From an uncultured Gemmatimonadales bacterium (GTDB taxonomy: Bacteria > Gemmatimonadota > Gemmatimonadetes > Longimicrobiales > RSA9): a stretch of DNA of 64,000 bases. The stretch lies in NCBI GenBank assembly GCA_963783305.1, contig CAWAMW010000002.1:800001-864000 (forward strand), in the 5' to 3' direction. Each line of letters begins with the position of its first letter. Position 1 is the first letter of the stretch. Of the stretch, positions 1 through 64,000 are shown one piece after another. The notes beneath the pieces were generated by a model. The model was given only the letters and a program-made list of their open reading frames with translations, was not told the DNA's origin and did no database searches. The position numbers and the translations under genes are program-made.

Positions 1-486
1 GAGGGTGCTGTGGAACGCGGTGTCGAATACGGCGGCCTGGGGGATCTCGCCCAGCGCGTCCTTCACAGCGCGCACACCCGCAAGGTTGTACGGCATGTGC
101 AGGGGCGCGAGCTCAATGTGGTCATCCAGCACGCTCAGAACGGAGCTGTCCAGCAGCACCGACTCCGAGAACGCTTCCCCGCCATGGACCATCCGGTGCC
201 CCACCGCCTCGATCTCACTCAGGCTCCGGATGTCCACCCCGCTGTCTTCCGATGTCACCCATTTCAGGATCCAGTCGATGGCCCCCTTGATGTCACGGAT
301 CGAGGCCGTGGCCCTCCGGCTGCCCTTCGACTCCGACCACAGCGACAGCACCGCCTCGCCCCCGATCCGCTCCACGGTCCCGCTGGCGAGTTTCTCATCA
401 CGATCCTCGTCGATCCGTTCGGCGTCCGTCCGGATCAGCTGGAACTTCACCGTCGACGATCCAACGTTCAGCACGAGCACGTTCAT
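1..486 (-). CDS. ackA: Acetate kinase (5' part; runs off the window's left edge)
   Basis: Not in the ORF track. Manual translation from ATG at 486 gives MNVLVLNVGSSTVKFQL...AVGHRMVHGG...ELAPLHMPYNL...AAVFDTAFHSTL, containing the acetate kinase signature motifs. Confidence 0.95.
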   Translation of the reverse strand, partial: MNVLVLNVGSSTVKFQLIRTDAERIDEDRDEKLASGTVERIGGEAVLSLWSESKGSRRATASIRDIKGAIDWILKWVTSEDSGVDIRSLSEIEAVGHRMVHGGEAFSESVLLDSSVLSVLDDHIELAPLHMPYNLAGVRAVKDALGEIPQAAVFDTAFHSTL

Positions 487-560
487 ATATGCCTCCTGGT
501 CGGCGCCGCCTCGCTCGACGGCTGCTGGTCCGTTCACGAGCGCCGGTCCCCGACTCCGTT

Positions 561-3353
561 TTACAGGTCGTTCCAGTTCAGCAGCGCGTTCCAGACGAAC
601 GCGAAGTTCATATAGTTCTGGTGCCGATTCAGAGGGTTGAACCCGAACAGGACCCAGTGTCCCCCGCCTGATGGCACCGACAGCACCGCCGGCTCACCCG
701 CCAGACGGCTCCCCCCCTGCACCAGGCCGCTCAGCCCGATGTCTCCCTCGCCGTACCTCACTACCACCACCTCGTCTTCGATCTCGTCTTCCACCCGCAG
801 GTAGGGGCCGAAGCGATGGTGCAGCGCCGGTCCCGCGCCGAATCCGTACGTGAGCGGGTGATCCGCTCGTGCCACCTCCCCGCGCACGAGCGACCCCGGG
901 ACGAAGAGTCCCTCGGGCGTGTCCGCGACGTGGACATCGCGCACCAGCCCCAGCTCGATCGGGAGCGTGCTCGCCGACCGCAGCGCAACAAAGGTCCCGC
1001 CATCCGCCACGAAATCCCGGATCGCCGCCAGCCCTTCCAGCGTCATCCCCCCGGTCATGTCCTTCGTCTCATCAGGGGCCCCCAGGCTCGGCGCCGCGTC
1101 CGTCGCGCGGTAGGGAAGCGGTCCGTCCGCCGGGTCCAGGCCCTCCAGGATGGCACGACCCGTTCGGCCCTGGTCGGGGAACAGGATAACGTCGAACTTC
1201 CGCCGGAGCCGCCCCAGGTCCACGAGCTCGGTGTCCGCGATGTAGGCGAACGGCACCCCGAAGTGGTCGAGTGTGTAGCGGGCCCACCCTTCTGCCTGGG
1301 TCGAGCCCCAGCTGTGGAGCACCGCGATTCTCGGCAGATCCAGCTCGTGGCGGGGGAGGCCCTCGACAGCCGCCTCCGCGACGCCCACCAGACTCAGCCC
1401 GTATCGGCCCGCCCAGGCCTCCGCGGCCCCGCCCTCCAGGTCACGGCCCCGAATCAGCCACGCACCCGGCGCCACGGTGTCCTCCGCCACCACGGTGCTG
1501 TCCTCCAGCGCCCACACGCGCGTGTCGCCGAGGTCGAGGCGGGCGGACATGGAATACGCCGAAGCGGTCGGCGGAACGAGCCACCACTCGCCCGCGCCCT
1601 CCACAGACCCGCCGAGCGATGGACGGGGCGTCGGCGCCATCGCCATCTGGAGCACGGCCGAATCGGCGATCGGGTAGGCGGTGGCGCCGAACATGAGCGG
1701 GAACGTCCATGCCACATCGTCGTACGGCCGGGGCGCATCGGCCGGAAACTCCTGCTGACGCATCAGGGTGGCAACCAGGTTCCGGTAGGGCTGGTCCATC
1801 CGGATCACATAGTCGCCCGGAGCCACCGCGATGGAGTCCACCTCCCCCTCGTGCACCGCCAGCCGAGCGGAATCCGCGAACGAGTGCAGCTCGATACCCT
1901 GCTGCTCCAGGTTGCGCAGCATGGCCTGCGCATCGCCCTTTCGCGATTGCTCCAGCGGCACGACCCAGGCGAACGGAGCCTCCGCACGACCCCTGCGCAG
2001 GGCGTTCTCCGCCTTGGTCCGGAACTGTCGCAGCAGCCGACTCCGGTTTTGCGCCGTAAGGGAGAGCGCCGTCAGTACCCCCGTCTCCATGTAATTGGTG
2101 TTGTTGCGAAGCGACCAGAGCGTCGTATCGCGGGGTGGGTTCGGGCGGTACCATTCCACCGACGTGGAGCCCTCGTCCAGAGTGCGTTCCCTGGTCCACG
2201 GCACGCTGTTGCCGAACGTCTCGTAGAAGCGGCCGAGGCCGTTGCGGGTGTTCACCGCCCAGATCAGGTACGTGGGGTTCCAACCGTCATAGAAGTTGTG
2301 CGTCCAGACACCGGGGAGCCCCAGGGCCGTGAGCGCGGTCACCTCGTAGTTCGCGAACCAGGTCCATTCTGCGACGGAGATGGGATCGATGTCCGGGTTG
2401 TATGGACCCGTCCCGGTGGAGGTGTACAGGTAGGGCACCGACTCGTGGAGGTCGTGAGCCAGCGGCACGCGCCACTCGTTGATCAGCCCGACGATCTCCT
2501 GCGTGAGGCGAGCGGACAGCTGCAGCCCGTCGCGGTTGTTGTCATGGTAGATGTACTTCCCCCAGTACGGGGGGCCCGGAACATCCCGCGTCGTGTCGGG
2601 GGTGGGATAGTGAAGGCGATACCAGTCGACGACCCGGTTGCGACCATCCGGCTCCGCCACGGGCACGATCATGACCAGCACGCTGTCCCGGATGGCCCGC
2701 AGCTCCGGGGCATCCGAGGCGGCCAGCCGGTATGCCAGCTCCATCACCATCTCGGGTGGCCCCGTCTCCCGGGAATGGAGCCCCGCCGTGATGAGATAGA
2801 CCGCCGGGAGCCGCGCAATGAGCTCCGCGGCGGCGCGTGCATCGGACCGGCGCGGATCCGCCAGCCGACCGTACTCCGCGCGGATGTCGTCCAGGCGCCC
2901 CATCGTGCTCTCGCTGCCCACCTGCACCAACCCGAGCCGGTTCCCCTCCTCCGTCTGCCCCAGCTCCTGGAACCGGACGCGCGGCGTGCTGCCGGCGAGC
3001 GCACGGAAGTAGTCGTGGACCTCGTCGGTCCGGTGCAGCACCCCCGGCTTTCCGATGGGCGCTCCGAAATGGTCGGTGGGTGAAATGATCGAGGGATGAT
3101 CCGGGATGTGGTCCACCAGCGGGGTCGTGTACTCGGGGGCGGTCGTCCAGGAGAGGATCTGCCGCGTCGCCTCCCGCTCCAGTGGCTGTCCCCACGGGGT
3201 GCTGTCCGCCACGACTGCCGTGTGCCAGTCGAACGTCTGGGGCGGCTGCTCGGCGGGCGTCTGCGCGTGGAGCCGGGTTGGGGGCAGCACCGCCGCCGTG
3301 ATGGCCAGGCCGAGCGCCAGGGCCCCATTCCAGCGGCAGCATCCGTTGAGCAT
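561..3353 (-). CDS. Secreted M14-family zinc carboxypeptidase-like protein
   Basis: Signal peptide, GLHSRET (HxxE) and HDLHE zinc ligands, HDNNRD motif. Start chosen at ATG 3353, preceded by an AAGGAG RBS. Confidence 0.85.
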   Translation of the reverse strand: MLNGCCRWNGALALGLAITAAVLPPTRLHAQTPAEQPPQTFDWHTAVVADSTPWGQPLEREATRQILSWTTAPEYTTPLVDHIPDHPSIISPTDHFGAPIGKPGVLHRTDEVHDYFRALAGSTPRVRFQELGQTEEGNRLGLVQVGSESTMGRLDDIRAEYGRLADPRRSDARAAAELIARLPAVYLITAGLHSRETGPPEMVMELAYRLAASDAPELRAIRDSVLVMIVPVAEPDGRNRVVDWYRLHYPTPDTTRDVPGPPYWGKYIYHDNNRDGLQLSARLTQEIVGLINEWRVPLAHDLHESVPYLYTSTGTGPYNPDIDPISVAEWTWFANYEVTALTALGLPGVWTHNFYDGWNPTYLIWAVNTRNGLGRFYETFGNSVPWTRERTLDEGSTSVEWYRPNPPRDTTLWSLRNNTNYMETGVLTALSLTAQNRSRLLRQFRTKAENALRRGRAEAPFAWVVPLEQSRKGDAQAMLRNLEQQGIELHSFADSARLAVHEGEVDSIAVAPGDYVIRMDQPYRNLVATLMRQQEFPADAPRPYDDVAWTFPLMFGATAYPIADSAVLQMAMAPTPRPSLGGSVEGAGEWWLVPPTASAYSMSARLDLGDTRVWALEDSTVVAEDTVAPGAWLIRGRDLEGGAAEAWAGRYGLSLVGVAEAAVEGLPRHELDLPRIAVLHSWGSTQAEGWARYTLDHFGVPFAYIADTELVDLGRLRRKFDVILFPDQGRTGRAILEGLDPADGPLPYRATDAAPSLGAPDETKDMTGGMTLEGLAAIRDFVADGGTFVALRSASTLPIELGLVRDVHVADTPEGLFVPGSLVRGEVARADHPLTYGFGAGPALHHRFGPYLRVEDEIEDEVVVVRYGEGDIGLSGLVQGGSRLAGEPAVLSVPSGGGHWVLFGFNPLNRHQNYMNFAFVWNALLNWNDL

Positions 3354-3527
3354 CGCTACTCCTTGACGAGCGGGTATAGTGGAGGCGCAAGATGCGCCAC
3401 CGGCTCGACGGACGCCAGCCGCCGTCGGCCGGGAAAACGCTTGCCGGCTCCGCAGCTCGCGGGTATCATCACGCTGTCCCCTGCCACCCCCTGCCGGGCT
3501 CCTGCACGCACTCGAACCGGTAGCCCC

Positions 3528-4139
3528 ATGCTCGTACATGGCCGCATGTCGACGGAAGTGATCACCGCCTCCCCCCGAACTACCGTGGCGGAGGCCCTGG
3601 AAGTCATGGGCGCCCATGGGATCCGGCACCTCCCCGTAGTGGATGCCGGGCACCTGGCGGGGATCGTCACGGACCGAGATCTCAGGGAGGCCGCCGCCGA
3701 GGGTGATGTGACGATCGACATGGTGATGACCTCTCCGCCCCTGGTCGTCGCGCCCGACGTCCCCGTGGAGAGCGCGGCCGCATTGCTCTCAGAGCACCGC
3801 ATCGGGTGCCTGCCCGTGGTGGATGGCGAAGAGCTCGTGGGGATCCTCACCGAGTCGGACGTGCTCCGCGCGTTCGTCGAGCTCATGGTGGGCCGCGAGC
3901 CCCACAGCCGAGTGGAGATCCTCGCCCCGGACCGGCCGGGCGAGCTCGCCCGCATCGTCCGGCTCATCGGGATCGATCACGGGATCAACATCACCGGGGT
4001 CGTGGTCCCGCCGTCCCACGGCGGTCAATCGCTGGTGGTGCTGCACCTCGAGACGGGTGACCCGGAAGCGGTTATGGAAAACCTGCGCCGGCTCGGATAC
4101 GAATCCGGCTCTCCCGCGCTCCTCACGCGGCCGATCTAG
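3528..4139 (+). CDS. acuB: CBS-pair + ACT domain protein (AcuB-like)
   Basis: Two CBS repeats (IRHLPVVD..LAGIVTDRDL; IGCLPVVD..LVGILTESDV), a C-terminal ACT domain (DRPGELARI), and position directly upstream of acuC. Confidence 0.8.
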   Translation: MLVHGRMSTEVITASPRTTVAEALEVMGAHGIRHLPVVDAGHLAGIVTDRDLREAAAEGDVTIDMVMTSPPLVVAPDVPVESAAALLSEHRIGCLPVVDGEELVGILTESDVLRAFVELMVGREPHSRVEILAPDRPGELARIVRLIGIDHGINITGVVVPPSHGGQSLVVLHLETGDPEAVMENLRRLGYESGSPALLTRPI

Positions 4140-4150
4140 GGTCGCGCACG

Positions 4151-5323
4151 GTGGAATGCGCCCTGGTGTGGTCGGATGAAATGGCGGGCTACCGCTTCCG
4201 ACCCGGACACCCACTCGACCCGCTCCGCATGGAGCTGACCATCGACCTGATCCGGGCCATGTCCCTCGTGGGCGTGCCGAATCGACCGCTGGTCGCCCCA
4301 CGCCCGGCCACGGATGACGACCTCCTGACGGTTCACCTGCCCGACTACGTGGACGCGGTCCGGCGCGTTTCGAAGGATCCTCACGCACTGGTGAGCCGCC
4401 ATTTTGGGCTCGGGACCGACGACGTGCCGATTGTGGAGAACATGCACGAGATGTCACGAGCGGTGGTCGGCTCGACACTCACGGCGTCCGCGCTGGTGGC
4501 CTCGGGCGAGGCTACCCGGGCCATGGGGCTGGCGGGCGGGCTGCACCACGCCCACGCCGCGGCCGCCTCCGGCTTCTGTGTGTACAACGACCTGGCGGTC
4601 GCCATCCGCTGGCTCCAGCGCGAGCACGGCATGCGGGTGCTCTACATCGACTATGACGCCCACCATGGCGATGGCGTGCAGGACATCTTCTACGATGACC
4701 CCGATGTCATGACGGTCTCCTTCCACGAGAGCGGCCTCTACCTCTTCCCCTCCACCGGGTTCGTGGATGAGCTGGGTGAAGGCGATGGCCATGGAGCCTG
4801 CGCCAACGTCCCCCTCGAGGCCCAGACGGAAGACGCCTCCCTTCTGGCGGCCTTCGACGCACTCCTCCCGGAAGTGGCCGGCGCCTTCGAGCCGGACATC
4901 ATCGTGGTTCAGACCGGCTGCGATGCCCACTATCTGGATCCCCTCACCCACCTCCGGTGCACCACCACCCTGTATGAGGAGCTCATGCGCCGCGTCGTGT
5001 TCCTGGCCGACCGGCACTGCGGCGGTCGCATCGTGGCCACCGGCGGCGGTGGCTACGCGATCCGAGAAGTCGTTCCGCGGGCGTGGGCGCTGACCTGGGC
5101 CGCGCTCTGTGGTGAGGAGGCACCGGACACAATACCGGTGGAGTGGCTCGAGCGGGCCCAGCGCGGCGCACAGGAGCCGCTTTCCCCCACTCTGCGCGAT
5201 CCCCCGGGAGCGGTTCCCGCGGCGCCGCGCAGAGAAGAGGTTGAGCGCGCGAACGAACTCACGGTTCGGGGGCTCAAACGACGGCTCATGCCGCTCATGA
5301 CCGGGTGGGGGCTCGGCTTCTGA
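4151..5323 (+). CDS. acuC: Zn-dependent lysine deacetylase (AcuC / class I HDAC-like)
   Basis: Intact GGLHHA, SGFCVYND, IDYDAHHGDG, GCDAH..DPL and GGGGY motifs. Confidence 0.9.
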   Translation: MECALVWSDEMAGYRFRPGHPLDPLRMELTIDLIRAMSLVGVPNRPLVAPRPATDDDLLTVHLPDYVDAVRRVSKDPHALVSRHFGLGTDDVPIVENMHEMSRAVVGSTLTASALVASGEATRAMGLAGGLHHAHAAAASGFCVYNDLAVAIRWLQREHGMRVLYIDYDAHHGDGVQDIFYDDPDVMTVSFHESGLYLFPSTGFVDELGEGDGHGACANVPLEAQTEDASLLAAFDALLPEVAGAFEPDIIVVQTGCDAHYLDPLTHLRCTTTLYEELMRRVVFLADRHCGGRIVATGGGGYAIREVVPRAWALTWAALCGEEAPDTIPVEWLERAQRGAQEPLSPTLRDPPGAVPAAPRREEVERANELTVRGLKRRLMPLMTGWGLGF

Positions 5324-5327
5324 TCCC

Positions 5328-5834
5328 ATGACGCACCCACCGACGTCCCGGACCGACAAGCAAGGTGGCACGTTTGTGCTCCGCGGCTTCGTGCCGGGCG
5401 ACCGGGAGCGGCTCGAACGAATGTACGACGACTTCGAGCCCAAGCGGATCGCACAGGGGCTGCCGCCCGCGGGCACGGACCAGCGCAGGCGGTGGCTGGA
5501 CACGGTGCTCCGCGCCGGCCATCACCTGATCGTTGAGGTCGATGACACCGTGATGGGTCACGGCATGCTGCTGCCCATCGACTCCGAGGCCGGAGAGCTC
5601 GCCAACTTCCTTCACCAGTCCATCCGCGACCGGGGCATTGGCACCAGCCTCAACCGTGAGCTACTGGATTTCGCCCGTGATATCGGATTGCGCAGAGTGT
5701 GGCTGTCGGTCGAGCCATCGAACCGGCGCGCCGTCCGTTCGTACGAGAAGGCGGGCTTCCGCAGGCGGTTCACCTCGGGCTGGGCGCCCGAGCTCGAGAT
5801 GGAGATCGAGCTGACCCGTGACGCTCCTTCTTGA
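5328..5834 (+). CDS. GNAT N-acetyltransferase
   Basis: Acetyl-CoA motif A (RDRGIGTSL) and motif B ([13 protein letters not shown]). Starts 4 nt after the acuC stop. Confidence 0.85.
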
Positions 5835-5901
5835 GTCCCGGAACCCTCCCGACGTACCTTACACTCCCCTGAAGCACCCCAACCCGATACCGGAGCCGGT
5901 G

Positions 5902-6231
5902 ATGGCAACGAAGAAAGCAGCCGCGGACAAGGACGAGGCGAAGAAGCCGGCCAAGAAGGCCACCGCCAAGAAGGCCACCGCCAAGAAGGCCACCGCCAAG
6001 AAGTCGACCGCCAAGAAGGCCACGGCCAAGAAGGCCACCTCCAAGAAATCGACTACCAAGAAGGCTCCGGCGGCGAAGAAGACGGCCTCCGCGAAGAAGA
6101 CCTCCTCGAAAAAGGCCAGCACCGAGAAAGCTGTCGAGGGCAGGAAGCCGTCGCCGCGGAAGGCGGCGGCCGCGCCGGAGGGGGCACCGGCGCTGGGCAG
6201 GGAGAAGCTCCGTATGTCGAAGAATCGCTGA
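5902..6231 (+). CDS. Lys/Ala-rich histone H1-like protein (AKKAT repeats)
   Basis: [39 protein letters not shown]...; GGAG upstream of the ATG; followed by a hairpin. Confidence 0.75.
5950..6069 (+). repeat. Coding 15-bp tandem repeat GCCAAGAAGGCCACC (about 8 units, degenerating toward the 3' end)
   Basis: Three perfect units at 5950-5994, then variants. Encodes AKKAT pentapeptides. Confidence 0.9.
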
Positions 6232-6247
6232 CTTGCAGTGACCCCGA

Positions 6248-6290
6248 CAGGGAGGCCCGCGGCCGTCTGTTTCGTCCGCGGGCCTCTCTG
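6248..6290. terminator. GC-rich hairpin between convergent genes (possible bidirectional terminator)
   Basis: CAGGGAGGCCCGCGG / CCGCGGGCCTCTCTG 15-bp stem; no long U-tract. Confidence 0.55.
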
Positions 6291-6314
6291 TCGTCCAGTG
6301 TCCGGGGGTTCGGC

Positions 6315-8909
6315 TCAGTCCGACACAGCTCCGAAGATGCCGGCGGCTGCATGGTCCTGGGCCACGGCCTGGGTCAGGAGCAAATGCATGATGGAGCTCT
6401 GAATCGTGCTCTCCCGCGGGCGAGCATTGGGCTGGACGGTGAAGCGGCCCTTCTCCCACGCCAGCATCTCCCGCAGCGCCGGCTCACCCTTGGCACCGCC
6501 TCGGATCTGGGCGTGCACGGCGTCGCCCTTCTTCAGGTAAATGGCCCCGTCGGCAGACCCCGTCCGAATCCCGATGGCGGCCGTCCTGGAGTCATACTTC
6601 ATCACCTGGAGCAGCCAGCTCAGCGGGAAATCGGACACGTCTCCCTGGAGCGCCAGCCACGGCGCTTTCTGATCCGTGCCAGACCCGGCGCTTTCCCCTG
6701 CACCCCGTCCGCCATTCCTGTGGAGAGTCCTTCGCACCAGGGCACCGAGCGTGCCCTGCAGCTCGGCGTACGTCGTGCCGGGCGGGAAGCACACATCCGC
6801 ACCACTTTCCAGGAGCCGGACCCGCAGCGAGACGGTGTCCGCGTCCACCACCACTACCGGCAGCGACGCGAACAGCGGATCCACGCGGAGGTCGCGGACG
6901 AAGGCCGCCGCGGCCTCCTCACCCGCTTCCACCGATACCACGAGCGCCGACACCGGCACCCGGCGCAGACGCTCCCGGGCGGCGGCGGCATCGGCCGAGA
7001 CCTCCGCAAGATACCCGGCGGAGCACAGCTTTGCCGCCGTAACCACCGCGCCCGGCTGGTCCGGGTTCACCAGCAGGATATGGGGCCTCTGAACGAAACC
7101 GACGTGGGGCTGCTCCGGCCGCTCCAGGACCGAGCTCAGCGCTTCCACCACCGCCGGGTCGAACTGTGTGCCAGCCTCGTCCCGGATCTCACGGGCAGCG
7201 TCCGGCACCTTTCGCGGGAGACGATAATGCCGCGGCGAGACCATCGCCGTGAACGAATCCACCACCGCCAGCACGCGAGCCAAAATGGGTATGGCCTCGC
7301 CCGTGAGGCCATCCGGATAGCCAGCCCCGTCCCAGCGCTCGTGGTGGTGCCGGACGGCCAGGCGCACCCGCCGAGGAAGTTCGATCCCCTCCAGCAGGTC
7401 CAGCGCCAGGTCTACATGGCGCTCGATCTTGCGACGGCTCTCCGGCGTCTCCTGACCGGTCTTGGGGACGAGACGCCCACCCATGGCAAGGCGGCCCAGG
7501 TCGCGTAGAACCGCCGCGAGGGACAGGTCCACCCGCTCCGCTTCCGTAAGCCCGAGCTCTTCCGCCACGTTCGCCGCGACCAGACGCGTCAGGCTGCTGC
7601 TTCCACGGAAGAACGGGTCCCGGTACTCGAGCAACCCCACCAGCATGTCCGTGATGGCGATCAACGACCTCGCCATTGCCCCCGCGTCGCCCGCGCCACT
7701 CGCGTCCACATCGGACGACTCTCCCTCGAGACGCGACCACACGCCCGCCGGCTCCGCGGCAGCGCTCGCCACCCCCTTCACGGCGGGCTCGGACTCGGAC
7801 TCGAGGACCGGTCCGGGAAAGAGGTCGGCCACAGCCCTGACACCGGGATCGCCAAGCCCGAGGACGCTCTCGGGCGTCGCCGCTGGGGCAGACTCTATCG
7901 GCTGATCGTCGTCGGAGCCCGGCTCATGCGCTGGTCCGGAGCCATTCGATGCAGCCGCTCCCGGCGCCGCAGGGCCGTGCCACCGCAGGAGCCCCGTAAG
8001 GTGCTCCCGCACGGTGACGCCCGCGGTCAGAGGCGCCGAATATGGTTCCGGCCGAGCCGGCGCGCCGCGGGCTTTCGGTTCGACGGGCGTTCCCGACGCC
8101 GCTGGCGCCGACCAGTCGAGCTCGATCTCCGCGATTCGTTCCGGGCGCGACGACTCGACCGTCGCCGCCCCCGCACGCTCCGCCTCGTTGACCTTGGCCC
8201 TCAGCCTCTCGTCGCCAGGCGTTCGCTGGAGCAGCTGCCTGTAGACGGAGGCGGCCCGCCGATGCAGTCCCTGCCGTGCGTAGAGCTCGGCCATGGTTTC
8301 CGTGACGACATCACCGGGATCGGACGTCCGCGCGGCCTCTGCCGACTGCGCGGCCTCCTCCTGTAACGTGTCATCCAGAGCTTTATCGGCATCGGCCGCG
8401 TGAGCGGCGGCGGACCCCTTCCCCGGCCTGCCTGAAATGGCGCCGGTTCTCTCGCCGTCGTGGGCGAGAGAACCGAACTGCCCGTCCCGCCGGAGCTCCG
8501 AGACCCGGTTCTCCAGCTCCCGCACCCGCTCCTTGATCTCCGCAGTGGGCTTCAGTCGCGCGAGACGCTGAAACTGGAGCAGGGCCTCCCTGATTCGGCC
8601 CTGCTCCAGCGAAACCTGTCCCAGCGACTCGAGGGCGATCTGGTTCTGGGGGTCCAGTTCGAGCACGCGGCGAAACGCCCGCTCCGCCTCGGCGTGCTTG
8701 CCCTGATCCAGGCGCAGGCGTCCCAGGACGACATGTGCGGAAGAATAGTCGGAGTGGCGTCGGAGACCGGCGGTGAGGACGGTCTCGGCCTGCGCGTACC
8801 GACCCGCCCGCCGATAGGCATCGGCGAGGTGCGGGAAGACGAGGCCATCCGGATGGGCGGCCTGTAGCAGCTCCAGCCGGCTGATCTCATCGCGGTTTAT
8901 TGACGCCAT
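6315..8909 (-). CDS. TPR + degenerate HD-GYP + pseudo-receiver + DUF4388-like multidomain protein
   Basis: N-terminal TPR helices; HHERWDGAGYPDGL motif; receiver-like segment ending ESGADVCF; C-terminal LQGDVSDFPLSWLLQ...GAIYLKKGDAVHA (DUF4388/PATAN-like). Confidence 0.8.
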   Translation of the reverse strand: MASINRDEISRLELLQAAHPDGLVFPHLADAYRRAGRYAQAETVLTAGLRRHSDYSSAHVVLGRLRLDQGKHAEAERAFRRVLELDPQNQIALESLGQVSLEQGRIREALLQFQRLARLKPTAEIKERVRELENRVSELRRDGQFGSLAHDGERTGAISGRPGKGSAAAHAADADKALDDTLQEEAAQSAEAARTSDPGDVVTETMAELYARQGLHRRAASVYRQLLQRTPGDERLRAKVNEAERAGAATVESSRPERIAEIELDWSAPAASGTPVEPKARGAPARPEPYSAPLTAGVTVREHLTGLLRWHGPAAPGAAASNGSGPAHEPGSDDDQPIESAPAATPESVLGLGDPGVRAVADLFPGPVLESESEPAVKGVASAAAEPAGVWSRLEGESSDVDASGAGDAGAMARSLIAITDMLVGLLEYRDPFFRGSSSLTRLVAANVAEELGLTEAERVDLSLAAVLRDLGRLAMGGRLVPKTGQETPESRRKIERHVDLALDLLEGIELPRRVRLAVRHHHERWDGAGYPDGLTGEAIPILARVLAVVDSFTAMVSPRHYRLPRKVPDAAREIRDEAGTQFDPAVVEALSSVLERPEQPHVGFVQRPHILLVNPDQPGAVVTAAKLCSAGYLAEVSADAAAARERLRRVPVSALVVSVEAGEEAAAAFVRDLRVDPLFASLPVVVVDADTVSLRVRLLESGADVCFPPGTTYAELQGTLGALVRRTLHRNGGRGAGESAGSGTDQKAPWLALQGDVSDFPLSWLLQVMKYDSRTAAIGIRTGSADGAIYLKKGDAVHAQIRGGAKGEPALREMLAWEKGRFTVQPNARPRESTIQSSIMHLLLTQAVAQDHAAAGIFGAVSD

Positions 8910-9127
8910 GGATCGGCCCCGTTGGCGAACACCAGGATGGTTCGCTCGCCAATATGCGCCATTCGGACGCGTACGCACAAGGGAGGGAGAGAGATAGGTG
9001 TAGCATTGCAGCAGAAATATCCCACCTTCAGAGGGTCGCGTGGGATTCGTCTATTGCGCTGCGACAGATCGCGGGAGGCGGGAGATAATCGAGTTGCGGA
9101 CCCCGCCCAGGCGGACACCCAATGCGC

Positions 9128-9154
9128 GAAAGGAGCGCCGGCGGCGCCCCTTTC
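9128..9154 (-). terminator. Putative intrinsic terminator after the L,D-transpeptidase gene
   Basis: On the minus strand GAAAGGGGCGCC-GCC-GGCGCTCCTTTC forms a hairpin ending in a short T run. Confidence 0.45.
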
Positions 9155-9196
9155 CCGTCCTCCACGACTCCCTCGCGGGGAGCGCGTCAAAGGAAG

Positions 9197-9949
9197 TCAA
9201 TAAATGTAGACTGCGGTCCCGACCTCGACCATGTCTCTCAATTGAGCGACATCCTCGTTGTTCATCCGGATGCACCCGTGGCTGGCCGCGGCCCCTATGC
9301 TTTCCTGGTTGTACCGATGCGTGCCATGGATCAGGTAGCCGTCCCCGAGCGACAGCTTCACGGGCCCCAGTGCGTTGGGGATCATGCGCTGGGGGCTCCC
9401 AAACGGCGGTATGAAGATGTACCCGTCGAAGATGATCTCGCTGCCGGGCGTAAACGGATAATAGTTGTCCCACCGGTTTACACGGCCCACTTCGGAGCCG
9501 CGGACCTCGATGAAGGTCCCGTCGGAGAGCTCGATCCGGTCCCCCTCCTTCAGGTGCACCGGCTCGAGCCCACGGTTCACCGCCTTCTCGTAGTAGTGCC
9601 AATCCGGCGGGATCCAGTTGGGGTCATCGCGCTTCTCGAGAATGCGGCGCTCGCCCTTCGGCGTGTCGAATGTGTAGGAGGTCCCGGCGAAACGAAATAC
9701 GCCGCCCTTCCCGATGGCCACCGGAGCGGAGAAGAGAGTATCCTGCCCCTGCACGAGCCACAGGCGTCGCTGTGAGAGCGAGATCAGCACCTTCCGCCCC
9801 GGGTCCGCCGCGGCCGCCTCCCAGGTCGACTGGCTCTGCTCCAGTCGAGCCTGGCTAGGGTACGCAGCCAGCGGAGCCGCTGCCAGGAAGGCCAACGCGG
9901 CCGCCCCGGCCATGGTGGTGCGACTTTTCATGGACTTCTTCTCAATCAT
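9197..9949 (-). CDS. L,D-transpeptidase (YkuD family)
   Basis: Signal peptide; PNWIPP; YLIHGT...ASHGCIRM catalytic motif. Confidence 0.9.
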   Translation of the reverse strand: MIEKKSMKSRTTMAGAAALAFLAAAPLAAYPSQARLEQSQSTWEAAAADPGRKVLISLSQRRLWLVQGQDTLFSAPVAIGKGGVFRFAGTSYTFDTPKGERRILEKRDDPNWIPPDWHYYEKAVNRGLEPVHLKEGDRIELSDGTFIEVRGSEVGRVNRWDNYYPFTPGSEIIFDGYIFIPPFGSPQRMIPNALGPVKLSLGDGYLIHGTHRYNQESIGAAASHGCIRMNNEDVAQLRDMVEVGTAVYIY

Positions 9950-10082
9950 GGATGATCCTGATCGCCGCTGTTTCGGACAGGTGGGACCGGCCTCTCCCCC
10001 CCTGAAATTAATGCACATCGCGGACCAGGGGAACAGGGACGGCCACCCGCCCAAGCCGTTCTGGCCCACAGCCTTGGCGCGC

Positions 10083-11312
10083 CTACCCCAGCTCCGGCAC
10101 CGGCAGTCCACGCGTGGCGAGGATCCGCTCGAGCGTCTGGCCGATCTTGTTGTTCGGTGTGGAGGCCCCGGCGGTGAAGCCGAAGGTGAGCGCCCCCTCA
10201 GGCATCCAGTCCCGTACCAGCTCCTCCGGCGCGTCGGCGTCCAGGACGGGCTTGTGTCGGATGGTCGCCGCCTCCACATCGATGCAGGTCGCGTCGCTGA
10301 TGTGATACGTGGTCGTGTACTCGCGGCACAGATGCGCCAGGTGATTCGTGTTCGACGAGTTGTAGCCGCCGATGACGATCATGATGTCCGGCGGCTCCTT
10401 CATCAGCTCCTTGACCGCGTCCTGGCGCTCCTGGGTGGCCGAGCAGATGGTGTCGAAGCTGCGGAAGTGCTCCGCCTTCGCCTCCTGCCCGTGCCGCACC
10501 GCCACGCTCCGGCCGATGGCCTCCGCAATGGCAAGGCTCTCCGTCGAAAGCATGGTGGTCTGGTTCGCAGCACCCACTCTCACCAGATCACGGTCCGGAT
10601 CGAAATCCGGGGACGCCTTGTCCTTGAAGTGCTCCAGGAACTCCTGCCGGTCCAGCGCGTGGTCGCTCTGCTCGATGTAGTCCATCAGCAGCTGCGCCTC
10701 GTCCATACTCCGGACAATGACGTACCGCCCGCCGTGGCGGTTGGCCTGTGATGCCGTGGCCCGCGTCTCCTCGTGCTGGTACTTCCCGTGGATGATCGCG
10801 GTGAACCCATCCTTCGCGTACTGATCCACGCGCTTCCACACGTTGAGCACCGATCCGCACGTCGTATCGATCAGCACACAGCCGATCTCCTTCAGGGTCT
10901 CGAAATCATGCAGAGTCACGCCGAACGCCGGCATGATCACCACATGGTCAGGCGTGACGATGGAGAAATCGAACTTGCCGTGGGCGTCGGGATAGATGAA
11001 CTCGATCCCCATGTCCCTGAGCCGCTGATTCACGTGCGGGTTGTGGATGATCTCGCCCACCAGGTAGATCTGTCGATCCGGGAACTTCATGGCCGTCTGA
11101 TACGCATAATCCACGGCGCGATCCACGCCGTAGCAGAAGCCAAATTCCTCCGCCAGCTTGACCGTGATGTCCCCGAACGTCGCCTTGTGTCCTTCCGCGG
11201 CCTTGATCTGGGCGACGACCGCGCTGTGGTACTCGGCGTCCAGCACCGGCTGGACTTCCTTTTTGAGCCCGAGCCCACGTCGGAAGTAGGTGTCGGTGGA
11301 TGCGTCGGCCAT
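10083..11312 (-). CDS. ispH: 4-hydroxy-3-methylbut-2-enyl diphosphate reductase
   Basis: FGFCYGVDRA, IIHNP, DTTC, HEET, NQTT, DTICSATQERQ, SSNT and TAGASTP motifs. Confidence 0.95.
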   Translation of the reverse strand: MADASTDTYFRRGLGLKKEVQPVLDAEYHSAVVAQIKAAEGHKATFGDITVKLAEEFGFCYGVDRAVDYAYQTAMKFPDRQIYLVGEIIHNPHVNQRLRDMGIEFIYPDAHGKFDFSIVTPDHVVIMPAFGVTLHDFETLKEIGCVLIDTTCGSVLNVWKRVDQYAKDGFTAIIHGKYQHEETRATASQANRHGGRYVIVRSMDEAQLLMDYIEQSDHALDRQEFLEHFKDKASPDFDPDRDLVRVGAANQTTMLSTESLAIAEAIGRSVAVRHGQEAKAEHFRSFDTICSATQERQDAVKELMKEPPDIMIVIGGYNSSNTNHLAHLCREYTTTYHISDATCIDVEAATIRHKPVLDADAPEELVRDWMPEGALTFGFTAGASTPNNKIGQTLERILATRGLPVPELG

Positions 11313-11545
11313 CGAGCTTCGAGGTTCGAGTAGGTTCCAGTGCGGGGGGAGCGTACGCTCGCCGCGTACCACGCCCGGGTGAATTGGAACCCCGGCCGAG
11401 ACGGCGTGTTCCGGGTTCGGACCACGGCCCTTGGGGCAGGGGGCCGCCGGAGCCAGGTAAAGGCACGCGGGGCGGGCGTCGTATAGATTGCGTGCCCGGG
11501 AGGCACGGTTCAGTCCGCCCAATCATACAGCCCTGGAGGAACGTG

Positions 11546-12379
11546 ATGAAGCGAGTCCCTTTGTCGACCGCGGCCATCGTCGTGGCGCTGCTGGCCCTGA
11601 TGCTGGCCGGAACCAGCGCGTGCACCAGAGTGGACAGCTACGAGGTGGCGGTGAAGAAGAACGCCGTAACCGGTCAGGTGGCGGACGAGATTTACGGGCA
11701 GGGCCTGTACCACTCCATTTTCCGCGACTGGACGACCTACCCACGGCGCGAGATCCAGTACCCCGACGAGTCCCGCAGCGAGCGCCTCACGGCCCTCACG
11801 AGCGACCAGCTCACGATCACCATCGACGCGGCGTACCGCTACCGCGTGGTCCCCGACTCCGCGCTCGACCTCTACCTGACGGTGGGCGACATGGACCAGG
11901 TGCACCAGTTCGTCTACAACAGCTATCGCTCCGCCGCACGCGACGCCGTGGCGAACATCGCCGCCGCGGAGCTCCTGTCACGTGAGCGCGCCGGAATCGG
12001 TGAGCAGATCCGCACCATCATGACGCTGCGCCTGGCCCCCCGGGGCATCCAGATCACCGATTTCTTCGTCCGGGACATCGAGCCACCGCCGGCGATCCGG
12101 GAGGCGATCGAGCAGAAGCTGGCGCGGGAACAGCAGGTGCAGGCGGAGGGATACCAGACGCAGGTCGTGCAGGAGCAGGCGAACCAGAGGCGAGCTGAGG
12201 CCGAAGGGATCCGCGACGCACAGCAGACCATCTCCGAGTCCCTCGCCGGCGTGAGCGGCCAGCGCTACCTCTACTGGCGATACATCGAGTCGCTCATGGA
12301 GATCGGCAAGGGGGAGAACAACCTGGTCATCGCCCCCACCGAGGGCGGTGTGCCCGTGTTCGTGACACCCGGCGGCTGA
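11546..12379 (+). CDS. SPFH/prohibitin-family protein (possible lipoprotein)
   Basis: Hydrophobic leader ending TSAC; band-7 core (LTSDQLTITID...RSAARD) and C-terminal coiled coil (AIEQK...AEAEG). Confidence 0.85.
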   Translation: MKRVPLSTAAIVVALLALMLAGTSACTRVDSYEVAVKKNAVTGQVADEIYGQGLYHSIFRDWTTYPRREIQYPDESRSERLTALTSDQLTITIDAAYRYRVVPDSALDLYLTVGDMDQVHQFVYNSYRSAARDAVANIAAAELLSRERAGIGEQIRTIMTLRLAPRGIQITDFFVRDIEPPPAIREAIEQKLAREQQVQAEGYQTQVVQEQANQRRAEAEGIRDAQQTISESLAGVSGQRYLYWRYIESLMEIGKGENNLVIAPTEGGVPVFVTPGG

Positions 12380-12770
12380 CGGAAGGGCGCCGGACCACGT
12401 AAACATCAGGCGGACCGGCAGTTGCACTTGTTCCCAGGTGTGGCAGGGGGGCGGGTCAGGCGCTCGCCGCCGGCCCGGCCCACGCCCCCCGGAAGCCCCC
12501 GGGAGCCCCCCGGGTGCCGCATATCCATTCGTCGCGGGCCATGGGCCACACCCGATCACCGTCGAGGCCAGGCGTAGTATTGAGCGAGAACCCCGCCGCC
12601 CCGGACCTGCCTCACGTACGTGCGAGCCCGCTCCGGCCGTGGGAGAGAGTATCAGCGCGGGAGGTGGGTCAGGGTGTGCCCGGTTGCCGGGTCGGCGACG
12701 CGAGGTCTCGCGCGTGCGAGGAAATACCCTTACGTTTCATGGCTTTCCGTGCTAATAGCGAGGTGAACGC

Positions 12771-13841
12771 GTGGACGTGAGATCGGTGGAGTTCCTCAAG
12801 CAGCTGCTGGACGCCCCCGGGCCGAGCGGGTTCGAGGCCCGGCCGGCTCGTGTGTGGCGGGCGGAGGCTGAGCGAATCGGCGGCGAGGTGACCGCCGATG
12901 TGAGCGGGAACTCGTTCGCCACGCTGAACCCTGGCGGCAGTCCGCGGGTCATGCTGGCCGGTCATATCGACGAGATCGGGCTGATGGTGACCCACATCGA
13001 CGAAGAGGGCTACCTCTACGTTGAGGGGATCGGCGGCTGGGACCCGCAGGTCCTCGTGGGGCAGCGGGTGAAGCTGCTCGCTCGCGACGGCGACGTGCGG
13101 GGCGTGGTGGGGAAGAAGCCGATCCACCTGATGAAGGGCGACGAGAAGGAGAAGGCCTCGAAGGTCACGGATCTCTGGGTCGACATCGGAGCGGCCGACC
13201 GGGAGTCGGTCAAGCGGCGGGGTGTGCGGGTGGGTGACCCGGCCGTGATCGATGCACCTCTGCTCGAGCTTACGGAGGACCTGATCGCCAGCCGTGCCAT
13301 CGACAACCGGATCGGCGCGTTCGTGGTACTGGAGGCGCTGCGGCTGTTGGCGGAGGACCGGCCTTCAGCGAGCATCACGGCGGTGGCCACGACCCAGGAG
13401 GAGATCGGGTATCAGGGCGGTGGTGCCCGCACGAGCGCGTACCGGATCGAGCCGCATGTGGCGCTGGTGGTCGATGTTACGTTCGCCTCGGATGCGCCCG
13501 GAGTGGAGAAGAAGGAGCTGGGCGAACACAAGCTCGGGGGCGGGCCGGTGCTTGGTCGGGGCTCAGCGGTGCATCCGGTGGTGTTCGATCGGCTGGTGGA
13601 TGCTGCGGAACGTGAAGGCATCCCCTACACGATTGCTGCGCAGGCGAGGTACACGGCCACGGATGCCGACTCGATCTACCTCTCGAGGGCCGGTGTGGCC
13701 ACCGGGCTCATCTCGGTTCCGAATCGCTACATGCACTCGCCGAACGAGGTGGTGAGCCGGGGGGACCTCGAGCTGGCGGCGCGGCTTATGGCGGCGTTCG
13801 TGCGGGACCTCTCGGCGGACACGGACTTCGTCACGCGGTGA
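12771..13841 (+). CDS. M42-family metallo-aminopeptidase
   Basis: PGPSGFE, AGHIDEIG, AIDNRIG, QEEIG, VDVT and RYMHSPNE motifs. Confidence 0.92.
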   Translation: MDVRSVEFLKQLLDAPGPSGFEARPARVWRAEAERIGGEVTADVSGNSFATLNPGGSPRVMLAGHIDEIGLMVTHIDEEGYLYVEGIGGWDPQVLVGQRVKLLARDGDVRGVVGKKPIHLMKGDEKEKASKVTDLWVDIGAADRESVKRRGVRVGDPAVIDAPLLELTEDLIASRAIDNRIGAFVVLEALRLLAEDRPSASITAVATTQEEIGYQGGGARTSAYRIEPHVALVVDVTFASDAPGVEKKELGEHKLGGGPVLGRGSAVHPVVFDRLVDAAEREGIPYTIAAQARYTATDADSIYLSRAGVATGLISVPNRYMHSPNEVVSRGDLELAARLMAAFVRDLSADTDFVTR

Positions 13842-14458
13842 TCGACATCACGCAGCCGCTGGGGGTCGGGGTCGGGTGCTGGCCGGGTGACGTCCCATTC
13901 GAGCTGGAGTGGACGCTCCGGCGCGACCGGGGCGACAGCGTGGATGTGGCGGCGATCCGCATGAGCGTGCATACGGGCACGCACGTGGACGGACCGCTCC
14001 ACGTGATGCCGGGGATGACGGCTGGTGAGCTGCCGCTGGATCGGTTCATGGGGGCGGCCACGGTCGTGGATGCGAGGCCGCACCGCTCCGAGGCCGGGGC
14101 AGTGCTTGCTTCGGCTCTGGACGGGGTGGAAGCGTCCCGGACGCCACGGGTGCTGTTCCGGACCCGTGACGAAGTGGACCCGACGCGTTTTCCGGACGCC
14201 GTGGCGGCGCTGTCCCCGGCGCTCGCACGGCGTCTCGTGGACGAGGCATTCGTGCTCGTGGGGACGGATGCGCCTTCAGTGGATCCGTTGGACTCGCGGT
14301 CGCTGGATGCGCACCGGATCCTGGCGGAAGCGGGGATTCCGAACGTGGAGAACCTGGTGTTGAGCGAGGTCGCGCCGGGCGAGTACACGTTCGTGGGGCT
14401 GCCGCTGCGGCTTGCGGGTGCGGATAGCGCCCCGCTTCGGGCGGTGCTGGTTCCTTGA
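13838..14458 (+). CDS. kynB: Cyclase family metal hydrolase (kynurenine formamidase-like)
   Basis: HTGTHVDGPLH, GTDAPSVD, ENL and DSAPLRAVL motifs. Confidence 0.75.
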   Translation: MIDITQPLGVGVGCWPGDVPFELEWTLRRDRGDSVDVAAIRMSVHTGTHVDGPLHVMPGMTAGELPLDRFMGAATVVDARPHRSEAGAVLASALDGVEASRTPRVLFRTRDEVDPTRFPDAVAALSPALARRLVDEAFVLVGTDAPSVDPLDSRSLDAHRILAEAGIPNVENLVLSEVAPGEYTFVGLPLRLAGADSAPLRAVLVP

Positions 14459-14922
14459 CTGTGCCGATCGTGATCCCCTGGGATCTGTACGAGGGAAAGC
14501 TGGTGGTGTGGTGCGAGGCGGTGGCCGCGGGCGCCCGACGGGCGGTCCTGCTGCCGCGCCTGGACACGATCTTCGCACCGGTCCGGGAGGATCCCGCGCG
14601 GGAGCAGGAGTACTCGGCTCTCGACTGGCAGCTGGTCAGTCCTCGGGAGTCGGACTGGACGAAGTACGAGGGAATGGTGAAGCGTCACACGGCGCGTTAT
14701 TCGATCGAGTATCGGATGCAGCGCGTGGAGAACGTGGCGGAGTGGGTGGGCGGCGCGAAGGTCGTAGTGCCGCAGTACCACCTCTGGCTGTACCGTGAGG
14801 AGTCGGTCGCGGCCGAGATCGATGAATTGTACGCGGAGTCCGATGCCGAAAGGCGGCGCGGGCTCTGGCGAGAGTTGCTGACGTGGCAGACGTCGGCTGA
14901 ACCGAGGATGGAGGAAGATTGA
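14455..14922 (+). CDS. Hypothetical protein
   Basis: Overlaps both neighbours by 4 nt (translational coupling); no recognised motif. Confidence 0.65.
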   Translation: MTVPIVIPWDLYEGKLVVWCEAVAAGARRAVLLPRLDTIFAPVREDPAREQEYSALDWQLVSPRESDWTKYEGMVKRHTARYSIEYRMQRVENVAEWVGGAKVVVPQYHLWLYREESVAAEIDELYAESDAERRRGLWRELLTWQTSAEPRMEED

Positions 14923-15401
14923 AGCGAATGGATACGACGACGCTGGTGAAGGAACTGCAATCGATGCGCGAGGGCGGCTACCTGCCCGACCCGATCCTGC
15001 GCAAGGCGGTGCGTGCGCTGCACGAGGCGGAAGACAAGTACAAGTGGGTGGGGATCTACCTCATGCGGGACAACGAGGCCAAGCTCTGGCTGCATAACTA
15101 CGTGGGCGCCCCCACGGAGCACGCGGAGATCGAGGTAGGCCAGGGCGTCTGCGGCACGGCGGTCGCCGAGAAGGCGAACCAGATGGTTCAGGACGTGAGC
15201 GCGGTGGAGAACTACCTGGCGTGCAATCCCAAGGTAAAGTCGGAGCTGGTGGTGCTGATCCGGGCCGGTGACGAGATCCTCGGCCAGATCGACATCGACA
15301 GCCACGAGAAGGAGGCCTTCACCGAAAAGGACGAGCAGGAGGTCCAGGCGGTGGCGGACAAGCTCGCCGAGGTGCTGATGGCCGAGCGCCACGCCGGCTG
15401 A
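14919..15401 (+). CDS. GAF protein, free Met-(R)-sulfoxide reductase (MsrC/YebR)-like
   Basis: WVGIY, GQGVCGTA, YLAC, SELVV and QIDIDS motifs. The true start may be the ATG at 14928. Confidence 0.75.
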   Translation: MKRMDTTTLVKELQSMREGGYLPDPILRKAVRALHEAEDKYKWVGIYLMRDNEAKLWLHNYVGAPTEHAEIEVGQGVCGTAVAEKANQMVQDVSAVENYLACNPKVKSELVVLIRAGDEILGQIDIDSHEKEAFTEKDEQEVQAVADKLAEVLMAERHAG

Positions 15402-15402
15402 C

Positions 15403-16161
15403 ATGCTCCGCACGATCCTCGCGCCGAACGCGTCGCCGCTGACGCTGGACGGCACGCGGACCTACATCGTGGGGGAGTCCAGGCCGGCGATCATCGATCC
15501 TGGCCCCGCGGATTCATCCCACCTGGACGCCATCACCGAGGCGATCGGCGATGGCGTTCCCGTAGCCATCCTGGTCACCCATTCGCATCCGGACCACAAT
15601 GCGGGCGCCAGCGCGTTGGCGGAGCGGCTGGATGTCCCCGTGCGCCGTCTGGGAAACCGGTCGCTCGGCGAGGGTCAGGAGGTGGAGACCGACTCGGGCC
15701 GGCTCGTCACCGTGGCAACGCCGGGACACACCACCGACCATGCCGCCTTCCACTGGCCGGATTCCGACGCAGTGTTCTGCGGCGACCTCATGATGGGCGG
15801 GCACCATACGGCACTGGTGGCGCCGCCGGAGGGGCGGCTTGGCCCCTATCTGATGTCGCTGGAGCGGGTTCGGGGGCTGGCACCAGGAGTGATCTACCCG
15901 GCGCACGGCCCCGCCTTCGACGACCCCCAGGCGGCCCTGGATCGCTACGTGGGCCACCGCAGGGCCCGGCTGGATCAGGTGCTACGGGCGGTGAGGGGAG
16001 GCGCCCACGACTACGAGACCCTGCGCCGGGTCGTCTATGGCGATTCGCTGGAGCCGGGCCTGGAGCGGGCGGCGATGGCGGCGCTGAAGGCGTATCTGGA
16101 ACACCTGCAGGGACTCGGGGAGGTCCGGCGACTGCGGCGCGGCTGGGAGGCGACGAGCTGA
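15403..16161 (+). CDS. Metallo-beta-lactamase-fold hydrolase (LACTB2-like)
   Basis: THSHPDH, TPGHTTDH, GD and PAHG motifs. Confidence 0.88.
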   Translation: MLRTILAPNASPLTLDGTRTYIVGESRPAIIDPGPADSSHLDAITEAIGDGVPVAILVTHSHPDHNAGASALAERLDVPVRRLGNRSLGEGQEVETDSGRLVTVATPGHTTDHAAFHWPDSDAVFCGDLMMGGHHTALVAPPEGRLGPYLMSLERVRGLAPGVIYPAHGPAFDDPQAALDRYVGHRRARLDQVLRAVRGGAHDYETLRRVVYGDSLEPGLERAAMAALKAYLEHLQGLGEVRRLRRGWEATS

Positions 16162-16165
16162 GCGC

Positions 16166-18163
16166 TCAGGCCCTGGCGTGGGGCTTGGTGCGGTAGAGCT
16201 CGGCATCCGCGGCGCGCAGGAGCGCCTCGGGGTTGCCCATGTCCGGCGCGAACTCCGCGAGACCGGCCGACACCTTCAGGGGACCGTGGCCGAGGGCTGC
16301 CACGCCGAGGTCGAAGCGGTCGCGCACCCGCCGTATGAACGACCGGGCACCTTCCGCATCGGTGTCCGAGAGGATCGCGACGAACTCATCGCCGCCATAT
16401 CGAGCCGCCACGTTCATGGCGCGCATCTCGTTCTGGAGCGCCCGGGCAAACGCCTGAAGCGCCTTGTCCCCGGCCACGTGGCCGTAGGTATCGTTGTACT
16501 CCTTGAACAGGTCCAGGTCGAAGATGACGGCCGTCAGGTCGCGGCCGCGGAGCGCAGCGGCGAACTCGCGGGGCAGATCGCGCTCGAGTTGGCGCCGGTT
16601 GGCGAGTCCGGTGAGGGGATCCGTCACGGACATGACCGTCACCTGCTCGAAGAGGCGTGCCTGCTGAATCGCGATGGCCGCCTGCTCGGCCAGGGCTCCC
16701 ATGAGCTCGAGCTCCTCCGCATCGAACGGCTCGCTCCGAATGCAGGCGAACAGCGCTCCCAGCGTTTCACCCCGGAAGTGGATGGGCGCAGCCGCCACCG
16801 GCCACCGTCCCAGGAACGACAGGCTCTGAGGCTGGATGAAGGGATCCCGGGAGGGGTCGGCGCTGGCGCGCGGCTCTTCGTGCCGGACCACCCAGCCGGT
16901 GAAGCTTCCCTGGAGTGGGAAGCGCAGACCGATCACGTCGCCGGGCAGCCCTACCGCCGATCGCGTCTCGAGGGACTGGCCGTCGGCCGTGAGGAGCTCG
17001 ATCCCGGCGCCCCTGGTGCCGAAGACGGAGCGAGCGGACTCGGAAATGACCCGAAGAGTCTCATCGAGCTCGGTGGTGCCGGCGAGGGAGTGGGTGACCT
17101 CCACGAGGGCCCGGGTATGGGCAAGCTGCCGACGCCGATCGGCGTCCCTGTCGGCAATGTTGAACGCCTGCCCCGTGCGGACGGAAAGGACCAGGGCGAG
17201 GGCCGTAACGGCGATGACGGTCTCCAGTCGGGGCGGCCGGCCCAGGCCCATGTCGAGTACGGCCAGGGCCAGGAACAGTGCGGCGGCCGGCACGAGCATT
17301 TTCCGGATCGCGTCGGGTCCCCGTCTGCGCGCCAGCATGGCGCGCGCGGTTGCGGGCACGAGGCGAGCGGTGAACCCGGCCATCGCGAACAGCAGCCAGC
17401 CGGCCAGCTCTATGTAGTCCGACGGCTCGGTGATGGTGTAGCGCGGCGTGCCGAGTCCCGTCAGCGAGAGAAAGGCGGCGAGAGCGAACGCGAGCGCCGC
17501 CGCCAGCAGGAGCGAGGCGGCCCAGGGCGAGAGGGTCCCTCCCCTGCGGAGCACCAGCTGAGCCGCCAGGAAGACAGGAATAACGGTCAGTGCCTGGAGT
17601 GCGGCCAGGATCGTCGGCTCAACGCCTCCACCCGGGAGCCGCAGGAGGGCGGGCTCCGCCACCAGCCGGAGCGAAGCGGCGATCAGGGCCAGGAGCAGGA
17701 GCGTGGTGTCGGCCGCCAGGCGCGGCGTCCAGATCCTCCGCCGGCGCGAGCCGGTGGCCAGGGCGGCGCCGAGGGTGATGGCGACGGGGGGCAGCAGAAG
17801 CAGGTACCCCGACAGGGGCATGATCCCCTCGAGCGTGGCGGGCGACTCGTAGGACCACGCGAGGTGTCCGGCGGCGCCCAGGACAGCGGCTGCCTGGAAG
17901 GCCCGGAAAGCGGTGTTCGCGAGCGACTCCGCCCGCCGAGCGGCGTACCCCCAACCGACCGCGGCGAGAACCGGACAGAGGACCCAGGGAAGGGCGCCGA
18001 GGCTGGACGAGACGGAGCCCGCCAGCAGGAGCGGGAGGTAGGCCAGGAGAAGCAGCGTGATCGCGGTGCCCACCCCCCACCAGAGGCCGCCTGACCGCCA
18101 GCGCGAGGCGATGTCATGAGACGGCCGGTGGACCCGGAGCGTGCCGGGCAGCTGAACACCCAT
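16166..18163 (-). CDS. Membrane-bound GAF-GGDEF diguanylate cyclase
   Basis: Multiple TM helices, a GAF domain, DPLTGLANRR, DLDLFKEYNDTYGHVAGD and RYGGDEF. Confidence 0.9.
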   Translation of the reverse strand: MGVQLPGTLRVHRPSHDIASRWRSGGLWWGVGTAITLLLLAYLPLLLAGSVSSSLGALPWVLCPVLAAVGWGYAARRAESLANTAFRAFQAAAVLGAAGHLAWSYESPATLEGIMPLSGYLLLLPPVAITLGAALATGSRRRRIWTPRLAADTTLLLLALIAASLRLVAEPALLRLPGGGVEPTILAALQALTVIPVFLAAQLVLRRGGTLSPWAASLLLAAALAFALAAFLSLTGLGTPRYTITEPSDYIELAGWLLFAMAGFTARLVPATARAMLARRRGPDAIRKMLVPAAALFLALAVLDMGLGRPPRLETVIAVTALALVLSVRTGQAFNIADRDADRRRQLAHTRALVEVTHSLAGTTELDETLRVISESARSVFGTRGAGIELLTADGQSLETRSAVGLPGDVIGLRFPLQGSFTGWVVRHEEPRASADPSRDPFIQPQSLSFLGRWPVAAAPIHFRGETLGALFACIRSEPFDAEELELMGALAEQAAIAIQQARLFEQVTVMSVTDPLTGLANRRQLERDLPREFAAALRGRDLTAVIFDLDLFKEYNDTYGHVAGDKALQAFARALQNEMRAMNVAARYGGDEFVAILSDTDAEGARSFIRRVRDRFDLGVAALGHGPLKVSAGLAEFAPDMGNPEALLRAADAELYRTKPHARA

Positions 18164-18273
18164 GGTACAGCTTCTCCTGTGGTGAGCGGCCGGGGAGAGG
18201 GGTCGGTCGGGGATCGTGAGGATCGCACTCTATATACGCCACGCCCGGCGGCGCAACAAGGAGCGGCGGTGCG

Positions 18274-19741
18274 CTATTCGCCTCCGTGTTTCCCGGCGAC
18301 CGTGGCCGCGGCCTCTGTCAGCAGTGCCCAGGCCCGCGCCACATGCTCTTCCCGCGTGCGCAGGTTCCCGATCGCGAGCCGGATCGCAAAGCGGCCGCGC
18401 ACACGCGTATGGGAGAGGAACGCTTCCCCGCTCCGGTTCACGCGATCCAGCACCTCCTGGTTGAGCGCGTCGATCGCCTCCTCATCCTGCATGTGATCGG
18501 GGCGGAAGCGGAACACCACCACTGAGAACGTCACGGGCGCAAGCAGCTCGCACCCGGGGTCGTCGTGCACCCACTCGGCCAGGGTAGCGGCGAGCCGGAG
18601 GTGGTTTCGGAGCGCATTCTGCGATCCCCCGGCGGCCGAAATACCGCAGGACGAACCAGAGCTTGAGCGAACGGAAGCGGCGTCCGAGGGCGACGCCGTA
18701 GTCCATGAGGTTGGTGACGTCGGTCTCGCCCGTCTCCAGGTACTCAGGGGTGAGACTGAAGGCCCGGCGCATTACCTCCGGATGTCGGGTGTACGCGGCG
18801 GAGCAGTCGATGGGCACGAACAGCCACTTGTGAGGGTTCACCACCAGCGAGTCGGCGCGTTCGCAACCGTCGAGTACGTGCCGCAGCTCGGGGACCACGG
18901 CCGCGGCGCCACCATACGCGGCGTCCACGTGCAGCCAGACTCCCTCCGAGCCACATATGTCGGCGATCGCGGGCACAGGATCCACCGCGGTCACCCCCGT
19001 GGTCCCGACCGTGGCCACCACCGCAAGGGGCCGGAGCCCACGGGCGCGATCCTGGCGAATGGCTCTGGTCAGCATCTCCGGCGACATCCGGAACGCCTCG
19101 TCCGTGGGGATCCGGACCACGTTCTCGGACCCGAGCCCGAGGGTGATCGCGGCCTTGTCCACGCTGGAGTGCGCCTCCACGGACGCATAGACCCGGAAGG
19201 GCGCCAGGTCCTCCCGCCCGGCCATGCCGCGTGCTCGAATGTCGAGGCCCGTGGATTCCCGGGCGGCGGCGAGGGCGTAGAGCGTGCTGGACGACGCGGT
19301 GTCGTTGATCACGCCATGGAACCCCTCCGGGAGGCCGATCATCTGGCGTAGCCAGTCGAGGGTGACCTCCTCCAGCTCCGTCTGGGCGGGACCGCTCTTC
19401 CATAGCATGGCATTGACGTTCAGCGCCGCCGCGAGTGCCTCGCCCAGGATCCCGGGCGCCGAGGCCGTAATGCCGAAATAGGCGAAAAACGCCGGGTGGT
19501 TCCAGTGCGTGGTGTTGGGGACGATGAGCCGGTCGTAGTCGTCCAGAATGCGATCGAACGGCTCCGGGGCCTCGGGGGGGTGTTTCGGCAGGCGGCTCCG
19601 GATGGCCCCGGGACGGATATCCGGGAGCACGTCTACGGCGTCGGGGTGGGCGAGGTAATCAGCGATCCGATCGATCACGGCCCGTCCGTACGCCCGGAAC
19701 GCCTCGTCCTCCATGTCGACGCCTTCACGATCCCTGGTCAT
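18274..19741 (-). pseudogene. Group II PLP-dependent (aromatic amino acid) decarboxylase, split by a 1-nt frameshift near 18617
   Basis: THWNHPAFFAYF, LHVDAAYGG, NPHKW (PLP Lys) and GRRFRSLKLW in one frame; the C-terminus (LRNHLRLA...FLSHTRVRGRFAIRLAIGN) continues in another frame. Confidence 0.85.
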
Positions 19742-19871
19742 CCGGTCGCTCCTGGACCCGCGGTTCGAAGGCGGCCACCGTGCGGCAGGGCTCTTTACGC
19801 GACGCGGTCGGGAACCCACCTTGCCGGTGGGATCGGAGCACGACAGTCGCCCTGAACACGGGAGCCGAACG

Positions 19872-20417
19872 ATGGACGATACGCCTGGGGCCGGCACCGC
19901 CGCCACCCCGACCGGAAGGAAGCGCGGCAGGGGCATGCTGTGGGGACTGCTTGCCGTAGTGATCGCTTTTTCAGCTGGCTTCCTGTGGCAGTTCTACGAA
20001 GCCACCACCGTGCGCGACCAGCTGACGACCGCGGAGCAGGAGCTGGCGATGGAGCGGCTTCGTGTCCACCTCGGGCAGGCCGCCCTGGCCGCACAGTCCG
20101 GGAACTACGAGTTGGCGCGCCAGCAGATGAGCGGCTTCTTCGGCAAGCTCGAGGATCTCCCGGCGGGTCTCGACCCGGCGCTGGTCGGCGTCTCGGACGA
20201 CTTCCTGAACATGCGCGACGAAGTGATCACCGGGCTCAGCCGCTCCAACCCGGAGTATGCGGACGTCGTCTACGGGATGTACGAGAACCTGAATGGCGCC
20301 ATCGATCGGGCGATCGGTACGACCGGCGGCGTGCCCGCGACTCCCATCGGCGCGCCGGCGCAGGAGGACGAGAGGGGCATGAGCCCGGTGGACAGTGGAC
20401 CGGGAGCGGGCGACTGA
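19872..20417 (+). CDS. Hypothetical single-pass membrane protein with coiled coil
   Basis: TM helix MLWGLLAVVIAFSAGFLW followed by a helical domain; GGAG upstream. Confidence 0.65.
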   Translation: MDDTPGAGTAATPTGRKRGRGMLWGLLAVVIAFSAGFLWQFYEATTVRDQLTTAEQELAMERLRVHLGQAALAAQSGNYELARQQMSGFFGKLEDLPAGLDPALVGVSDDFLNMRDEVITGLSRSNPEYADVVYGMYENLNGAIDRAIGTTGGVPATPIGAPAQEDERGMSPVDSGPGAGD

Positions 20418-20459
20418 GGCGCGGCAGGACGCCGCGAGTGGTATCCCGCGACGGGGGAA

Positions 20460-21305
20460 TCAGGATACCGGTCGGACGCCGCCAACCCCTTCCGACTCGA
20501 TCGCCGCCTTCATGGCGCGGTAGCCTTCCTCGATGAAGTAGTCGACGGCGTCGAAATCGAACGTCGAGTACTTCGCCACGTCCGGCCGCACATGCACGAC
20601 CCGCGGCCCCATCCACATGTCCTCCACCACCGCCCGGTGGGCAAACGACATGATGTCCATGACCCGGTGCTGAATGGCGATCAGCCCCTTGTCCACCGTG
20701 TCGGCGGCATCCCGCTTTCGACCGGAGGAGGCGTGCACCGCCAGGATGAGGTCCGCCCGCCGGTCCGCCGCCTTCGTGACCGGGACGGCGTCCATCACGC
20801 CGCCGTCCACCAGATGCATGCCGTTCACCGCCAGGGGCGGATAGAAGGGCGGTAGGGCGGCTGAGGCGTAGATCGCATCCACCAGCGGCACGTCGGTCCG
20901 ACCGCCCGCACCGAACCACACGGTCTGGCCGCTCTCCAGGTCCACCGCGTTCACCGTCAGCGGGATCGTCAGCTCGCTCCACTCGGTCTCTGGGGTGACC
21001 CTGGCGATGTAATCACGCAGCGCCACGCCATGGAAGATCGACTGCTGCCGGATCCCCATGGGAAGCAAAGCCCACCGGTTCACGTCCACGATATCCTTCT
21101 TCACCAGCGCACGCGCCCGCGCCTCCAGATCTTCGGCCTCCGCGCCCCCGGCGATGCTGGCTCCCACCAGCGCCCCGATGCTGGTCCCAACGATCTCCGC
21201 CACCTCCACCCCCGCCTCGCGCAGCGCGCGCCACGCGCCCGCGTGCGCCGTCCCTTTGACACCGCCGCCGCCCAGAACCAGGACCACCCGCTCGCTCACT
21301 GTCAT
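20460..21305 (-). CDS. Patatin-like phospholipase
   Basis: GGGGVKG, GTSIG (catalytic Ser) and VDGG (catalytic Asp). Confidence 0.9.
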   Translation of the reverse strand: MTVSERVVLVLGGGGVKGTAHAGAWRALREAGVEVAEIVGTSIGALVGASIAGGAEAEDLEARARALVKKDIVDVNRWALLPMGIRQQSIFHGVALRDYIARVTPETEWSELTIPLTVNAVDLESGQTVWFGAGGRTDVPLVDAIYASAALPPFYPPLAVNGMHLVDGGVMDAVPVTKAADRRADLILAVHASSGRKRDAADTVDKGLIAIQHRVMDIMSFAHRAVVEDMWMGPRVVHVRPDVAKYSTFDFDAVDYFIEEGYRAMKAAIESEGVGGVRPVS

Positions 21306-21398
21306 GAAGCAAGCTACACTGGCCGGGGCGGGGCGGAAACGCAGGGCTGGCCGGGTGGGCGCCCGCCCTTGCATCGGGTGGCCAGATGGGGTAGTGTT

Positions 21399-21417
21399 GA
21401 GATTGAGAATCATTATT
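21399..21417 (+). promoter_or_regulatory. Fur-family operator-like box upstream of the suf operon
   Basis: GAGATTGAGAATCATTATT matches the 19-bp Fur consensus GATAATGATAATCATTATC at 15/19 positions; it is an AT-rich island in GC-rich DNA. Confidence 0.7.
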
Positions 21418-21561
21418 GGTAAGGCGCCCGCCGGAACAGACGCCGGGGGGGCTTGTTCTGTCGGACGCCACGGCGCGCCCGCTCGGAACGGGGGGTGGTC
21501 GGGCGGGTAGGGATGGGCGGCGGAGAACCGGTAGAGGCGAACCTCGAACGCGAACGAAGAC

Positions 21562-22335
21562 ATGGCGATCCTGAAGATCGAAGACCTGCATGCGCGGGTG
21601 GCGAGTGAAGACGGTACGGAGATCCTGCGCGGAGTGGAGCTGGAGATCGAGGCGGGGAAGATCCATGCGATCATGGGTCCGAACGGCTCGGGCAAGAGCA
21701 CGCTGGCGAAGGTTCTGGCGGGGCATCCTGCATACGAGGTTACGGCGGGCAGCGTGACGTTCGATGGTGAGGATCTTCTGGAGCTGGAGCCGGACGAGCG
21801 TTCGCGCGCGGGTGTGTTTCTGGCCTTCCAGTACCCGGTGGAGATCCCGGGAGTGTCGATTGCCAACTTCCTGCGTACGGCGGTACAGGCGAAGAAGGGC
21901 GAGGAGGAGGTGGACCTGTTCGAGTTCCAGCAGGAGCTGGTGGACAAGATGGCACTGCTGGAGATGGACACGACGTTCGCGCAGCGGAGCGTGAACCAGG
22001 GGTTCAGCGGCGGGGAGAAGAAGCGGAACGAGATTCTGCAGCTGGCCATGCTGGAGCCGAAGCTGGCGATCATGGATGAGACCGACTCCGGTCTGGACAT
22101 CGACGCCTTGAAGGTGGTTTCGGCGGGAGTGAACAAGCTGCACGAACAGCGTGAGGACATGGGAATCCTGCTCATCACGCATTATCAGCGGCTGTTGAAC
22201 TATATCCGTCCGGACTACGTGCATGTGATGATCCGCGGCCGGATCGCGAAGTCGGGTGGCGCGGAGCTGGCGGAGCAGCTGGAGGCCGAGGGCTACGAGG
22301 AGTGGCGCGAGATGGAAGAGCCGGCGGCGGTTTGA
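21562..22335 (+). CDS. sufC: Fe-S assembly ATPase SufC
   Basis: [45 protein letters not shown] and THYQRLL. Confidence 0.97.
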
Positions 22336-22392
22336 GCTTTGCTGTGATGCCAAGACAGAGGGTGAGTATTTGCCAGGACAGGAGGGCGCCAG

Positions 22393-23811
22393 ATGCCACA
22401 TGATGAGACCGTAGCGAACCTCGGACTCGAGGAATACAAGTACGACTTCAAGACGGAGGACGACAAGAACGTCTTCCGTGCGGAGCCGGGTCTGAGCGAG
22501 GACGTGGTCCGTCAGATCTCGGCGAACAAGGACGAGCCCGAGTGGATGCTGGATTTCCGCCTGAAGGCGCTGGAGATCTACAATCGGAAGCCGATGCCGA
22601 CGTGGGGCGGAGACCTGACGACGCTCGAGGAGACGCTGGACAGCATCTACTACTACGTCCGTCCGCAGCAGAAGATGGAGCGGTCGTGGGACGATGTGCC
22701 GGAGAACATCAAGACGACGTTCGAGCGGCTCGGGATCCCGGAGGCGGAGCAGAAGGTGCTGGCGGGTGTGGGCGCGCAGTACGAGTCGGAGATGGTGTAC
22801 CACTCTCTGAAGAAGGAGTGGGAGGACAAGGGCATCATCTTCGAGAGCATCGAGGAGGGGCTGAGGCAGTATCCGGAGCTCTTCCGCGAGCATTTCGCCA
22901 CGATCGTCCCGCCGGCCGACAACAAGTTCGCGGCGCTGAATTCGGCGGTCTGGTCGGGTGGTTCGTTCGTTTACGTCCCGAAGGGTGTGAAGATCGACAC
23001 GCCGCTCCAGGCGTACTTCCGAGTGAATCAGGAGCGGATGGGGCAGTTCGAGCGGACGCTGATCATCGTGGAGGAGGGTGCGGACGCGCAGTACATCGAG
23101 GGGTGTACGGCGCCAGTGTACTCGAGTGAGAGCTTCCATTCGGGCGTGATCGAAATCGTCGTGAAGGACAACGCCCGGTTCCGCTACGTGACGATCCAGA
23201 ACTGGTCGAACAACATGTACAACCTGGTGACGCAGCGGGCGATGGTAGGTCGTCACGGGCACATGGAGTGGATCGACGGGAACCTGGGATCGAAGCTGAC
23301 GATGAAGTACCCGTCGTGCTACCTGACGGGCGAAGGTGCGCACGGATCGATTCTGAGCATCGCCTATGCGAGTGACGGTCAGCATCAGGACACCGGTGGG
23401 AAGGTGGTCCACGCGGCGCCGAACACGACCTCACAGATCATCTCGAAGAGCATCAGCGTGGGCACGGGGCGCTCGACGTACAGGGGTCTGGCGAAGGTGT
23501 ACGAGGGTGCCACGAACGCCAAGAGCAACGTGGAGTGTGACGCGCTGCTGTTGAACGAGACGAGCCGGACCGACACTTTCCCATACATCGAGATCGAGGA
23601 GAACACCGCGAGCATCGGTCACGAGGCCAGTGTATCGAAGATCGGCGAGGAGCAGCTCTTCTATCTCATGAGCCGTGGTCTGGCGGAGGACGAGGCGGCG
23701 GCGCTGATCGTGCGCGGGTTCATCGAGCCGATCAGCAAGGAGCTGCCGCTGGAGTACGCGGTGGAGTTGAACCGACTGATCGAGCTGGAAATGGAGGGCT
23801 CCGTTGGCTGA
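22393..23811 (+). CDS. sufB: Fe-S assembly protein SufB
   Basis: [23 protein letters not shown] and [23 protein letters not shown]-terminus. Confidence 0.97.
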
Positions 23812-25120
23812 GGTTGCAACGGCCCCGAATGCTACCGAGGGCCTGATGAAGATCGACAGAGAGGGAGCGCTCGCCGGATCCGCAGGACAGCCCGACTGGC
23901 TGCGTGAGCGCCGGTCGGCGGCCTGGTCGGCATTCGAGCGCCTGCCGCTCCCGACGAAGAAGCTGGAGGAGTGGCGCTATACGGACGTGGCGCAGCTGAA
24001 GCTGGACGAGGTCCGGCTCGCGAAGCCCACAGGGGAGGTACCCGCGGAAGCGCGGTCGCTGCTGGCGGAGAAGGAAGCTGCGGCGAAGGTGTTGATGGTC
24101 GGCCCGCGAGTGGTGGATATCGAGGTCGACCCGCGCTGGGCGGAGCAGGGTGTGATCGTAGCGGACCTGGCGACGGCAGCGGCCGAGCACCCGGAGCTGG
24201 TGCGGAAGCACCTGGGCAGTGCGGTCGCGATGGATCAGGACAAGCTGGCTGCGCTGAACGGCGCGGCGTGGGCGGGCGGTGTGTTCGTGTACGTGCCGGC
24301 CAATGTCGAGATCAAGGACCCGATCCGGGTGGCGCGCTGGCTGCCGGAGAGCGGTGTGGCGGTGTTTCCGCGCACGCTCATCGTGGCGGAGCGGCACAGC
24401 CACGTCGCGTACGTGGACGAATTCGCTTCTCCGGACTTCGACGAGCCGACACTCTCGCTGGGTGCGGTGGAGGTCATTGCGGACGAAGGCGCGGATGTCC
24501 AGTACGTGGCGGTGCAGCAGTGGGGCGCGGGAGTGCGCCACCTGTCCATCCAGCGCACGCTGGCGCAGCGGGACGCGAACCTGGACACGCTCGTGGTCAA
24601 CCTCGGCGCGACCGTATCCCGTGTGGATCTGAACGCGCGCCTGGAGGGTCCGGGGGCCCGGAGCGACATGCTCGGCCTCTATTTCGCCCGTGGCGACCAG
24701 CACTTCGACCACAATACCCGGCAGGACCACGTCAGTCCGAACGCCAACAGCGACCTGCTGTACAAGGGTGCGCTGTACGACCGGTCGAAGACGGTGTTCC
24801 GGGGCGTGATCCGGGTCTTCCCGAACGCGCAGCGGACGGACGCGTACCAGACGAACCGGAACTTGCTGTTGAGCGAGAACGCGGAAGCGGTGTCGCTGCC
24901 GAACCTCGAGATCGAGGCGGACGACGTGAAGTGCTCGCACGGCGCCACGGTGGGTCAACTGGACGAGGAGGAGTTGTTCTACCTGCAGAGCCGTGGTCTG
25001 AACAAGCGGCAGGCGGAGCGGCTGGTGATCTTCGGGTTCTTCGGCGAGGTCCTGGACCGTCTACCTCTGCCGGGAGTGGTCGAGGAGCTGAAGCGGGCGA
25101 TCGAAGCCAAGATCCGCTGA
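23804..25120 (+). CDS. sufD: Fe-S assembly protein SufD
   Basis: [26 protein letters not shown] and LFYLQSRG. Confidence 0.95.
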
Positions 25121-25434
25121 TGGCGTTCGTCAAGGTGGCGAGTCTCGACGAAGTTCCGAAGCGGGGGCTCCTGGACGTGGAGGTAGACGGGGTGAAGCTG
25201 GTGCTGGTGGCGACGGGTGACGGCGTGTACTACGCGCTCAAGGACCAGTGCTCGCACCAGAACTATCCGCTGTCGGATGGTGATCTCCTCGACGGGGGTC
25301 GCGTGGAGTGCCAGTATCATGGGGCCAAGTTTGACGCCGCGAGCGGCCGTGCGGTCGCGCTGCCGGCGATCCGCCCGGTGAAGACGTACGAGGTGAAGGT
25401 CGAGGACGGCGAAATTCTGGTGGACCTGGGGTGA
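25120..25434 (+). CDS. Rieske-type ferredoxin
   Basis: CSH...CQYHGAKFD Rieske ligands; the ATG overlaps the sufD stop. Confidence 0.9.
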   Translation: MAFVKVASLDEVPKRGLLDVEVDGVKLVLVATGDGVYYALKDQCSHQNYPLSDGDLLDGGRVECQYHGAKFDAASGRAVALPAIRPVKTYEVKVEDGEILVDLG

Positions 25435-25435
25435 G

Positions 25436-26728
25436 ATGAGCGATCCTGAGGGGACTGGTGGAGGCGGGGCCACGGTGACGGCGGACGCCGGTGACCGTGG
25501 CCCTTCTTCGTTCGACCCGGAAGCGGTGCGGGATCGTTTCCCGATTCTGCGTTCGTCGAACGGGGAGCGCCTGGTGTACCTGGACAGCGCGGCCACGGCG
25601 CAGCGCCCCGACGAAGTGATCGACGCGGTGTCGGCATTCTATCGGAGCGACAACGCCAATGTCCACCGCGGGATCTACGACCTGTCCCGTCGGGCGACGG
25701 AGCGGTTCGAGGGCGCGCGCTCGACGGTCGCCCGGTTCTTGAACGCGCCGGACCCGGCGCACGTGATCTGGACCCGCGGTACGACGGAGGCCATCAACCT
25801 GGTGGCCGCCACGTGGGGTCAGGAGAACATTGGTCAGGGCGACGAGATCGTCCTCACGCGCATGGACCACCACTCCAACCTGGTGCCGTGGCAGCTCCTG
25901 GCGCAGCGGAACGGCGCCATCATCCGGTACGTGGACATCGATGGCGAGGGGCGGCTGCGCGTCGACCAGTACGATGACCTGCTGGGCGAGCGGACGAAGC
26001 TCGTGGCCATCAACCATGTATCGAACGCGCTCGGAACGGTCAATCCGGTGTCGGAGATCGTGGAGCGGGCGCGTTCGGTGGGAGCCCGCGTGCTGGTGGA
26101 TGGGGCCCAGGGGGCTCCGCATATCCCGGTGGACGTCCAGTCCATGGGGTGCGACTTCTACGCGCTTTCCGGTCACAAGATGGGCGGCCCCATGGGCATC
26201 GGGGCGCTCTGGGGGCGGAAGGAGTTGCTGGAGTCGATGCCGCCGTATCAGGGTGGCGGCGAGATGATCGACGAAGTGCACGATGACTACTCGACCTGGG
26301 CCGAGTTGCCGCACAAGTTCGAGGCGGGCACGCCGAACGTCGCCGGGGCCGTGGGGATGGCGGCCGCGGTCGAGTTCATGGAGGCGCTGGGCCCGGCGGC
26401 CGTGGAAGCCCACGAACGGCGTCTGGTGGAGTACGGCCTCGAACGGCTGGGCGCCGTCGAAGGTCTGCGACTCTTCGGCCCTTCGACGCCGGATGCGAGG
26501 GTGGCGGTCTTCTCGTTCGCGATGAAGGGGGTGCACCCCCACGACGTCGCGACCATCCTGGACGCCGAAGGCATCGCCGTGCGGGCGGGTCATCACTGCA
26601 CCCAGCCGCTCATGCGCTGCCTGGGCGTACCGGCGACCACGCGGGCCTCCTGCTGGGTCTATAGCACAGAAGCGGACCTGGATCGTCTGGCAGAGGGCCT
26701 GGCGCAGGCCAGCGAGATCTTCGGGTAG
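25436..26728 (+). CDS. sufS: Cysteine desulfurase SufS
   Basis: YLDSAAT, DGAQ, SGHKM (PLP Lys), FEAGTP and RAGHHCTQPL (catalytic Cys). Confidence 0.95.
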   Translation: MSDPEGTGGGGATVTADAGDRGPSSFDPEAVRDRFPILRSSNGERLVYLDSAATAQRPDEVIDAVSAFYRSDNANVHRGIYDLSRRATERFEGARSTVARFLNAPDPAHVIWTRGTTEAINLVAATWGQENIGQGDEIVLTRMDHHSNLVPWQLLAQRNGAIIRYVDIDGEGRLRVDQYDDLLGERTKLVAINHVSNALGTVNPVSEIVERARSVGARVLVDGAQGAPHIPVDVQSMGCDFYALSGHKMGGPMGIGALWGRKELLESMPPYQGGGEMIDEVHDDYSTWAELPHKFEAGTPNVAGAVGMAAAVEFMEALGPAAVEAHERRLVEYGLERLGAVEGLRLFGPSTPDARVAVFSFAMKGVHPHDVATILDAEGIAVRAGHHCTQPLMRCLGVPATTRASCWVYSTEADLDRLAEGLAQASEIFG

Positions 26729-26808
26729 ACCCCGCAGGAGAACCGAATGAGCGCGCCCGATCCCGGCTATCGAAGCCTCGAACCCGAGTCCTGAATCCTG
26801 AGCCCGTC

Positions 26809-27258
26809 ATGATCGATCGCTCCACACCCGCCCTCGGTGACCTCTTCCAGGACATCATCCTGGAGCATTACAAGCGCCCACGGAACAAGGGATCGCTGGA
26901 TGAAGCTACGGTGGACGTGCACATGAACAATCCCACCTGTGGCGATGAGATCCACCTCTTCCTGAAGGTCGAGGACGGGATCGTCCGGGATGTGGCGTTC
27001 GAGGGTGAGGGGTGCTCGATCTCGCAGTCATCGATCTCGATGATGACGCAGATCCTGAAGGACCAGCCGATCGAGGATGGCCTCCGGATCGCCGAGCGGT
27101 TCAAGGAGATGATGCACGGCGATGAGGCGGCGGCGAAGGACAAGGAGCTGCGCGATGCGCGGGCGCTGGCGGGTGTGAGCAAGTTCCCGACGCGCGTGAA
27201 GTGCGCGCTCCTGGGCTGGAACGCGTTCGAGGAAGCGGTCCGTACCGACCGGGACTGA
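26809..27258 (+). CDS. sufU: SufU sulfur-transfer/scaffold protein
   Basis: NPTCGDEI, GCSISQSS and RVKCALL. Confidence 0.93.
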   Translation: MIDRSTPALGDLFQDIILEHYKRPRNKGSLDEATVDVHMNNPTCGDEIHLFLKVEDGIVRDVAFEGEGCSISQSSISMMTQILKDQPIEDGLRIAERFKEMMHGDEAAAKDKELRDARALAGVSKFPTRVKCALLGWNAFEEAVRTDRD

Positions 27259-27267
27259 GCGCCGGCG

Positions 27268-28653
27268 TCAGAACTCGTCCAGCAGCCAGAACCGCTCGCG
27301 GGTGGCGAAGGCCGCATCGAGCAGTCGTCCATCCCCGGCGATGGAGGCCGACCCGAGGCGTACGGCCTCGGTGGGTGGTATTTCCCCCACGAAGATCCGG
27401 GCAAACGTGGGCGCGTCGGTGCTCAGCGACGCCTCGGGGCGTGCCGGATCCCCGGTCGTCCCTCCATCCCCGGCCTCCACGATCGCCCCCGTGCCCTGCC
27501 CCCGGAGCCGCACGGTCCACGGCCCCGTGTTGGTCGGGAGCTGAGCGTCGGCGACCGTGATGCGGAGAACGCCGTCGCGCGGGTCCGGCCGCCCCGCCGC
27601 CGCGCCCATGGGGGCGGGCGGGTCGGCGTTGAACCACGGCCGGAGTCGAAGGGCCGCCGCCACGTCGAGCAGCCGGAACATCGGCCCCTGCACGATCCGG
27701 GCGGTGGGGAAGTAGAGCGAGCGCACCTTGCCGTGGCCGGGGGGCCGTGGATCCGAGAGGCGGTCGGCGAAGCGCTCGTGGGGGCGGGCGAAGTGCCGGG
27801 CCACCGGCCAGCCTTCGTGTTGCGCCGCGACATATCCGAGCAATCCTCTGTACGCATGCTCCGTCTCCGCCACCAGCTCCCGCACCACGAGCGCGCGTCG
27901 GGCACTTGCGCGGTCGCTGGAATGGCGGAGCAGCGCGTAGCCGGTGATCCCATTTTCGTCGAAGACGACAGCGCGCAGCTTCGGGTTGCCAGCGAATGGC
28001 GCGCTGCGCTCCTGGGACAGCAGGCGCACGCCCAGCTCTTCGGCCGCCAGCCGGTAGGCCCAGATCCGCGCGTCCCGGCTGATGGGTCCGTTGGAACGCT
28101 CCGCTACGCGCGCGTAGCAGGCGGCGATGGCGTCGGTATCGCTCGGCCCGGCCGGTCTCACGTGACGGGATTCTTCGGAATAGCGCGGCAGCGCACGTGT
28201 GTGGAACCGGTGGTCGTGCAGCGCGCCGACCTGGCCCCAACCGAGCCGCCGGTAGTACTCGGGGCGAAACGGGTAGAGGGCGCTGGCGAGATCGCCGCGC
28301 GCGGCGGCGGCGTGGATCGCCTCGTGACACAGGCGCTCGCCGAGCCCCCTGCGTCGGTGCTCGGAGGCGATGGCAACGGCGGCCAACCCCATGAGGGGGA
28401 AGGCCTCTCCGGCCACGTGCCCTTCCAGGCGATAGAGTTTGGCGGCGCCGACGAGGGCGCCCCCACCGCCTCGCAGGACCAGCACTGTCTCCAGGCCACC
28501 GTACCGGCCGCCGCTCTGCAGCATGGCCATGCGCTCCTCGACCGTACGGCTCCCGGGGAAGGCGTCGCACCAGAGCTGGGCCACGTCACGGGTGTCGGAA
28601 GCACGCGCCTGCCGGACCTCGTAGTCGGCGTCCCTGCTCTCGTTGTGCGTCAT
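27268..28653 (-). CDS. Eis-like tandem GNAT acetyltransferase with SCP2-like C-terminus
   Basis: GLAAVAIASEHRRRGLG, SALYPFRPEYYRRLGW, MFRLLDV and a C-terminal DEF. Confidence 0.85.
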   Translation of the reverse strand: MTHNESRDADYEVRQARASDTRDVAQLWCDAFPGSRTVEERMAMLQSGGRYGGLETVLVLRGGGGALVGAAKLYRLEGHVAGEAFPLMGLAAVAIASEHRRRGLGERLCHEAIHAAAARGDLASALYPFRPEYYRRLGWGQVGALHDHRFHTRALPRYSEESRHVRPAGPSDTDAIAACYARVAERSNGPISRDARIWAYRLAAEELGVRLLSQERSAPFAGNPKLRAVVFDENGITGYALLRHSSDRASARRALVVRELVAETEHAYRGLLGYVAAQHEGWPVARHFARPHERFADRLSDPRPPGHGKVRSLYFPTARIVQGPMFRLLDVAAALRLRPWFNADPPAPMGAAAGRPDPRDGVLRITVADAQLPTNTGPWTVRLRGQGTGAIVEAGDGGTTGDPARPEASLSTDAPTFARIFVGEIPPTEAVRLGSASIAGDGRLLDAAFATRERFWLLDEF

Positions 28654-28890
28654 TGGCTCGCTCCGTGGCGGTGGGTCCGGGGGACCGCCCCAACGGTACG
28701 CAATGGAGCCGCCCGTAGCGAGCGCGGATGCCGCCGCTGGTGCCGGGCTCCAGCTCCGGCCGTGGCTCGATGATTGCCCCGGTGCCAGGTCGCAGCACCA
28801 GGTCGCAGTCCGGAGTGGCGTACACGTGGAGGCACGATGGCGGAGGGACCACAGGAGTCGGAGGGGAGATCGGCGGCGGGGGGCGAAGCC

Positions 28891-30246
28891 ATGGACATGA
28901 GCGGCGAAGCTTCCGGAGAAGGCGAGGGTCGCGTTCCGGCCGCACGGTCCGGCGCGGGTCGGATCGGCCGGCGAGTGGCGGTCATCGAGGGCTGTCGTAC
29001 GCCGTTCGCGCGCTCGAACACGGTGTTCCAGGAGATGACGGCGATCGACCTGGGGACGCTGGCCGTGCGGGAGCTGCTGAACCGGTCGGAGATCGAGGGT
29101 GATGCGATCGACGAGGTGGTCTACGGCACCGTTGTGCACTCGGTGCAGGCGCCGAACATCGCGCGTGAGGTGTCGCTGAAAGCGGGGATCTCGCCGAAGG
29201 TGCCATCCTTCACGGTGAGCCGTGCCTGCGCCAGCTCCAACCAGTCGATCACGAGCGGCGCCGAGAAGATCGCCCTGGGACAGGGCGATGTGGTGGTGGC
29301 GGGCGGCGCCGAGTCGCTTACCGACATTCCGATCATGGTATCCAAGCCGCTGCGCGATCGGCTGGTGGCGGCCTCGAAGGCGAAGACGCTGGGTGCTCGG
29401 GTGAAGGCCTTCGCCGGATTCCGCCCGAGCGAGCTGGCGCCCATGACCCCGGCGATCGCGGAGCCATCCACGGGCGAGACCATGGGGGAAAGCGCCGAGC
29501 GGATGGCCAAGGAGAACGGGATCAGCCGCGAAGAGCAGGACCGCTGGGCGCTGCGGAGCCACCAGTTGGCGGCGGCAGGGACCGCGGATGGCCGACTGAC
29601 GGCCGAGATCGTGCCCGTGTACCTCCCGCCGGATTACGAGGAGGTGGTGGAATCCGACAACGGGATCCGCACGGACACGAGCATGGAAAAGCTCGGGTCG
29701 CTCCGGCCGGCGTTCGACCGAAAGTACGGCTCGGTGACGGCGGGGAACGCCTCACCGCTGACGGATGGCGCGTCGGCGGTCCTGCTCATGAGCGAGGAGC
29801 GCGCGCGGGCCGAGGGGCGGGATCCGCTCGGCTACATCCGGAGCTGGGCGTACGCGGCGCTGGCTCCCAGCGACCAGCTGCTCCAGGGCCCCGCTTTCGC
29901 GATACCCGCCGCGCTCGACCGCGCGGGTCTCTCGATGAGTGACATCGACCTCTGGGAGATGCACGAGGCGTTCGCCTCTCAGGTGCTCAGCAACTTGCAG
30001 TGGCTCGACTCGGACACGTTCGCGCAGGAAAAACTCGGTCGGCCGAAGAAGGTGGGAATCCTGCCGGAGGACCGGATCAACGTGATGGGCGGGAGCATCG
30101 CCATCGGCCATCCGTTCGGTGCGACGGGAGGGCGCCTGACCGTGACTCTGCTGAACGAGATGAGGCGTCGGGACTCGCAGTTCGGGCTCATCAGCGTATG
30201 CGCCGCCGGAGCGCTGGGATTCGCCATGGTCGTGGAGCGGGTCTAG
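28891..30246 (+). CDS. fadI: Acetyl-CoA C-acyltransferase (FadI-type thiolase)
   Basis: RTPF, VSRACASS, AGNASPLTDGA, MHEAFA, GHPFGATG and CAAG. The start codon is uncertain. Confidence 0.85.
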   Translation: MDMSGEASGEGEGRVPAARSGAGRIGRRVAVIEGCRTPFARSNTVFQEMTAIDLGTLAVRELLNRSEIEGDAIDEVVYGTVVHSVQAPNIAREVSLKAGISPKVPSFTVSRACASSNQSITSGAEKIALGQGDVVVAGGAESLTDIPIMVSKPLRDRLVAASKAKTLGARVKAFAGFRPSELAPMTPAIAEPSTGETMGESAERMAKENGISREEQDRWALRSHQLAAAGTADGRLTAEIVPVYLPPDYEEVVESDNGIRTDTSMEKLGSLRPAFDRKYGSVTAGNASPLTDGASAVLLMSEERARAEGRDPLGYIRSWAYAALAPSDQLLQGPAFAIPAALDRAGLSMSDIDLWEMHEAFASQVLSNLQWLDSDTFAQEKLGRPKKVGILPEDRINVMGGSIAIGHPFGATGGRLTVTLLNEMRRRDSQFGLISVCAAGALGFAMVVERV

Positions 30247-30305
30247 CCCGCCGCGTCAGGAGCCGGGCTGTCCCTCCTCGAGGGCGTGCGCCGCGCGGGC
30301 TGAAC

Positions 30306-31235
30306 TCACCCCCGCGGAAGGAGCGACACTCGCCGGAGTGTGCGCCAGGCGATGAGGGCGCGTCGTTCGGGCGCCTCACCGCCCCAGGAGCCGTCGTCGC
30401 TCTGGGTGGACTGCAGCAGATCGGCGCCGTGCACGAGCGCCCGCCGCGCCTGCTCAGGCGCCACTCCCAATGCGTCGGCAGCCCGGAACAGCTCCAGCGC
30501 CTGAATGGGGTCGATCTCGACCCAGCTGCCGTCCCCGCGCTGCTTCCCGCTCACCAGGAGCACACCTCTCCGGGCCTCCTCGCGGTCTTCCTCGACGGGT
30601 GAACGCATCAGAACGCGCACGGCGGCGAGGAAGCAGGCGAGGGTGAGGTCGTGGGGTGGGGATTCGGGCCAGAGCGATGCCACCCGGCGGACGCCCTCCA
30701 GGTGGAGCCGTATGTCGGCCGTATCGCGCTGCCACGAGAGGTGGCACTCGAGCGCCGCCAGTGAGGCGATGAAGCGAGCGGGCGAGTCACCGATGACGCG
30801 GGCCCCGCTACGGAGGGGCGCGCTCTCCAGCGACGCCTCGGGCGGTGCGGGCGAGAAGAACCCACCGAGGAAATGGTGGCACGTGCCCCGGCGGTGTCGC
30901 GTTGGGGTGCAGCCATCGGTCCATGCCCCGGGTACGCCGCGGCGGGCGCGGAGCCAGTCGAGGGCGCGGCCGATCCCGGGATCCTGCTCACGGAGCGCGG
31001 CGGCGGTGCGTATCTCCATGATGTCCAGGAGGGCATGCGCCGTGGCCGTGAGGTCGCCCCCCCAGGCGCCGGCCGCGTCCTGATCGGCGAGGACCCGGCC
31101 CACCCACCGCCGTGCGTCCTTCGGGTCCGTGGCGACCCCGGCTTCGTAACCGGCAATGATGGCTTCAGGGGAGTCGCGAGACACGAGCCACGCGAGCGCG
31201 GCGTCCATGGTGCGGTCGATGTCGACGCGGGTCAT
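30306..31235 (-). CDS. Hypothetical protein with prenyltransferase/squalene-cyclase-like QxxDGxW repeats
   Basis: QDAAGAW, QRGDGSW and QSDDGSW repeats. Confidence 0.6.
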   Translation of the reverse strand: MTRVDIDRTMDAALAWLVSRDSPEAIIAGYEAGVATDPKDARRWVGRVLADQDAAGAWGGDLTATAHALLDIMEIRTAAALREQDPGIGRALDWLRARRGVPGAWTDGCTPTRHRRGTCHHFLGGFFSPAPPEASLESAPLRSGARVIGDSPARFIASLAALECHLSWQRDTADIRLHLEGVRRVASLWPESPPHDLTLACFLAAVRVLMRSPVEEDREEARRGVLLVSGKQRGDGSWVEIDPIQALELFRAADALGVAPEQARRALVHGADLLQSTQSDDGSWGGEAPERRALIAWRTLRRVSLLPRG

Positions 31236-32404
31236 GTGAGGAAGTGGCGGGCCATGAGGAGCAGCGTGTGGTGCGCGGCCTCGATCTCCTCCACCGACAC
31301 GGACTCGTCCGCCGTATGTGCATCCTCGATGCTCCCGGGCCCGAAACAGAGCGCGGGGATCCCGGCGGCGTTGTACATCGAGGCCTCGACCCAGGCAGAC
31401 ATCCCGCGGATCCGTGGCTCGACGCCCGCTTCTTCCACGGCCTCGGACAGGGCGACCACCAGGGGATGGTCGGACGGGATCTCGCTGCCGCTCCGGTGCA
31501 GGGTCACCTCCAGACCGGCATCCAGGGAGGGCACGTCGGAGCGGAGCTGTGCGATCAGAAACTCCACGTCCGACAGGAGCCCGGCCACGGCTTCGCCCGG
31601 CAGCGTGCGGCGCTCGAGGGTGAGACGGCAGCGGGACGGGTACACCGAGGGCGCGGTGCCCCCGTGGATGGTGCCGGCGTGGATGGACCCGAACCCCAGG
31701 AGCGGGTGACGTTTCCTCTGCTGGAGCCGTGCCTCGAGCTCGTCGAGGCGGGCCAGGAACAGGCCTGCATGCCGAATGGCATCAACTCCCCGATCGGGGC
31801 GGGAGCCGTGGGCGGCCTGGCCGTGAAAGTCGATCTGGATCCACGCAAACCCCTTGTGGGCCGGCATGATGGCCAGGCTGGTGGGCTCGCACACGATGGC
31901 GGCATCGGCAGAGAGCCCCTCCGCGACTAGGCGGCGGCAGCCACCGGCAGCCTCCTCCTCGTCCGCGGTCAGCGCGACCATGATCGTGCCGCGGAACTCC
32001 CCCGCCGCCAGGTCGCGTGCGGCGGCCAGCGCGGCCGCCAGGCCACCTTTCATGTCCGCGGACCCGCGGCCCCACAACCTCCCATCGCGCACCACCGGAT
32101 CGTACGGCTCGATCCCCATGTCCTCGACACCCACGGTGTCGAGGTGCCCCGCCAGAAGGAGCGAGCGGCCGGGACCGCGCTCGAGCCGAGCGAGCACGCT
32201 CGGCCGATCGGGCTCGAACTCCAGCAGCTCGACGTCGAATCCCCACTCCTCGAGCCAGCCAGCCGCCAGCCGCGCGATCCGAGACTCCCCCGGTGCGGTA
32301 GCGGTCAGCGCGGGGTTCACCGAAGGCATCGCGATGAGCGCGCGAGCAAGACCCAGCGCGCCCTGCTGTACGCCCCCGGACTCCGGCTTCACATCATCCG
32401 GCAT
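31232..32404 (-). CDS. M20-family deacylase (ArgE/DapE-like)
   Basis: GHLDTV, GRGSADMKGG, DEE, CEPT, AAHGS and AHTADE. Confidence 0.9.
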   Translation of the reverse strand: MPDDVKPESGGVQQGALGLARALIAMPSVNPALTATAPGESRIARLAAGWLEEWGFDVELLEFEPDRPSVLARLERGPGRSLLLAGHLDTVGVEDMGIEPYDPVVRDGRLWGRGSADMKGGLAAALAAARDLAAGEFRGTIMVALTADEEEAAGGCRRLVAEGLSADAAIVCEPTSLAIMPAHKGFAWIQIDFHGQAAHGSRPDRGVDAIRHAGLFLARLDELEARLQQRKRHPLLGFGSIHAGTIHGGTAPSVYPSRCRLTLERRTLPGEAVAGLLSDVEFLIAQLRSDVPSLDAGLEVTLHRSGSEIPSDHPLVVALSEAVEEAGVEPRIRGMSAWVEASMYNAAGIPALCFGPGSIEDAHTADESVSVEEIEAAHHTLLLMARHFLT

Positions 32405-32481
32405 GGCATGCTCCTCTCCCGAGCACTATTCTTGACTTTCACCTTGCCGCCCCGCTCGAGCCGGGAGGAACTATTCGCACC

Positions 32482-32634
32482 TTGAGTGTCAGTCTGGTCG
32501 CAATGACCGCCATCTTCCTCAGCGTGTTCCTGGCCAGACATCGCCAGCCGCACAGCGCCGCGTCCGAAGTCCCCGACGAAGGGGTGGACCGGGCGGAGCT
32601 TTCGCTGGAGGAACTGAGGCGGGCAGGCTTCTAG
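32482..32634 (+). CDS. Possible 50-aa small membrane protein
   Basis: Manual translation (L)SVSLVAMTAIFLSVFLARHRQ...LSLEELRRAGF* fills an otherwise empty gap; the start codon is weak. Confidence 0.35.
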   Translation: MSVSLVAMTAIFLSVFLARHRQPHSAASEVPDEGVDRAELSLEELRRAGF

Positions 32635-32641
32635 AGCCGGT

Positions 32642-33127
32642 TCAGCCGGAATCGTCATCGGAGGAGTGGTCGTGGACGATGGTCCAGCCGTCGCCCGACC
32701 TCCGCAACACCAGCGAGAAGAGGCCGCTGGCGTTGGTCGCTCCCGTCTCGCGGTCGAAGAGCTCGTATCGACCCACGGCGACGGCCGCGTCGCTTCCTGT
32801 GGTGCGGACATCGAGCAGGCGGAAGCGGAGACCGTCGGCGGGCATTCCCGTGCTCCAGTATCCGCGAACGTACCCCTCCCGAATCCGTTCCCTGCCCTGC
32901 ACCAGCCCTGAAGCGCCGACGAACGTAGCATCCTCGGCGTAATCATCGAGGAAGCCATCCAGGTTCCCGCGCGTCCAGTCGGCCGCGGAGCCATGGAGCA
33001 TGGCCTCGATCTCGGTGGCGGCTGATCGGGGGGAGGGCGCGGCCGCCGCCGATGGGCCGCAGGCGGGGAGCAGGAGGGAAGCGGCGACGAGCGCCGCTCT
33101 AATCGAAGTGCTCGGCGTTCTTCTCAA
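32642..33127 (-). CDS. NTF2/SnoaL-like (DUF4440) lipoprotein
   Basis: Lipobox LPAC; W..GNLDGFL..Y and WTIVHDHSS motifs. Confidence 0.8.
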
Positions 33128-33332
33128 TATAGCTGGTCCACTCCGGGGGCACGTCTGTGTCGGGGAAGATGGCGGTCACCGGGCATTCCGGTTCACAGGC
33201 GCCGCAGTCGATGCACTCGTCCGGGTGGATATAGTACTGATCGTCCCCTTCGTAGATGCAGTCCACCGGACAGACCTCGACGCAACTCGCGTCCTTGGTG
33301 TCGATGCACGGTTCCGTAATCACATATGGCAT
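33099..33332 (-). CDS. fdxA: Dicluster (7Fe/8Fe) ferredoxin
   Basis: MPYVITEPC...[10 protein letters not shown]...[12 protein letters not shown]. Confidence 0.93.
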
Positions 33333-33413
33333 TCAGCAGTCCTCCGACATTCATGCGTAGAGTGGGGAGCGAAATACTGCAAGAGCCGTCCCCCGCGTGC
33401 AAGCCCCCCTGCC

Positions 33414-34007
33414 TCAACGCTCCAGGAACCTGCGCTGGAAGATCGAGCACCACCATCCGAGTCGATCGCCGAGCCGGGTATCGGCGCGCGCGGCGACCGG
33501 GGCGTAGGCGGAGCAGGTGAGGGCGTGATAGTCCTCCCACTCCTCACGCGGTCGGAGGTGCAGGTGGCGGGCGTGATCGAGGCGCTCCGCGGAGACGACC
33601 ATGGCGTCGGCCGTGGTCAGCGCGAGCAGCGCCTCGAGCAGCCTGTCTCCTGCCACTCCGGGAAGCGGCATACGGGCCAGCGCGCGCGCGGCGTGCCCAC
33701 TGACCCGCTCGAGCGTACCCGGCGGTGTCGCCAGCGACGGGTCGCGGCTCTCCAGGAAGAGGGCCGTGATGAGCGTCGGAGCGTCCGCCACACGGCAGTC
33801 GTCCATGAGGATCAACGCCGTGCGCGCGTGGTGGAGGTAGTCGGGATGATGGTCATCGGAAATCCGCGCCCGCCGCGGCTCCATGGCGGTCCGGAAGGCC
33901 CGGTCGATGGCGGCTCGTTCAGCGGCGGGGATCCCCAACCGGCGGGCGGTGCGTTCGATGCGCCGTCCCATGGCCTCTGCCCGGTCTGCGCCGCGGGGCT
34001 CGGTCAA
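33414..34007 (-). CDS. Degenerate RelA/SpoT-type HD (SAH/Mesh1-like) protein
   Basis: YLHH..TALIL, D..TLITALFLES (HD position), AERLDHARHL and YAPVAAR resemble RSH hydrolase blocks. Confidence 0.55.
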   Translation of the reverse strand: MTEPRGADRAEAMGRRIERTARRLGIPAAERAAIDRAFRTAMEPRRARISDDHHPDYLHHARTALILMDDCRVADAPTLITALFLESRDPSLATPPGTLERVSGHAARALARMPLPGVAGDRLLEALLALTTADAMVVSAERLDHARHLHLRPREEWEDYHALTCSAYAPVAARADTRLGDRLGWWCSIFQRRFLER

Positions 34008-34053
34008 GGCGGTCCCTGCGCCCGGTGTGGTGGCGTCCGTCCGTCCGATGGGG

Positions 34054-34608
34054 TCACGGACGCCAGGGCGTCTCCGGTACGTCCGCGCGGCGGTTCACGA
34101 GCCGGGCCAGGTCGAAGAGCAGGTCGGAGAGCCGGTTCAGGTATACGAGGATCGCGCCGTCGATCGCTGTTTCGGCAGCGAGCTCGACCACATGGCGCTC
34201 GGCGCGGCGGCAGACAGTGCGCGCGAGGTGCAGGGCGGCGCCGGCCTGGGAGCCGCCAGGCAGGATGAAGGAGCGGAGCGGCTCCAGCTCCTCCTCGGCT
34301 TCGTCGATCCATTGCTCGAACGCGGCGGCGCGGTCGTCCGGAAGTGGCGGGATGTGCTGGCGCGAGGCGGCGTTCATCGGCGTGGCCAGGTGGGCGCCCA
34401 GGGTGAACAGGTCGCCCTGCACGATGGTGAGCCGGTGCCGCACCTCTGTCTCCGACTCCGGCAGGCGGGCGATAGCCCAGCCGAGCGCGGCATTGAGCTC
34501 GTCCACCTCGCCGTAGGCGCGGACCCGCAGGTGCGACTTGCGGACTCTCCCTCCGCCGAACAGTCCCGTTTCTCCCTCATCTCCAGTGCGGGTGTAAATG
34601 CGGTTCAC
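34054..34608 (-). CDS. PduO-type cob(I)alamin adenosyltransferase
   Basis: IYTRTGDEGET, AYGEVDELNA, FILPGG, RTVCRRAER and YLNRLSDLLF. The GTG start overlaps the upstream stop. Confidence 0.93.
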   Translation of the reverse strand: MNRIYTRTGDEGETGLFGGGRVRKSHLRVRAYGEVDELNAALGWAIARLPESETEVRHRLTIVQGDLFTLGAHLATPMNAASRQHIPPLPDDRAAAFEQWIDEAEEELEPLRSFILPGGSQAGAALHLARTVCRRAERHVVELAAETAIDGAILVYLNRLSDLLFDLARLVNRRADVPETPWRP

Positions 34609-35528
34609 AGGGTACCGTCGCGTGTTGCGGGTCGGAGGATCTCGAGAGACGCCGCGCTGGCGTCCAGGCGCGCGGTCACGCCCACGGGCAGCGTCCAGTT
34701 CTCCCGCTCGTGCCCGAACGGGAGGCCGGCGAGGACCGGTACGCCCAGGGGCTCCAGCAGCTCGGCGATCACGTCCAGTACGGGCGGCTCGTCGTCGGGG
34801 AGTGGGTCGGGCGGCGAGAAGTCGCCCAGTGCCACGCCCGCGAGGTCGTCGAGCAGACCGGCCAGCCGGAGCTGCATCAGCATGCGGTCGATCCGGTAGG
34901 CCGGCTCTCCCACGTCTTCGAGGAACAGCAGGGCGCCCCGGGTGTCCGGCTGATAGCGCGTGCCGCATACGGCGGCCATGATCGCCAGGTTGCCGCCCAC
35001 GAGGGGCCCTTCGGCCACACCGGGGCTCAGCGTGACGGGCGCGCAGCCGTCGGGAAGCGGCAGCACGCCAGCAGGTCCGCTTCCCATGAGGAGGGAGCGG
35101 AATACCCGGTCGGTGGTGGCCGTGAAGTCGCGGTAACCGGAGTGGGGCCCGTGAAAGGAGACGAGCCCCAGTCGCAGCAGCTCCAGGTGAATCACGGTAT
35201 TGTCGCTGAACCCGATGAACGCGCGTGGCCGATCGAGCAGGGCTTCCAGATCGACATGCTCCAGCGTCCGCATGGTGCCGTAGCCGCCCCGGAGCGCCCA
35301 GATGGCGGCGGCGTCCGATCGGATGGCCGCCACGATATCCGCCGCACGCTCCTCATCGCGGCCCGCGAGGTAGCGGGTGCGGGCGCGGATGGCGGACCCC
35401 GGCATCGGCTCGAAGCCGAAGTCGTGGCAGCGGCGCAGCGCCGTCTCGATCGTTGCTTCCGTCACGGGTCCCGCGGGCGCGATGAGCGCGATGCGGTCGC
35501 CGGGCTTCAGCGTTGGCGGGAGGATCAC
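34605..35528 (-). CDS. ldcA: LD-carboxypeptidase (S66 family)
   Basis: RGGYG, GFSDNT (catalytic Ser), GGNL, FLEDVGE and PFGH. Confidence 0.88.
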   Translation of the reverse strand: MILPPTLKPGDRIALIAPAGPVTEATIETALRRCHDFGFEPMPGSAIRARTRYLAGRDEERAADIVAAIRSDAAAIWALRGGYGTMRTLEHVDLEALLDRPRAFIGFSDNTVIHLELLRLGLVSFHGPHSGYRDFTATTDRVFRSLLMGSGPAGVLPLPDGCAPVTLSPGVAEGPLVGGNLAIMAAVCGTRYQPDTRGALLFLEDVGEPAYRIDRMLMQLRLAGLLDDLAGVALGDFSPPDPLPDDEPPVLDVIAELLEPLGVPVLAGLPFGHERENWTLPVGVTARLDASAASLEILRPATRDGTL

Positions 35529-35575
35529 GCCGCGAAGGTTGGCACGGCTCTGCTCGCGACGCCAGTCCGCACGGC

Positions 35576-37801
35576 TCAGAAGATGGCGTCCAGGTAGAGG
35601 TGGAGGCGCCACCGCTCGAATGGCTCCAGGGTGCGGGCCAGGTCCACCCGCACCAGTCCGTCGAGGAAGCTCGCGCCGATGCCGGTGGACACCGCTACGT
35701 CCTCGCGGCTCCATTGATCGAACTGTCCGGCCCACCCCGCATCAGAAAAGAGCGCCACGCGCGCCACAGGCAGCCGGGTGGCCAGCTCCGCCCGTGCCCT
35801 CACGTGGTCCCGGCCGTGGATCTCCCCGCCGGAGAACCCCCGCAGGGTGGTGGGACCTCCCAGGAACCAGTGCGACTGGACGGGTACGCCGGTGGCGCCG
35901 GTATCCGCGCTCACCGTGGTGCCAGCGCCTACCTCGATGCCGCCCATGAGGTCGGCTGGAAGGGGCGCAACCACGTGGAGCACCGCGCCGGGACGAAGGA
36001 AGGAGAAGGAGCCGGTCTCACCCGTCAGGTCGAGCGATGCGCCCCAGCGCCACGCCGTGGGGTCGAGACCGCGGGCCAGACCTACCCGGGCCGCTACGCC
36101 CAGCTGGTTGGCGGCCTGGGCCACGATGTTTTCGCGGAACTCGCGGGCGCCGCTTACCCGTGCCAGGCTGAAGTCCGCCTCACGGTCGACCGGGCGCTGC
36201 CGCTCCGCGTACACCCTCACGTCGTATCGGGCACTCCCGGGCTCCGGGTCCACTCTCAGCTCCACGCCGCTGGTCTGGAAGTACTGCCCCTCGTCGTGTC
36301 CGAGGACGAGTGCCGACAGGGAGTTACCCAGGGCGAACGGACGCACCGATGGGTCGACGGCCGCCAGGCGGTGGTATGCGGCCGTTCGCCACGTGCGACC
36401 CAGGCGCGGCACCTCCACGCCCAACTCCGCCCTCGGCTCCAGGTCCGCCGCTCCGAGGCGCGCGGTCAGATCCAGCCGCGCCCGGCCCAGATCCCAGTCC
36501 GCGCGAACGCCCGTGGAGAGCCCCTCCACGCGGTTGTAGCGCACCAGCTCGCGCCCGAGCGTCCAGGGTGGGGTGATCCGGGGGCGGCCCACCCGCCACG
36601 GGACCGCCGGCAGCGACCCGAGTTGATCGCCGAGCTCCCGCAGCTCCGCCTCCGACATGAGCACCTCGCCGGCGGAGTAAATGGACGGCGGGAGGCGCGG
36701 GCTGTCGAGGAGCGACGCGGTGTCGTCCGGAACGATGACCCGAACGCCGTGCTCGTATGGGCGCGGCTTGCTGTGCGGGTCACCGGCGAGCTGCCGGATC
36801 ACGGGAGGGAGCTCCGAAAGCCCGTACCGGTCGGCCGCCACGGTATAGTCCGAATAGAGGAGCTCGATATTGATCGGCATGCGTACGGGCCCGAGCTGGA
36901 CCCAGCCGTCGAACGCCATGAGGCGCGGCATCCACCACCGCATCTCCCAGAAACCGTACTCGACCGTGATATAGCGGACATCGAACCGGATCGGCTTGAG
37001 GAAGCCGGGGATATCGTCCAGGTCTTCGGCGTCCTCCGGTGCGATCTCCGGCAGGTCCCGCTCCAGGTCGAACTCCCGGGCGGGACGAAACACAGCGCGC
37101 ACAACGGCGTGGTTCTCGAGCTCGATCCAGAGCGACCCGGTGACCAGCCGAACGTGTCGCTCGCGCGGGGTGACCCGCAGCTCCACGAGTCGAAGCTCCC
37201 GGCCGTCGGGAAGCCGGATGGCCGTCGTATCACCGATCGCGTAGCGGTACGCCGCCTCGCCCCCCTCCACGAGCGGGTGCCAGGCGAAGCCGCCGCCCAC
37301 CGGGTTCACCCACAGCCGATCATCGCCGGGGCGCGGGAGGAACTCCTCGGCCCACGAGCTCAGGTCATCCGGGACCCTCACGCCGGAGAATGCCACGGGC
37401 ACCACCTCGCGGGCCCCCTGAACGGTCACCACGCTCGCCCGGTCTCGCCACCACTCCACGTGGCTCGCGGACTCCCGGCGGTAGAGGACACGGTCTCGCC
37501 GGAGCGCCTGCACGCCGACCGAGAAGCGCTGCCGGGTGTTGGCCGTGTAGTGGAAGACGGAGGCGTCGATGACTCCCCGCTGGCCGCGGGCCAGACGAAC
37601 GAGCTCCCTCGTCTCCGGATCGGCGAACGCCGTGGCCATGTCCGAGGAGTCGGGCTGCAGCGTGACCGTGTCCGCCCCTGCCCCGTCGGTGTCGATGCCC
37701 CGCCCGACGGACACACGAACGTCCTGAGCGGCCACGGCCGCGGGAGCAGCGGCGGCGAGAAGGATCGCGCTCAGAACGGCCTTCGGAATCGGGAGGTGCA
37801 T
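35576..37801 (-). CDS. Outer-membrane protein with Omp85/TamA-like C-terminal barrel
   Basis: Signal peptide; RYNRVEGL; FLGG..TLRGF; LFSDAGWAG; ends in an amphipathic strand with terminal Phe. Confidence 0.7.
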   Translation of the reverse strand: MHLPIPKAVLSAILLAAAAPAAVAAQDVRVSVGRGIDTDGAGADTVTLQPDSSDMATAFADPETRELVRLARGQRGVIDASVFHYTANTRQRFSVGVQALRRDRVLYRRESASHVEWWRDRASVVTVQGAREVVPVAFSGVRVPDDLSSWAEEFLPRPGDDRLWVNPVGGGFAWHPLVEGGEAAYRYAIGDTTAIRLPDGRELRLVELRVTPRERHVRLVTGSLWIELENHAVVRAVFRPAREFDLERDLPEIAPEDAEDLDDIPGFLKPIRFDVRYITVEYGFWEMRWWMPRLMAFDGWVQLGPVRMPINIELLYSDYTVAADRYGLSELPPVIRQLAGDPHSKPRPYEHGVRVIVPDDTASLLDSPRLPPSIYSAGEVLMSEAELRELGDQLGSLPAVPWRVGRPRITPPWTLGRELVRYNRVEGLSTGVRADWDLGRARLDLTARLGAADLEPRAELGVEVPRLGRTWRTAAYHRLAAVDPSVRPFALGNSLSALVLGHDEGQYFQTSGVELRVDPEPGSARYDVRVYAERQRPVDREADFSLARVSGAREFRENIVAQAANQLGVAARVGLARGLDPTAWRWGASLDLTGETGSFSFLRPGAVLHVVAPLPADLMGGIEVGAGTTVSADTGATGVPVQSHWFLGGPTTLRGFSGGEIHGRDHVRARAELATRLPVARVALFSDAGWAGQFDQWSREDVAVSTGIGASFLDGLVRVDLARTLEPFERWRLHLYLDAIF

Positions 37802-37934
37802 CGGTCGCCGTGGGTGACGGTTCATCCGGTCTGCACATACGGCGCGGAGCGCCCCCCGGTTTCGTCGAGGATGCTGGTCTCCGTCTTGCCGCGAATCTAT
37901 CTTGCGAAGATCACATCCACCGTTGGGAAGTGCC

Positions 37935-38336
37935 ATGGACGAGCGGGCGACGCGAGAGGAACTCAACCGGCGGTACTGGGAGTCTGACGAGTCGGTCTCC
38001 GGGATCGCCGATTCCCTGGACGTCTCCCGCCGCGCGCTGTACGACGCCATCGATCCACAGCCGGCTGACGCGGCGTGTCCCGCGTGTGGCGGGGCGCTGG
38101 GGTTCCGGAACCGGACCAGCGCCGAAAACCGGGAAGCGGAGTGCCAGGAGTGTGGGAACGAAGTCCGGCTCGACCGCGACCGGGGTGACGCAGAGCCCGT
38201 CGAGCAGGAGCGCGTGGTGGGATCGCTATCTCCCGTGCCGAGATCGACGCCCGGCAGCGGACCTGCGGCGGGTGTCATGCTGCTGCTGGGAATGGCTTTG
38301 GGCGCGGGCGCCGCGTACTTCTTCCGCCGCGCGTGA
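37935..38336 (+). CDS. Small HTH + zinc-ribbon protein with C-terminal TM anchor
   Basis: SVSGIADSLDVSRRALY, CPAC...CQEC and a C-terminal hydrophobic helix. Confidence 0.7.
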   Translation: MDERATREELNRRYWESDESVSGIADSLDVSRRALYDAIDPQPADAACPACGGALGFRNRTSAENREAECQECGNEVRLDRDRGDAEPVEQERVVGSLSPVPRSTPGSGPAAGVMLLLGMALGAGAAYFFRRA

Positions 38337-38381
38337 TCGGCCGGGACGCGGCTCGTACGTGATCTCCGATCCGGGCGCCTC

Positions 38382-39701
38382 TTGACCGGAGAGGACCTTC
38401 CGCGCCTCCGGACGCCGATCCCGGGCCCGGGCTCCCGCCGACTGGGTGAGCGGCTGGCGCGAGTGGAGAGCCGGAACGTCACCCTCATCGACGAGCGAGG
38501 GCCCATCTTCTGGGAGAGCGCCTCGGGCGCCAACGTGCTGGACGTGGACGGCAACCTGTACGTGGACCTCACCGCCGGGTTCGGCGTAGCGGCGGCCGGG
38601 CACACGAACCCCGCGATCGCGGTGGCGGTGGCGGAGCAGGCGGCCCGACTGGTCCACGCCATGGGGGACGTGCACCCGGCGGAGGTGAAGGTGGCGCTCC
38701 TGGAGCGGCTGGCGGAGATCGCGCCCGGAGACCTCGGCGTGAGCATCCTGGGCGCCAATGGTGGCGATGCCGTGGAGGCCGCCCTCAAGACCGCGGTGAT
38801 GGCCACCGGCCGTCCCGGGGTGGTGGCCTTCGAGCACGGGTATCACGGCTTGGGGTACGGCGCACTGGGGGTCACCGGACTCCAGCGATTCCGGGCGCCG
38901 TTCGCCAGGCAGCTCTACCGGGGAGTCCGCTTCGCGCCCTTCCCCGTGGAGTCGGAGCCCGGCTCCGCGGAGCGGGCGCTCGATGCGGTGCGGCGAAGAA
39001 TCCTGGAATCGCCGTCCACCGACGAGCCGGTGGGCGCGGTGATCGTCGAGCCGATCCAGGGGAGAGCGGGGATCCGGGTGCCGCCAGCAGGATTCCTGGG
39101 CGCGCTTCGGGATCTGTGCACGGAGCTCGGAGTGATCCTGATCCTGGACGAGATCTATACGGGCCTCGGCCGGACCGGGCGCTGGTTCGCCTGCCAGTAC
39201 GAGGACGTGGTCCCCGACCTCCTGGTCATCGGCAAGTCTCTCGGCGGTGGGCTGCCGTTGAGCGCCGTGCTGGGCTCGCGGGAGGTGATGGACGGATGGC
39301 CGGGCTCGGAGGGTGAGGCCATCCACACCAGCACGTTCCTCGGGAACCCCGTCGCGTGCGCGGCCGCCCTGGCGCAGCTGCGGGTGATCGAGGAGCGGGG
39401 GCTGGTTCAGCGAGCCGAGCGCCTGGGCGGTCGCGTCGCGGATCGCCTGAACGCGTGGGTCGGGAGCCGGCCCTGGGCCGCCGCCCACCGGGGCCGGGGA
39501 CTGATGCGCGCGCTGGCGCTTGCCGGGCCGGAACCGGAGCAGCACGCGGCGGCCGCCGCCAGCGCGGCTCTGCGTCGTGGCGTAATCGTGCTCCCCGAGG
39601 GGGATGCGCTGGCACTCACGCCACCGCTCGTCATCACGGAGCGGCAGCTGGACCATTCGCTGGACGTGCTGGAGGAGGCGCTCAACGAGACCGGCGGTTA
39701 G
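38382..39701 (+). CDS. Class III PLP aminotransferase (GabT-like)
   Basis: DVDGNLYVD, GYHG, VEPIQG, DEIYTGLGRTG, GKSLGGG and STFLGNP. Confidence 0.9.
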   Translation: MTGEDLPRLRTPIPGPGSRRLGERLARVESRNVTLIDERGPIFWESASGANVLDVDGNLYVDLTAGFGVAAAGHTNPAIAVAVAEQAARLVHAMGDVHPAEVKVALLERLAEIAPGDLGVSILGANGGDAVEAALKTAVMATGRPGVVAFEHGYHGLGYGALGVTGLQRFRAPFARQLYRGVRFAPFPVESEPGSAERALDAVRRRILESPSTDEPVGAVIVEPIQGRAGIRVPPAGFLGALRDLCTELGVILILDEIYTGLGRTGRWFACQYEDVVPDLLVIGKSLGGGLPLSAVLGSREVMDGWPGSEGEAIHTSTFLGNPVACAAALAQLRVIEERGLVQRAERLGGRVADRLNAWVGSRPWAAAHRGRGLMRALALAGPEPEQHAAAAASAALRRGVIVLPEGDALALTPPLVITERQLDHSLDVLEEALNETGG

Positions 39702-39710
39702 CCCGGTCGT

Positions 39711-39989
39711 TCAATGCACGGCGTCGATGGTGCGGGCCAGATCGAAGTCCCGGCCGGTGAGACCGCCCTCGCTGTGGGTCGAAAGGGAGCAGGCCACACG
39801 ATCGAAGCGGATGTCGATGTCCGGGTGGTGGTCGGCCTTCTGTGCGACCTCCGCGATCCGATTGACGAAAGCGATCGCCTCGGGGAAGGTGTCGAGCGTA
39901 TACGTCTTTCGGATCACGTCCCCTTCACGGGTCCAGCCGCGGAGCTCATCCAGTCGTGTGCGGATCTCCTGGTCATCGAGCAATCTCAT
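39711..39989 (-). CDS. phhB: Pterin-4-alpha-carbinolamine dehydratase
   Basis: DHHPDI...LSTHSEGGLT..DFDLA. Confidence 0.9.
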   Translation of the reverse strand: MRLLDDQEIRTRLDELRGWTREGDVIRKTYTLDTFPEAIAFVNRIAEVAQKADHHPDIDIRFDRVACSLSTHSEGGLTGRDFDLARTIDAVH

Positions 39990-40121
39990 GCTGCCTCCGG
40001 ATAGGGACCTGCGGGGAACGGCTGCGTTCACGGCCCGCGAAGAGAGCAAGTCCGGAGCCGCGACCTCCAGGCGCTCCGGAACATTGCCTTTTCTCGGCGG
40101 CCCGACCACCTTACCCCACCC

Positions 40122-41093
40122 GTGACGGATTTGCTAATCACCGGCGCGACCGGCTTCGTCGGATCGCATCTCGTCGAAGCGCTGGCTCGTGGTGGTACCC
40201 GGGCCCGAGCGCTGGTGCGCCCGAGCAGTGACACCTCGCTGCTCGAGCGGCACGACATCACGCCGGTCATTGGCAGCCTCCAGGACGTAGACTCCCTCCG
40301 CCGTGCGCTGGGGGATGCCTCCGTCGTGGTTCACCTGGCGGCGGCGACCCGCGCCCTCACGGAGGCGGATTTCCATCGCGTGAACGCGCGCGGCACCGAG
40401 CGGCTGCTGGACGCGATGGAAGCGGATGGTGGGCGGCGGCGGATGGTGTACCTCAGCTCCCTGGCCGCGGTGGGCCCGACGCGGGGCCGCCCGGTGCGGC
40501 CGGACGATGACCCGCACCCGCTGACGCCGTACGGTAGGAGCAAGCTCGAGGGCGAGCGTGCGGCGCTCTCCCGGGAGGGCATGGACGTGGCGGTGCTGCG
40601 TCCGCCGGCGGTGTACGGCCCGCGGGACCGTGACCTGTTCACCTTCTTCAGGATGGCGCGATGGCATGTGCTGCCGACGGCGGGTCCTTCCGACCGGCCA
40701 ATGCAGCTCGTGTATGCGCCCGACCTGGCGGACGCGATCACGGCCGCGGCGGAACCCGGCGCGGCGACGGGGGTGTTCCACGTGGCCGAGCCGAGGGAGT
40801 ACCCGTGGTCGGAAGTGATCCGGCTGGTGGGCGCGGCCGTGGATCGCCGGACGGTGGTGGTGCGGGTGCCGGACGTGCTGGTGAAGGCGGCCGCGACGCT
40901 CACCGAGGCGCTGGCGCGGCGGGCGGGCAGAGCGGTTATCTTCGACCGCGCCAAGGCCCGGGAGCTACTCGCGCCCGGATGGACCTGTGAAACGGAATCT
41001 GCGCGGCTCGGACTCGGGTTCGAAGCGCCGACACCACTGGCGGAAGGTCTGGAGAAAACCGCACGGTGGTACAGGGCGAATGGCTGGCTTTGA
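40122..41093 (+). CDS. NAD-dependent epimerase/reductase (candidate ceramide reductase, CerR-like)
   Basis: TGATGFVG, YLSS, YGRSK (YxxxK) and RPPAVYGP; first gene of the spt operon. The CerR role is inferred from context. Confidence 0.8.
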   Translation: MTDLLITGATGFVGSHLVEALARGGTRARALVRPSSDTSLLERHDITPVIGSLQDVDSLRRALGDASVVVHLAAATRALTEADFHRVNARGTERLLDAMEADGGRRRMVYLSSLAAVGPTRGRPVRPDDDPHPLTPYGRSKLEGERAALSREGMDVAVLRPPAVYGPRDRDLFTFFRMARWHVLPTAGPSDRPMQLVYAPDLADAITAAAEPGAATGVFHVAEPREYPWSEVIRLVGAAVDRRTVVVRVPDVLVKAAATLTEALARRAGRAVIFDRAKARELLAPGWTCETESARLGLGFEAPTPLAEGLEKTARWYRANGWL

Positions 41094-41120
41094 GTCGTTG
41101 GAGCGATAGCTGGGGGGTCG

Positions 41121-42302
41121 ATGAGTCTGTTCGATAAGTGCTACGGGTACACGACGGCCCGGGAGGTCGAGGCCACCGGGTACTACCCGTATTTCCGGGC
41201 CATCTCCGAATCGCATGACACGGAAGTGGTCGTGGAGGGTCACCGGAAGGTGATGGTCGGCTCCAACAATTACCTGGGGCTCACGCACCACCCCCGGGTG
41301 CTGGCCGCGGCGGAGGAGGCGCTGCGGCGGTATGGCAGCGGCTGCACCGGCAGCCGGTTCCTCAACGGCACCCTGGACCTGCACGAGCGTCTCGAGGACG
41401 AGCTCGCGGCGTTCCTCGGGAAGGAGTCGGCGCTCGTGTTCAGCACCGGTTTCCAGACGAACCTGGGCGTTATTGCGAGTCTGGCCGGGCGCGGGGACCA
41501 CATCTTCAGCGACAAGTTGAACCATGCCAGCATCGTGGATGGACTCCGCCTCTCCTACGGGGAGTCCCACCGCTACGGGCACGCGGACATGGAAGGGCTC
41601 GAGCGTCGGCTGAAGAGCGTGCCGGAGGAGGCGGGCAAGATGATCGTCACGGACGGCATCTTCTCCATGGAGGGTGACATCGCGCCGCTCCCGGCCATCA
41701 CCTCGCTGGCGAAGGTGCATGGCGCGAAGGTGGTGGTCGATGACGCGCACGCGTTCGGGGTCCTGGGTCGCACGGGAGCGGGCACGGCGGAGCACTTCGG
41801 CCTGGTAGACGAGGTGGACCTGATCGTGACCACGTTCTCGAAGTCGCTGGCGTCCATTGGGGGCGTGGTGGCCGGCCCCGAGGCGGTGATCCACTACCTG
41901 AAGCACCACGCGCGTCCGCTCATCTTCAGCGCGAGCATGCCGCCATCGGCGGTGGCGACCGTGCTGGCCGCGCTGGACGTGCTGAGGACGGAGCCGGAGC
42001 GGCTGGAGTCGCTCTGGCGCAACACGCGCAGGATGCAGGCGGGGCTGAAGGACCTCGGCTACGACATCGGGGACAGCGAGACGCCGGTGGTGCCCGTGGT
42101 GATCGGCGAGCTCGACCGGATGCTCATGTTCTGGAAGGAGCTCTTCGACGCCGGCGTCTTCACGAACCCGGTCACTCCGCCGGCGGTGCCCGAGGACTCC
42201 TGCCGTCTCCGTATCTCCCTGATGGCCACGCATACGGACGACCACATCGACCAGGTCCTCGAGGCCTTCTCGCAGGTGGGCAGGCAGATGGCGGTCATCT
42301 GA
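41121..42302 (+). CDS. spt: Alpha-oxoamine synthase, probable serine palmitoyltransferase
   Basis: GSNNYLGL, GCTGSRFLNGT, NHASI, DDAH, TFSKSLASIGG (PLP Lys) and IFSASMPP. Confidence 0.8.
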   Translation: MSLFDKCYGYTTAREVEATGYYPYFRAISESHDTEVVVEGHRKVMVGSNNYLGLTHHPRVLAAAEEALRRYGSGCTGSRFLNGTLDLHERLEDELAAFLGKESALVFSTGFQTNLGVIASLAGRGDHIFSDKLNHASIVDGLRLSYGESHRYGHADMEGLERRLKSVPEEAGKMIVTDGIFSMEGDIAPLPAITSLAKVHGAKVVVDDAHAFGVLGRTGAGTAEHFGLVDEVDLIVTTFSKSLASIGGVVAGPEAVIHYLKHHARPLIFSASMPPSAVATVLAALDVLRTEPERLESLWRNTRRMQAGLKDLGYDIGDSETPVVPVVIGELDRMLMFWKELFDAGVFTNPVTPPAVPEDSCRLRISLMATHTDDHIDQVLEAFSQVGRQMAVI

Positions 42303-42304
42303 CG

Positions 42305-43453
42305 ATGCCCGAACAGGCCCACTCCCCGCTGACGGTGGTACCCGCGCGGGAGCGGTCGACCCGTGCACGCTTCATCGGCCTGCCGTGGGACATCTACGCC
42401 GGGGATGAGGCCTGGGTCCCACCCCTCCGCTCCGATGTGCGCAAGCTCATGGACCCGGCGCACCCCTTCCACGAGCACGCGGACGCCGAGTTCTTCCTGG
42501 CACTGGACGGGGACGGTAGGGCTGTGGGGCGGATCGCGGCGGTGGTGAACCGGCTGTACAACGAGTTCCACGACAGTCGAACGGGGTTCATCGGCCTGTT
42601 CGAGTCGGTGGACGATGGGAGTGTGGCGAGGGCGCTGCTGGAGACGGCCAGCGACTGGCTGCGGGCACGGGGGATGACGGAGGTCATGGGCCCGTTCAAC
42701 CTGTCGACCAACGACGAACTGTACTCGCCGGGGATCCTGCTGGACTCCTTCGACCAGCCGCCCGTCCTGCTCATGGCCCACAACCCGCCATACTATCGTC
42801 GACTGTTCGAGGAAGCCGGGTGGGAGAAGCGGAAGGACCTTCTGTCCTACTGGATGGAAGAGGAGACGGCCCCGCCGGAGCGGCTGGTGGAGGGGATGCG
42901 CCGCCTGGCGGATCGGGTGGACGGGCTGGTCGTGCGGCAGCTTCGTCTGAAAGAGCTGGACCGCGAGGTGGAGCGGATCAGGGAAGTGTACAACTCGGCG
43001 TGGGAGCGGAACTGGGGGTTCACTCCGCTGACCAATGCCGAGATCGAGCACCTCGCGTCGGATCTGAAACCCATCGTGGACGAGCGGTATGCGCTCATCG
43101 CCGAGGTCCACGGCGAGCCGGTGGGCTTCGCGCTCGCCCTTCCGGACTACAACCAGGCACTCCGCCACGTGAATGGCCGACTCTTTCCGCTGGGCATCCT
43201 GAAGCTCCTCTGGTACCGCCGAAAGATCAATCGGCTGCGCGTGCTCACCCTTGGCCTCAAGCCGGGGTACCAGCGGAAGGGCATCGATGCCCTCTTCTAC
43301 CTCAAGATCTATCAGAACGGGCTCGCCGCCGGTCTGCATCAGGCCGAGGCATCATGGATCCTGGAGGACAACTGGGGCATGCGGCGTGGGCTGGAGCGGA
43401 TGGGCGCCTACGTGTACAAAACCTACCGGGTCTACGGCACGGAGCTTGGCTGA
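42305..43453 (+). CDS. YghO-like GNAT acyltransferase (candidate bacterial ceramide synthase, bCerS)
   Basis: WVPPL...HPF, GRIAA, GFIGLFE, GPFNLSTNDE, NPPYY, AWERNWGF and SWILEDN; starts 2 nt after spt. Confidence 0.75.
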   Translation: MPEQAHSPLTVVPARERSTRARFIGLPWDIYAGDEAWVPPLRSDVRKLMDPAHPFHEHADAEFFLALDGDGRAVGRIAAVVNRLYNEFHDSRTGFIGLFESVDDGSVARALLETASDWLRARGMTEVMGPFNLSTNDELYSPGILLDSFDQPPVLLMAHNPPYYRRLFEEAGWEKRKDLLSYWMEEETAPPERLVEGMRRLADRVDGLVVRQLRLKELDREVERIREVYNSAWERNWGFTPLTNAEIEHLASDLKPIVDERYALIAEVHGEPVGFALALPDYNQALRHVNGRLFPLGILKLLWYRRKINRLRVLTLGLKPGYQRKGIDALFYLKIYQNGLAAGLHQAEASWILEDNWGMRRGLERMGAYVYKTYRVYGTELG

Positions 43454-44306
43454 CCCTTCCGCATCCCCCGTCGACCGGCTGCTGGGCGGCTACCTCCTCC
43501 TCACCGCCCTCGCGGTGGCGTTCCCGCACAGGCCGGAAGGCTGGCCAGTCCTGCTTTCCGCCCACCTGGCGCTGGGGCTGGCGCTCCTCGCGGGCGCTCC
43601 CCACCGGATCCAGGCGACCACGCGATCCAAGCCGATCCGCGTTCTCGTCGACTGGTACCCGCTGCTTCTCATGCCCGCGCTGTACTGGGAGCTGCCGATG
43701 CTTGGTGGCTCGCTCTGGGGCGGCCATTTCTTCGATGCCGTGGTCCAGAGCTGGGAAGCCCGACTGTTCGGCGGTCAGCCGAGCGCGGATTTGGCGGGGC
43801 GCTTGCCCTGGCTGCCGCTCTCAGAGCTGCTGCACCTCTTCTATCTCGCCTACTACCCCGTCATCTACCTCTTTCCGGCGGTGCTGTACATCCGTGGACG
43901 GAGGGAGTCGTTCCGGGCCACGGTGTTCGCCGTCATGTTCGGCTTCACGGCCTGCTACGTGGTCTTCACGCTCTTTCCCGTGCAGGGGCCCCGCTACCTC
44001 TTCCCCGCACCGGGCGGGGCTCCCGCCGATGGCTGGGTGTACCAGCTGACCCACCGGATCCTCGAGAACGGGTCCAGCCAGGGTGCGGCGTTCCCATCCT
44101 CCCACGCGGCGATCGCCGCCGTGCAGACGGTGAACGCGCGCCGATACCTGCCTAAGGCGACCCCGCTCCTGGCGCTGATCACCGCGGGGATCTGCGCGGG
44201 GGCGGTGTACGGCGGCTTCCACTACGGCATCGATATGGTGATCGGTGCGGCGTTCGGGTTCTTCCTGGGCTGGCTGGCGCCCTCCGCTCGCCGGGCGCTG
44301 GCGTGA
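43446..44306 (+). CDS. PAP2/Aur1-like integral membrane phosphotransferase or phosphatase
   Basis: Multiple TMs; FPVQGPR, AAFPSSH and HYGID motifs. TTG start overlaps the upstream gene. Confidence 0.8.
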   Translation: MADPSASPVDRLLGGYLLLTALAVAFPHRPEGWPVLLSAHLALGLALLAGAPHRIQATTRSKPIRVLVDWYPLLLMPALYWELPMLGGSLWGGHFFDAVVQSWEARLFGGQPSADLAGRLPWLPLSELLHLFYLAYYPVIYLFPAVLYIRGRRESFRATVFAVMFGFTACYVVFTLFPVQGPRYLFPAPGGAPADGWVYQLTHRILENGSSQGAAFPSSHAAIAAVQTVNARRYLPKATPLLALITAGICAGAVYGGFHYGIDMVIGAAFGFFLGWLAPSARRALA

Positions 44307-45046
44307 ACCGGCGACTCGGGTGGGCGGTGGGGCTTGGAACAGCGGCCATCACGCTTGGGCTCTGGCTCGTACTGGAGGGGCTGCCGTGGCCGTCCCGCTC
44401 CTTCACCGTGGTGCTGCTGGGGCCGCTCCCGGCGCTGATGCTGCTGCAGGCCCGGATGGTGGACCGCATGCCGCAGGAAGCGGAGCGCGAGGCGGTATAT
44501 GTGTCCTCGGCCGTCACCGTGTGGCTCCTGGCCGGGCTGGCAATGCTGGCCGCGCGCCTGAGCGGAATCACCCGTGAGGAGCTGCGACTCGTCGACCTGC
44601 CGGTCGGCACTCTCCTTCTCGCCGCCGGGGTGACCGTGGGAGCGGGTGTGGCGATCATGGCGGTGGGCAAGCTCGTGCGGGTCCCCGAGTCCGACCTGCT
44701 GGGGTACCTGATACCCCGGAGCGGCAGCGAGAGGATCGCATTCACCGGACTCTCCATCTCGGCGGGGATCGCCGAGGAGCTCGTCTATCGCAGCTTCCTG
44801 ATCTCGGCCGTCACCGCGGCGGCCGGGTCCCTCGCCGTCGGGGCGGCCGTGAGCGTGGGGGCATTCGCGATTTCCCACGCGTATCAGGGTGTTCTCGGCG
44901 TGCTGCGCGTAGCACTCCTCGGGCTCGTTCTCACGGCTCCGTTCCTGCTCACCGGCAGCGTCTATCCCGCCATGATCGCCCACGCCTCGCTCGACCTCCT
45001 GGCCGGTCTCGTCCTGGCCGACTGGCTCCTGCCCGACGGGGACTGA
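44303..45046 (+). CDS. CPBP (Abi/CAAX) intramembrane protease
   Basis: EELVYRS, FAISHAYQG and MIAHASLD. Confidence 0.88.
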   Translation: MNRRLGWAVGLGTAAITLGLWLVLEGLPWPSRSFTVVLLGPLPALMLLQARMVDRMPQEAEREAVYVSSAVTVWLLAGLAMLAARLSGITREELRLVDLPVGTLLLAAGVTVGAGVAIMAVGKLVRVPESDLLGYLIPRSGSERIAFTGLSISAGIAEELVYRSFLISAVTAAAGSLAVGAAVSVGAFAISHAYQGVLGVLRVALLGLVLTAPFLLTGSVYPAMIAHASLDLLAGLVLADWLLPDGD

Positions 45047-45346
45047 GCCCGTGCTGGCGCCGCTATCGAGACGCCCATGCGCTGCCGGGAAAGGTGGAGG
45101 AAACCCACCAGCGCCGCGTGGCGATCCGGGCCCGAGCGACACGGTGGGTCCCGTACCGGATCCCGAGCGGCCGTTACCAGGGTTTTCCTTCCACAGCAGC
45201 GCCCCGACCGACGCCGTAACATCCCGGTGTACCGCCGCGCCCGACCGCGGTGAGGTGTGGAACCGGAACGACCATTGCGCGTACAATTCGTGGGGCCGGG
45301 GGGAACCGGCTCAAGCGCGCAGGCCGCCAAGGGGAGGAACAGGCCT

Positions 45347-45757
45347 ATGATCCTGCGACTTTCGTTCGAAGAAATGACGGCGCTCAACTCCGCGGCGCAG
45401 CGGCTGTTCGACGCGACCGGTGGTGGGACCGTGCTGGCCCCGCCCGAGGCGATGGCGGAGCTGGAGTCCCGCCTTCCGCTGGAGGGCGACATCTCGGTAA
45501 AGACGCTGCCCGAGCAGTTCCGGCTGAGCGGTGCCGTCGCGATGATCCTCGACGACCTGAAGCTGCGCATGGACAGGTTCATCGTAGAGCAGTACGTGGG
45601 CTCCGAGGACGCGGTCAACGCGTACTTCGATTATGCCAACGTGCTCGCGGCCCAGGCGCGGCTCATGGGTCTCCGGCACGAGATGGAGGCCCTGGCGGAG
45701 ATCATGGCGGGCGACGATCCGGCCCAGCGACTGGAGGGGATCACGTTCCCGGATTGA
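45347..45757 (+). CDS. Hypothetical helical protein
   Basis: GGAGG RBS before ATG 45347; protein-like composition. Confidence 0.7.
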   Translation: MILRLSFEEMTALNSAAQRLFDATGGGTVLAPPEAMAELESRLPLEGDISVKTLPEQFRLSGAVAMILDDLKLRMDRFIVEQYVGSEDAVNAYFDYANVLAAQARLMGLRHEMEALAEIMAGDDPAQRLEGITFPD

Positions 45758-45841
45758 CCCGGTGCGCGCGGCGCGGGACCTTGATCGGCCGGACGATGGG
45801 GATCGTCCGGCCGATCGTACATTCAGGGGGGACGGAGCGAC

Positions 45842-46561
45842 ATGACGGATCCGAGCACGGAGACGGTGCTGATCACGGGCGCCTCGCGCGGTCTCGGTCG
45901 AGCGCTTGCCGAAGCGTTCGCGGCGGCGGGCGCGCGACTGGTTCTCTGCGCCCGGGGAGAACGTGACCTGCTGAAGGTGTCGGAATCGCTGGAGCGGAGC
46001 GGGGCGGAGGTGGAAGCGGGCGCGGCGGACGTGTCGAACGAGGCGGCCGTTGCGGCGCTGGTCGCACGAGCGGCGGAGCGGTTCGGCCCGATCAACACGC
46101 TGATCAACAACGCCTCCGTCCTGGGACCACGAGTCCCCCTCCGCGAACATTCAGGGTCGGAATGGCGGAAGGTGATCGATGTGAACCTCACGGGGACGCT
46201 CGTGCCGATCCTCGCGGTGCTCCCCGGAATGCGCGAGTGCGGCCGCGGCGCCATTATCAATGTGTCATCCGGGGTGGGGAACACGCCCCGGCAGCGGTGG
46301 GGTGCCTACGCCGTGAGCAAGTGGGGCGTTGAGGCGCTGTCGAAGAATCTGGCGCTGGAAGAGGAGGACGCCGGCATTCGCGTCAACATCGTGGATCCGG
46401 GTCGCCTTCGGACGGACATGCGGCGCGAAGCCTACCCTGACGAAGACCCGATGAAGCCGGCACCACCCGAGGCGGCGGTGCCCGTGTTCCTCTGGCTCGC
46501 TTCCGACCGGTCCCGCGGCGTCACCGGCAAGCGCTTCCGTGCCCTCGAATGGGCGGAATAG
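45842..46561 (+). CDS. Short-chain dehydrogenase/reductase
   Basis: TGASRGLG, NNAS, NVSS and YAVSK. Confidence 0.92.
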   Translation: MTDPSTETVLITGASRGLGRALAEAFAAAGARLVLCARGERDLLKVSESLERSGAEVEAGAADVSNEAAVAALVARAAERFGPINTLINNASVLGPRVPLREHSGSEWRKVIDVNLTGTLVPILAVLPGMRECGRGAIINVSSGVGNTPRQRWGAYAVSKWGVEALSKNLALEEEDAGIRVNIVDPGRLRTDMRREAYPDEDPMKPAPPEAAVPVFLWLASDRSRGVTGKRFRALEWAE

Positions 46562-46629
46562 GGCCGCGATTTCGCCGTGCACGAAACCTGCACACCCGCA
46601 GGGACAACTCATTGCAAGGAGCCCGACCC

Positions 46630-46971
46630 ATGAAGCGACTACGCGTTTTCACCCTCGTCGCACTGACCGCCTTCGTGGCCGTCGCGAGCGGCGCCTGTGC
46701 CCGCAACGTCATGCTGAACGAGGACGCCGGCCAGACCTACGCGGTGAACGTGATCAACCGGATGCCGCACGCCATGACCATCGCCTACGACGACGGGCAG
46801 ACCACCCGGCCGCTGGGCACGGTGGCGGCGGACCGGTCCGAGCGATTCGTGCTGGCCGCCGTGAGCGGCTCGACCATCACGCTGGTGGCCAGGGACGCGG
46901 CCGACACGCACACCGTGCGGAGGACGGTGACACTGTCTCCCGGCTCCACGGTGGACGTGGTGATCGACTGA
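46630..46971 (+). CDS. Small beta-rich lipoprotein
   Basis: AAGGAG RBS; signal peptide ending SGAC. Confidence 0.75.
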   Translation: MKRLRVFTLVALTAFVAVASGACARNVMLNEDAGQTYAVNVINRMPHAMTIAYDDGQTTRPLGTVAADRSERFVLAAVSGSTITLVARDAADTHTVRRTVTLSPGSTVDVVID

Positions 46972-46985
46972 ATACCCGGCGCCAC

Positions 46986-49346
46986 CTAGCGCAGGTGGCG
47001 CTCGAAGAGCTCCAGGATCCGGCGGTACTCGTCGGTCCAGGAGGCGGGTTCCTCGAAGGCGTGCCCTTCGACGGGGTAGACGGCGAGCTCCCAGTCCTCC
47101 TTGCCGAGCTCGATCAGCCGCTGTGCCAGGCGCACCACGTCCTGGAAATGGACGTTGGTGTCCACCATGCCGTGGGCGATGAGGAGCGGGTCCTCGAGCC
47201 CTTCCGCGAAGTAGATCGGTGAGGACCGGCGATAGGCCTCATCGTCGAACTGCGGCAGGTTCAGGATACGGCCGGTGTACCAGTGGTTGTAGTGCGCCCA
47301 GTCGGTCACGGACCGCAGCGCGGCGCCGGCTGCGAAGTGCTCGGCCTCGGTGAACAGCGCCATCAGGGTAATGAACCCGCCGTACGACCCGCCGTAGATC
47401 CCGATGCGCCCGGGGTCGACCCCCTCGACCTCGGCCAGGTACCGGGCGCCATCCACCTGGTCGGAGAGGTCCTTGCCGCCCATGTGCCTGTAAATGGCGG
47501 TCCGCCAATCTCTTCCGTAGCCTTCGGAGCCGCGGTAGTCGATGTCCAGCACCGTGTATCCCTTCGACGCCAGGAGGTGGTGGAACATGTACTCACGGTA
47601 ATAGCTGCTCCAGCCGCGGTGCACGTTCTGCAGGTAGCCGGCACCGTGGACAAAGATCACGCCCGCGCCGTTGGGAACGCCCCCGACGTCGGCAGGTCGA
47701 TAGATCCGGGCCGGCAGCGCGGCGCCATCGGACGCGGTGAACCGGACGATCTCGGGCTCGATCCAGGGGAAGCTGCTCCACTCCTCCGTGGGCGAGACCG
47801 TGAGGCGAGTCATGGGCGAGCCCGGACGGTTCCGCATCGCGTATAGCTCCGGCGGCGAGTTGGCCGTGGAGTAGATGGCGGCGAGCCGGTCTCCATCGGG
47901 CGACGGCGTGACATCCCAGATCCCCGGCCGATCCGTGATCCGCGTACGGTTTCCGCCACGAATCGGCATGGTGTAAAAGTGGTACTCGTGCGGCGAGGCC
48001 TCGTTGGTGGTGAGGTAGAAGGCGCGCTCATCGGCGGAGATCCCGACGTCGTGAACCTCCCAATCGCCGCTGGTGAGCTGTCGGGGATCACCGCCCGCGG
48101 CCGCCACTGTGTAGAGGTGGGCATAGCCGGACCTCTCGCTCACGAACCATACGCTCTCTCCGTCGGGCATCCATCCCGCGCAGAACGCGCAGGGTCCGCC
48201 GATCCAGGCGCGGTCGTAGTCGTGGACGATGGTGCGGACCGCTCCGGTGGTGGCGTCCACGATGTGGAGCCAGCGGTGCTTGAAGTCGTAGGAGACCGCC
48301 TCGACCAGGCCCAGCGTTCCCGCCCGGTTCCAGCCCCGGAGCGCGATGAGAGCCAGGTCGGGGAGCTCGCCCTCGGGGAGGCCCACCGAGTCCTCGGCCG
48401 TGACCTCTACGTCCGGGGACAGATCGAGCCAGGTGATGTCCCCGGTGGCGATCTCCACGAGCCCCACCCGTGCAGTGCTCTGCCCGTCCCCGACTTTGCT
48501 CCGGACGTCCAGCGGCTGCGTGTAGCCCGACGCCGTGACGTAATCGGGCACCATGGTCTGGCGCTCGTCCTCCGCCCTGCGCCCCACCTGGACGAGGGCC
48601 CAGCGCTCCGTGGGGGCGACCATGACGCCCTGGAGCCGCTCCTGCTCGTCGATCCGGATCGGCTGCCGCTCCTCCGACTCCCGCGCCTCCCGTTCGGCCT
48701 CCGCCTCCTCCCGCAGCTCGACCTCGCGGCGGACATGTTCAAACAGCTCCGTCTGCTGCTCCTCCAGGTAGGCGGCCAACCCCTCCGCCTCGCGGTCGGG
48801 GGGTTCCGGCCCCTTGGTGATGGATGTCAGCTGCCGCAGTGTGCCGTCCTCCCGCGACAACGCGAACGCGGCGTCATCCCGGGTGAAATAGATGGTCTCG
48901 CCATCACGGCTGAATGTGGGGTCCCGCTCTGCGGCCTCCGTGCGCGTGAGTCTGCGGGTGCGATCGCGGCGGCGGTCGAGGAGCCAGAGGTCGCCCTGGT
49001 GGCTGACGACCTTCCAGCGGCGGTCGCGGGTCAGGTCCCCGGCGGCGAGGAGCACGCCGGCCGAGTCCATGTGCTCCTCCGAGACCTGTTCCGGCGTGCC
49101 ACCGCGGGCGGGAACGCGATAGAACTCGGGCTCCTCGAACCAGGGTCTTCCGCCCGCCTTCCAGCGGAAGTAGATCCACTCCCCGTCGTCGGTCCACCGG
49201 ACGAAGCTCGGGTCGGAGCCCACGTGCTCCGGCCCCCGCATGATGTTTTCGACGGTGAGCTCGAAAGCCTGGGCGTGGAGCGGATTCGGATGGCCGGTCC
49301 CGGCCAGGGCCAGAACCACCAGCGCGACGAGGGTGCTACGGATCAT
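46986..49346 (-). CDS. Secreted S9 (DPP IV-like) peptidase
   Basis: Beta-propeller region; GGSYGG (Ser), DTNV (Asp) and EGHAF (His). Confidence 0.92.
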   Translation of the reverse strand: MIRSTLVALVVLALAGTGHPNPLHAQAFELTVENIMRGPEHVGSDPSFVRWTDDGEWIYFRWKAGGRPWFEEPEFYRVPARGGTPEQVSEEHMDSAGVLLAAGDLTRDRRWKVVSHQGDLWLLDRRRDRTRRLTRTEAAERDPTFSRDGETIYFTRDDAAFALSREDGTLRQLTSITKGPEPPDREAEGLAAYLEEQQTELFEHVRREVELREEAEAEREARESEERQPIRIDEQERLQGVMVAPTERWALVQVGRRAEDERQTMVPDYVTASGYTQPLDVRSKVGDGQSTARVGLVEIATGDITWLDLSPDVEVTAEDSVGLPEGELPDLALIALRGWNRAGTLGLVEAVSYDFKHRWLHIVDATTGAVRTIVHDYDRAWIGGPCAFCAGWMPDGESVWFVSERSGYAHLYTVAAAGGDPRQLTSGDWEVHDVGISADERAFYLTTNEASPHEYHFYTMPIRGGNRTRITDRPGIWDVTPSPDGDRLAAIYSTANSPPELYAMRNRPGSPMTRLTVSPTEEWSSFPWIEPEIVRFTASDGAALPARIYRPADVGGVPNGAGVIFVHGAGYLQNVHRGWSSYYREYMFHHLLASKGYTVLDIDYRGSEGYGRDWRTAIYRHMGGKDLSDQVDGARYLAEVEGVDPGRIGIYGGSYGGFITLMALFTEAEHFAAGAALRSVTDWAHYNHWYTGRILNLPQFDDEAYRRSSPIYFAEGLEDPLLIAHGMVDTNVHFQDVVRLAQRLIELGKEDWELAVYPVEGHAFEEPASWTDEYRRILELFERHLR

Positions 49347-49399
49347 GGAGTCTCTTGGTTCGGGTAGGACGAGCCACGAAGCTACCCCTGCGTCCGACC

Positions 49400-50509
49400 T
49401 CACTCAAGTCGTGCCGGTCCTCCATCGCCCAAGCTGATCCCCAGGTCCCGGGCGGTCTGCACGATGTCGGAATCCAGCGGCACCGTCTTCATCTGCTTGA
49501 TCGCCTCCTCCAGCGGGACCGCGCGCACGTCCGGCGGATCCAGCGCGACCATGGTGCCGTAGCTCTCATCGGCGACGCAGCGGACGGCCGCGGCGCCGAA
49601 GCGCAGCGCGATGAGGCGATCGTAGGCTATGGGCGACCCTCCCCGCTGCAGGTGCCCCAGGACGAGCGAGCGCGTCTCCTTGCCCGTGGCCTCGGTGATC
49701 TGGTGCGCGACACGCTCGGCGATCCCGCCGTACCGCGCCTCGCTCCCCGGCTGCGCCGGCTCCACAAGGGCCGTGTCCCCCTCCGCCGGCCGGGCCCCCT
49801 CGGCCACCACGACGATGGAGAACATGCGGCCGGCGGCATCGCGGTCCACGACCTTCTTGCAGACTTCCTCGATCCGGTAGGGGATCTCCGGGATCAGGAT
49901 CACGTCAGCGGTGGCACTCACGCCGGCGAACAGGGCGATCCATCCCGTATGGCGGCCCATGAGCTCCACGACCATGACGCGTTCGTGGCTCTCGGCGGTG
50001 GAGTGCAGTTTGTCGAGCGCCTCGGAGGCGGTCTGCACGGCCGTGTGGAACCCGAACGTGACCTGCGTGGCCGCCAGGTCGTTGTCGATGGTCTTCGGCA
50101 CTCCCACCACCGGGAGCCCTTTCTTGAAAAGCTCGTTGGCAATGTGGAGCGATCCGTCCCCGCCAATGGCCACCATGGCGTCGAAGCCGTGGCGGTTGAA
50201 CGCCTCGATCACCTCGTCCGAACGGTCCAGCACGTGGATCTTCCCGTTCTTCATCCGGACCGGCCACTCGAACGGGTTCCCCCGGTTGGTCGTCCCCAGG
50301 ATGGTGCCGCCGAGGTGCGTGATCCCCCGCACCGACTCCCGGTCGAGGTCCACCAGCTCATCCTCGCCCAGGAGACCGCCATACCCCTTCCGCACGCCGT
50401 AGACCTCCCAGCCACGGTTCAGGGCGGAAAGTACGGTCGCTCGTATCACCGCATTCAGACCGGGCGCGTCCCCGCCGCCGGTGCTGATGGCTATCTTCTT
50501 CCGCGTCAT
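49400..50509 (-). CDS. pfkA: 6-phosphofructokinase (group III-like, probably ATP-dependent)
   Basis: GGGDAPGLN, GGDGS, PKTIDND, ELMGR and LGHLQRGG. Confidence 0.93.
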   Translation of the reverse strand: MTRKKIAISTGGGDAPGLNAVIRATVLSALNRGWEVYGVRKGYGGLLGEDELVDLDRESVRGITHLGGTILGTTNRGNPFEWPVRMKNGKIHVLDRSDEVIEAFNRHGFDAMVAIGGDGSLHIANELFKKGLPVVGVPKTIDNDLAATQVTFGFHTAVQTASEALDKLHSTAESHERVMVVELMGRHTGWIALFAGVSATADVILIPEIPYRIEEVCKKVVDRDAAGRMFSIVVVAEGARPAEGDTALVEPAQPGSEARYGGIAERVAHQITEATGKETRSLVLGHLQRGGSPIAYDRLIALRFGAAAVRCVADESYGTMVALDPPDVRAVPLEEAIKQMKTVPLDSDIVQTARDLGISLGDGGPARLE

Positions 50510-50522
50510 TCCAGTGGGCTCC

Positions 50523-50750
50523 TTACCGTGCCCCAGCGAGCCGGTCCCGCACGTCCTCCCATTCGGCGTGCCTTCCCGTCTGCTTCTTTGAGTAGATCAA
50601 CTCCCCGTCCTTCTCCACCTCGAACACGCCGCCGCTGGACTCGATGAGCTCAACGGTGGCGTCGGGGAACGACTCCCTGATCCGTGCCTCCATCCTGGAG
50701 GCTCGAGGCAGGTAGTTTCAGATGCCGCAGTACTCGATCGTGATCTTCAT
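50523..50750 (-). CDS. Rdx/SelW-family selenoprotein (in-frame UGA at 50718-50720 read as Sec)
   Basis: Read-through gives MKITIEYCGI-U-NYLPRASRMEARIRESFPDATVELIESSGGVFEVEKDGELIYSKKQTGRHAEWEDVRDRLAGAR*, with CxxU and GGVFEV...LIYSKK Rdx motifs. AGGAG RBS upstream. Confidence 0.9.
50686..50702 (-). promoter_or_regulatory. Candidate bacterial SECIS apical hairpin
   Basis: GCCUCC-AGGAU-GGAGGC begins at nt +16 after the UGA and has a G-containing loop. Confidence 0.6.
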
Positions 50751-50931
50751 GGTCTGCTCCTGTGTCTGTCGGGGTCTTAGGTTGTGTCGCCGGGCCGCCA
50801 CGGGCAAGAGCCGGGGGATCGCCCCCGGCATATTGGTTCCATTCTCCGCAGGGGGATGCGTCGCCGCGGTACGGGCCCCCGCGGGTCGGTGCTCCCATTT
50901 CACGGCGTTCGGAAGACCGGTACATTCCCTG

Positions 50932-51062
50932 GGTCCCCCCGCGCTCGACCACTGCAAGCCGCTTTCCGGAATGCGCAACCACGGGGCCGGGACCGACGCG
51001 GCCTTCCTGGTGGGTGGTGGTCTGGAAGAGTGAAACGACGGGTCCAGTCGGGGGTAGGGACC
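50932..51062 (+). ncRNA. Candidate structured ncRNA (long irregular hairpin, 6S-like)
   Basis: Nested pairings GGTCCC/GGGACC, CCCG/CGGG, GACC/GGTC, CGCTTTCCGGA/TCTGGAAGAGTG, ACCA/TGGT and GGGCCG/CGGCCT. Upstream TTTCAC-17nt-TACATT places +1 near 50932. Confidence 0.5.
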
Positions 51063-51066
51063 ACAC

Positions 51067-51086
51067 GACTGTAATCGACTGTAATC
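51067..51086. repeat. Perfect 10-bp direct repeat GACTGTAATC x2
   Basis: Seen directly, about 50 nt upstream of the DUF59 gene. Confidence 0.8.
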
Positions 51087-51136
51087 ACTGGCAGCCATCG
51101 CAACGGCGGTGGCCGAATTCCCTGGGGAAGAGACGC

Positions 51137-51433
51137 ATGGCGGACGAAGCGGCGGTACGGAAGGCGCTCCGGAAGGTGAAGGATCCGGAGCTGAACCTCG
51201 ACCTGGTGGTCCTGGGTCTGATCTACGATGTCAGCGTGACAGGGGACCACGCGCACGTGAGGATGTCCCTGACCACGCCCATGTGCCCGGCGGCCGACCA
51301 GATCGTCACGGACGCCAAGCGGGAGGTGGAGGGGGTGGAGGGGATCGACCACGCCGACATCGAGCTTACCTTCGACCCGCCGTGGAGCCCGGAGCGCATG
51401 GACCCCCTCATCCGCTCCTCTCTCGGCCTGTAG
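51137..51433 (+). CDS. DUF59/SufT-like metal-sulfur cluster assembly factor
   Basis: VKDPELNLDLVVLGLIY, LTTPMCP and FDPPWSPERM. Confidence 0.92.
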   Translation: MADEAAVRKALRKVKDPELNLDLVVLGLIYDVSVTGDHAHVRMSLTTPMCPAADQIVTDAKREVEGVEGIDHADIELTFDPPWSPERMDPLIRSSLGL

Positions 51434-51465
51434 GCCGCCACGAGCGGCACCTCCGTGGAATCCAC

Positions 51466-52308
51466 ATGACGTCAGAGCTGCGCGAGACCGGACCCAGCGG
51501 CGCTGAGGCCCGCGGCACCATCGTCTTCCTGCACGGGTTCCCGTTCGACGGGTCCATGTGGGAGCCCCAGCTGGCGGGCCTTCCCGACGGATGGCGCGGC
51601 ATTGCGCCCGATCTGCGCGGCTTCGGCGCGAACGCGCTGGACGCGCTACCGGGCGAGGTATCCACGGGAAAGAGGATGGGAGGCGGGATCGCCCTTCCCG
51701 CGGAGCCCGTCCTGACCATGGCGCGGCTCGCCGACGACATCGCGGCGGTCATCGACGAACGGGGCGCTGGCCGGGTGGTGGTGTGCGGTCTCTCCATGGG
51801 TGGCTACGTGGCCCTGGAGCTCTGGCGCCGTCACCCCGAGCGCGTCCGAGCCCTCGTCCTCGCCGATACTCGCTCGGAGGCCGATGACGACGAGGGTCGG
51901 GAGAACCGGCTCCGGATGGCCCAGACGGCGCGCTCCGCGGGCGCCCGCCCGATCGCCACCAGCATGCTCCCTTCGCTCCTCTCGGCCGCCACGCGCAGGG
52001 ACAGGCCAGAGGTGGTCATCCGCGTCAACGACATGATGCTCGGCACAGCGCCGGAGACGCTCGTCGCCGCGCTCGCCGGCATGGCGGCACGACACGACAT
52101 GACCGCCGCACTCCCGGACATCTCCGTGCCCACGCTCGTGCTCGTGGGAGCCGAAGACACCATCACACCCCCATCCGGGGCCCGCCGGATGGCCACGGCG
52201 ATCCCGGGGGCGACCCTCCAGGAGATCGACGGCGCCGGCCACCTGTCGAATCTGGAACGTCCCGAGCCGTTCAACCGGTCTCTCATGGAGTTCCTCGGCC
52301 GACTGTAG
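51466..52308 (+). CDS. Alpha/beta hydrolase (PcaD-like)
   Basis: LHGFP, DLRGFG, GLSMGG, ED and AGHLSNLE. Confidence 0.9.
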   Translation: MTSELRETGPSGAEARGTIVFLHGFPFDGSMWEPQLAGLPDGWRGIAPDLRGFGANALDALPGEVSTGKRMGGGIALPAEPVLTMARLADDIAAVIDERGAGRVVVCGLSMGGYVALELWRRHPERVRALVLADTRSEADDDEGRENRLRMAQTARSAGARPIATSMLPSLLSAATRRDRPEVVIRVNDMMLGTAPETLVAALAGMAARHDMTAALPDISVPTLVLVGAEDTITPPSGARRMATAIPGATLQEIDGAGHLSNLERPEPFNRSLMEFLGRL

Positions 52309-52335
52309 GCCGAGCCGGCGTCACCGGCCGGCGTT

Positions 52336-52393
52336 CCCCTTGACATTCGACAGGAGGCCATCGCACTATCTCCTGTAGAGTGTCGATGGGAGA
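52336..52393 (+). promoter_or_regulatory. Promoter with two imperfect palindromes (probable PadR operators)
   Basis: TTGACA (52340)-18nt-CACTAT; overlapping sites CCCCTTGACATTCGACAGGAG and TCTCCTGTAGAGTGTCGATGGGAGA. Confidence 0.55.
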
Positions 52394-52416
52394 GCCGCGG
52401 TACCGATCGGGAGTGG

Positions 52417-52752
52417 ATGATGACGCAGAGCAACTCGGACGTGCTGCAGGGGACCCTGGATCTGCTGATCCTGAAGGCGCTGTCGCTGCAGGCGATGCAC
52501 GGGTGGGGCGTGGCGCAGCGGATCCAGCAGATCTCACGCGACGTGCTGCAGGTAAACCAGGGGTCGCTGTATCCGGCGCTGCATCGTCTGGAGCACAGGG
52601 GCTGGATCGTGGCGGAATGGGGCACGAGCGAGAACAACCGGCGGGCGAAATTCTATCGGCTGACGGATACGGGGCGTGCGCAGCTGGGTGCCGAGGAGGC
52701 GATGTGGCGGCGGTTCTCCAGGGCGGTGGACCTCATCCTGGCGGAGGGCTGA
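52417..52752 (+). CDS. PadR-family regulator (acidobacterial type)
   Basis: LQGTLDLLILKAL, HGWG, GSLYPALHRLE and SENNRRAKFY. Confidence 0.93.
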   Translation: MMTQSNSDVLQGTLDLLILKALSLQAMHGWGVAQRIQQISRDVLQVNQGSLYPALHRLEHRGWIVAEWGTSENNRRAKFYRLTDTGRAQLGAEEAMWRRFSRAVDLILAEG

Positions 52753-52753
52753 G

Positions 52754-55456
52754 GTGAGCGCGGTGGGGGATCGGATCCGGGGCTTGGTAGTGCGGCTGCG
52801 TCGTCTGCTCGCGTTCGACCGGGCGGAGCGGGACCTGGAGGAAGAGCTTCGGCATCATCTCGATCTGGAGACGCGGGCGGGGGTGGAGCGTGGGTTGAGC
52901 CCGAAGGCGGCGCTGCGGGAGGCCCGGCTGAGGTTCGGCGGAGTGGAGCGGTACCGGGAGGAAGCGCGGGACGTGCGGCGGCTCGGCTGGTGGGATCGGC
53001 TGAGGCAGGACGCCCGGCTTTCCTGGCGAATCCTGGCGTCGAACCCCGGTTTCAGCGCTGCGGCGATCGTTACGCTGGGGCTCGGGATCGGCGCGAACAC
53101 GGCGATCTTCAGCGTGGTGGACGCCGTGCTGCTGAGCGAGTCCCCGTTCGCGGATCCCGACCAGCTGATCATGGTGTGGGAGACGGACCGGGGCAGCGAC
53201 AACGCCCACGAGCCGGCGAGCTGGCCCGACGTGGCGGATTTTCGGGAGCGCTCGCGTACGCTGTCGGCCATCGGCGCTGTGGTGGGGCAGGACTACACGC
53301 TGTCGTCGGGAGCGGGCGACCCCGAGCGCGTGGCTGGTGTGGCGGTGACGCCGAACGTCCCGGTGCTACTGGGCGTTCGCCCGATCGTGGGGCGAATCTT
53401 CACGCCCGGGGAGGGCCGTGCAAACGATGCTGCCGTAGTTCTGCTGGGCGAGGAGTTCTGGCGGGAGCGCTATGGCGGCGATCCCGGGGTAGTGGGCGCG
53501 ACGCTCGTGATCGAGGAGGAGCCGGCCACGGTGGTGGGTGTACTGCCGGCGGGGGCGGACCTGGGAATTCGGCAGATCCATGATCGTGCGGATTACGCGC
53601 CGTCGTTCAGCGGCGCGGACATCCAGGTGTGGGCGGCGTTTCAGCCTGCAGCGGAGGATTTCCCGAGGCAGACGCACCCGTTCCTGACGCTGGGTCGGCT
53701 GGCGCCGGGCGCTTCGCTGGCGGCCGCGCAGAGGGAGCTGTCCGGTATCGCGGCGGAGCTGGAGTCGATGTATTCGGAGAACGCGGGTCGTGGAGCGAAC
53801 CTCGAGCCGTACACCGAAGTGGTGTTCGGGGGCGTGCGGCGGGCGCTGTGGGTGCTGCTGGGCGCTGTTGGCCTGGTGCTCCTGATCACGTGCGCGAACG
53901 TGGCCAACCTGCTTCTGGCGCGCACCGCGAGTCGCAGGCGGGAGGTAGCCGTCCGCCAGGCGCTGGGCGCGCCGGCGTCGCGGATCCGGAGCCAGTTCCT
54001 GGTGGAGGCGCTGGTGCTGACCGGGCTGGGCGCCGCGGCTGGGGTGGCGGTGGCGTTTGCGGGACTCGCGCTGCTGCTGGCGCTCGCACCGGCGGACATC
54101 CCGCGGCTCGGCCAGGCCACGGTGGACGGCCGCGTGCTTCTCTACACAATGGCGGTGTCCACCCTGGTGGCGGTGGCGTTCGGGGTCCTGCCCGCCCTGC
54201 AGACGGGCCGGCTGGAGGTGCAGGAGGCGCTGAGAGCGCAGGCAGGGCGGCGGAGCTCCGAGGGGCGCGCCTCCCGCCGGTTCCGCGGGGCGCTGGTGGT
54301 GGCGGAAGTGGCCCTGACGGTGATGCTCGTCATCGGCGCCGGGCTGATGCTGCGCAGCGTCTGGGAGATGCGGCGGGTGGAGCCCGGGTTCGATGCAGCC
54401 CGCGTGGTCAAAGCGCAGTACCAGCTTCCCGACACCCGTTATCCGAGGGATTTCTCGCGGTGGCCCGACATCCCGGAAATCAATGATTTCCACGCCCGGT
54501 TCCTGGAAGCGGTGCGGAGCGTACCCGGAGTGGAGGCCGCGGCCATCGCCGGCGGCCACCCGCTCGATCCGGGGTTCACGAACTCGTTCACGATCCTCGG
54601 GCGGGAGTCGGAGTCGGCGGACTACCCCGAGATCCGGACACGTTTCCTTTCCCCGGGCTACCTGGAGACGCTGGGTGTCGATCTCGTGGCCGGCCGGGAC
54701 ATCAGGGCGAGCGACGACGTCCACTCGCCACCGGTGGTAGTGATCAACCGCGCCGCGGCCGCCCGCTACTTCCCAAAGGGCGACCCTCTCGGTCAGTCGA
54801 TCCGGTTCTGGGGCACCGACCGGCAGATCGTGGGGGTGATCGGCGACGAGCGGTTCCAGGGCGTGGACCGACCCGCGGAGCCAGCGGCGTACGCGCCACT
54901 TCTCCAGAACCCGCAGCAGAGCGCGACGCTCCTGGTCCGTAGCGAGGGTGATCCGCTGGCGGTGGTGCCGGAGATCCGGCGGAGCTTCCGTAAGCTCGAT
55001 CCTCAGCTGGCGCTGTTCGACGTGGAGCCACTGGCCACCACGCTCTCCGAGAGCATGTCGCGGCCCCGCTTCCTCGCCACCCTTCTGACTCTCTTCGCCG
55101 GACTCTCCATCCTGCTTGCGCTGGTCGGCGTCCACGGTGTGCTCAGCTACACCGTGGCCCGTCGCGCGCCCGAGGTGGGGATCCGGATGGCGATGGGCGC
55201 GACTCGCGCCCGTGTCATGGGCGCGGTGATGGGGGAGGGGCTCGCGCTGGCCGCCCTCGGAGTCGTGGTGGGCATGATGGCGGCGCTCGCCGGGTCCCAC
55301 CTCCTCGGCAGCCTCGTGTTCGGCGTCACCACCACCGACCCGGCTACGTTCGTGGCCGTTCCGGCGCTGGTGCTGGCGACGGCGGCCGCGGCCAGCGCGC
55401 GGCCAGCCTGGCGGGCCGCGCGGGGTGACCCCCTCAGTGCGCTTCGGGCGGACTGA
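52754..55456 (+). CDS. ADOP-family duplicated ABC (MacB/FtsX-like) permease
   Basis: DLEEELRHHL prefix domain, LGIGANTAIFSVV, CANVANLLLAR, EVGIRMAMGA and DPLSALRAD; no adjacent ATPase. Confidence 0.92.
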   Translation: MSAVGDRIRGLVVRLRRLLAFDRAERDLEEELRHHLDLETRAGVERGLSPKAALREARLRFGGVERYREEARDVRRLGWWDRLRQDARLSWRILASNPGFSAAAIVTLGLGIGANTAIFSVVDAVLLSESPFADPDQLIMVWETDRGSDNAHEPASWPDVADFRERSRTLSAIGAVVGQDYTLSSGAGDPERVAGVAVTPNVPVLLGVRPIVGRIFTPGEGRANDAAVVLLGEEFWRERYGGDPGVVGATLVIEEEPATVVGVLPAGADLGIRQIHDRADYAPSFSGADIQVWAAFQPAAEDFPRQTHPFLTLGRLAPGASLAAAQRELSGIAAELESMYSENAGRGANLEPYTEVVFGGVRRALWVLLGAVGLVLLITCANVANLLLARTASRRREVAVRQALGAPASRIRSQFLVEALVLTGLGAAAGVAVAFAGLALLLALAPADIPRLGQATVDGRVLLYTMAVSTLVAVAFGVLPALQTGRLEVQEALRAQAGRRSSEGRASRRFRGALVVAEVALTVMLVIGAGLMLRSVWEMRRVEPGFDAARVVKAQYQLPDTRYPRDFSRWPDIPEINDFHARFLEAVRSVPGVEAAAIAGGHPLDPGFTNSFTILGRESESADYPEIRTRFLSPGYLETLGVDLVAGRDIRASDDVHSPPVVVINRAAAARYFPKGDPLGQSIRFWGTDRQIVGVIGDERFQGVDRPAEPAAYAPLLQNPQQSATLLVRSEGDPLAVVPEIRRSFRKLDPQLALFDVEPLATTLSESMSRPRFLATLLTLFAGLSILLALVGVHGVLSYTVARRAPEVGIRMAMGATRARVMGAVMGEGLALAALGVVVGMMAALAGSHLLGSLVFGVTTTDPATFVAVPALVLATAAAASARPAWRAARGDPLSALRAD

Positions 55457-55470
55457 GCGGCGACCCGGCG

Positions 55471-58008
55471 CTATTGCTGGTCGTCATCCGGCTCGGCGGC
55501 GGCGATCAGCTCCATCTGTTCCTCGTGCTGCCCCGATTCCCCGGCAGAGGGCTCTCCTTCCGCCTGCTTTTCCGACCCGCGCTCGGATGCCACCCGGCTG
55601 ACCTCCACCACGCGGTCTCCCACGGCCATGCTGATGAGCTGCTTGCCCTGTGTGGCCCTGCCCTGGATGGGGATCTTCGCGGCGGCCAGCCGGGCGCCCT
55701 TGCCGGCGGCGGTGGTGACCATGAGCTCGTCGCCCTCGAGTACTTCCTTCGCGCTCACCAGCGGCCCCGTCCGCTCGCTGACGCTGAGCGCGGCCGTCCC
55801 CTGCCCGCCGCGTCCCTGGACGCGGAAGTCGGCGATGGGGGTGCGCTTGGCGAACCCGTTGGCGGTGACGCAGGCGAGGGTGGCCTCGCGGCGAACGACG
55901 ACCATCCCGACCACCGCGTCATCGTCCTTGAGCCGAACGCCGATGACGCCCTGGGCGGTGCGGCCGACCTGCGGCACGTCCGTTTCCGGGAACCGTATGG
56001 CGCGGCCCTGTGCGGTGACCAGGACGACGTCGTTGACGCCATCGCTCATGCGGACGTCGAGGAGCTCGTCCTCGTCCTTGAGGTTGATGGCGATGATGCC
56101 ACCCGCCCGGATGTTGGCAAACTCGCTCAGCTGTGTGCGCTTCACGATCCCGCCGCGGGTGAGGAAGACCAGGTCCACGTCCTCCTCGTACTCGGTGATG
56201 GGCAGCAGAGCGGCCACGGCGATGCCGGCGTCGAAGCCCAGCAGCTGGTTCAGCGCGCGGCCGCGGCTGGCTCGGCTGCTCTCCGGGATGTCGAGGACGC
56301 CGATCTCGTACGAGTGGCCATCGCCGGTGATGATGAGCAGCACGTCGTGCGTGCTGGCGATGAACACGTGCTCGAGGAAGTCCTCCTCGTACTTCTCCAT
56401 CCCCGCCAGTGCCTTCCCGCTGGTGACGCGTCGACGGTAGAGCGATACGGGCATCCGCTTGATGTAGCCCTGGTGGCTGACGGTGATGACCACATCCTCC
56501 TGGGCGATCATGTCCTCCATCTTGAACTCGGCGTCGCCCGTGACGATGGTCGTGCGGCGGCCGTCACCGTACTTCTCCACCATCTCGTCCAGCTCGGAGA
56601 GGAAGAGCGCCTCCTGGCGCTCGGGCGAGTCGAGGAGGTCGAACAGGTCCTTGATCTGCGCCTTCAGCTCTTTCAGCCGGGCCTTCAGCTCCTTCGTCTC
56701 GAGCTCGGTGAGGCGGTGGAGCCGCATGTTCAGGATAGCGTCGGCCTGAATGCTGGACAGGTCGAAGGCGGCCTGGAGCTTGTCGCTCGCCTCCTCCTTG
56801 CCTCTCGACTCGCGGATGATCCGGATCACCTCGTCGATGTTGTCGAGGGCGGTGATCAGCCCTTCGGTGACGTGCGCCTCGGCCTTGGCCTGCTCCAGGT
56901 CGTGGGCGGCGCGCCGCTGGATGACCTCGACCCGGTGGTCGCGGTACTTCTCCAGCATCTGCCGCAGCGTCATCTCGCGGGGCACGCCGTGGTCCAGCGC
57001 GATCATGATGGCGCCGAATGTGGCCTGCATGTACGTCTTCTTGTAGAGCTTGTTGAGCACCGGCTGGACCTTGGCGCCGCGCTTCAGCTCGATGACGATC
57101 CGCATCCCGTCCCGGTCGCTCTCGTCCCGGAGGTCGCTGATGTCGTCGACCGTCTTTTTCCGCACCAGGTCGGCGACCTGCTCGATCACCTTCGACTTGT
57201 TCACCCCGTACGGCAGCTCCGTGACGACGAGCTGCTCCTTCCCGCCCCGTTTCGCCTCCCGCTGCACCCGCGCCCGCATGGTCATCCGGCCCCGGCCGGT
57301 CTCGTACGCCTCCCGGATCCCGTCGGTGCCGATGATGAACCCGCCTGTGGGGAAGTCGGGGCCGGGGATGACGGCCAGGAGATCGTCGACGGTGCAATCG
57401 GGCGTGTCCGTAATGAGGTGGAGTCCCGCGGCGATCTCGCGCAGGTTGTGGGGCGGGATGTTGGTGGCCATCCCCACGGCGATCCCGGACGATCCGTTGA
57501 TGAGCAGGTTCGGCAGCTTCGACGGCAGGACCCGCGGCTCCTGCCGCTGGTTGTCGAAGGTGTCAGTGAAGTCGACGGTCTCCTTGTCGAGGTCCGCCAG
57601 CAGGTCGGTGGCGATGGCCTCCAGCCGCGCCTCCGTGTACCGGTAGGCGGCGGCGTTGTCCCCATCGATGCTGCCGAAGTTCCCCTGCCCGTCCACCAGC
57701 GGGTAGCGCAGGCTGAACGGCTGGACCATCCGGACCATGGCGTCGTAGACCGCGGAGTCGCCGTGCGGGTGGTATTTACCCAGCACCTCACCCACCACGT
57801 TCGCGCTCTTCTTGTACGGCCGCGTCGGTCCGAGACCGATGTCGCTCATGGCGTACAGGATCCGGCGGTGCACCGGCTTCAGGCCGTCCCGCACATCGGG
57901 CAGCGCCCGCTGCACGATCACGCTCATGGAATAGTCCAGGAAGGAGTCCCGCATCTCCTCTTCGATCAGACGCGGGAGCACGCGTTCGCGGCGTTGGGGC
58001 ATCACCAT
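55471..58008 (-). CDS. Type IIA topoisomerase subunit A (GyrA family; GyrA-box absent, so possibly ParC-like)
   Basis: [37 protein letters not shown] (catalytic Tyr) and C-terminal pinwheel repeats. Confidence 0.92.
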
Positions 58009-58134
58009 GCTGCTTCAGGCCTCCGGCAAAACGGATGGGTCAGGGTGTCCTGCCCCCAATGTGAGGGAGCGGTGCATCCGCGTCTACCCGGCCGGGGCCG
58101 GCGCGGGATCCAGCAGGACGCGGGGTGCCCGGGG

Positions 58135-60543
58135 TCAGTCCGCGGGCATCGCAGCGCGCACTGCGAGCAGCAGTTGCTGCGTGGTGAACGGCTTCTCGAG
58201 GAACATTGCACCGCGCCCCGCCACCCCGTGACGGATCACCTCATCATCGGTGTACCCGCTGGTGAAGAGTGTGGGGATGTGGATGTCGCTCTGGTGGAGC
58301 GCCTCGGCGAGCTCGGGGCCGCTCATCTCGGGCATCACCACGTCCGTGAGCAGCAGGTCGATGGACTCGCGGCGGGCGTGGGCGATTTCGAGCGCGGCGG
58401 TCGGCGTGGCGGCTTCGAGCACGGAATAGTCGTTCTTCTCGAGCACGCGGCGGGCGAGCCGACGAACGGCCGCCTCGTCCTCGACCAGGAGGATTACGCG
58501 TCCGTCCGGCTCCTTCCCCACCGGAGCGGCTGGTTCGGCGTCGGCGATGACCGCCGTGTCCTCGGTCAGCGGTTCGTCCACGGCCGGGAAGAAGATATCG
58601 AAACGGCTGCCCTCCCCCACCGTGCTGTCCGCCCGAACGTGGCCGTCGGACTGCCTCACGATCCCGTACAGCGTGGCGAGCCCGAGCCCCGTCCCCTTGC
58701 CCTGCTCCTTTGTGGTGTAGAAGGGCTCGAAGATGTGGCCGATCACGTCGCTGCCCATCCCGTGCCCGGTGTCGTGGACTGTGAGCCGGACGTAGTCGCC
58801 CGCCGCCATGGCGTCTCCGTAGGGGTCCTCGCCGGTCGTGTGGACCGGGTGGTCGGCGAGCTCGAGGGAGAGCGTGCCGCCCTGTGGCATGGCGTCGCGC
58901 GCGTTCACGACGAGGTTCATGAGGACCTGCTCGAACTGCGCGGGATCCACCCTGACCGGAGCGGTGGCGCTCTGGAGCTCGACGCGGAGATCGATCTGCT
59001 CGCCGATCAGCCGACGAATCATGGGCAGCATGCCGGATACGATCACGCCGGGGCTCACCACCACCGGCTTCAGCACCTGCTGGCGGCTGAACGCCAGGAG
59101 CTGGCGCGTGAGTGACGCGGCTCGATCAGCGCTCCGTACGACCTCCGCCATGTCCTCGCGTCCCGGAATGTCTCCCGGCAGGTCCGCCAGAGCCAGCTCC
59201 GCGTGACCGCGTAGCGCGGTCAGAACATTGTTGAAGTCGTGCGCGATCCCGCCCGCCAGCCTGCCGACCACCTCCATCCGATCCGCGTGGCGGACCCGCT
59301 CCTGGAGGCCCCTGTGCTCCGTCACGTCGCGCGCGTTGCACACGATCCCGCCCACGGCAGGGTCACCGATACGGTTGGTGGCGATGATCTCCAGCGTGCG
59401 CCAGCCGCCCTCCTTCGTTCGGCAGCGCACCTCGAGCTCCGCGGTCTCGTTGCCGCCCGCCATCTCCTCCAGCATCGCCGCCGCGCTCGTCAGGTCGTCC
59501 GGGTGCACCAGATCGCCGTAGCCCATGCCGGTCAGCTCGTCCGCCGTCCAGCCGAGGATACGCTCCACCGAGGGGTTCTGGTACCGAATCACTCCATGGG
59601 GGTCCACGATCGAGACCGTGTCGGCCGCGTTCTCCAGGAGCGATCGCAGGCGTCCCTCTCGCTCCCGCAGCTGGTTCCGCGACGTCTCCAGCTCGTTGCT
59701 GAGTGCCTGAAGGTGGCGGGCCCGGTTGGATGCCGCCCTGCGCCACGCCAGCAGGCCGAGGATCAGGAGCGCGAGCGCGGCGATCCCGATGTATCGGTAG
59801 GGCGGGACGGGGGCGAACCGGATGTCGTCGATGGTGCGCGGGTAGAGGTAGTACCCATCCGTGGGCGGATTGCTGCTGGAGATCTGGCCCAGGACTCCCA
59901 CCACCTCCACCGTCCGCCCGGCCGCCAGCTGCTCCACCAGCTCGGGGTCCGTGAGCCAGCTCGGCGGGATGAGAACGGCGATGACGCCGGTCTCATCCTC
60001 CAGTTCGGCCTGAGCCCACACCTCCGCGTCCGCCCGGGCCCGGAGCACGCCCGTCAGCCGCACCAGCTGCGATCCCTGCTGCCGCTCCTGCCGCGCCTCG
60101 GCGACCGAAAGATCCAGAGGCTCCGGCGCTCCTGCGGTCCCCAGCAGAGCGATCTCCGCCACCGCGATGAACTCGGCCCCACGGTACTGGCCGATGACGC
60201 CGCGCACCCGGAGACTGTCGCCCGTCCGGAGGGCGAGGAGCGTGGGCGCCTCCGTGCTGTAGACGGCGACGGCCCCGCTCCGATCCTGGAGATAGGTGAC
60301 CGCTCCGCCATCGCCGAACGCTACCGGCGGGACCGTCACCACACCGTCCACCACGACCGTGTCTCCCAGCCGGTCGGGGGCCCAGTCGCCGTCGGCATCC
60401 CGGATCACATCGAACAGCGCTGCCGGGGCGGGGACCCTCCCCTGATCGGGATCAGGCGACTGGGCGGGGGCGGGCGCGAATGCGGCGGCGAGCATGAGGA
60501 GGCAGCCGGTGAGATGCCGCGGTCCAAGGGAGATTCTGCGCAT
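58135..60543 (-). CDS. Hybrid sensor kinase: extracellular tandem OB-fold-like domains, TM, PAS, HisKA, HATPase, REC
   Basis: AGGIAHDFNN, NARDAM, DTGHGM, GKGTGLGL, LLTDVVMP and KPF; signal peptide and a single TM (YIGIAALALLILGLLAW). Confidence 0.9.
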   Translation of the reverse strand: MRRISLGPRHLTGCLLMLAAAFAPAPAQSPDPDQGRVPAPAALFDVIRDADGDWAPDRLGDTVVVDGVVTVPPVAFGDGGAVTYLQDRSGAVAVYSTEAPTLLALRTGDSLRVRGVIGQYRGAEFIAVAEIALLGTAGAPEPLDLSVAEARQERQQGSQLVRLTGVLRARADAEVWAQAELEDETGVIAVLIPPSWLTDPELVEQLAAGRTVEVVGVLGQISSSNPPTDGYYLYPRTIDDIRFAPVPPYRYIGIAALALLILGLLAWRRAASNRARHLQALSNELETSRNQLREREGRLRSLLENAADTVSIVDPHGVIRYQNPSVERILGWTADELTGMGYGDLVHPDDLTSAAAMLEEMAGGNETAELEVRCRTKEGGWRTLEIIATNRIGDPAVGGIVCNARDVTEHRGLQERVRHADRMEVVGRLAGGIAHDFNNVLTALRGHAELALADLPGDIPGREDMAEVVRSADRAASLTRQLLAFSRQQVLKPVVVSPGVIVSGMLPMIRRLIGEQIDLRVELQSATAPVRVDPAQFEQVLMNLVVNARDAMPQGGTLSLELADHPVHTTGEDPYGDAMAAGDYVRLTVHDTGHGMGSDVIGHIFEPFYTTKEQGKGTGLGLATLYGIVRQSDGHVRADSTVGEGSRFDIFFPAVDEPLTEDTAVIADAEPAAPVGKEPDGRVILLVEDEAAVRRLARRVLEKNDYSVLEAATPTAALEIAHARRESIDLLLTDVVMPEMSGPELAEALHQSDIHIPTLFTSGYTDDEVIRHGVAGRGAMFLEKPFTTQQLLLAVRAAMPAD

Positions 60544-60626
60544 TGGAATCGTCGGAGAGGTGAATCGCTGCTGCTAGTATCGGCGGCGCGGGCCGAATGT
60601 TTAGAGTCGCGCCCGAAGCGCGTGCC

Positions 60627-61553
60627 CTACGACCGGAATATCTGCCGGGCGACGAACCAGAGGTTGGCCGGACGCTCCGCCAGCCGCCTCAGATACCACG
60701 GGTACCAGTGGCTGCCGTAGGAGATGAGGACCCGGACCTTGGCGCCCACGGCCGTGAGCCATTCCTGGAGGTCCACGCGGATGCCGTAAAGCATGTGGAA
60801 CTCGATCTGGCCCGGTGCGAACCCGTACTGCCGCGCCGACTCCCTGATCCGTTCGATGAGGCGATCGTCGTGGGTGCCGAAGACCGGCCCGGCAACGCGG
60901 GCGTAGTCACGGTCCTTGAGCATCGATATGGCCAGGTCGTGGAACCGCTGGTCCACGTCCGTCTTCTTCTGGATGGCGAGCTCCGGCTGCTCGCGGTACG
61001 CCCCCTTGACCAGGCGGACCCGCACGGGCGGCTCTCGCAGCGTCTCGAGGTCGTCGGGCGTGCGGTGCAGGTACGCCTGCAGGCACACGCCCACACGATG
61101 TGAGCGCTCGCGCACGGTCCGTACGAGGTCCAGGGTGGCATCGACGTAGGAGCTGTCCTCCATGTCCACCCACACCATCAGGTCCAGTTCGTCGGCTTTC
61201 CCGACCAGCCGCTCGAGGTTCCCACGGGCGATCTCGGGCCCGAGGTCCAGCCCAAGGTGCGTGGGCTTCACGGAGATCTCCGCGTCGATCGAGCGAGCCG
61301 CGATCCGGTCGAGGGTGCGGGCGTAGTGGTCGGTGACGGCGCGGGCATCCTCTTCGGTGGCGACATTCTCGCCGAGCTCCGTCAACACGACACCGAGGGC
61401 CCGGCGTCCCAGCTTCTCCGCGGCCCCGAGCGCGTCATCGAGCTCCTCCCCGGGCATGAACCTCCGCACGGCCTTCCGCGCGGTCTTTGTGCGCTTCACC
61501 CACCGCTCCATCCCCTGGGAGCGGGACATCAGGAGGAGCAGAGATCGCATCAT
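60627..61553 (-). CDS. Monofunctional proline dehydrogenase
   Basis: RRFMPGE, SVKPTHLG, VDMED, QAYL, RLVKGAY, GTHD, MLYGIR and YLRRLAERPAN. Confidence 0.93.
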   Translation of the reverse strand: MMRSLLLLMSRSQGMERWVKRTKTARKAVRRFMPGEELDDALGAAEKLGRRALGVVLTELGENVATEEDARAVTDHYARTLDRIAARSIDAEISVKPTHLGLDLGPEIARGNLERLVGKADELDLMVWVDMEDSSYVDATLDLVRTVRERSHRVGVCLQAYLHRTPDDLETLREPPVRVRLVKGAYREQPELAIQKKTDVDQRFHDLAISMLKDRDYARVAGPVFGTHDDRLIERIRESARQYGFAPGQIEFHMLYGIRVDLQEWLTAVGAKVRVLISYGSHWYPWYLRRLAERPANLWFVARQIFRS

Positions 61554-61640
61554 CGCGGGTGGGTCGCTTTCCGTCTCAGGATCAGGGAGTGCTGTCCGTA
61601 TCGTGCGAGGGAGGTGTCACGGTGCGGGTATACGCGGGCT

Positions 61641-61706
61641 TCACGGTATCGGCACCCACGCAGCGACGAGCCCGAAGACCTGCGCGAGCCGCTGAATGGT
61701 CGTCAT
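61641..61706 (-). CDS. Candidate 21-aa leader peptide MTTIQRLAQVFGLVAAWVPIP
   Basis: GGAGG RBS 4 nt before the ATG; lies 87 nt upstream of the proline dehydrogenase gene. Confidence 0.4.
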   Translation of the reverse strand: MTTIQRLAQVFGLVAAWVPIP

Positions 61707-61841
61707 GCCGCCTCCGGGGTCCTGAGGGTCGAGGGGATGCACACACTGTAGTACGTCCGCCACCCGGGGGGTGTCAAGCGCCCGGCGATCGCGTCGCATC
61801 CGGCCATTCCCGTGCCCCGCTCGGCCCGCGGTATTGCAGTC

Positions 61842-64000
61842 GTGAGAACAGAACTGGATTTCCGACCCCTGATCGCCGGCGCCACCGGCCGGCATGGACT
61901 GGCGCCGCTGCTGGCTGCGCTCGGCTTCGATCCGTCGCTCGAGGTCGTCCCGGAAGGCGGCTGGTCGGCGTACGGGCTCGCGGCGCATCCGGAGGTGGGT
62001 GACGTGCTGATCGCGGGGCGGGCGGGGTCGCTGGACGCGCTCCTCATCGAGACCCGAGCCGGGTCGGAGTCCACGGCGCCCCAGATCGCGCGACGGGTAC
62101 GCGCCCGCAACCCCGCGCGGCTCCATCTGTTCGTGATCGCGGACGCGCGGTACCGGCAGATCACCCTGGGAGTCTTCGGTCTCGATGACACGTTCCACAA
62201 TCTCACCATCGAGCGGGACCGGGTACGGCGTTCCGACCTGGAAGCGCTGGTGGAGATGGTGCCCGGGAGCGGCGAGACGGGGCTGCAGCTGGCAATGCGG
62301 CATGCACGGGCCCTCGACCGGACCGGCATCACCCGCCGGTTCTTCCGTGACTTCCGCGCGCGCCGGGCCGCCATCGCCGACGCGTGGACCGGGCTTCCGG
62401 TCACCGCCGCGCAGGATCGGGCGCAACTGGCCCTGCTGTTCCTCAGCCGTCTCACGTTCCTCTACTTCCTCCAGGGCCGCGGCGCGCTGGCGGGCAACGA
62501 CCGATACCTGGTCGATCTGTACGCACAGTGGATGGGCGGCTCGGAGAGCGCGGAGGACCGCCACCCCTCCCACTCGAGGCCGAGCTTCTTTTCGGCGCGG
62601 CTGCGGCCGCTGTTCTTCGGCGCGCTGAATCGCCGGCCGGAGGCCAGGAGCGCGTCGGCCCGGGCACTCGGGCCGCTTCCATACCTCAATGGCGGCCTGT
62701 TCGAGATGCACGCCACCGAGCGCCGATCGCCCGACCTCGACCTCGGGGACACCGAGGTGGGCGCGTGCTTCGACCACCTGCTGGAGCGCTACCGCTTCTC
62801 GGGACGGGAGAGCGGGGATGGGGGCGGCCACGGAGTCGACCCGGAGATCCTCGGGCGCGTCTTCGAGGGGCTGATGGATGCGGGCGAGCGGAGCGGCACC
62901 GGAAGCTTCTACACTCCCGCGCCGGTGGTCGCCCGGGTGGTCCGTGAGGCGGTGGCCACATACCTCACCGTGTCGTGCACCCGATCCGAGGCCCGGGCGA
63001 TCGTGGACGGCGGCGGCGCGGCGCTTCCGGAATCAACGCGCTACCGGGCGCGCACCGCACTGCAACGGGTCCGGGTCCTCGACCCCGCGTGCGGTTCCGG
63101 CGCCTTCCTCCTGGGGGCGCTCCAGCGACTCACGGTCTGCCTGGCACCCCTCACCGGCCAGCCGGTGGGAGAAGTCAGGCGGGAAGTGGTTGCGCGGTCG
63201 CTCCACGGGGTGGACCTGCTCGACGACGCCGCGCTCCTCTGCTCGCTTCGTCTCTGGCTCGCGCTCGCTACCGACGATGACGAGGTGCGGCCCCTGCCGA
63301 ACCTGGACCGCCGGATCCGGCAGGGGGATGCCCTCGTGGATCCTCTGGACCTCGGCTCCCTGGAAGCCGACGGCGATGGTGAAATACCGTGGCACCCGCT
63401 CCGCGACGCCGGGCTCCGACGCGCGCTCCATGCCGTGGCGCCCGCAGCCCGGAGCTACCTGGAGTCCAGTCCGGAGGAGAGGACGGAGCTCCGGCAGGAC
63501 CTCGAGCGCGCGGAGTCACGCCTCGCCCGCCGATGGGTTGAAGGGGCGCGACAGGCGTACCGGCGCAGACTCCGGGGGCTCGGCGCGCGAGCGGCCGACC
63601 GCGACCTCTTCGGCGAGCTCACGGAGTCGGCCCGCCGCGCAGGCGCCGCGGCCGAGGGCCTGGAAGGTCGGGTGCGGGACCTCGATCGCCTGGCCACCGC
63701 CATGGCGGAAAAGGGAAGCCTGCCGTTCTTCAGCTTTGGCGTCCATTTCGCCGATGCGGCACCGGGCTTCGACCTCATTGTGTCGAATCCGCCGTGGGTG
63801 CGATCGCACCGCTGGCCGGACCGGCTCAGGCGCCTGGCCCGCCGCTACGAGGTATGCCGCGATGCGGCCTGGAAGGGTACGGCGGCGCGCGGCGCGGGTG
63901 GAGCCGGGGCGGGCGCCCAGGTGGATCTATCCCTTCTCTTCGTCGAGCGGGCGGTGCGCCTCCTCGCACCGGGCGGGGTGCTGGCGGTGCTTCTGCCGGC
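61842..64000 (+). CDS. Large N6-adenine DNA methyltransferase (Eco57I/type IIG-like), truncated by the window edge
   Basis: Not in the ORF track. In one frame from GTG 61842: PYLNGGLF, DPEILGRVFEGL, GSFYTP, VLDPACGSGAFL (motif I), LHGVD, PLPNLD and FDLIVSNPPW (motif IV). Confidence 0.9.
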   Translation, partial: MRTELDFRPLIAGATGRHGLAPLLAALGFDPSLEVVPEGGWSAYGLAAHPEVGDVLIAGRAGSLDALLIETRAGSESTAPQIARRVRARNPARLHLFVIADARYRQITLGVFGLDDTFHNLTIERDRVRRSDLEALVEMVPGSGETGLQLAMRHARALDRTGITRRFFRDFRARRAAIADAWTGLPVTAAQDRAQLALLFLSRLTFLYFLQGRGALAGNDRYLVDLYAQWMGGSESAEDRHPSHSRPSFFSARLRPLFFGALNRRPEARSASARALGPLPYLNGGLFEMHATERRSPDLDLGDTEVGACFDHLLERYRFSGRESGDGGGHGVDPEILGRVFEGLMDAGERSGTGSFYTPAPVVARVVREAVATYLTVSCTRSEARAIVDGGGAALPESTRYRARTALQRVRVLDPACGSGAFLLGALQRLTVCLAPLTGQPVGEVRREVVARSLHGVDLLDDAALLCSLRLWLALATDDDEVRPLPNLDRRIRQGDALVDPLDLGSLEADGDGEIPWHPLRDAGLRRALHAVAPAARSYLESSPEERTELRQDLERAESRLARRWVEGARQAYRRRLRGLGARAADRDLFGELTESARRAGAAAEGLEGRVRDLDRLATAMAEKGSLPFFSFGVHFADAAPGFDLIVSNPPWVRSHRWPDRLRRLARRYEVCRDAAWKGTAARGAGGAGAGAQVDLSLLFVERAVRLLAPGGVLAVLLP

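Follow-up and report, generated by a model that had tools for sequence, protein, structure and literature searches.

The first four genes of a five-gene cluster in the window (the whole 64,000-nucleotide stretch of DNA analysed) may encode a phosphosphingolipid pathway whose product is most likely inositol-phosphoceramide, a tentative reading in which the chemistry is taken over from known families. The host is an uncultured bacterium placed in Longimicrobiales (Gemmatimonadota) on the names carried by its closest homologs. Since these genes resemble the three bacterial ceramide enzymes and the yeast enzyme Aur1, the cell likely makes a phosphosphingolipid. The basis of the pathway is gene content, homology, motif, fold, linkage and a PIP synthase-MIPS pair in the source genome.

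Organisation of the locus

40122-41093, + strand: reductase, predicted ceramide reductase CerR, extended SDR (323 aa, PF01370)
41121-42302, + strand: AOS, predicted serine palmitoyltransferase Spt, Bacteroidota-type (393 aa, PF00155)
42305-43453, + strand: YghO-type GNAT, predicted bacterial ceramide synthase bCerS (382 aa, PF00583, weak)
43446-44306, + strand: PAP2_3 (Aur1/Ipt1-type) membrane enzyme, predicted ceramide phospho-head-group transferase (286 aa, PF14378)
44303-45046, + strand: CPBP (Rce1-like) intramembrane protease (247 aa, PF02517)

The first-pass annotation had described five contiguous or overlapping genes spanning 40122..45046, and these proved to be real and tightly packed: all five open reading frames lie on the + strand, with gaps of 27 nt (reductase/AOS) and 2 nt (AOS/GNAT) followed by overlaps of 8 nt (GNAT/PAP2) and 4 nt (PAP2/CPBP); the PAP2 gene starts with TTG. 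Of 80 PAP2 loci taken from GTDB genomes, several of which are the same contigs as another locus set of the analysis, 40 show the order reductase-spt-cerS-PAP2, so that the arrangement is not a matter of chance. A scan for sigma-70 promoters gave 0 sites versus 0.7 in shuffled sequences and one for terminator-like sites gave 3 versus 2.4, nothing above the shuffles; it is thus the spacing that supports co-transcription. A 136-aa gene at 45347-45757 gave no usable match in ESM Atlas or Pfam.

Predicted ceramide backbone genes

The product of genes 1-3 is very probably a ceramide backbone. AOS has H135, D207/H210 and the PLP lysine K241 in TFSKS, and its best NCBIfam model is NF047600, with 546 bits versus 415 for bioF and 398 for Kbl. 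Among solved structures, SPT (3a2b/8guh) was the best match (E 8e-135), ahead of Kbl (4e-80) and BioF (3e-68). In a 22-row tree that includes only one characterised Spt, the enzyme falls in a clade with E. coli BL21 Spt (support 97/92), BioF and Kbl standing outside. Profile, structure search and tree all put it closest to Spt, ahead of BioF, Kbl and ALAS; on their basis an identity as BioF/Kbl was rejected, and they bear out the Spt-type assignment first proposed, including by the phylogeny against Spt, BioF and Kbl that had been suggested for it.

The other two assignments held as well. With E. coli BL21 YghO as reference, in place of Caulobacter bCerS, the GNAT protein shows 34% identity over 367 of 380 aa (E 1e-72) and is the sole match of the source genome; it passes the published bCerS homology filter (E <= 1e-30, >= 50% cover; PMC11334938) and is, in addition, linked to spt. 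The reductase, with the motifs TGATGFVG and YGRSK, is the genome's best match to the CerR-like protein of E. coli BL21 (32% over 289 aa, E 1e-31; the next extended SDR, 2e-17) and is likewise linked to spt, which agrees with its annotation as CerR. It begins at the Rossmann motif, with no N-terminal extension and no visible signal peptide. In E. coli BL21, Spt has been shown biochemically, and yghO is listed as the acyltransferase and epi as the reductase (PMC9386255).

The PAP2 enzyme

The first-pass annotation had also proposed an Aur1-like head-group enzyme, and motifs, fold and linkage support the prediction that gene 4 encodes such a transferase and not a phosphatase. The protein matches PF14378 (PAP2_3) with 68 bits, over the cut-off, and carries AFPSSH at residues 215-220 (H220, 44103-44105) and HYGID at residues 259-263 (H259, 44220-44222; D263, 44232-44234). 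This H-H-D triad is unchanged in 127 PAP2 sequences, and its spacing, 39 residues from H to H and 4 from H to D, is that of Aur1 H255/H294/D298 (PMC13133130). The basic phosphatase motifs are absent: K-x6-RP (C1) occurs in 0 of 150 representative homologs and [ST]R-x5-H-x3-D (C3) in 1 of 150, and a gapless alignment to Aur1 246-313 shows G-A at the site of E-R in LpxE and of S-R in B. subtilis PgpB.

A PDB search with the single sequence returned chance matches only, and a profile query was required to obtain a match. The predicted structure (model pLDDT 96) has as its closest fold the Aur1-ceramide complex 9vj4 (E 1.5e-5, TMq 0.61). In VIA, Aur1 reached Z 17.8 (rmsd 4.7, 254 aligned), LpxE 16.7 and PgpB 15.6, so that the lead of Aur1 over LpxE is only about 1; Aur1 covers model residues 4-282, LpxE only 98-281. 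The protein thus combines PF14378, the triad and Aur1-like N-terminal helices, the features of the Aur1/Ipt1 type. The triad loops alternate with short loops rich in K/R (49-67, 147-157, 229-238), which puts the triad, by prediction, on the periplasmic face.

With the chemistry taken from known families, the PAP2 enzyme probably acts on ceramide. In the predicted route, Spt would join serine to an acyl-thioester; the resulting compound would receive its N-acyl group from the YghO-type GNAT, and the SDR would reduce the 3-keto group. No ACP gene lies beside spt or anywhere else in the operon, nor does the operon have one for an acyl-ACP synthetase, which makes acyl-CoA the probable acyl donor. 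The Aur1-like enzyme would then transfer a phospho-head group to ceramide, most likely inositol phosphate from phosphatidylinositol (PI): by analogy with Aur1, H259, activated by D263, would attack the donor phosphate with release of diacylglycerol, and H220 would activate the ceramide 1-OH. Caulobacter CerR is reported to act in the periplasm, the side on which the triad is predicted to lie.

Head-group donor and acceptor

Which lipid supplies the head group? Provided that the PAP2 enzyme acts on ceramide, PI is moderately favoured. The source genome (G000) holds a PIP synthase-MIPS pair at G000:C11:76721-78695, the MIPS neighbour scoring best on inositol-phosphate synthase models (163/180, 145/350 and 134/170 bits; pssA, 34), and this pair makes PI a plausible donor. 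MIPS is near-universal in the phylum (a match in 280 of 301 genomes; 4 of 156 PAP2 genomes have none, one of them explained by a contig end) and is found also in genomes without PAP2, so its presence does not single PI out. A PgpA-type PIP phosphatase was not found in the source genome (96% complete), where five other PAP2 matches could serve in this role. The same transfer chemistry on the same ceramide might, though this is somewhat unlikely, use PE or PG as donor and yield ceramide phosphoethanolamine or ceramide phosphoglycerol. Both lipids are available, given that the genome carries PssA/Psd, PgsA and cardiolipin-synthase-like genes, and TLC of two cultured Gemmatimonadota, which may or may not carry the genes, is reported to give PE, PG and DPG as major lipids along with an aminolipid, and not PI (PMC11651109, PMC7844134). 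A PE or PG donor would also fit the replacement of Aur1 H293 by F258, the score of only 25.5 bits on the BT_1522 model NF052609 (cut-off 480; a homolog, L149, scores 29.8), the lack of linkage between the PAP2 gene and MIPS or other inositol genes in any of the loci read, and the example of B. thetaiotaomicron, which makes EPC though no EPC synthase homolog was found there (PMC8791184). What speaks against it is that the fold comes closest to that of Aur1, a PI-specific enzyme (PMC13133130), PE-using SMSr lying far lower (TMq 0.33, Z 10.4), and that BT_1522, the only tested bacterial PAP2_3 enzyme of the Aur1-like kind, uses PI (PMC9246714).

The choice of ceramide as acceptor draws on gene distribution. 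Among 301 genomes, where related genomes are not independent, 147 have both PAP2 and spt, 9 only PAP2, 17 only spt and 128 neither, so that 147 of 156 PAP2 genomes carry an spt ortholog; 69 of 80 PAP2 loci contain cerS or spt, arranged in at least four different orders, a linkage kept through rearrangement. If genes 1-3 made ceramide and the PAP2 enzyme were a general head-group exchanger or phosphatase acting on diacylglycerol or alkyl-acylglycerol, ceramide would not be needed. Two members of the family (G015 and G024, 95-96% complete, about 240-250 contigs) do retain PAP2 in intact form, and no spt ortholog was found in either, the three ceramide genes being missing from the PAP2 locus of G024; in G302 and three other loci the gene sits within an ether-lipid-type cluster, with fatty-acyl reductase and alkyl-DHAP-synthase-like neighbours in L137, L140 and L154/G302; and one homolog (P0151) weakly matches the plant PDCT model. 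We nevertheless regard such a general role as unlikely in view of the missing C1 and C3 basic residues and of the context of most of the nine exceptions, two of which have FAAL-AOS and cerS, two reductase neighbours and two a position near a contig start. Even in family f5, where PAP2 occurs in 6 and spt in 7 of 70 genomes, four of the six PAP2 genomes have an spt ortholog, and in the other two cerS and a FAAL-AOS fusion adjoin the PAP2 gene. Far less probable still is that AOS uses cysteate, alanine or glycine, or is a BioF or Kbl, with a sulfonolipid, a 1-deoxy base or no long-chain base as the outcome. Sequence is no safe guide to AOS substrate, and the 546 bits fall under the curated cut-off of NF047600, a Bacteroidota equivalog (640 bits), but SPT structures score 453 bits versus 273 for Kbl, 249 for cysteate acyltransferase and 234 for BioF; separate paralogs lie elsewhere in the genome, a Kbl-like one among them beside a threonine-dehydrogenase-like gene; and a 1-deoxy or sulfonate base would offer the linked transferase no 1-OH.

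Some relatives extend the cluster. In 8 of 80 PAP2 loci the cassette carries further genes: a GT4 gene that is GlcNAc-transferase-like, one for a NodB-type deacetylase and one for a flippase. Family f3 has no PAP2 gene; in 3 of its 8 loci cerS is followed by a GT4 glycosyltransferase and a flippase. The GT4 of the PAP2 loci was considered as PIG-A-like and rejected, PF08288 being absent from its Pfam matches and its best NCBIfam model being BshA (113-123 of 274 bits). The source genome has no ortholog of this GT4 or of the deacetylase (best matches 30% and 29%). It is a rather doubtful extrapolation that about half of Gemmatimonadota make inositol-phosphoceramide through an Aur1-like branch apart from BT_1522, the cassettes building glucosaminyl-inositol-phosphoceramide, a bacterial counterpart of the GPI/GIPC core.

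The CPBP protease

The inclusion of the CPBP protease in the sphingolipid operon did not stand: despite the overlap with the PAP2 stop, it is probably a family-specific passenger. Its motifs EExxxR, FxxxH and HxxxD are intact and invariant, and it adjoins PAP2 in 37 of the 40 loci that have the flanking genes of the window's family, as against 0 of the 28 that lack them. Across the phylum its distribution does not follow spt, and in families f2 and f4 it runs opposite to it: 37 of the 48 f2 genomes have CPBP and none of the 48 has spt, and in f4 only 8 of 125 genomes have CPBP, with spt in 122. As a working fifth member it might be sortase-like, cutting a C-terminal signal and attaching proteins to the phosphosphingolipid as GPI transamidase does. 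Such a role would agree with the finding that in 16 of 37 measured junctions CPBP overlaps the PAP2 stop by 1-13 nt, with the continued pairing of PAP2 and CPBP in G014 and G024, where spt-cerS has been lost, and with weak matches to myxosortase-type models (best in the CPBP family, E 1e-8); it is highly improbable given that distribution, scores far below the cut-offs of MrtS, MrtJ, Mrt_core and MrtA (17.3 versus 130 bits on MrtS), inserted genes in 8 of the 37 junctions and the about equal retention of unrelated flanking genes (34/40 and 32/40).

Significance

The first-pass annotation saw a sphingolipid pathway in an unusual lineage; the pathway assignment is supported, and the novelty was overstated. 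The pathway logic is already known, and the window holds a variant of it: the Aur1-like bacterial IPC synthase BT_1522 has been shown genetically (PMC9246714, PMC8791184), Spt-like genes are reported for 38-40 phyla (PMC11334938), and UniRef labels members of this PAP2 subfamily 'Inositolphosphotransferase Aur1/Ipt1 domain-containing protein'. The subfamily includes named proteins from cultured species, J421_0797 of Gemmatirosa kalamazoonensis (P0272) and one from Roseisolibacter agri (P0286). We found no report of phosphosphingolipids or inositol lipids in Gemmatimonadota, though published gene surveys may already list the phylum as Spt/bCerS/CerR carriers. For this phylum, which is widespread and mostly uncultured, the operon leads one to expect phosphosphingolipids and, more broadly, inositol lipids, a prediction that bears on the origin of sphingolipids in soil and sediment lipidomes. 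If the donor is PI, IPC synthesis would extend beyond Bacteroidota; if it is PE or PG, this would be a bacterial enzyme for a head-group step to which, as of 2022, no gene had been assigned in B. thetaiotaomicron.

Comparison with known systems

All three families of the Caulobacter crescentus and E. coli BL21 pathway (PMC11087976, PMC9386255) are present and clustered in the window, each of genes 1-3 being the source genome's best match to the BL21 protein. Unlike that pathway, the operon has no AcpR or AasR gene; the Aur1-type enzyme takes the place held by LptFG paralogs in the BL21 locus, and Spt scores highest on the Bacteroidota model, with 546 bits as against 412 for the betaproteobacterial and 351 for the alphaproteobacterial one.

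Like the window enzyme, B. thetaiotaomicron BT_1522 is Aur1-homologous, and its genome too encodes Spt, PIP synthase and MIPS; BT_1522 is flanked by BT_1521 much as some PAP2 relatives are paired or fused with an LPG-synthase-type membrane domain. In the BT_1522-1526 cluster BT_1522 is linked to inositol genes, whereas the window PAP2 gene is linked to ceramide genes; that cluster also includes the PgpA-type PIP phosphatase BT_1525, which has no counterpart found in the source genome, and the two enzymes are set apart by the NF052609 score.

LpxE and PgpB share the five-helix core and His-His-Asp triad with the window enzyme; they cover only model residues 96/98-286, and their K-x6-RP and R-x5-H residues are missing from it. 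S. cerevisiae Aur1 (9vj4, 9ivc; PMC13133130) has about 18-20% identity to it and H293 where it has F, and no partner corresponding to Kei1 is expected for what is a single-chain bacterial relative. The two nevertheless share the whole-length fold, AFPSxH, HYxxD, the triad spacing and an extracytoplasmic active site, the last predicted in the case of the window enzyme.

Organization of the locus

The locus is a real, conserved ceramide operon in a host genome (G000) of 4.35 Mb that is 96% complete; the window spans G000:C2:800001-864000.

Features of the locus
39711-39989, opposite strand: divergent upstream gene
40122-41093, + strand: reductase (red), predicted CerR
41121-42302, + strand: oxoamine synthase (AOS), predicted Spt
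42305-43453, + strand: YghO-type GNAT (cerS), predicted bCerS
43446-44306, + strand: PAP2 protein (PF14378), 286 aa, most plausible start TTG at 43446
44303-45046, + strand: CPBP protease, motifs intact

The layout described in the first-pass annotation, five adjacent or overlapping genes including a PAP2 gene with AFPSxH and HYxxD motifs, held: all five lie on the + strand, the first two junctions being gaps (27 and 2 nt) and the last two overlaps (8 and 4 nt), and the PAP2 protein contains AFPSSH and HYGID. Beyond the CPBP gene there is a gap of 300 nt. The protein database contains the same PAP2 product of 286 aa, and named homologs of the locus proteins belong to Gemmatimonadota of the order Longimicrobiales. 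Downstream, a 136-aa protein (45347-45757, +) kept in 34 of 40 family loci had no match in Pfam, NCBIfam or Atlas; upstream, a conserved 133-aa protein (37935-38336, +) with two CxxC pairs and a hydrophobic C-terminal tail ending FFRRA had none in Pfam.

The CPBP gene had been counted as a fifth pathway member, and this part of the annotation did not stand. Its catalytic motifs are intact and it lies downstream of PAP2 in 37 of 40 loci with the family's flanking genes, but in none of 28 loci without them; unrelated flanking genes are retained in 34 and 32 of the same 40. Its subfamily is distributed opposite to spt in two other families of the phylum, f2 (37 of 48 genomes; spt in none) and f4 (8 of 125; spt in 122). 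The gene is read as a co-transcribed passenger. As a candidate sortase-type protease it scored below every model cut-off of that type.

The predicted ceramide core

The evidence favors Spt over BioF or Kbl as the identity of the AOS. On the Bacteroidota Spt model it scores 546 bits, below the cut-off of 640 and so below formal membership, against 415 for BioF and 398 for Kbl; its top PDB matches are the serine palmitoyltransferases 3a2b/8guh (453 bits; from Sphingobacterium); Kbl reaches 273 bits, cysteate acyltransferase 249 and BioF 234. The phylogeny to which the first-pass annotation had left this choice agrees: in a tree of 22 rows, none dropped and with BioF and two further rows as long branches, the AOS clusters with copies from other Gemmatimonadota operons (100/99) and, at the next node, with E. 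coli BL21 Spt (97/92), while BioF and Kbl fall outside the Spt group.

The E. coli BL21 cluster, whose Spt is shown to be active and whose yghO and epimerase are listed as acyltransferase and reductase in PMC9386255, was searched against 3844 called G000 proteins. Each of its three proteins is best matched by the window's genes, the reductase at 40122, Spt at 41121 and YghO, with no other match, at 42305-43453, which supports the GNAT and reductase as bCerS and CerR types. Neither an ACP nor an acyl-ACP synthetase gene lies within the operon.

Two additional AOS genes occur in G000, one grouping with Kbl and adjoining a threonine-dehydrogenase-like gene. A second conserved AOS (G000:C2:625121-627590; also loci L158, L159, L160) falls in a clade by itself, and a zinc-dependent alcohol dehydrogenase gene is coupled to it. 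Another, TFSKS-type AOS precedes an acetoacetate-decarboxylase-fold gene at L157:4042-9168 (G014) and L174:5876-7875 (G037), the L157 cluster additionally having a CDP-alcohol transferase and a gene that resembles DAG/sphingosine kinases. A distant GNAT relative (25%) at G000:C16:218116-222976 lies in another lipid cluster, near acyl-CoA-ligase-like, MMPL-like transporter and phytol-kinase-like genes, labels that come from reading the sequences without a family scan.

An Aur1-like PAP2 enzyme

H220, H259 and D263 are invariant across 127 aligned PAP2 homologs, with the same spacing as Aur1 H255/H294/D298, each of which is essential in Aur1 (PMC13133130). The best PDB match of the PAP2 profile is Aur1 246-313, gapless (E 3e-4), with the phosphatase LpxE close behind (E 7e-4). 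Of the phosphatase motifs, K-x6-RP occurs in 0 of 150 representative homologs and [ST]R-x5-H-x3-D in 1 of 150; in the profile alignment both LpxE and PgpB show the C3 Arg. The AlphaFold model (pLDDT 96) best matches the Aur1-ceramide complex (E 1.5e-5, TMq 0.61; LpxE 0.37, SMSr 0.33). In a VIA comparison the Z values are near each other, 17.8 for Aur1 (rmsd 4.7, 254 aligned, residues 4-282) and 16.7 for LpxE (rmsd 2.7, 161 aligned, residues 98-281), but only Aur1 covers the N-terminal helices. The proposal of an Aur1-like headgroup enzyme is supported, with head-group transfer as its predicted activity. Loop charges suggest a periplasmic triad, which would fit with the CerR step of Caulobacter, which is periplasmic (PMC11087976). 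Fusions of the subfamily also exist: P0242 (549 aa), to an LPG-synthase-type membrane domain, and P0196 (638 aa), whose C-terminal half has no family assignment.

Distribution of PAP2 and spt

The PAP2 gene is present in 24/24 genomes of the window's family, 1/8 of f2 and 0/8 of f3, and an spt ortholog in 21 of the 24. GTDB genomes gave 253 PAP2 loci; of the best 80, 69 include cerS or spt and 40 keep the window's gene order; alternatives are spt-cerS-red-PAP2, cerS-red-PAP2, and PAP2 divergent from cerS-spt. In a sample of 301 genomes from across the phylum, PAP2 occurs in 156 and spt in 164: 147 carry both, 9 PAP2 alone, 17 spt alone and 128 neither gene. The tally includes the unpublished G185, on which alone no claim depends. 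Kin are not independent, yet the pairing holds in family f5, where both genes are rare: spt is found in 4/6 PAP2 genomes, and in the remaining 2/6 cerS and a FAAL-ACP-AOS (fatty acyl-AMP ligase-ACP-oxoamine synthase) fusion adjoin PAP2. Such fusions (1100-1600 aa; L141:8083-11397, L150, L152, L155, L163, L164) adjoin PAP2, cerS and reductase in place of a stand-alone Spt.

For the PAP2-only genomes, 7/9 loci were read (G073 and G285, near contig starts, were left out); G314 was unresolved by the gene caller. Two genomes count against a ceramide link: G015 and G024 keep PAP2 intact, no spt ortholog was found in either, and in G024 red-spt-cerS is cleanly gone from the locus. In G014 spt-cerS is lost at the locus, and a separate TFSKS-type AOS adjoins genes for a CDP-alcohol transferase and for a protein like DAG kinase. 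At L135, L137, L140 and L154, PAP2 lies amid fatty-acyl reductase, alkyl-DHAP-synthase-like or HAD genes; at L137:1761-5750, L140 and L154/L161, a fatty acyl reductase, alkyl-DHAP-synthase-like oxidase, HAD phosphatase and YghO-type GNAT adjoin it, a candidate ether-lipid cluster. Assembly errors or true breaks split cerS and PAP2 at L039 (G019) and PAP2, in two pieces, at L175 (G155).

Candidate head-group donors and possible glycosylated lipids

In G000 a CDP-alcohol phosphatidyltransferase lies directly upstream of myo-inositol-1-phosphate synthase (MIPS; C11:76721-78695); inositol-phosphate synthase models score best on it, each below cut-off. MIPS is found in 280/301 genomes, including lineages without spt, and the transferase adjoins it in 4/6 MIPS loci checked, also in G015 and G024. 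Judged from these genes, the phylum as a whole seems able to make PI(P), so PI would be available, yet it is not singled out as donor. No PgpA was found in this 96% complete genome. G000 also has pssA-psd, pgsA and PLD-family genes. As lpxC is present, a sphingolipid would accompany LPS. Two cultured Gemmatimonadota are described with PE, PG or DPG plus an aminolipid by TLC (PMC11651109, PMC7844134), and the main texts of both lack inositol, sphingo- and ceramide; a PIP-synthase-like gene and MIPS are near-universal in the phylum, yet PI is unlisted in these descriptions.

In eight loci (L124, L127, L134, L135, L141, L147, L150, L153), a GT4 glycosyltransferase, a NodB-type deacetylase and an LPG-synthase-type flippase accompany PAP2 and cerS, together a candidate cassette for a glucosaminyl-(phospho)sphingolipid. 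G000:C7:12531-16977 holds two GT4 genes, an LPG-synthase-type flippase and another PAP2; since orthologs of its GT4 and flippase directly follow cerS in 3/8 f3 loci, G000 may additionally convert ceramide or PG into a glycosylated lipid.

Comparison with known systems

Spt-like genes are reported from 38 Black Sea phyla and 40 overall in PMC11334938, whose main text lacks the string 'Gemmatimonad', and full-text literature searches listed no paper that reports sphingolipids or this operon in Gemmatimonadota. UniRef already labels members of the window's PAP2 subfamily as Aur1/Ipt1-domain proteins. What is new here is the phylum-wide co-occurrence of PAP2 and spt with its exceptions, a candidate route to the donor through the PIPS-MIPS pair, and a pathway that no longer includes the CPBP gene. 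In Bacteroides thetaiotaomicron the Aur1 homolog is BT_1522, whose loss removes PI-dihydroceramide (PMC9246714, PMC8791184). On the BT_1522 equivalog model (NF052609) the window's PAP2 scores 25.5 bits against a cut-off of 480, outside the equivalog; it is likely a head-group transferase, of a branch other than that of BT_1522.
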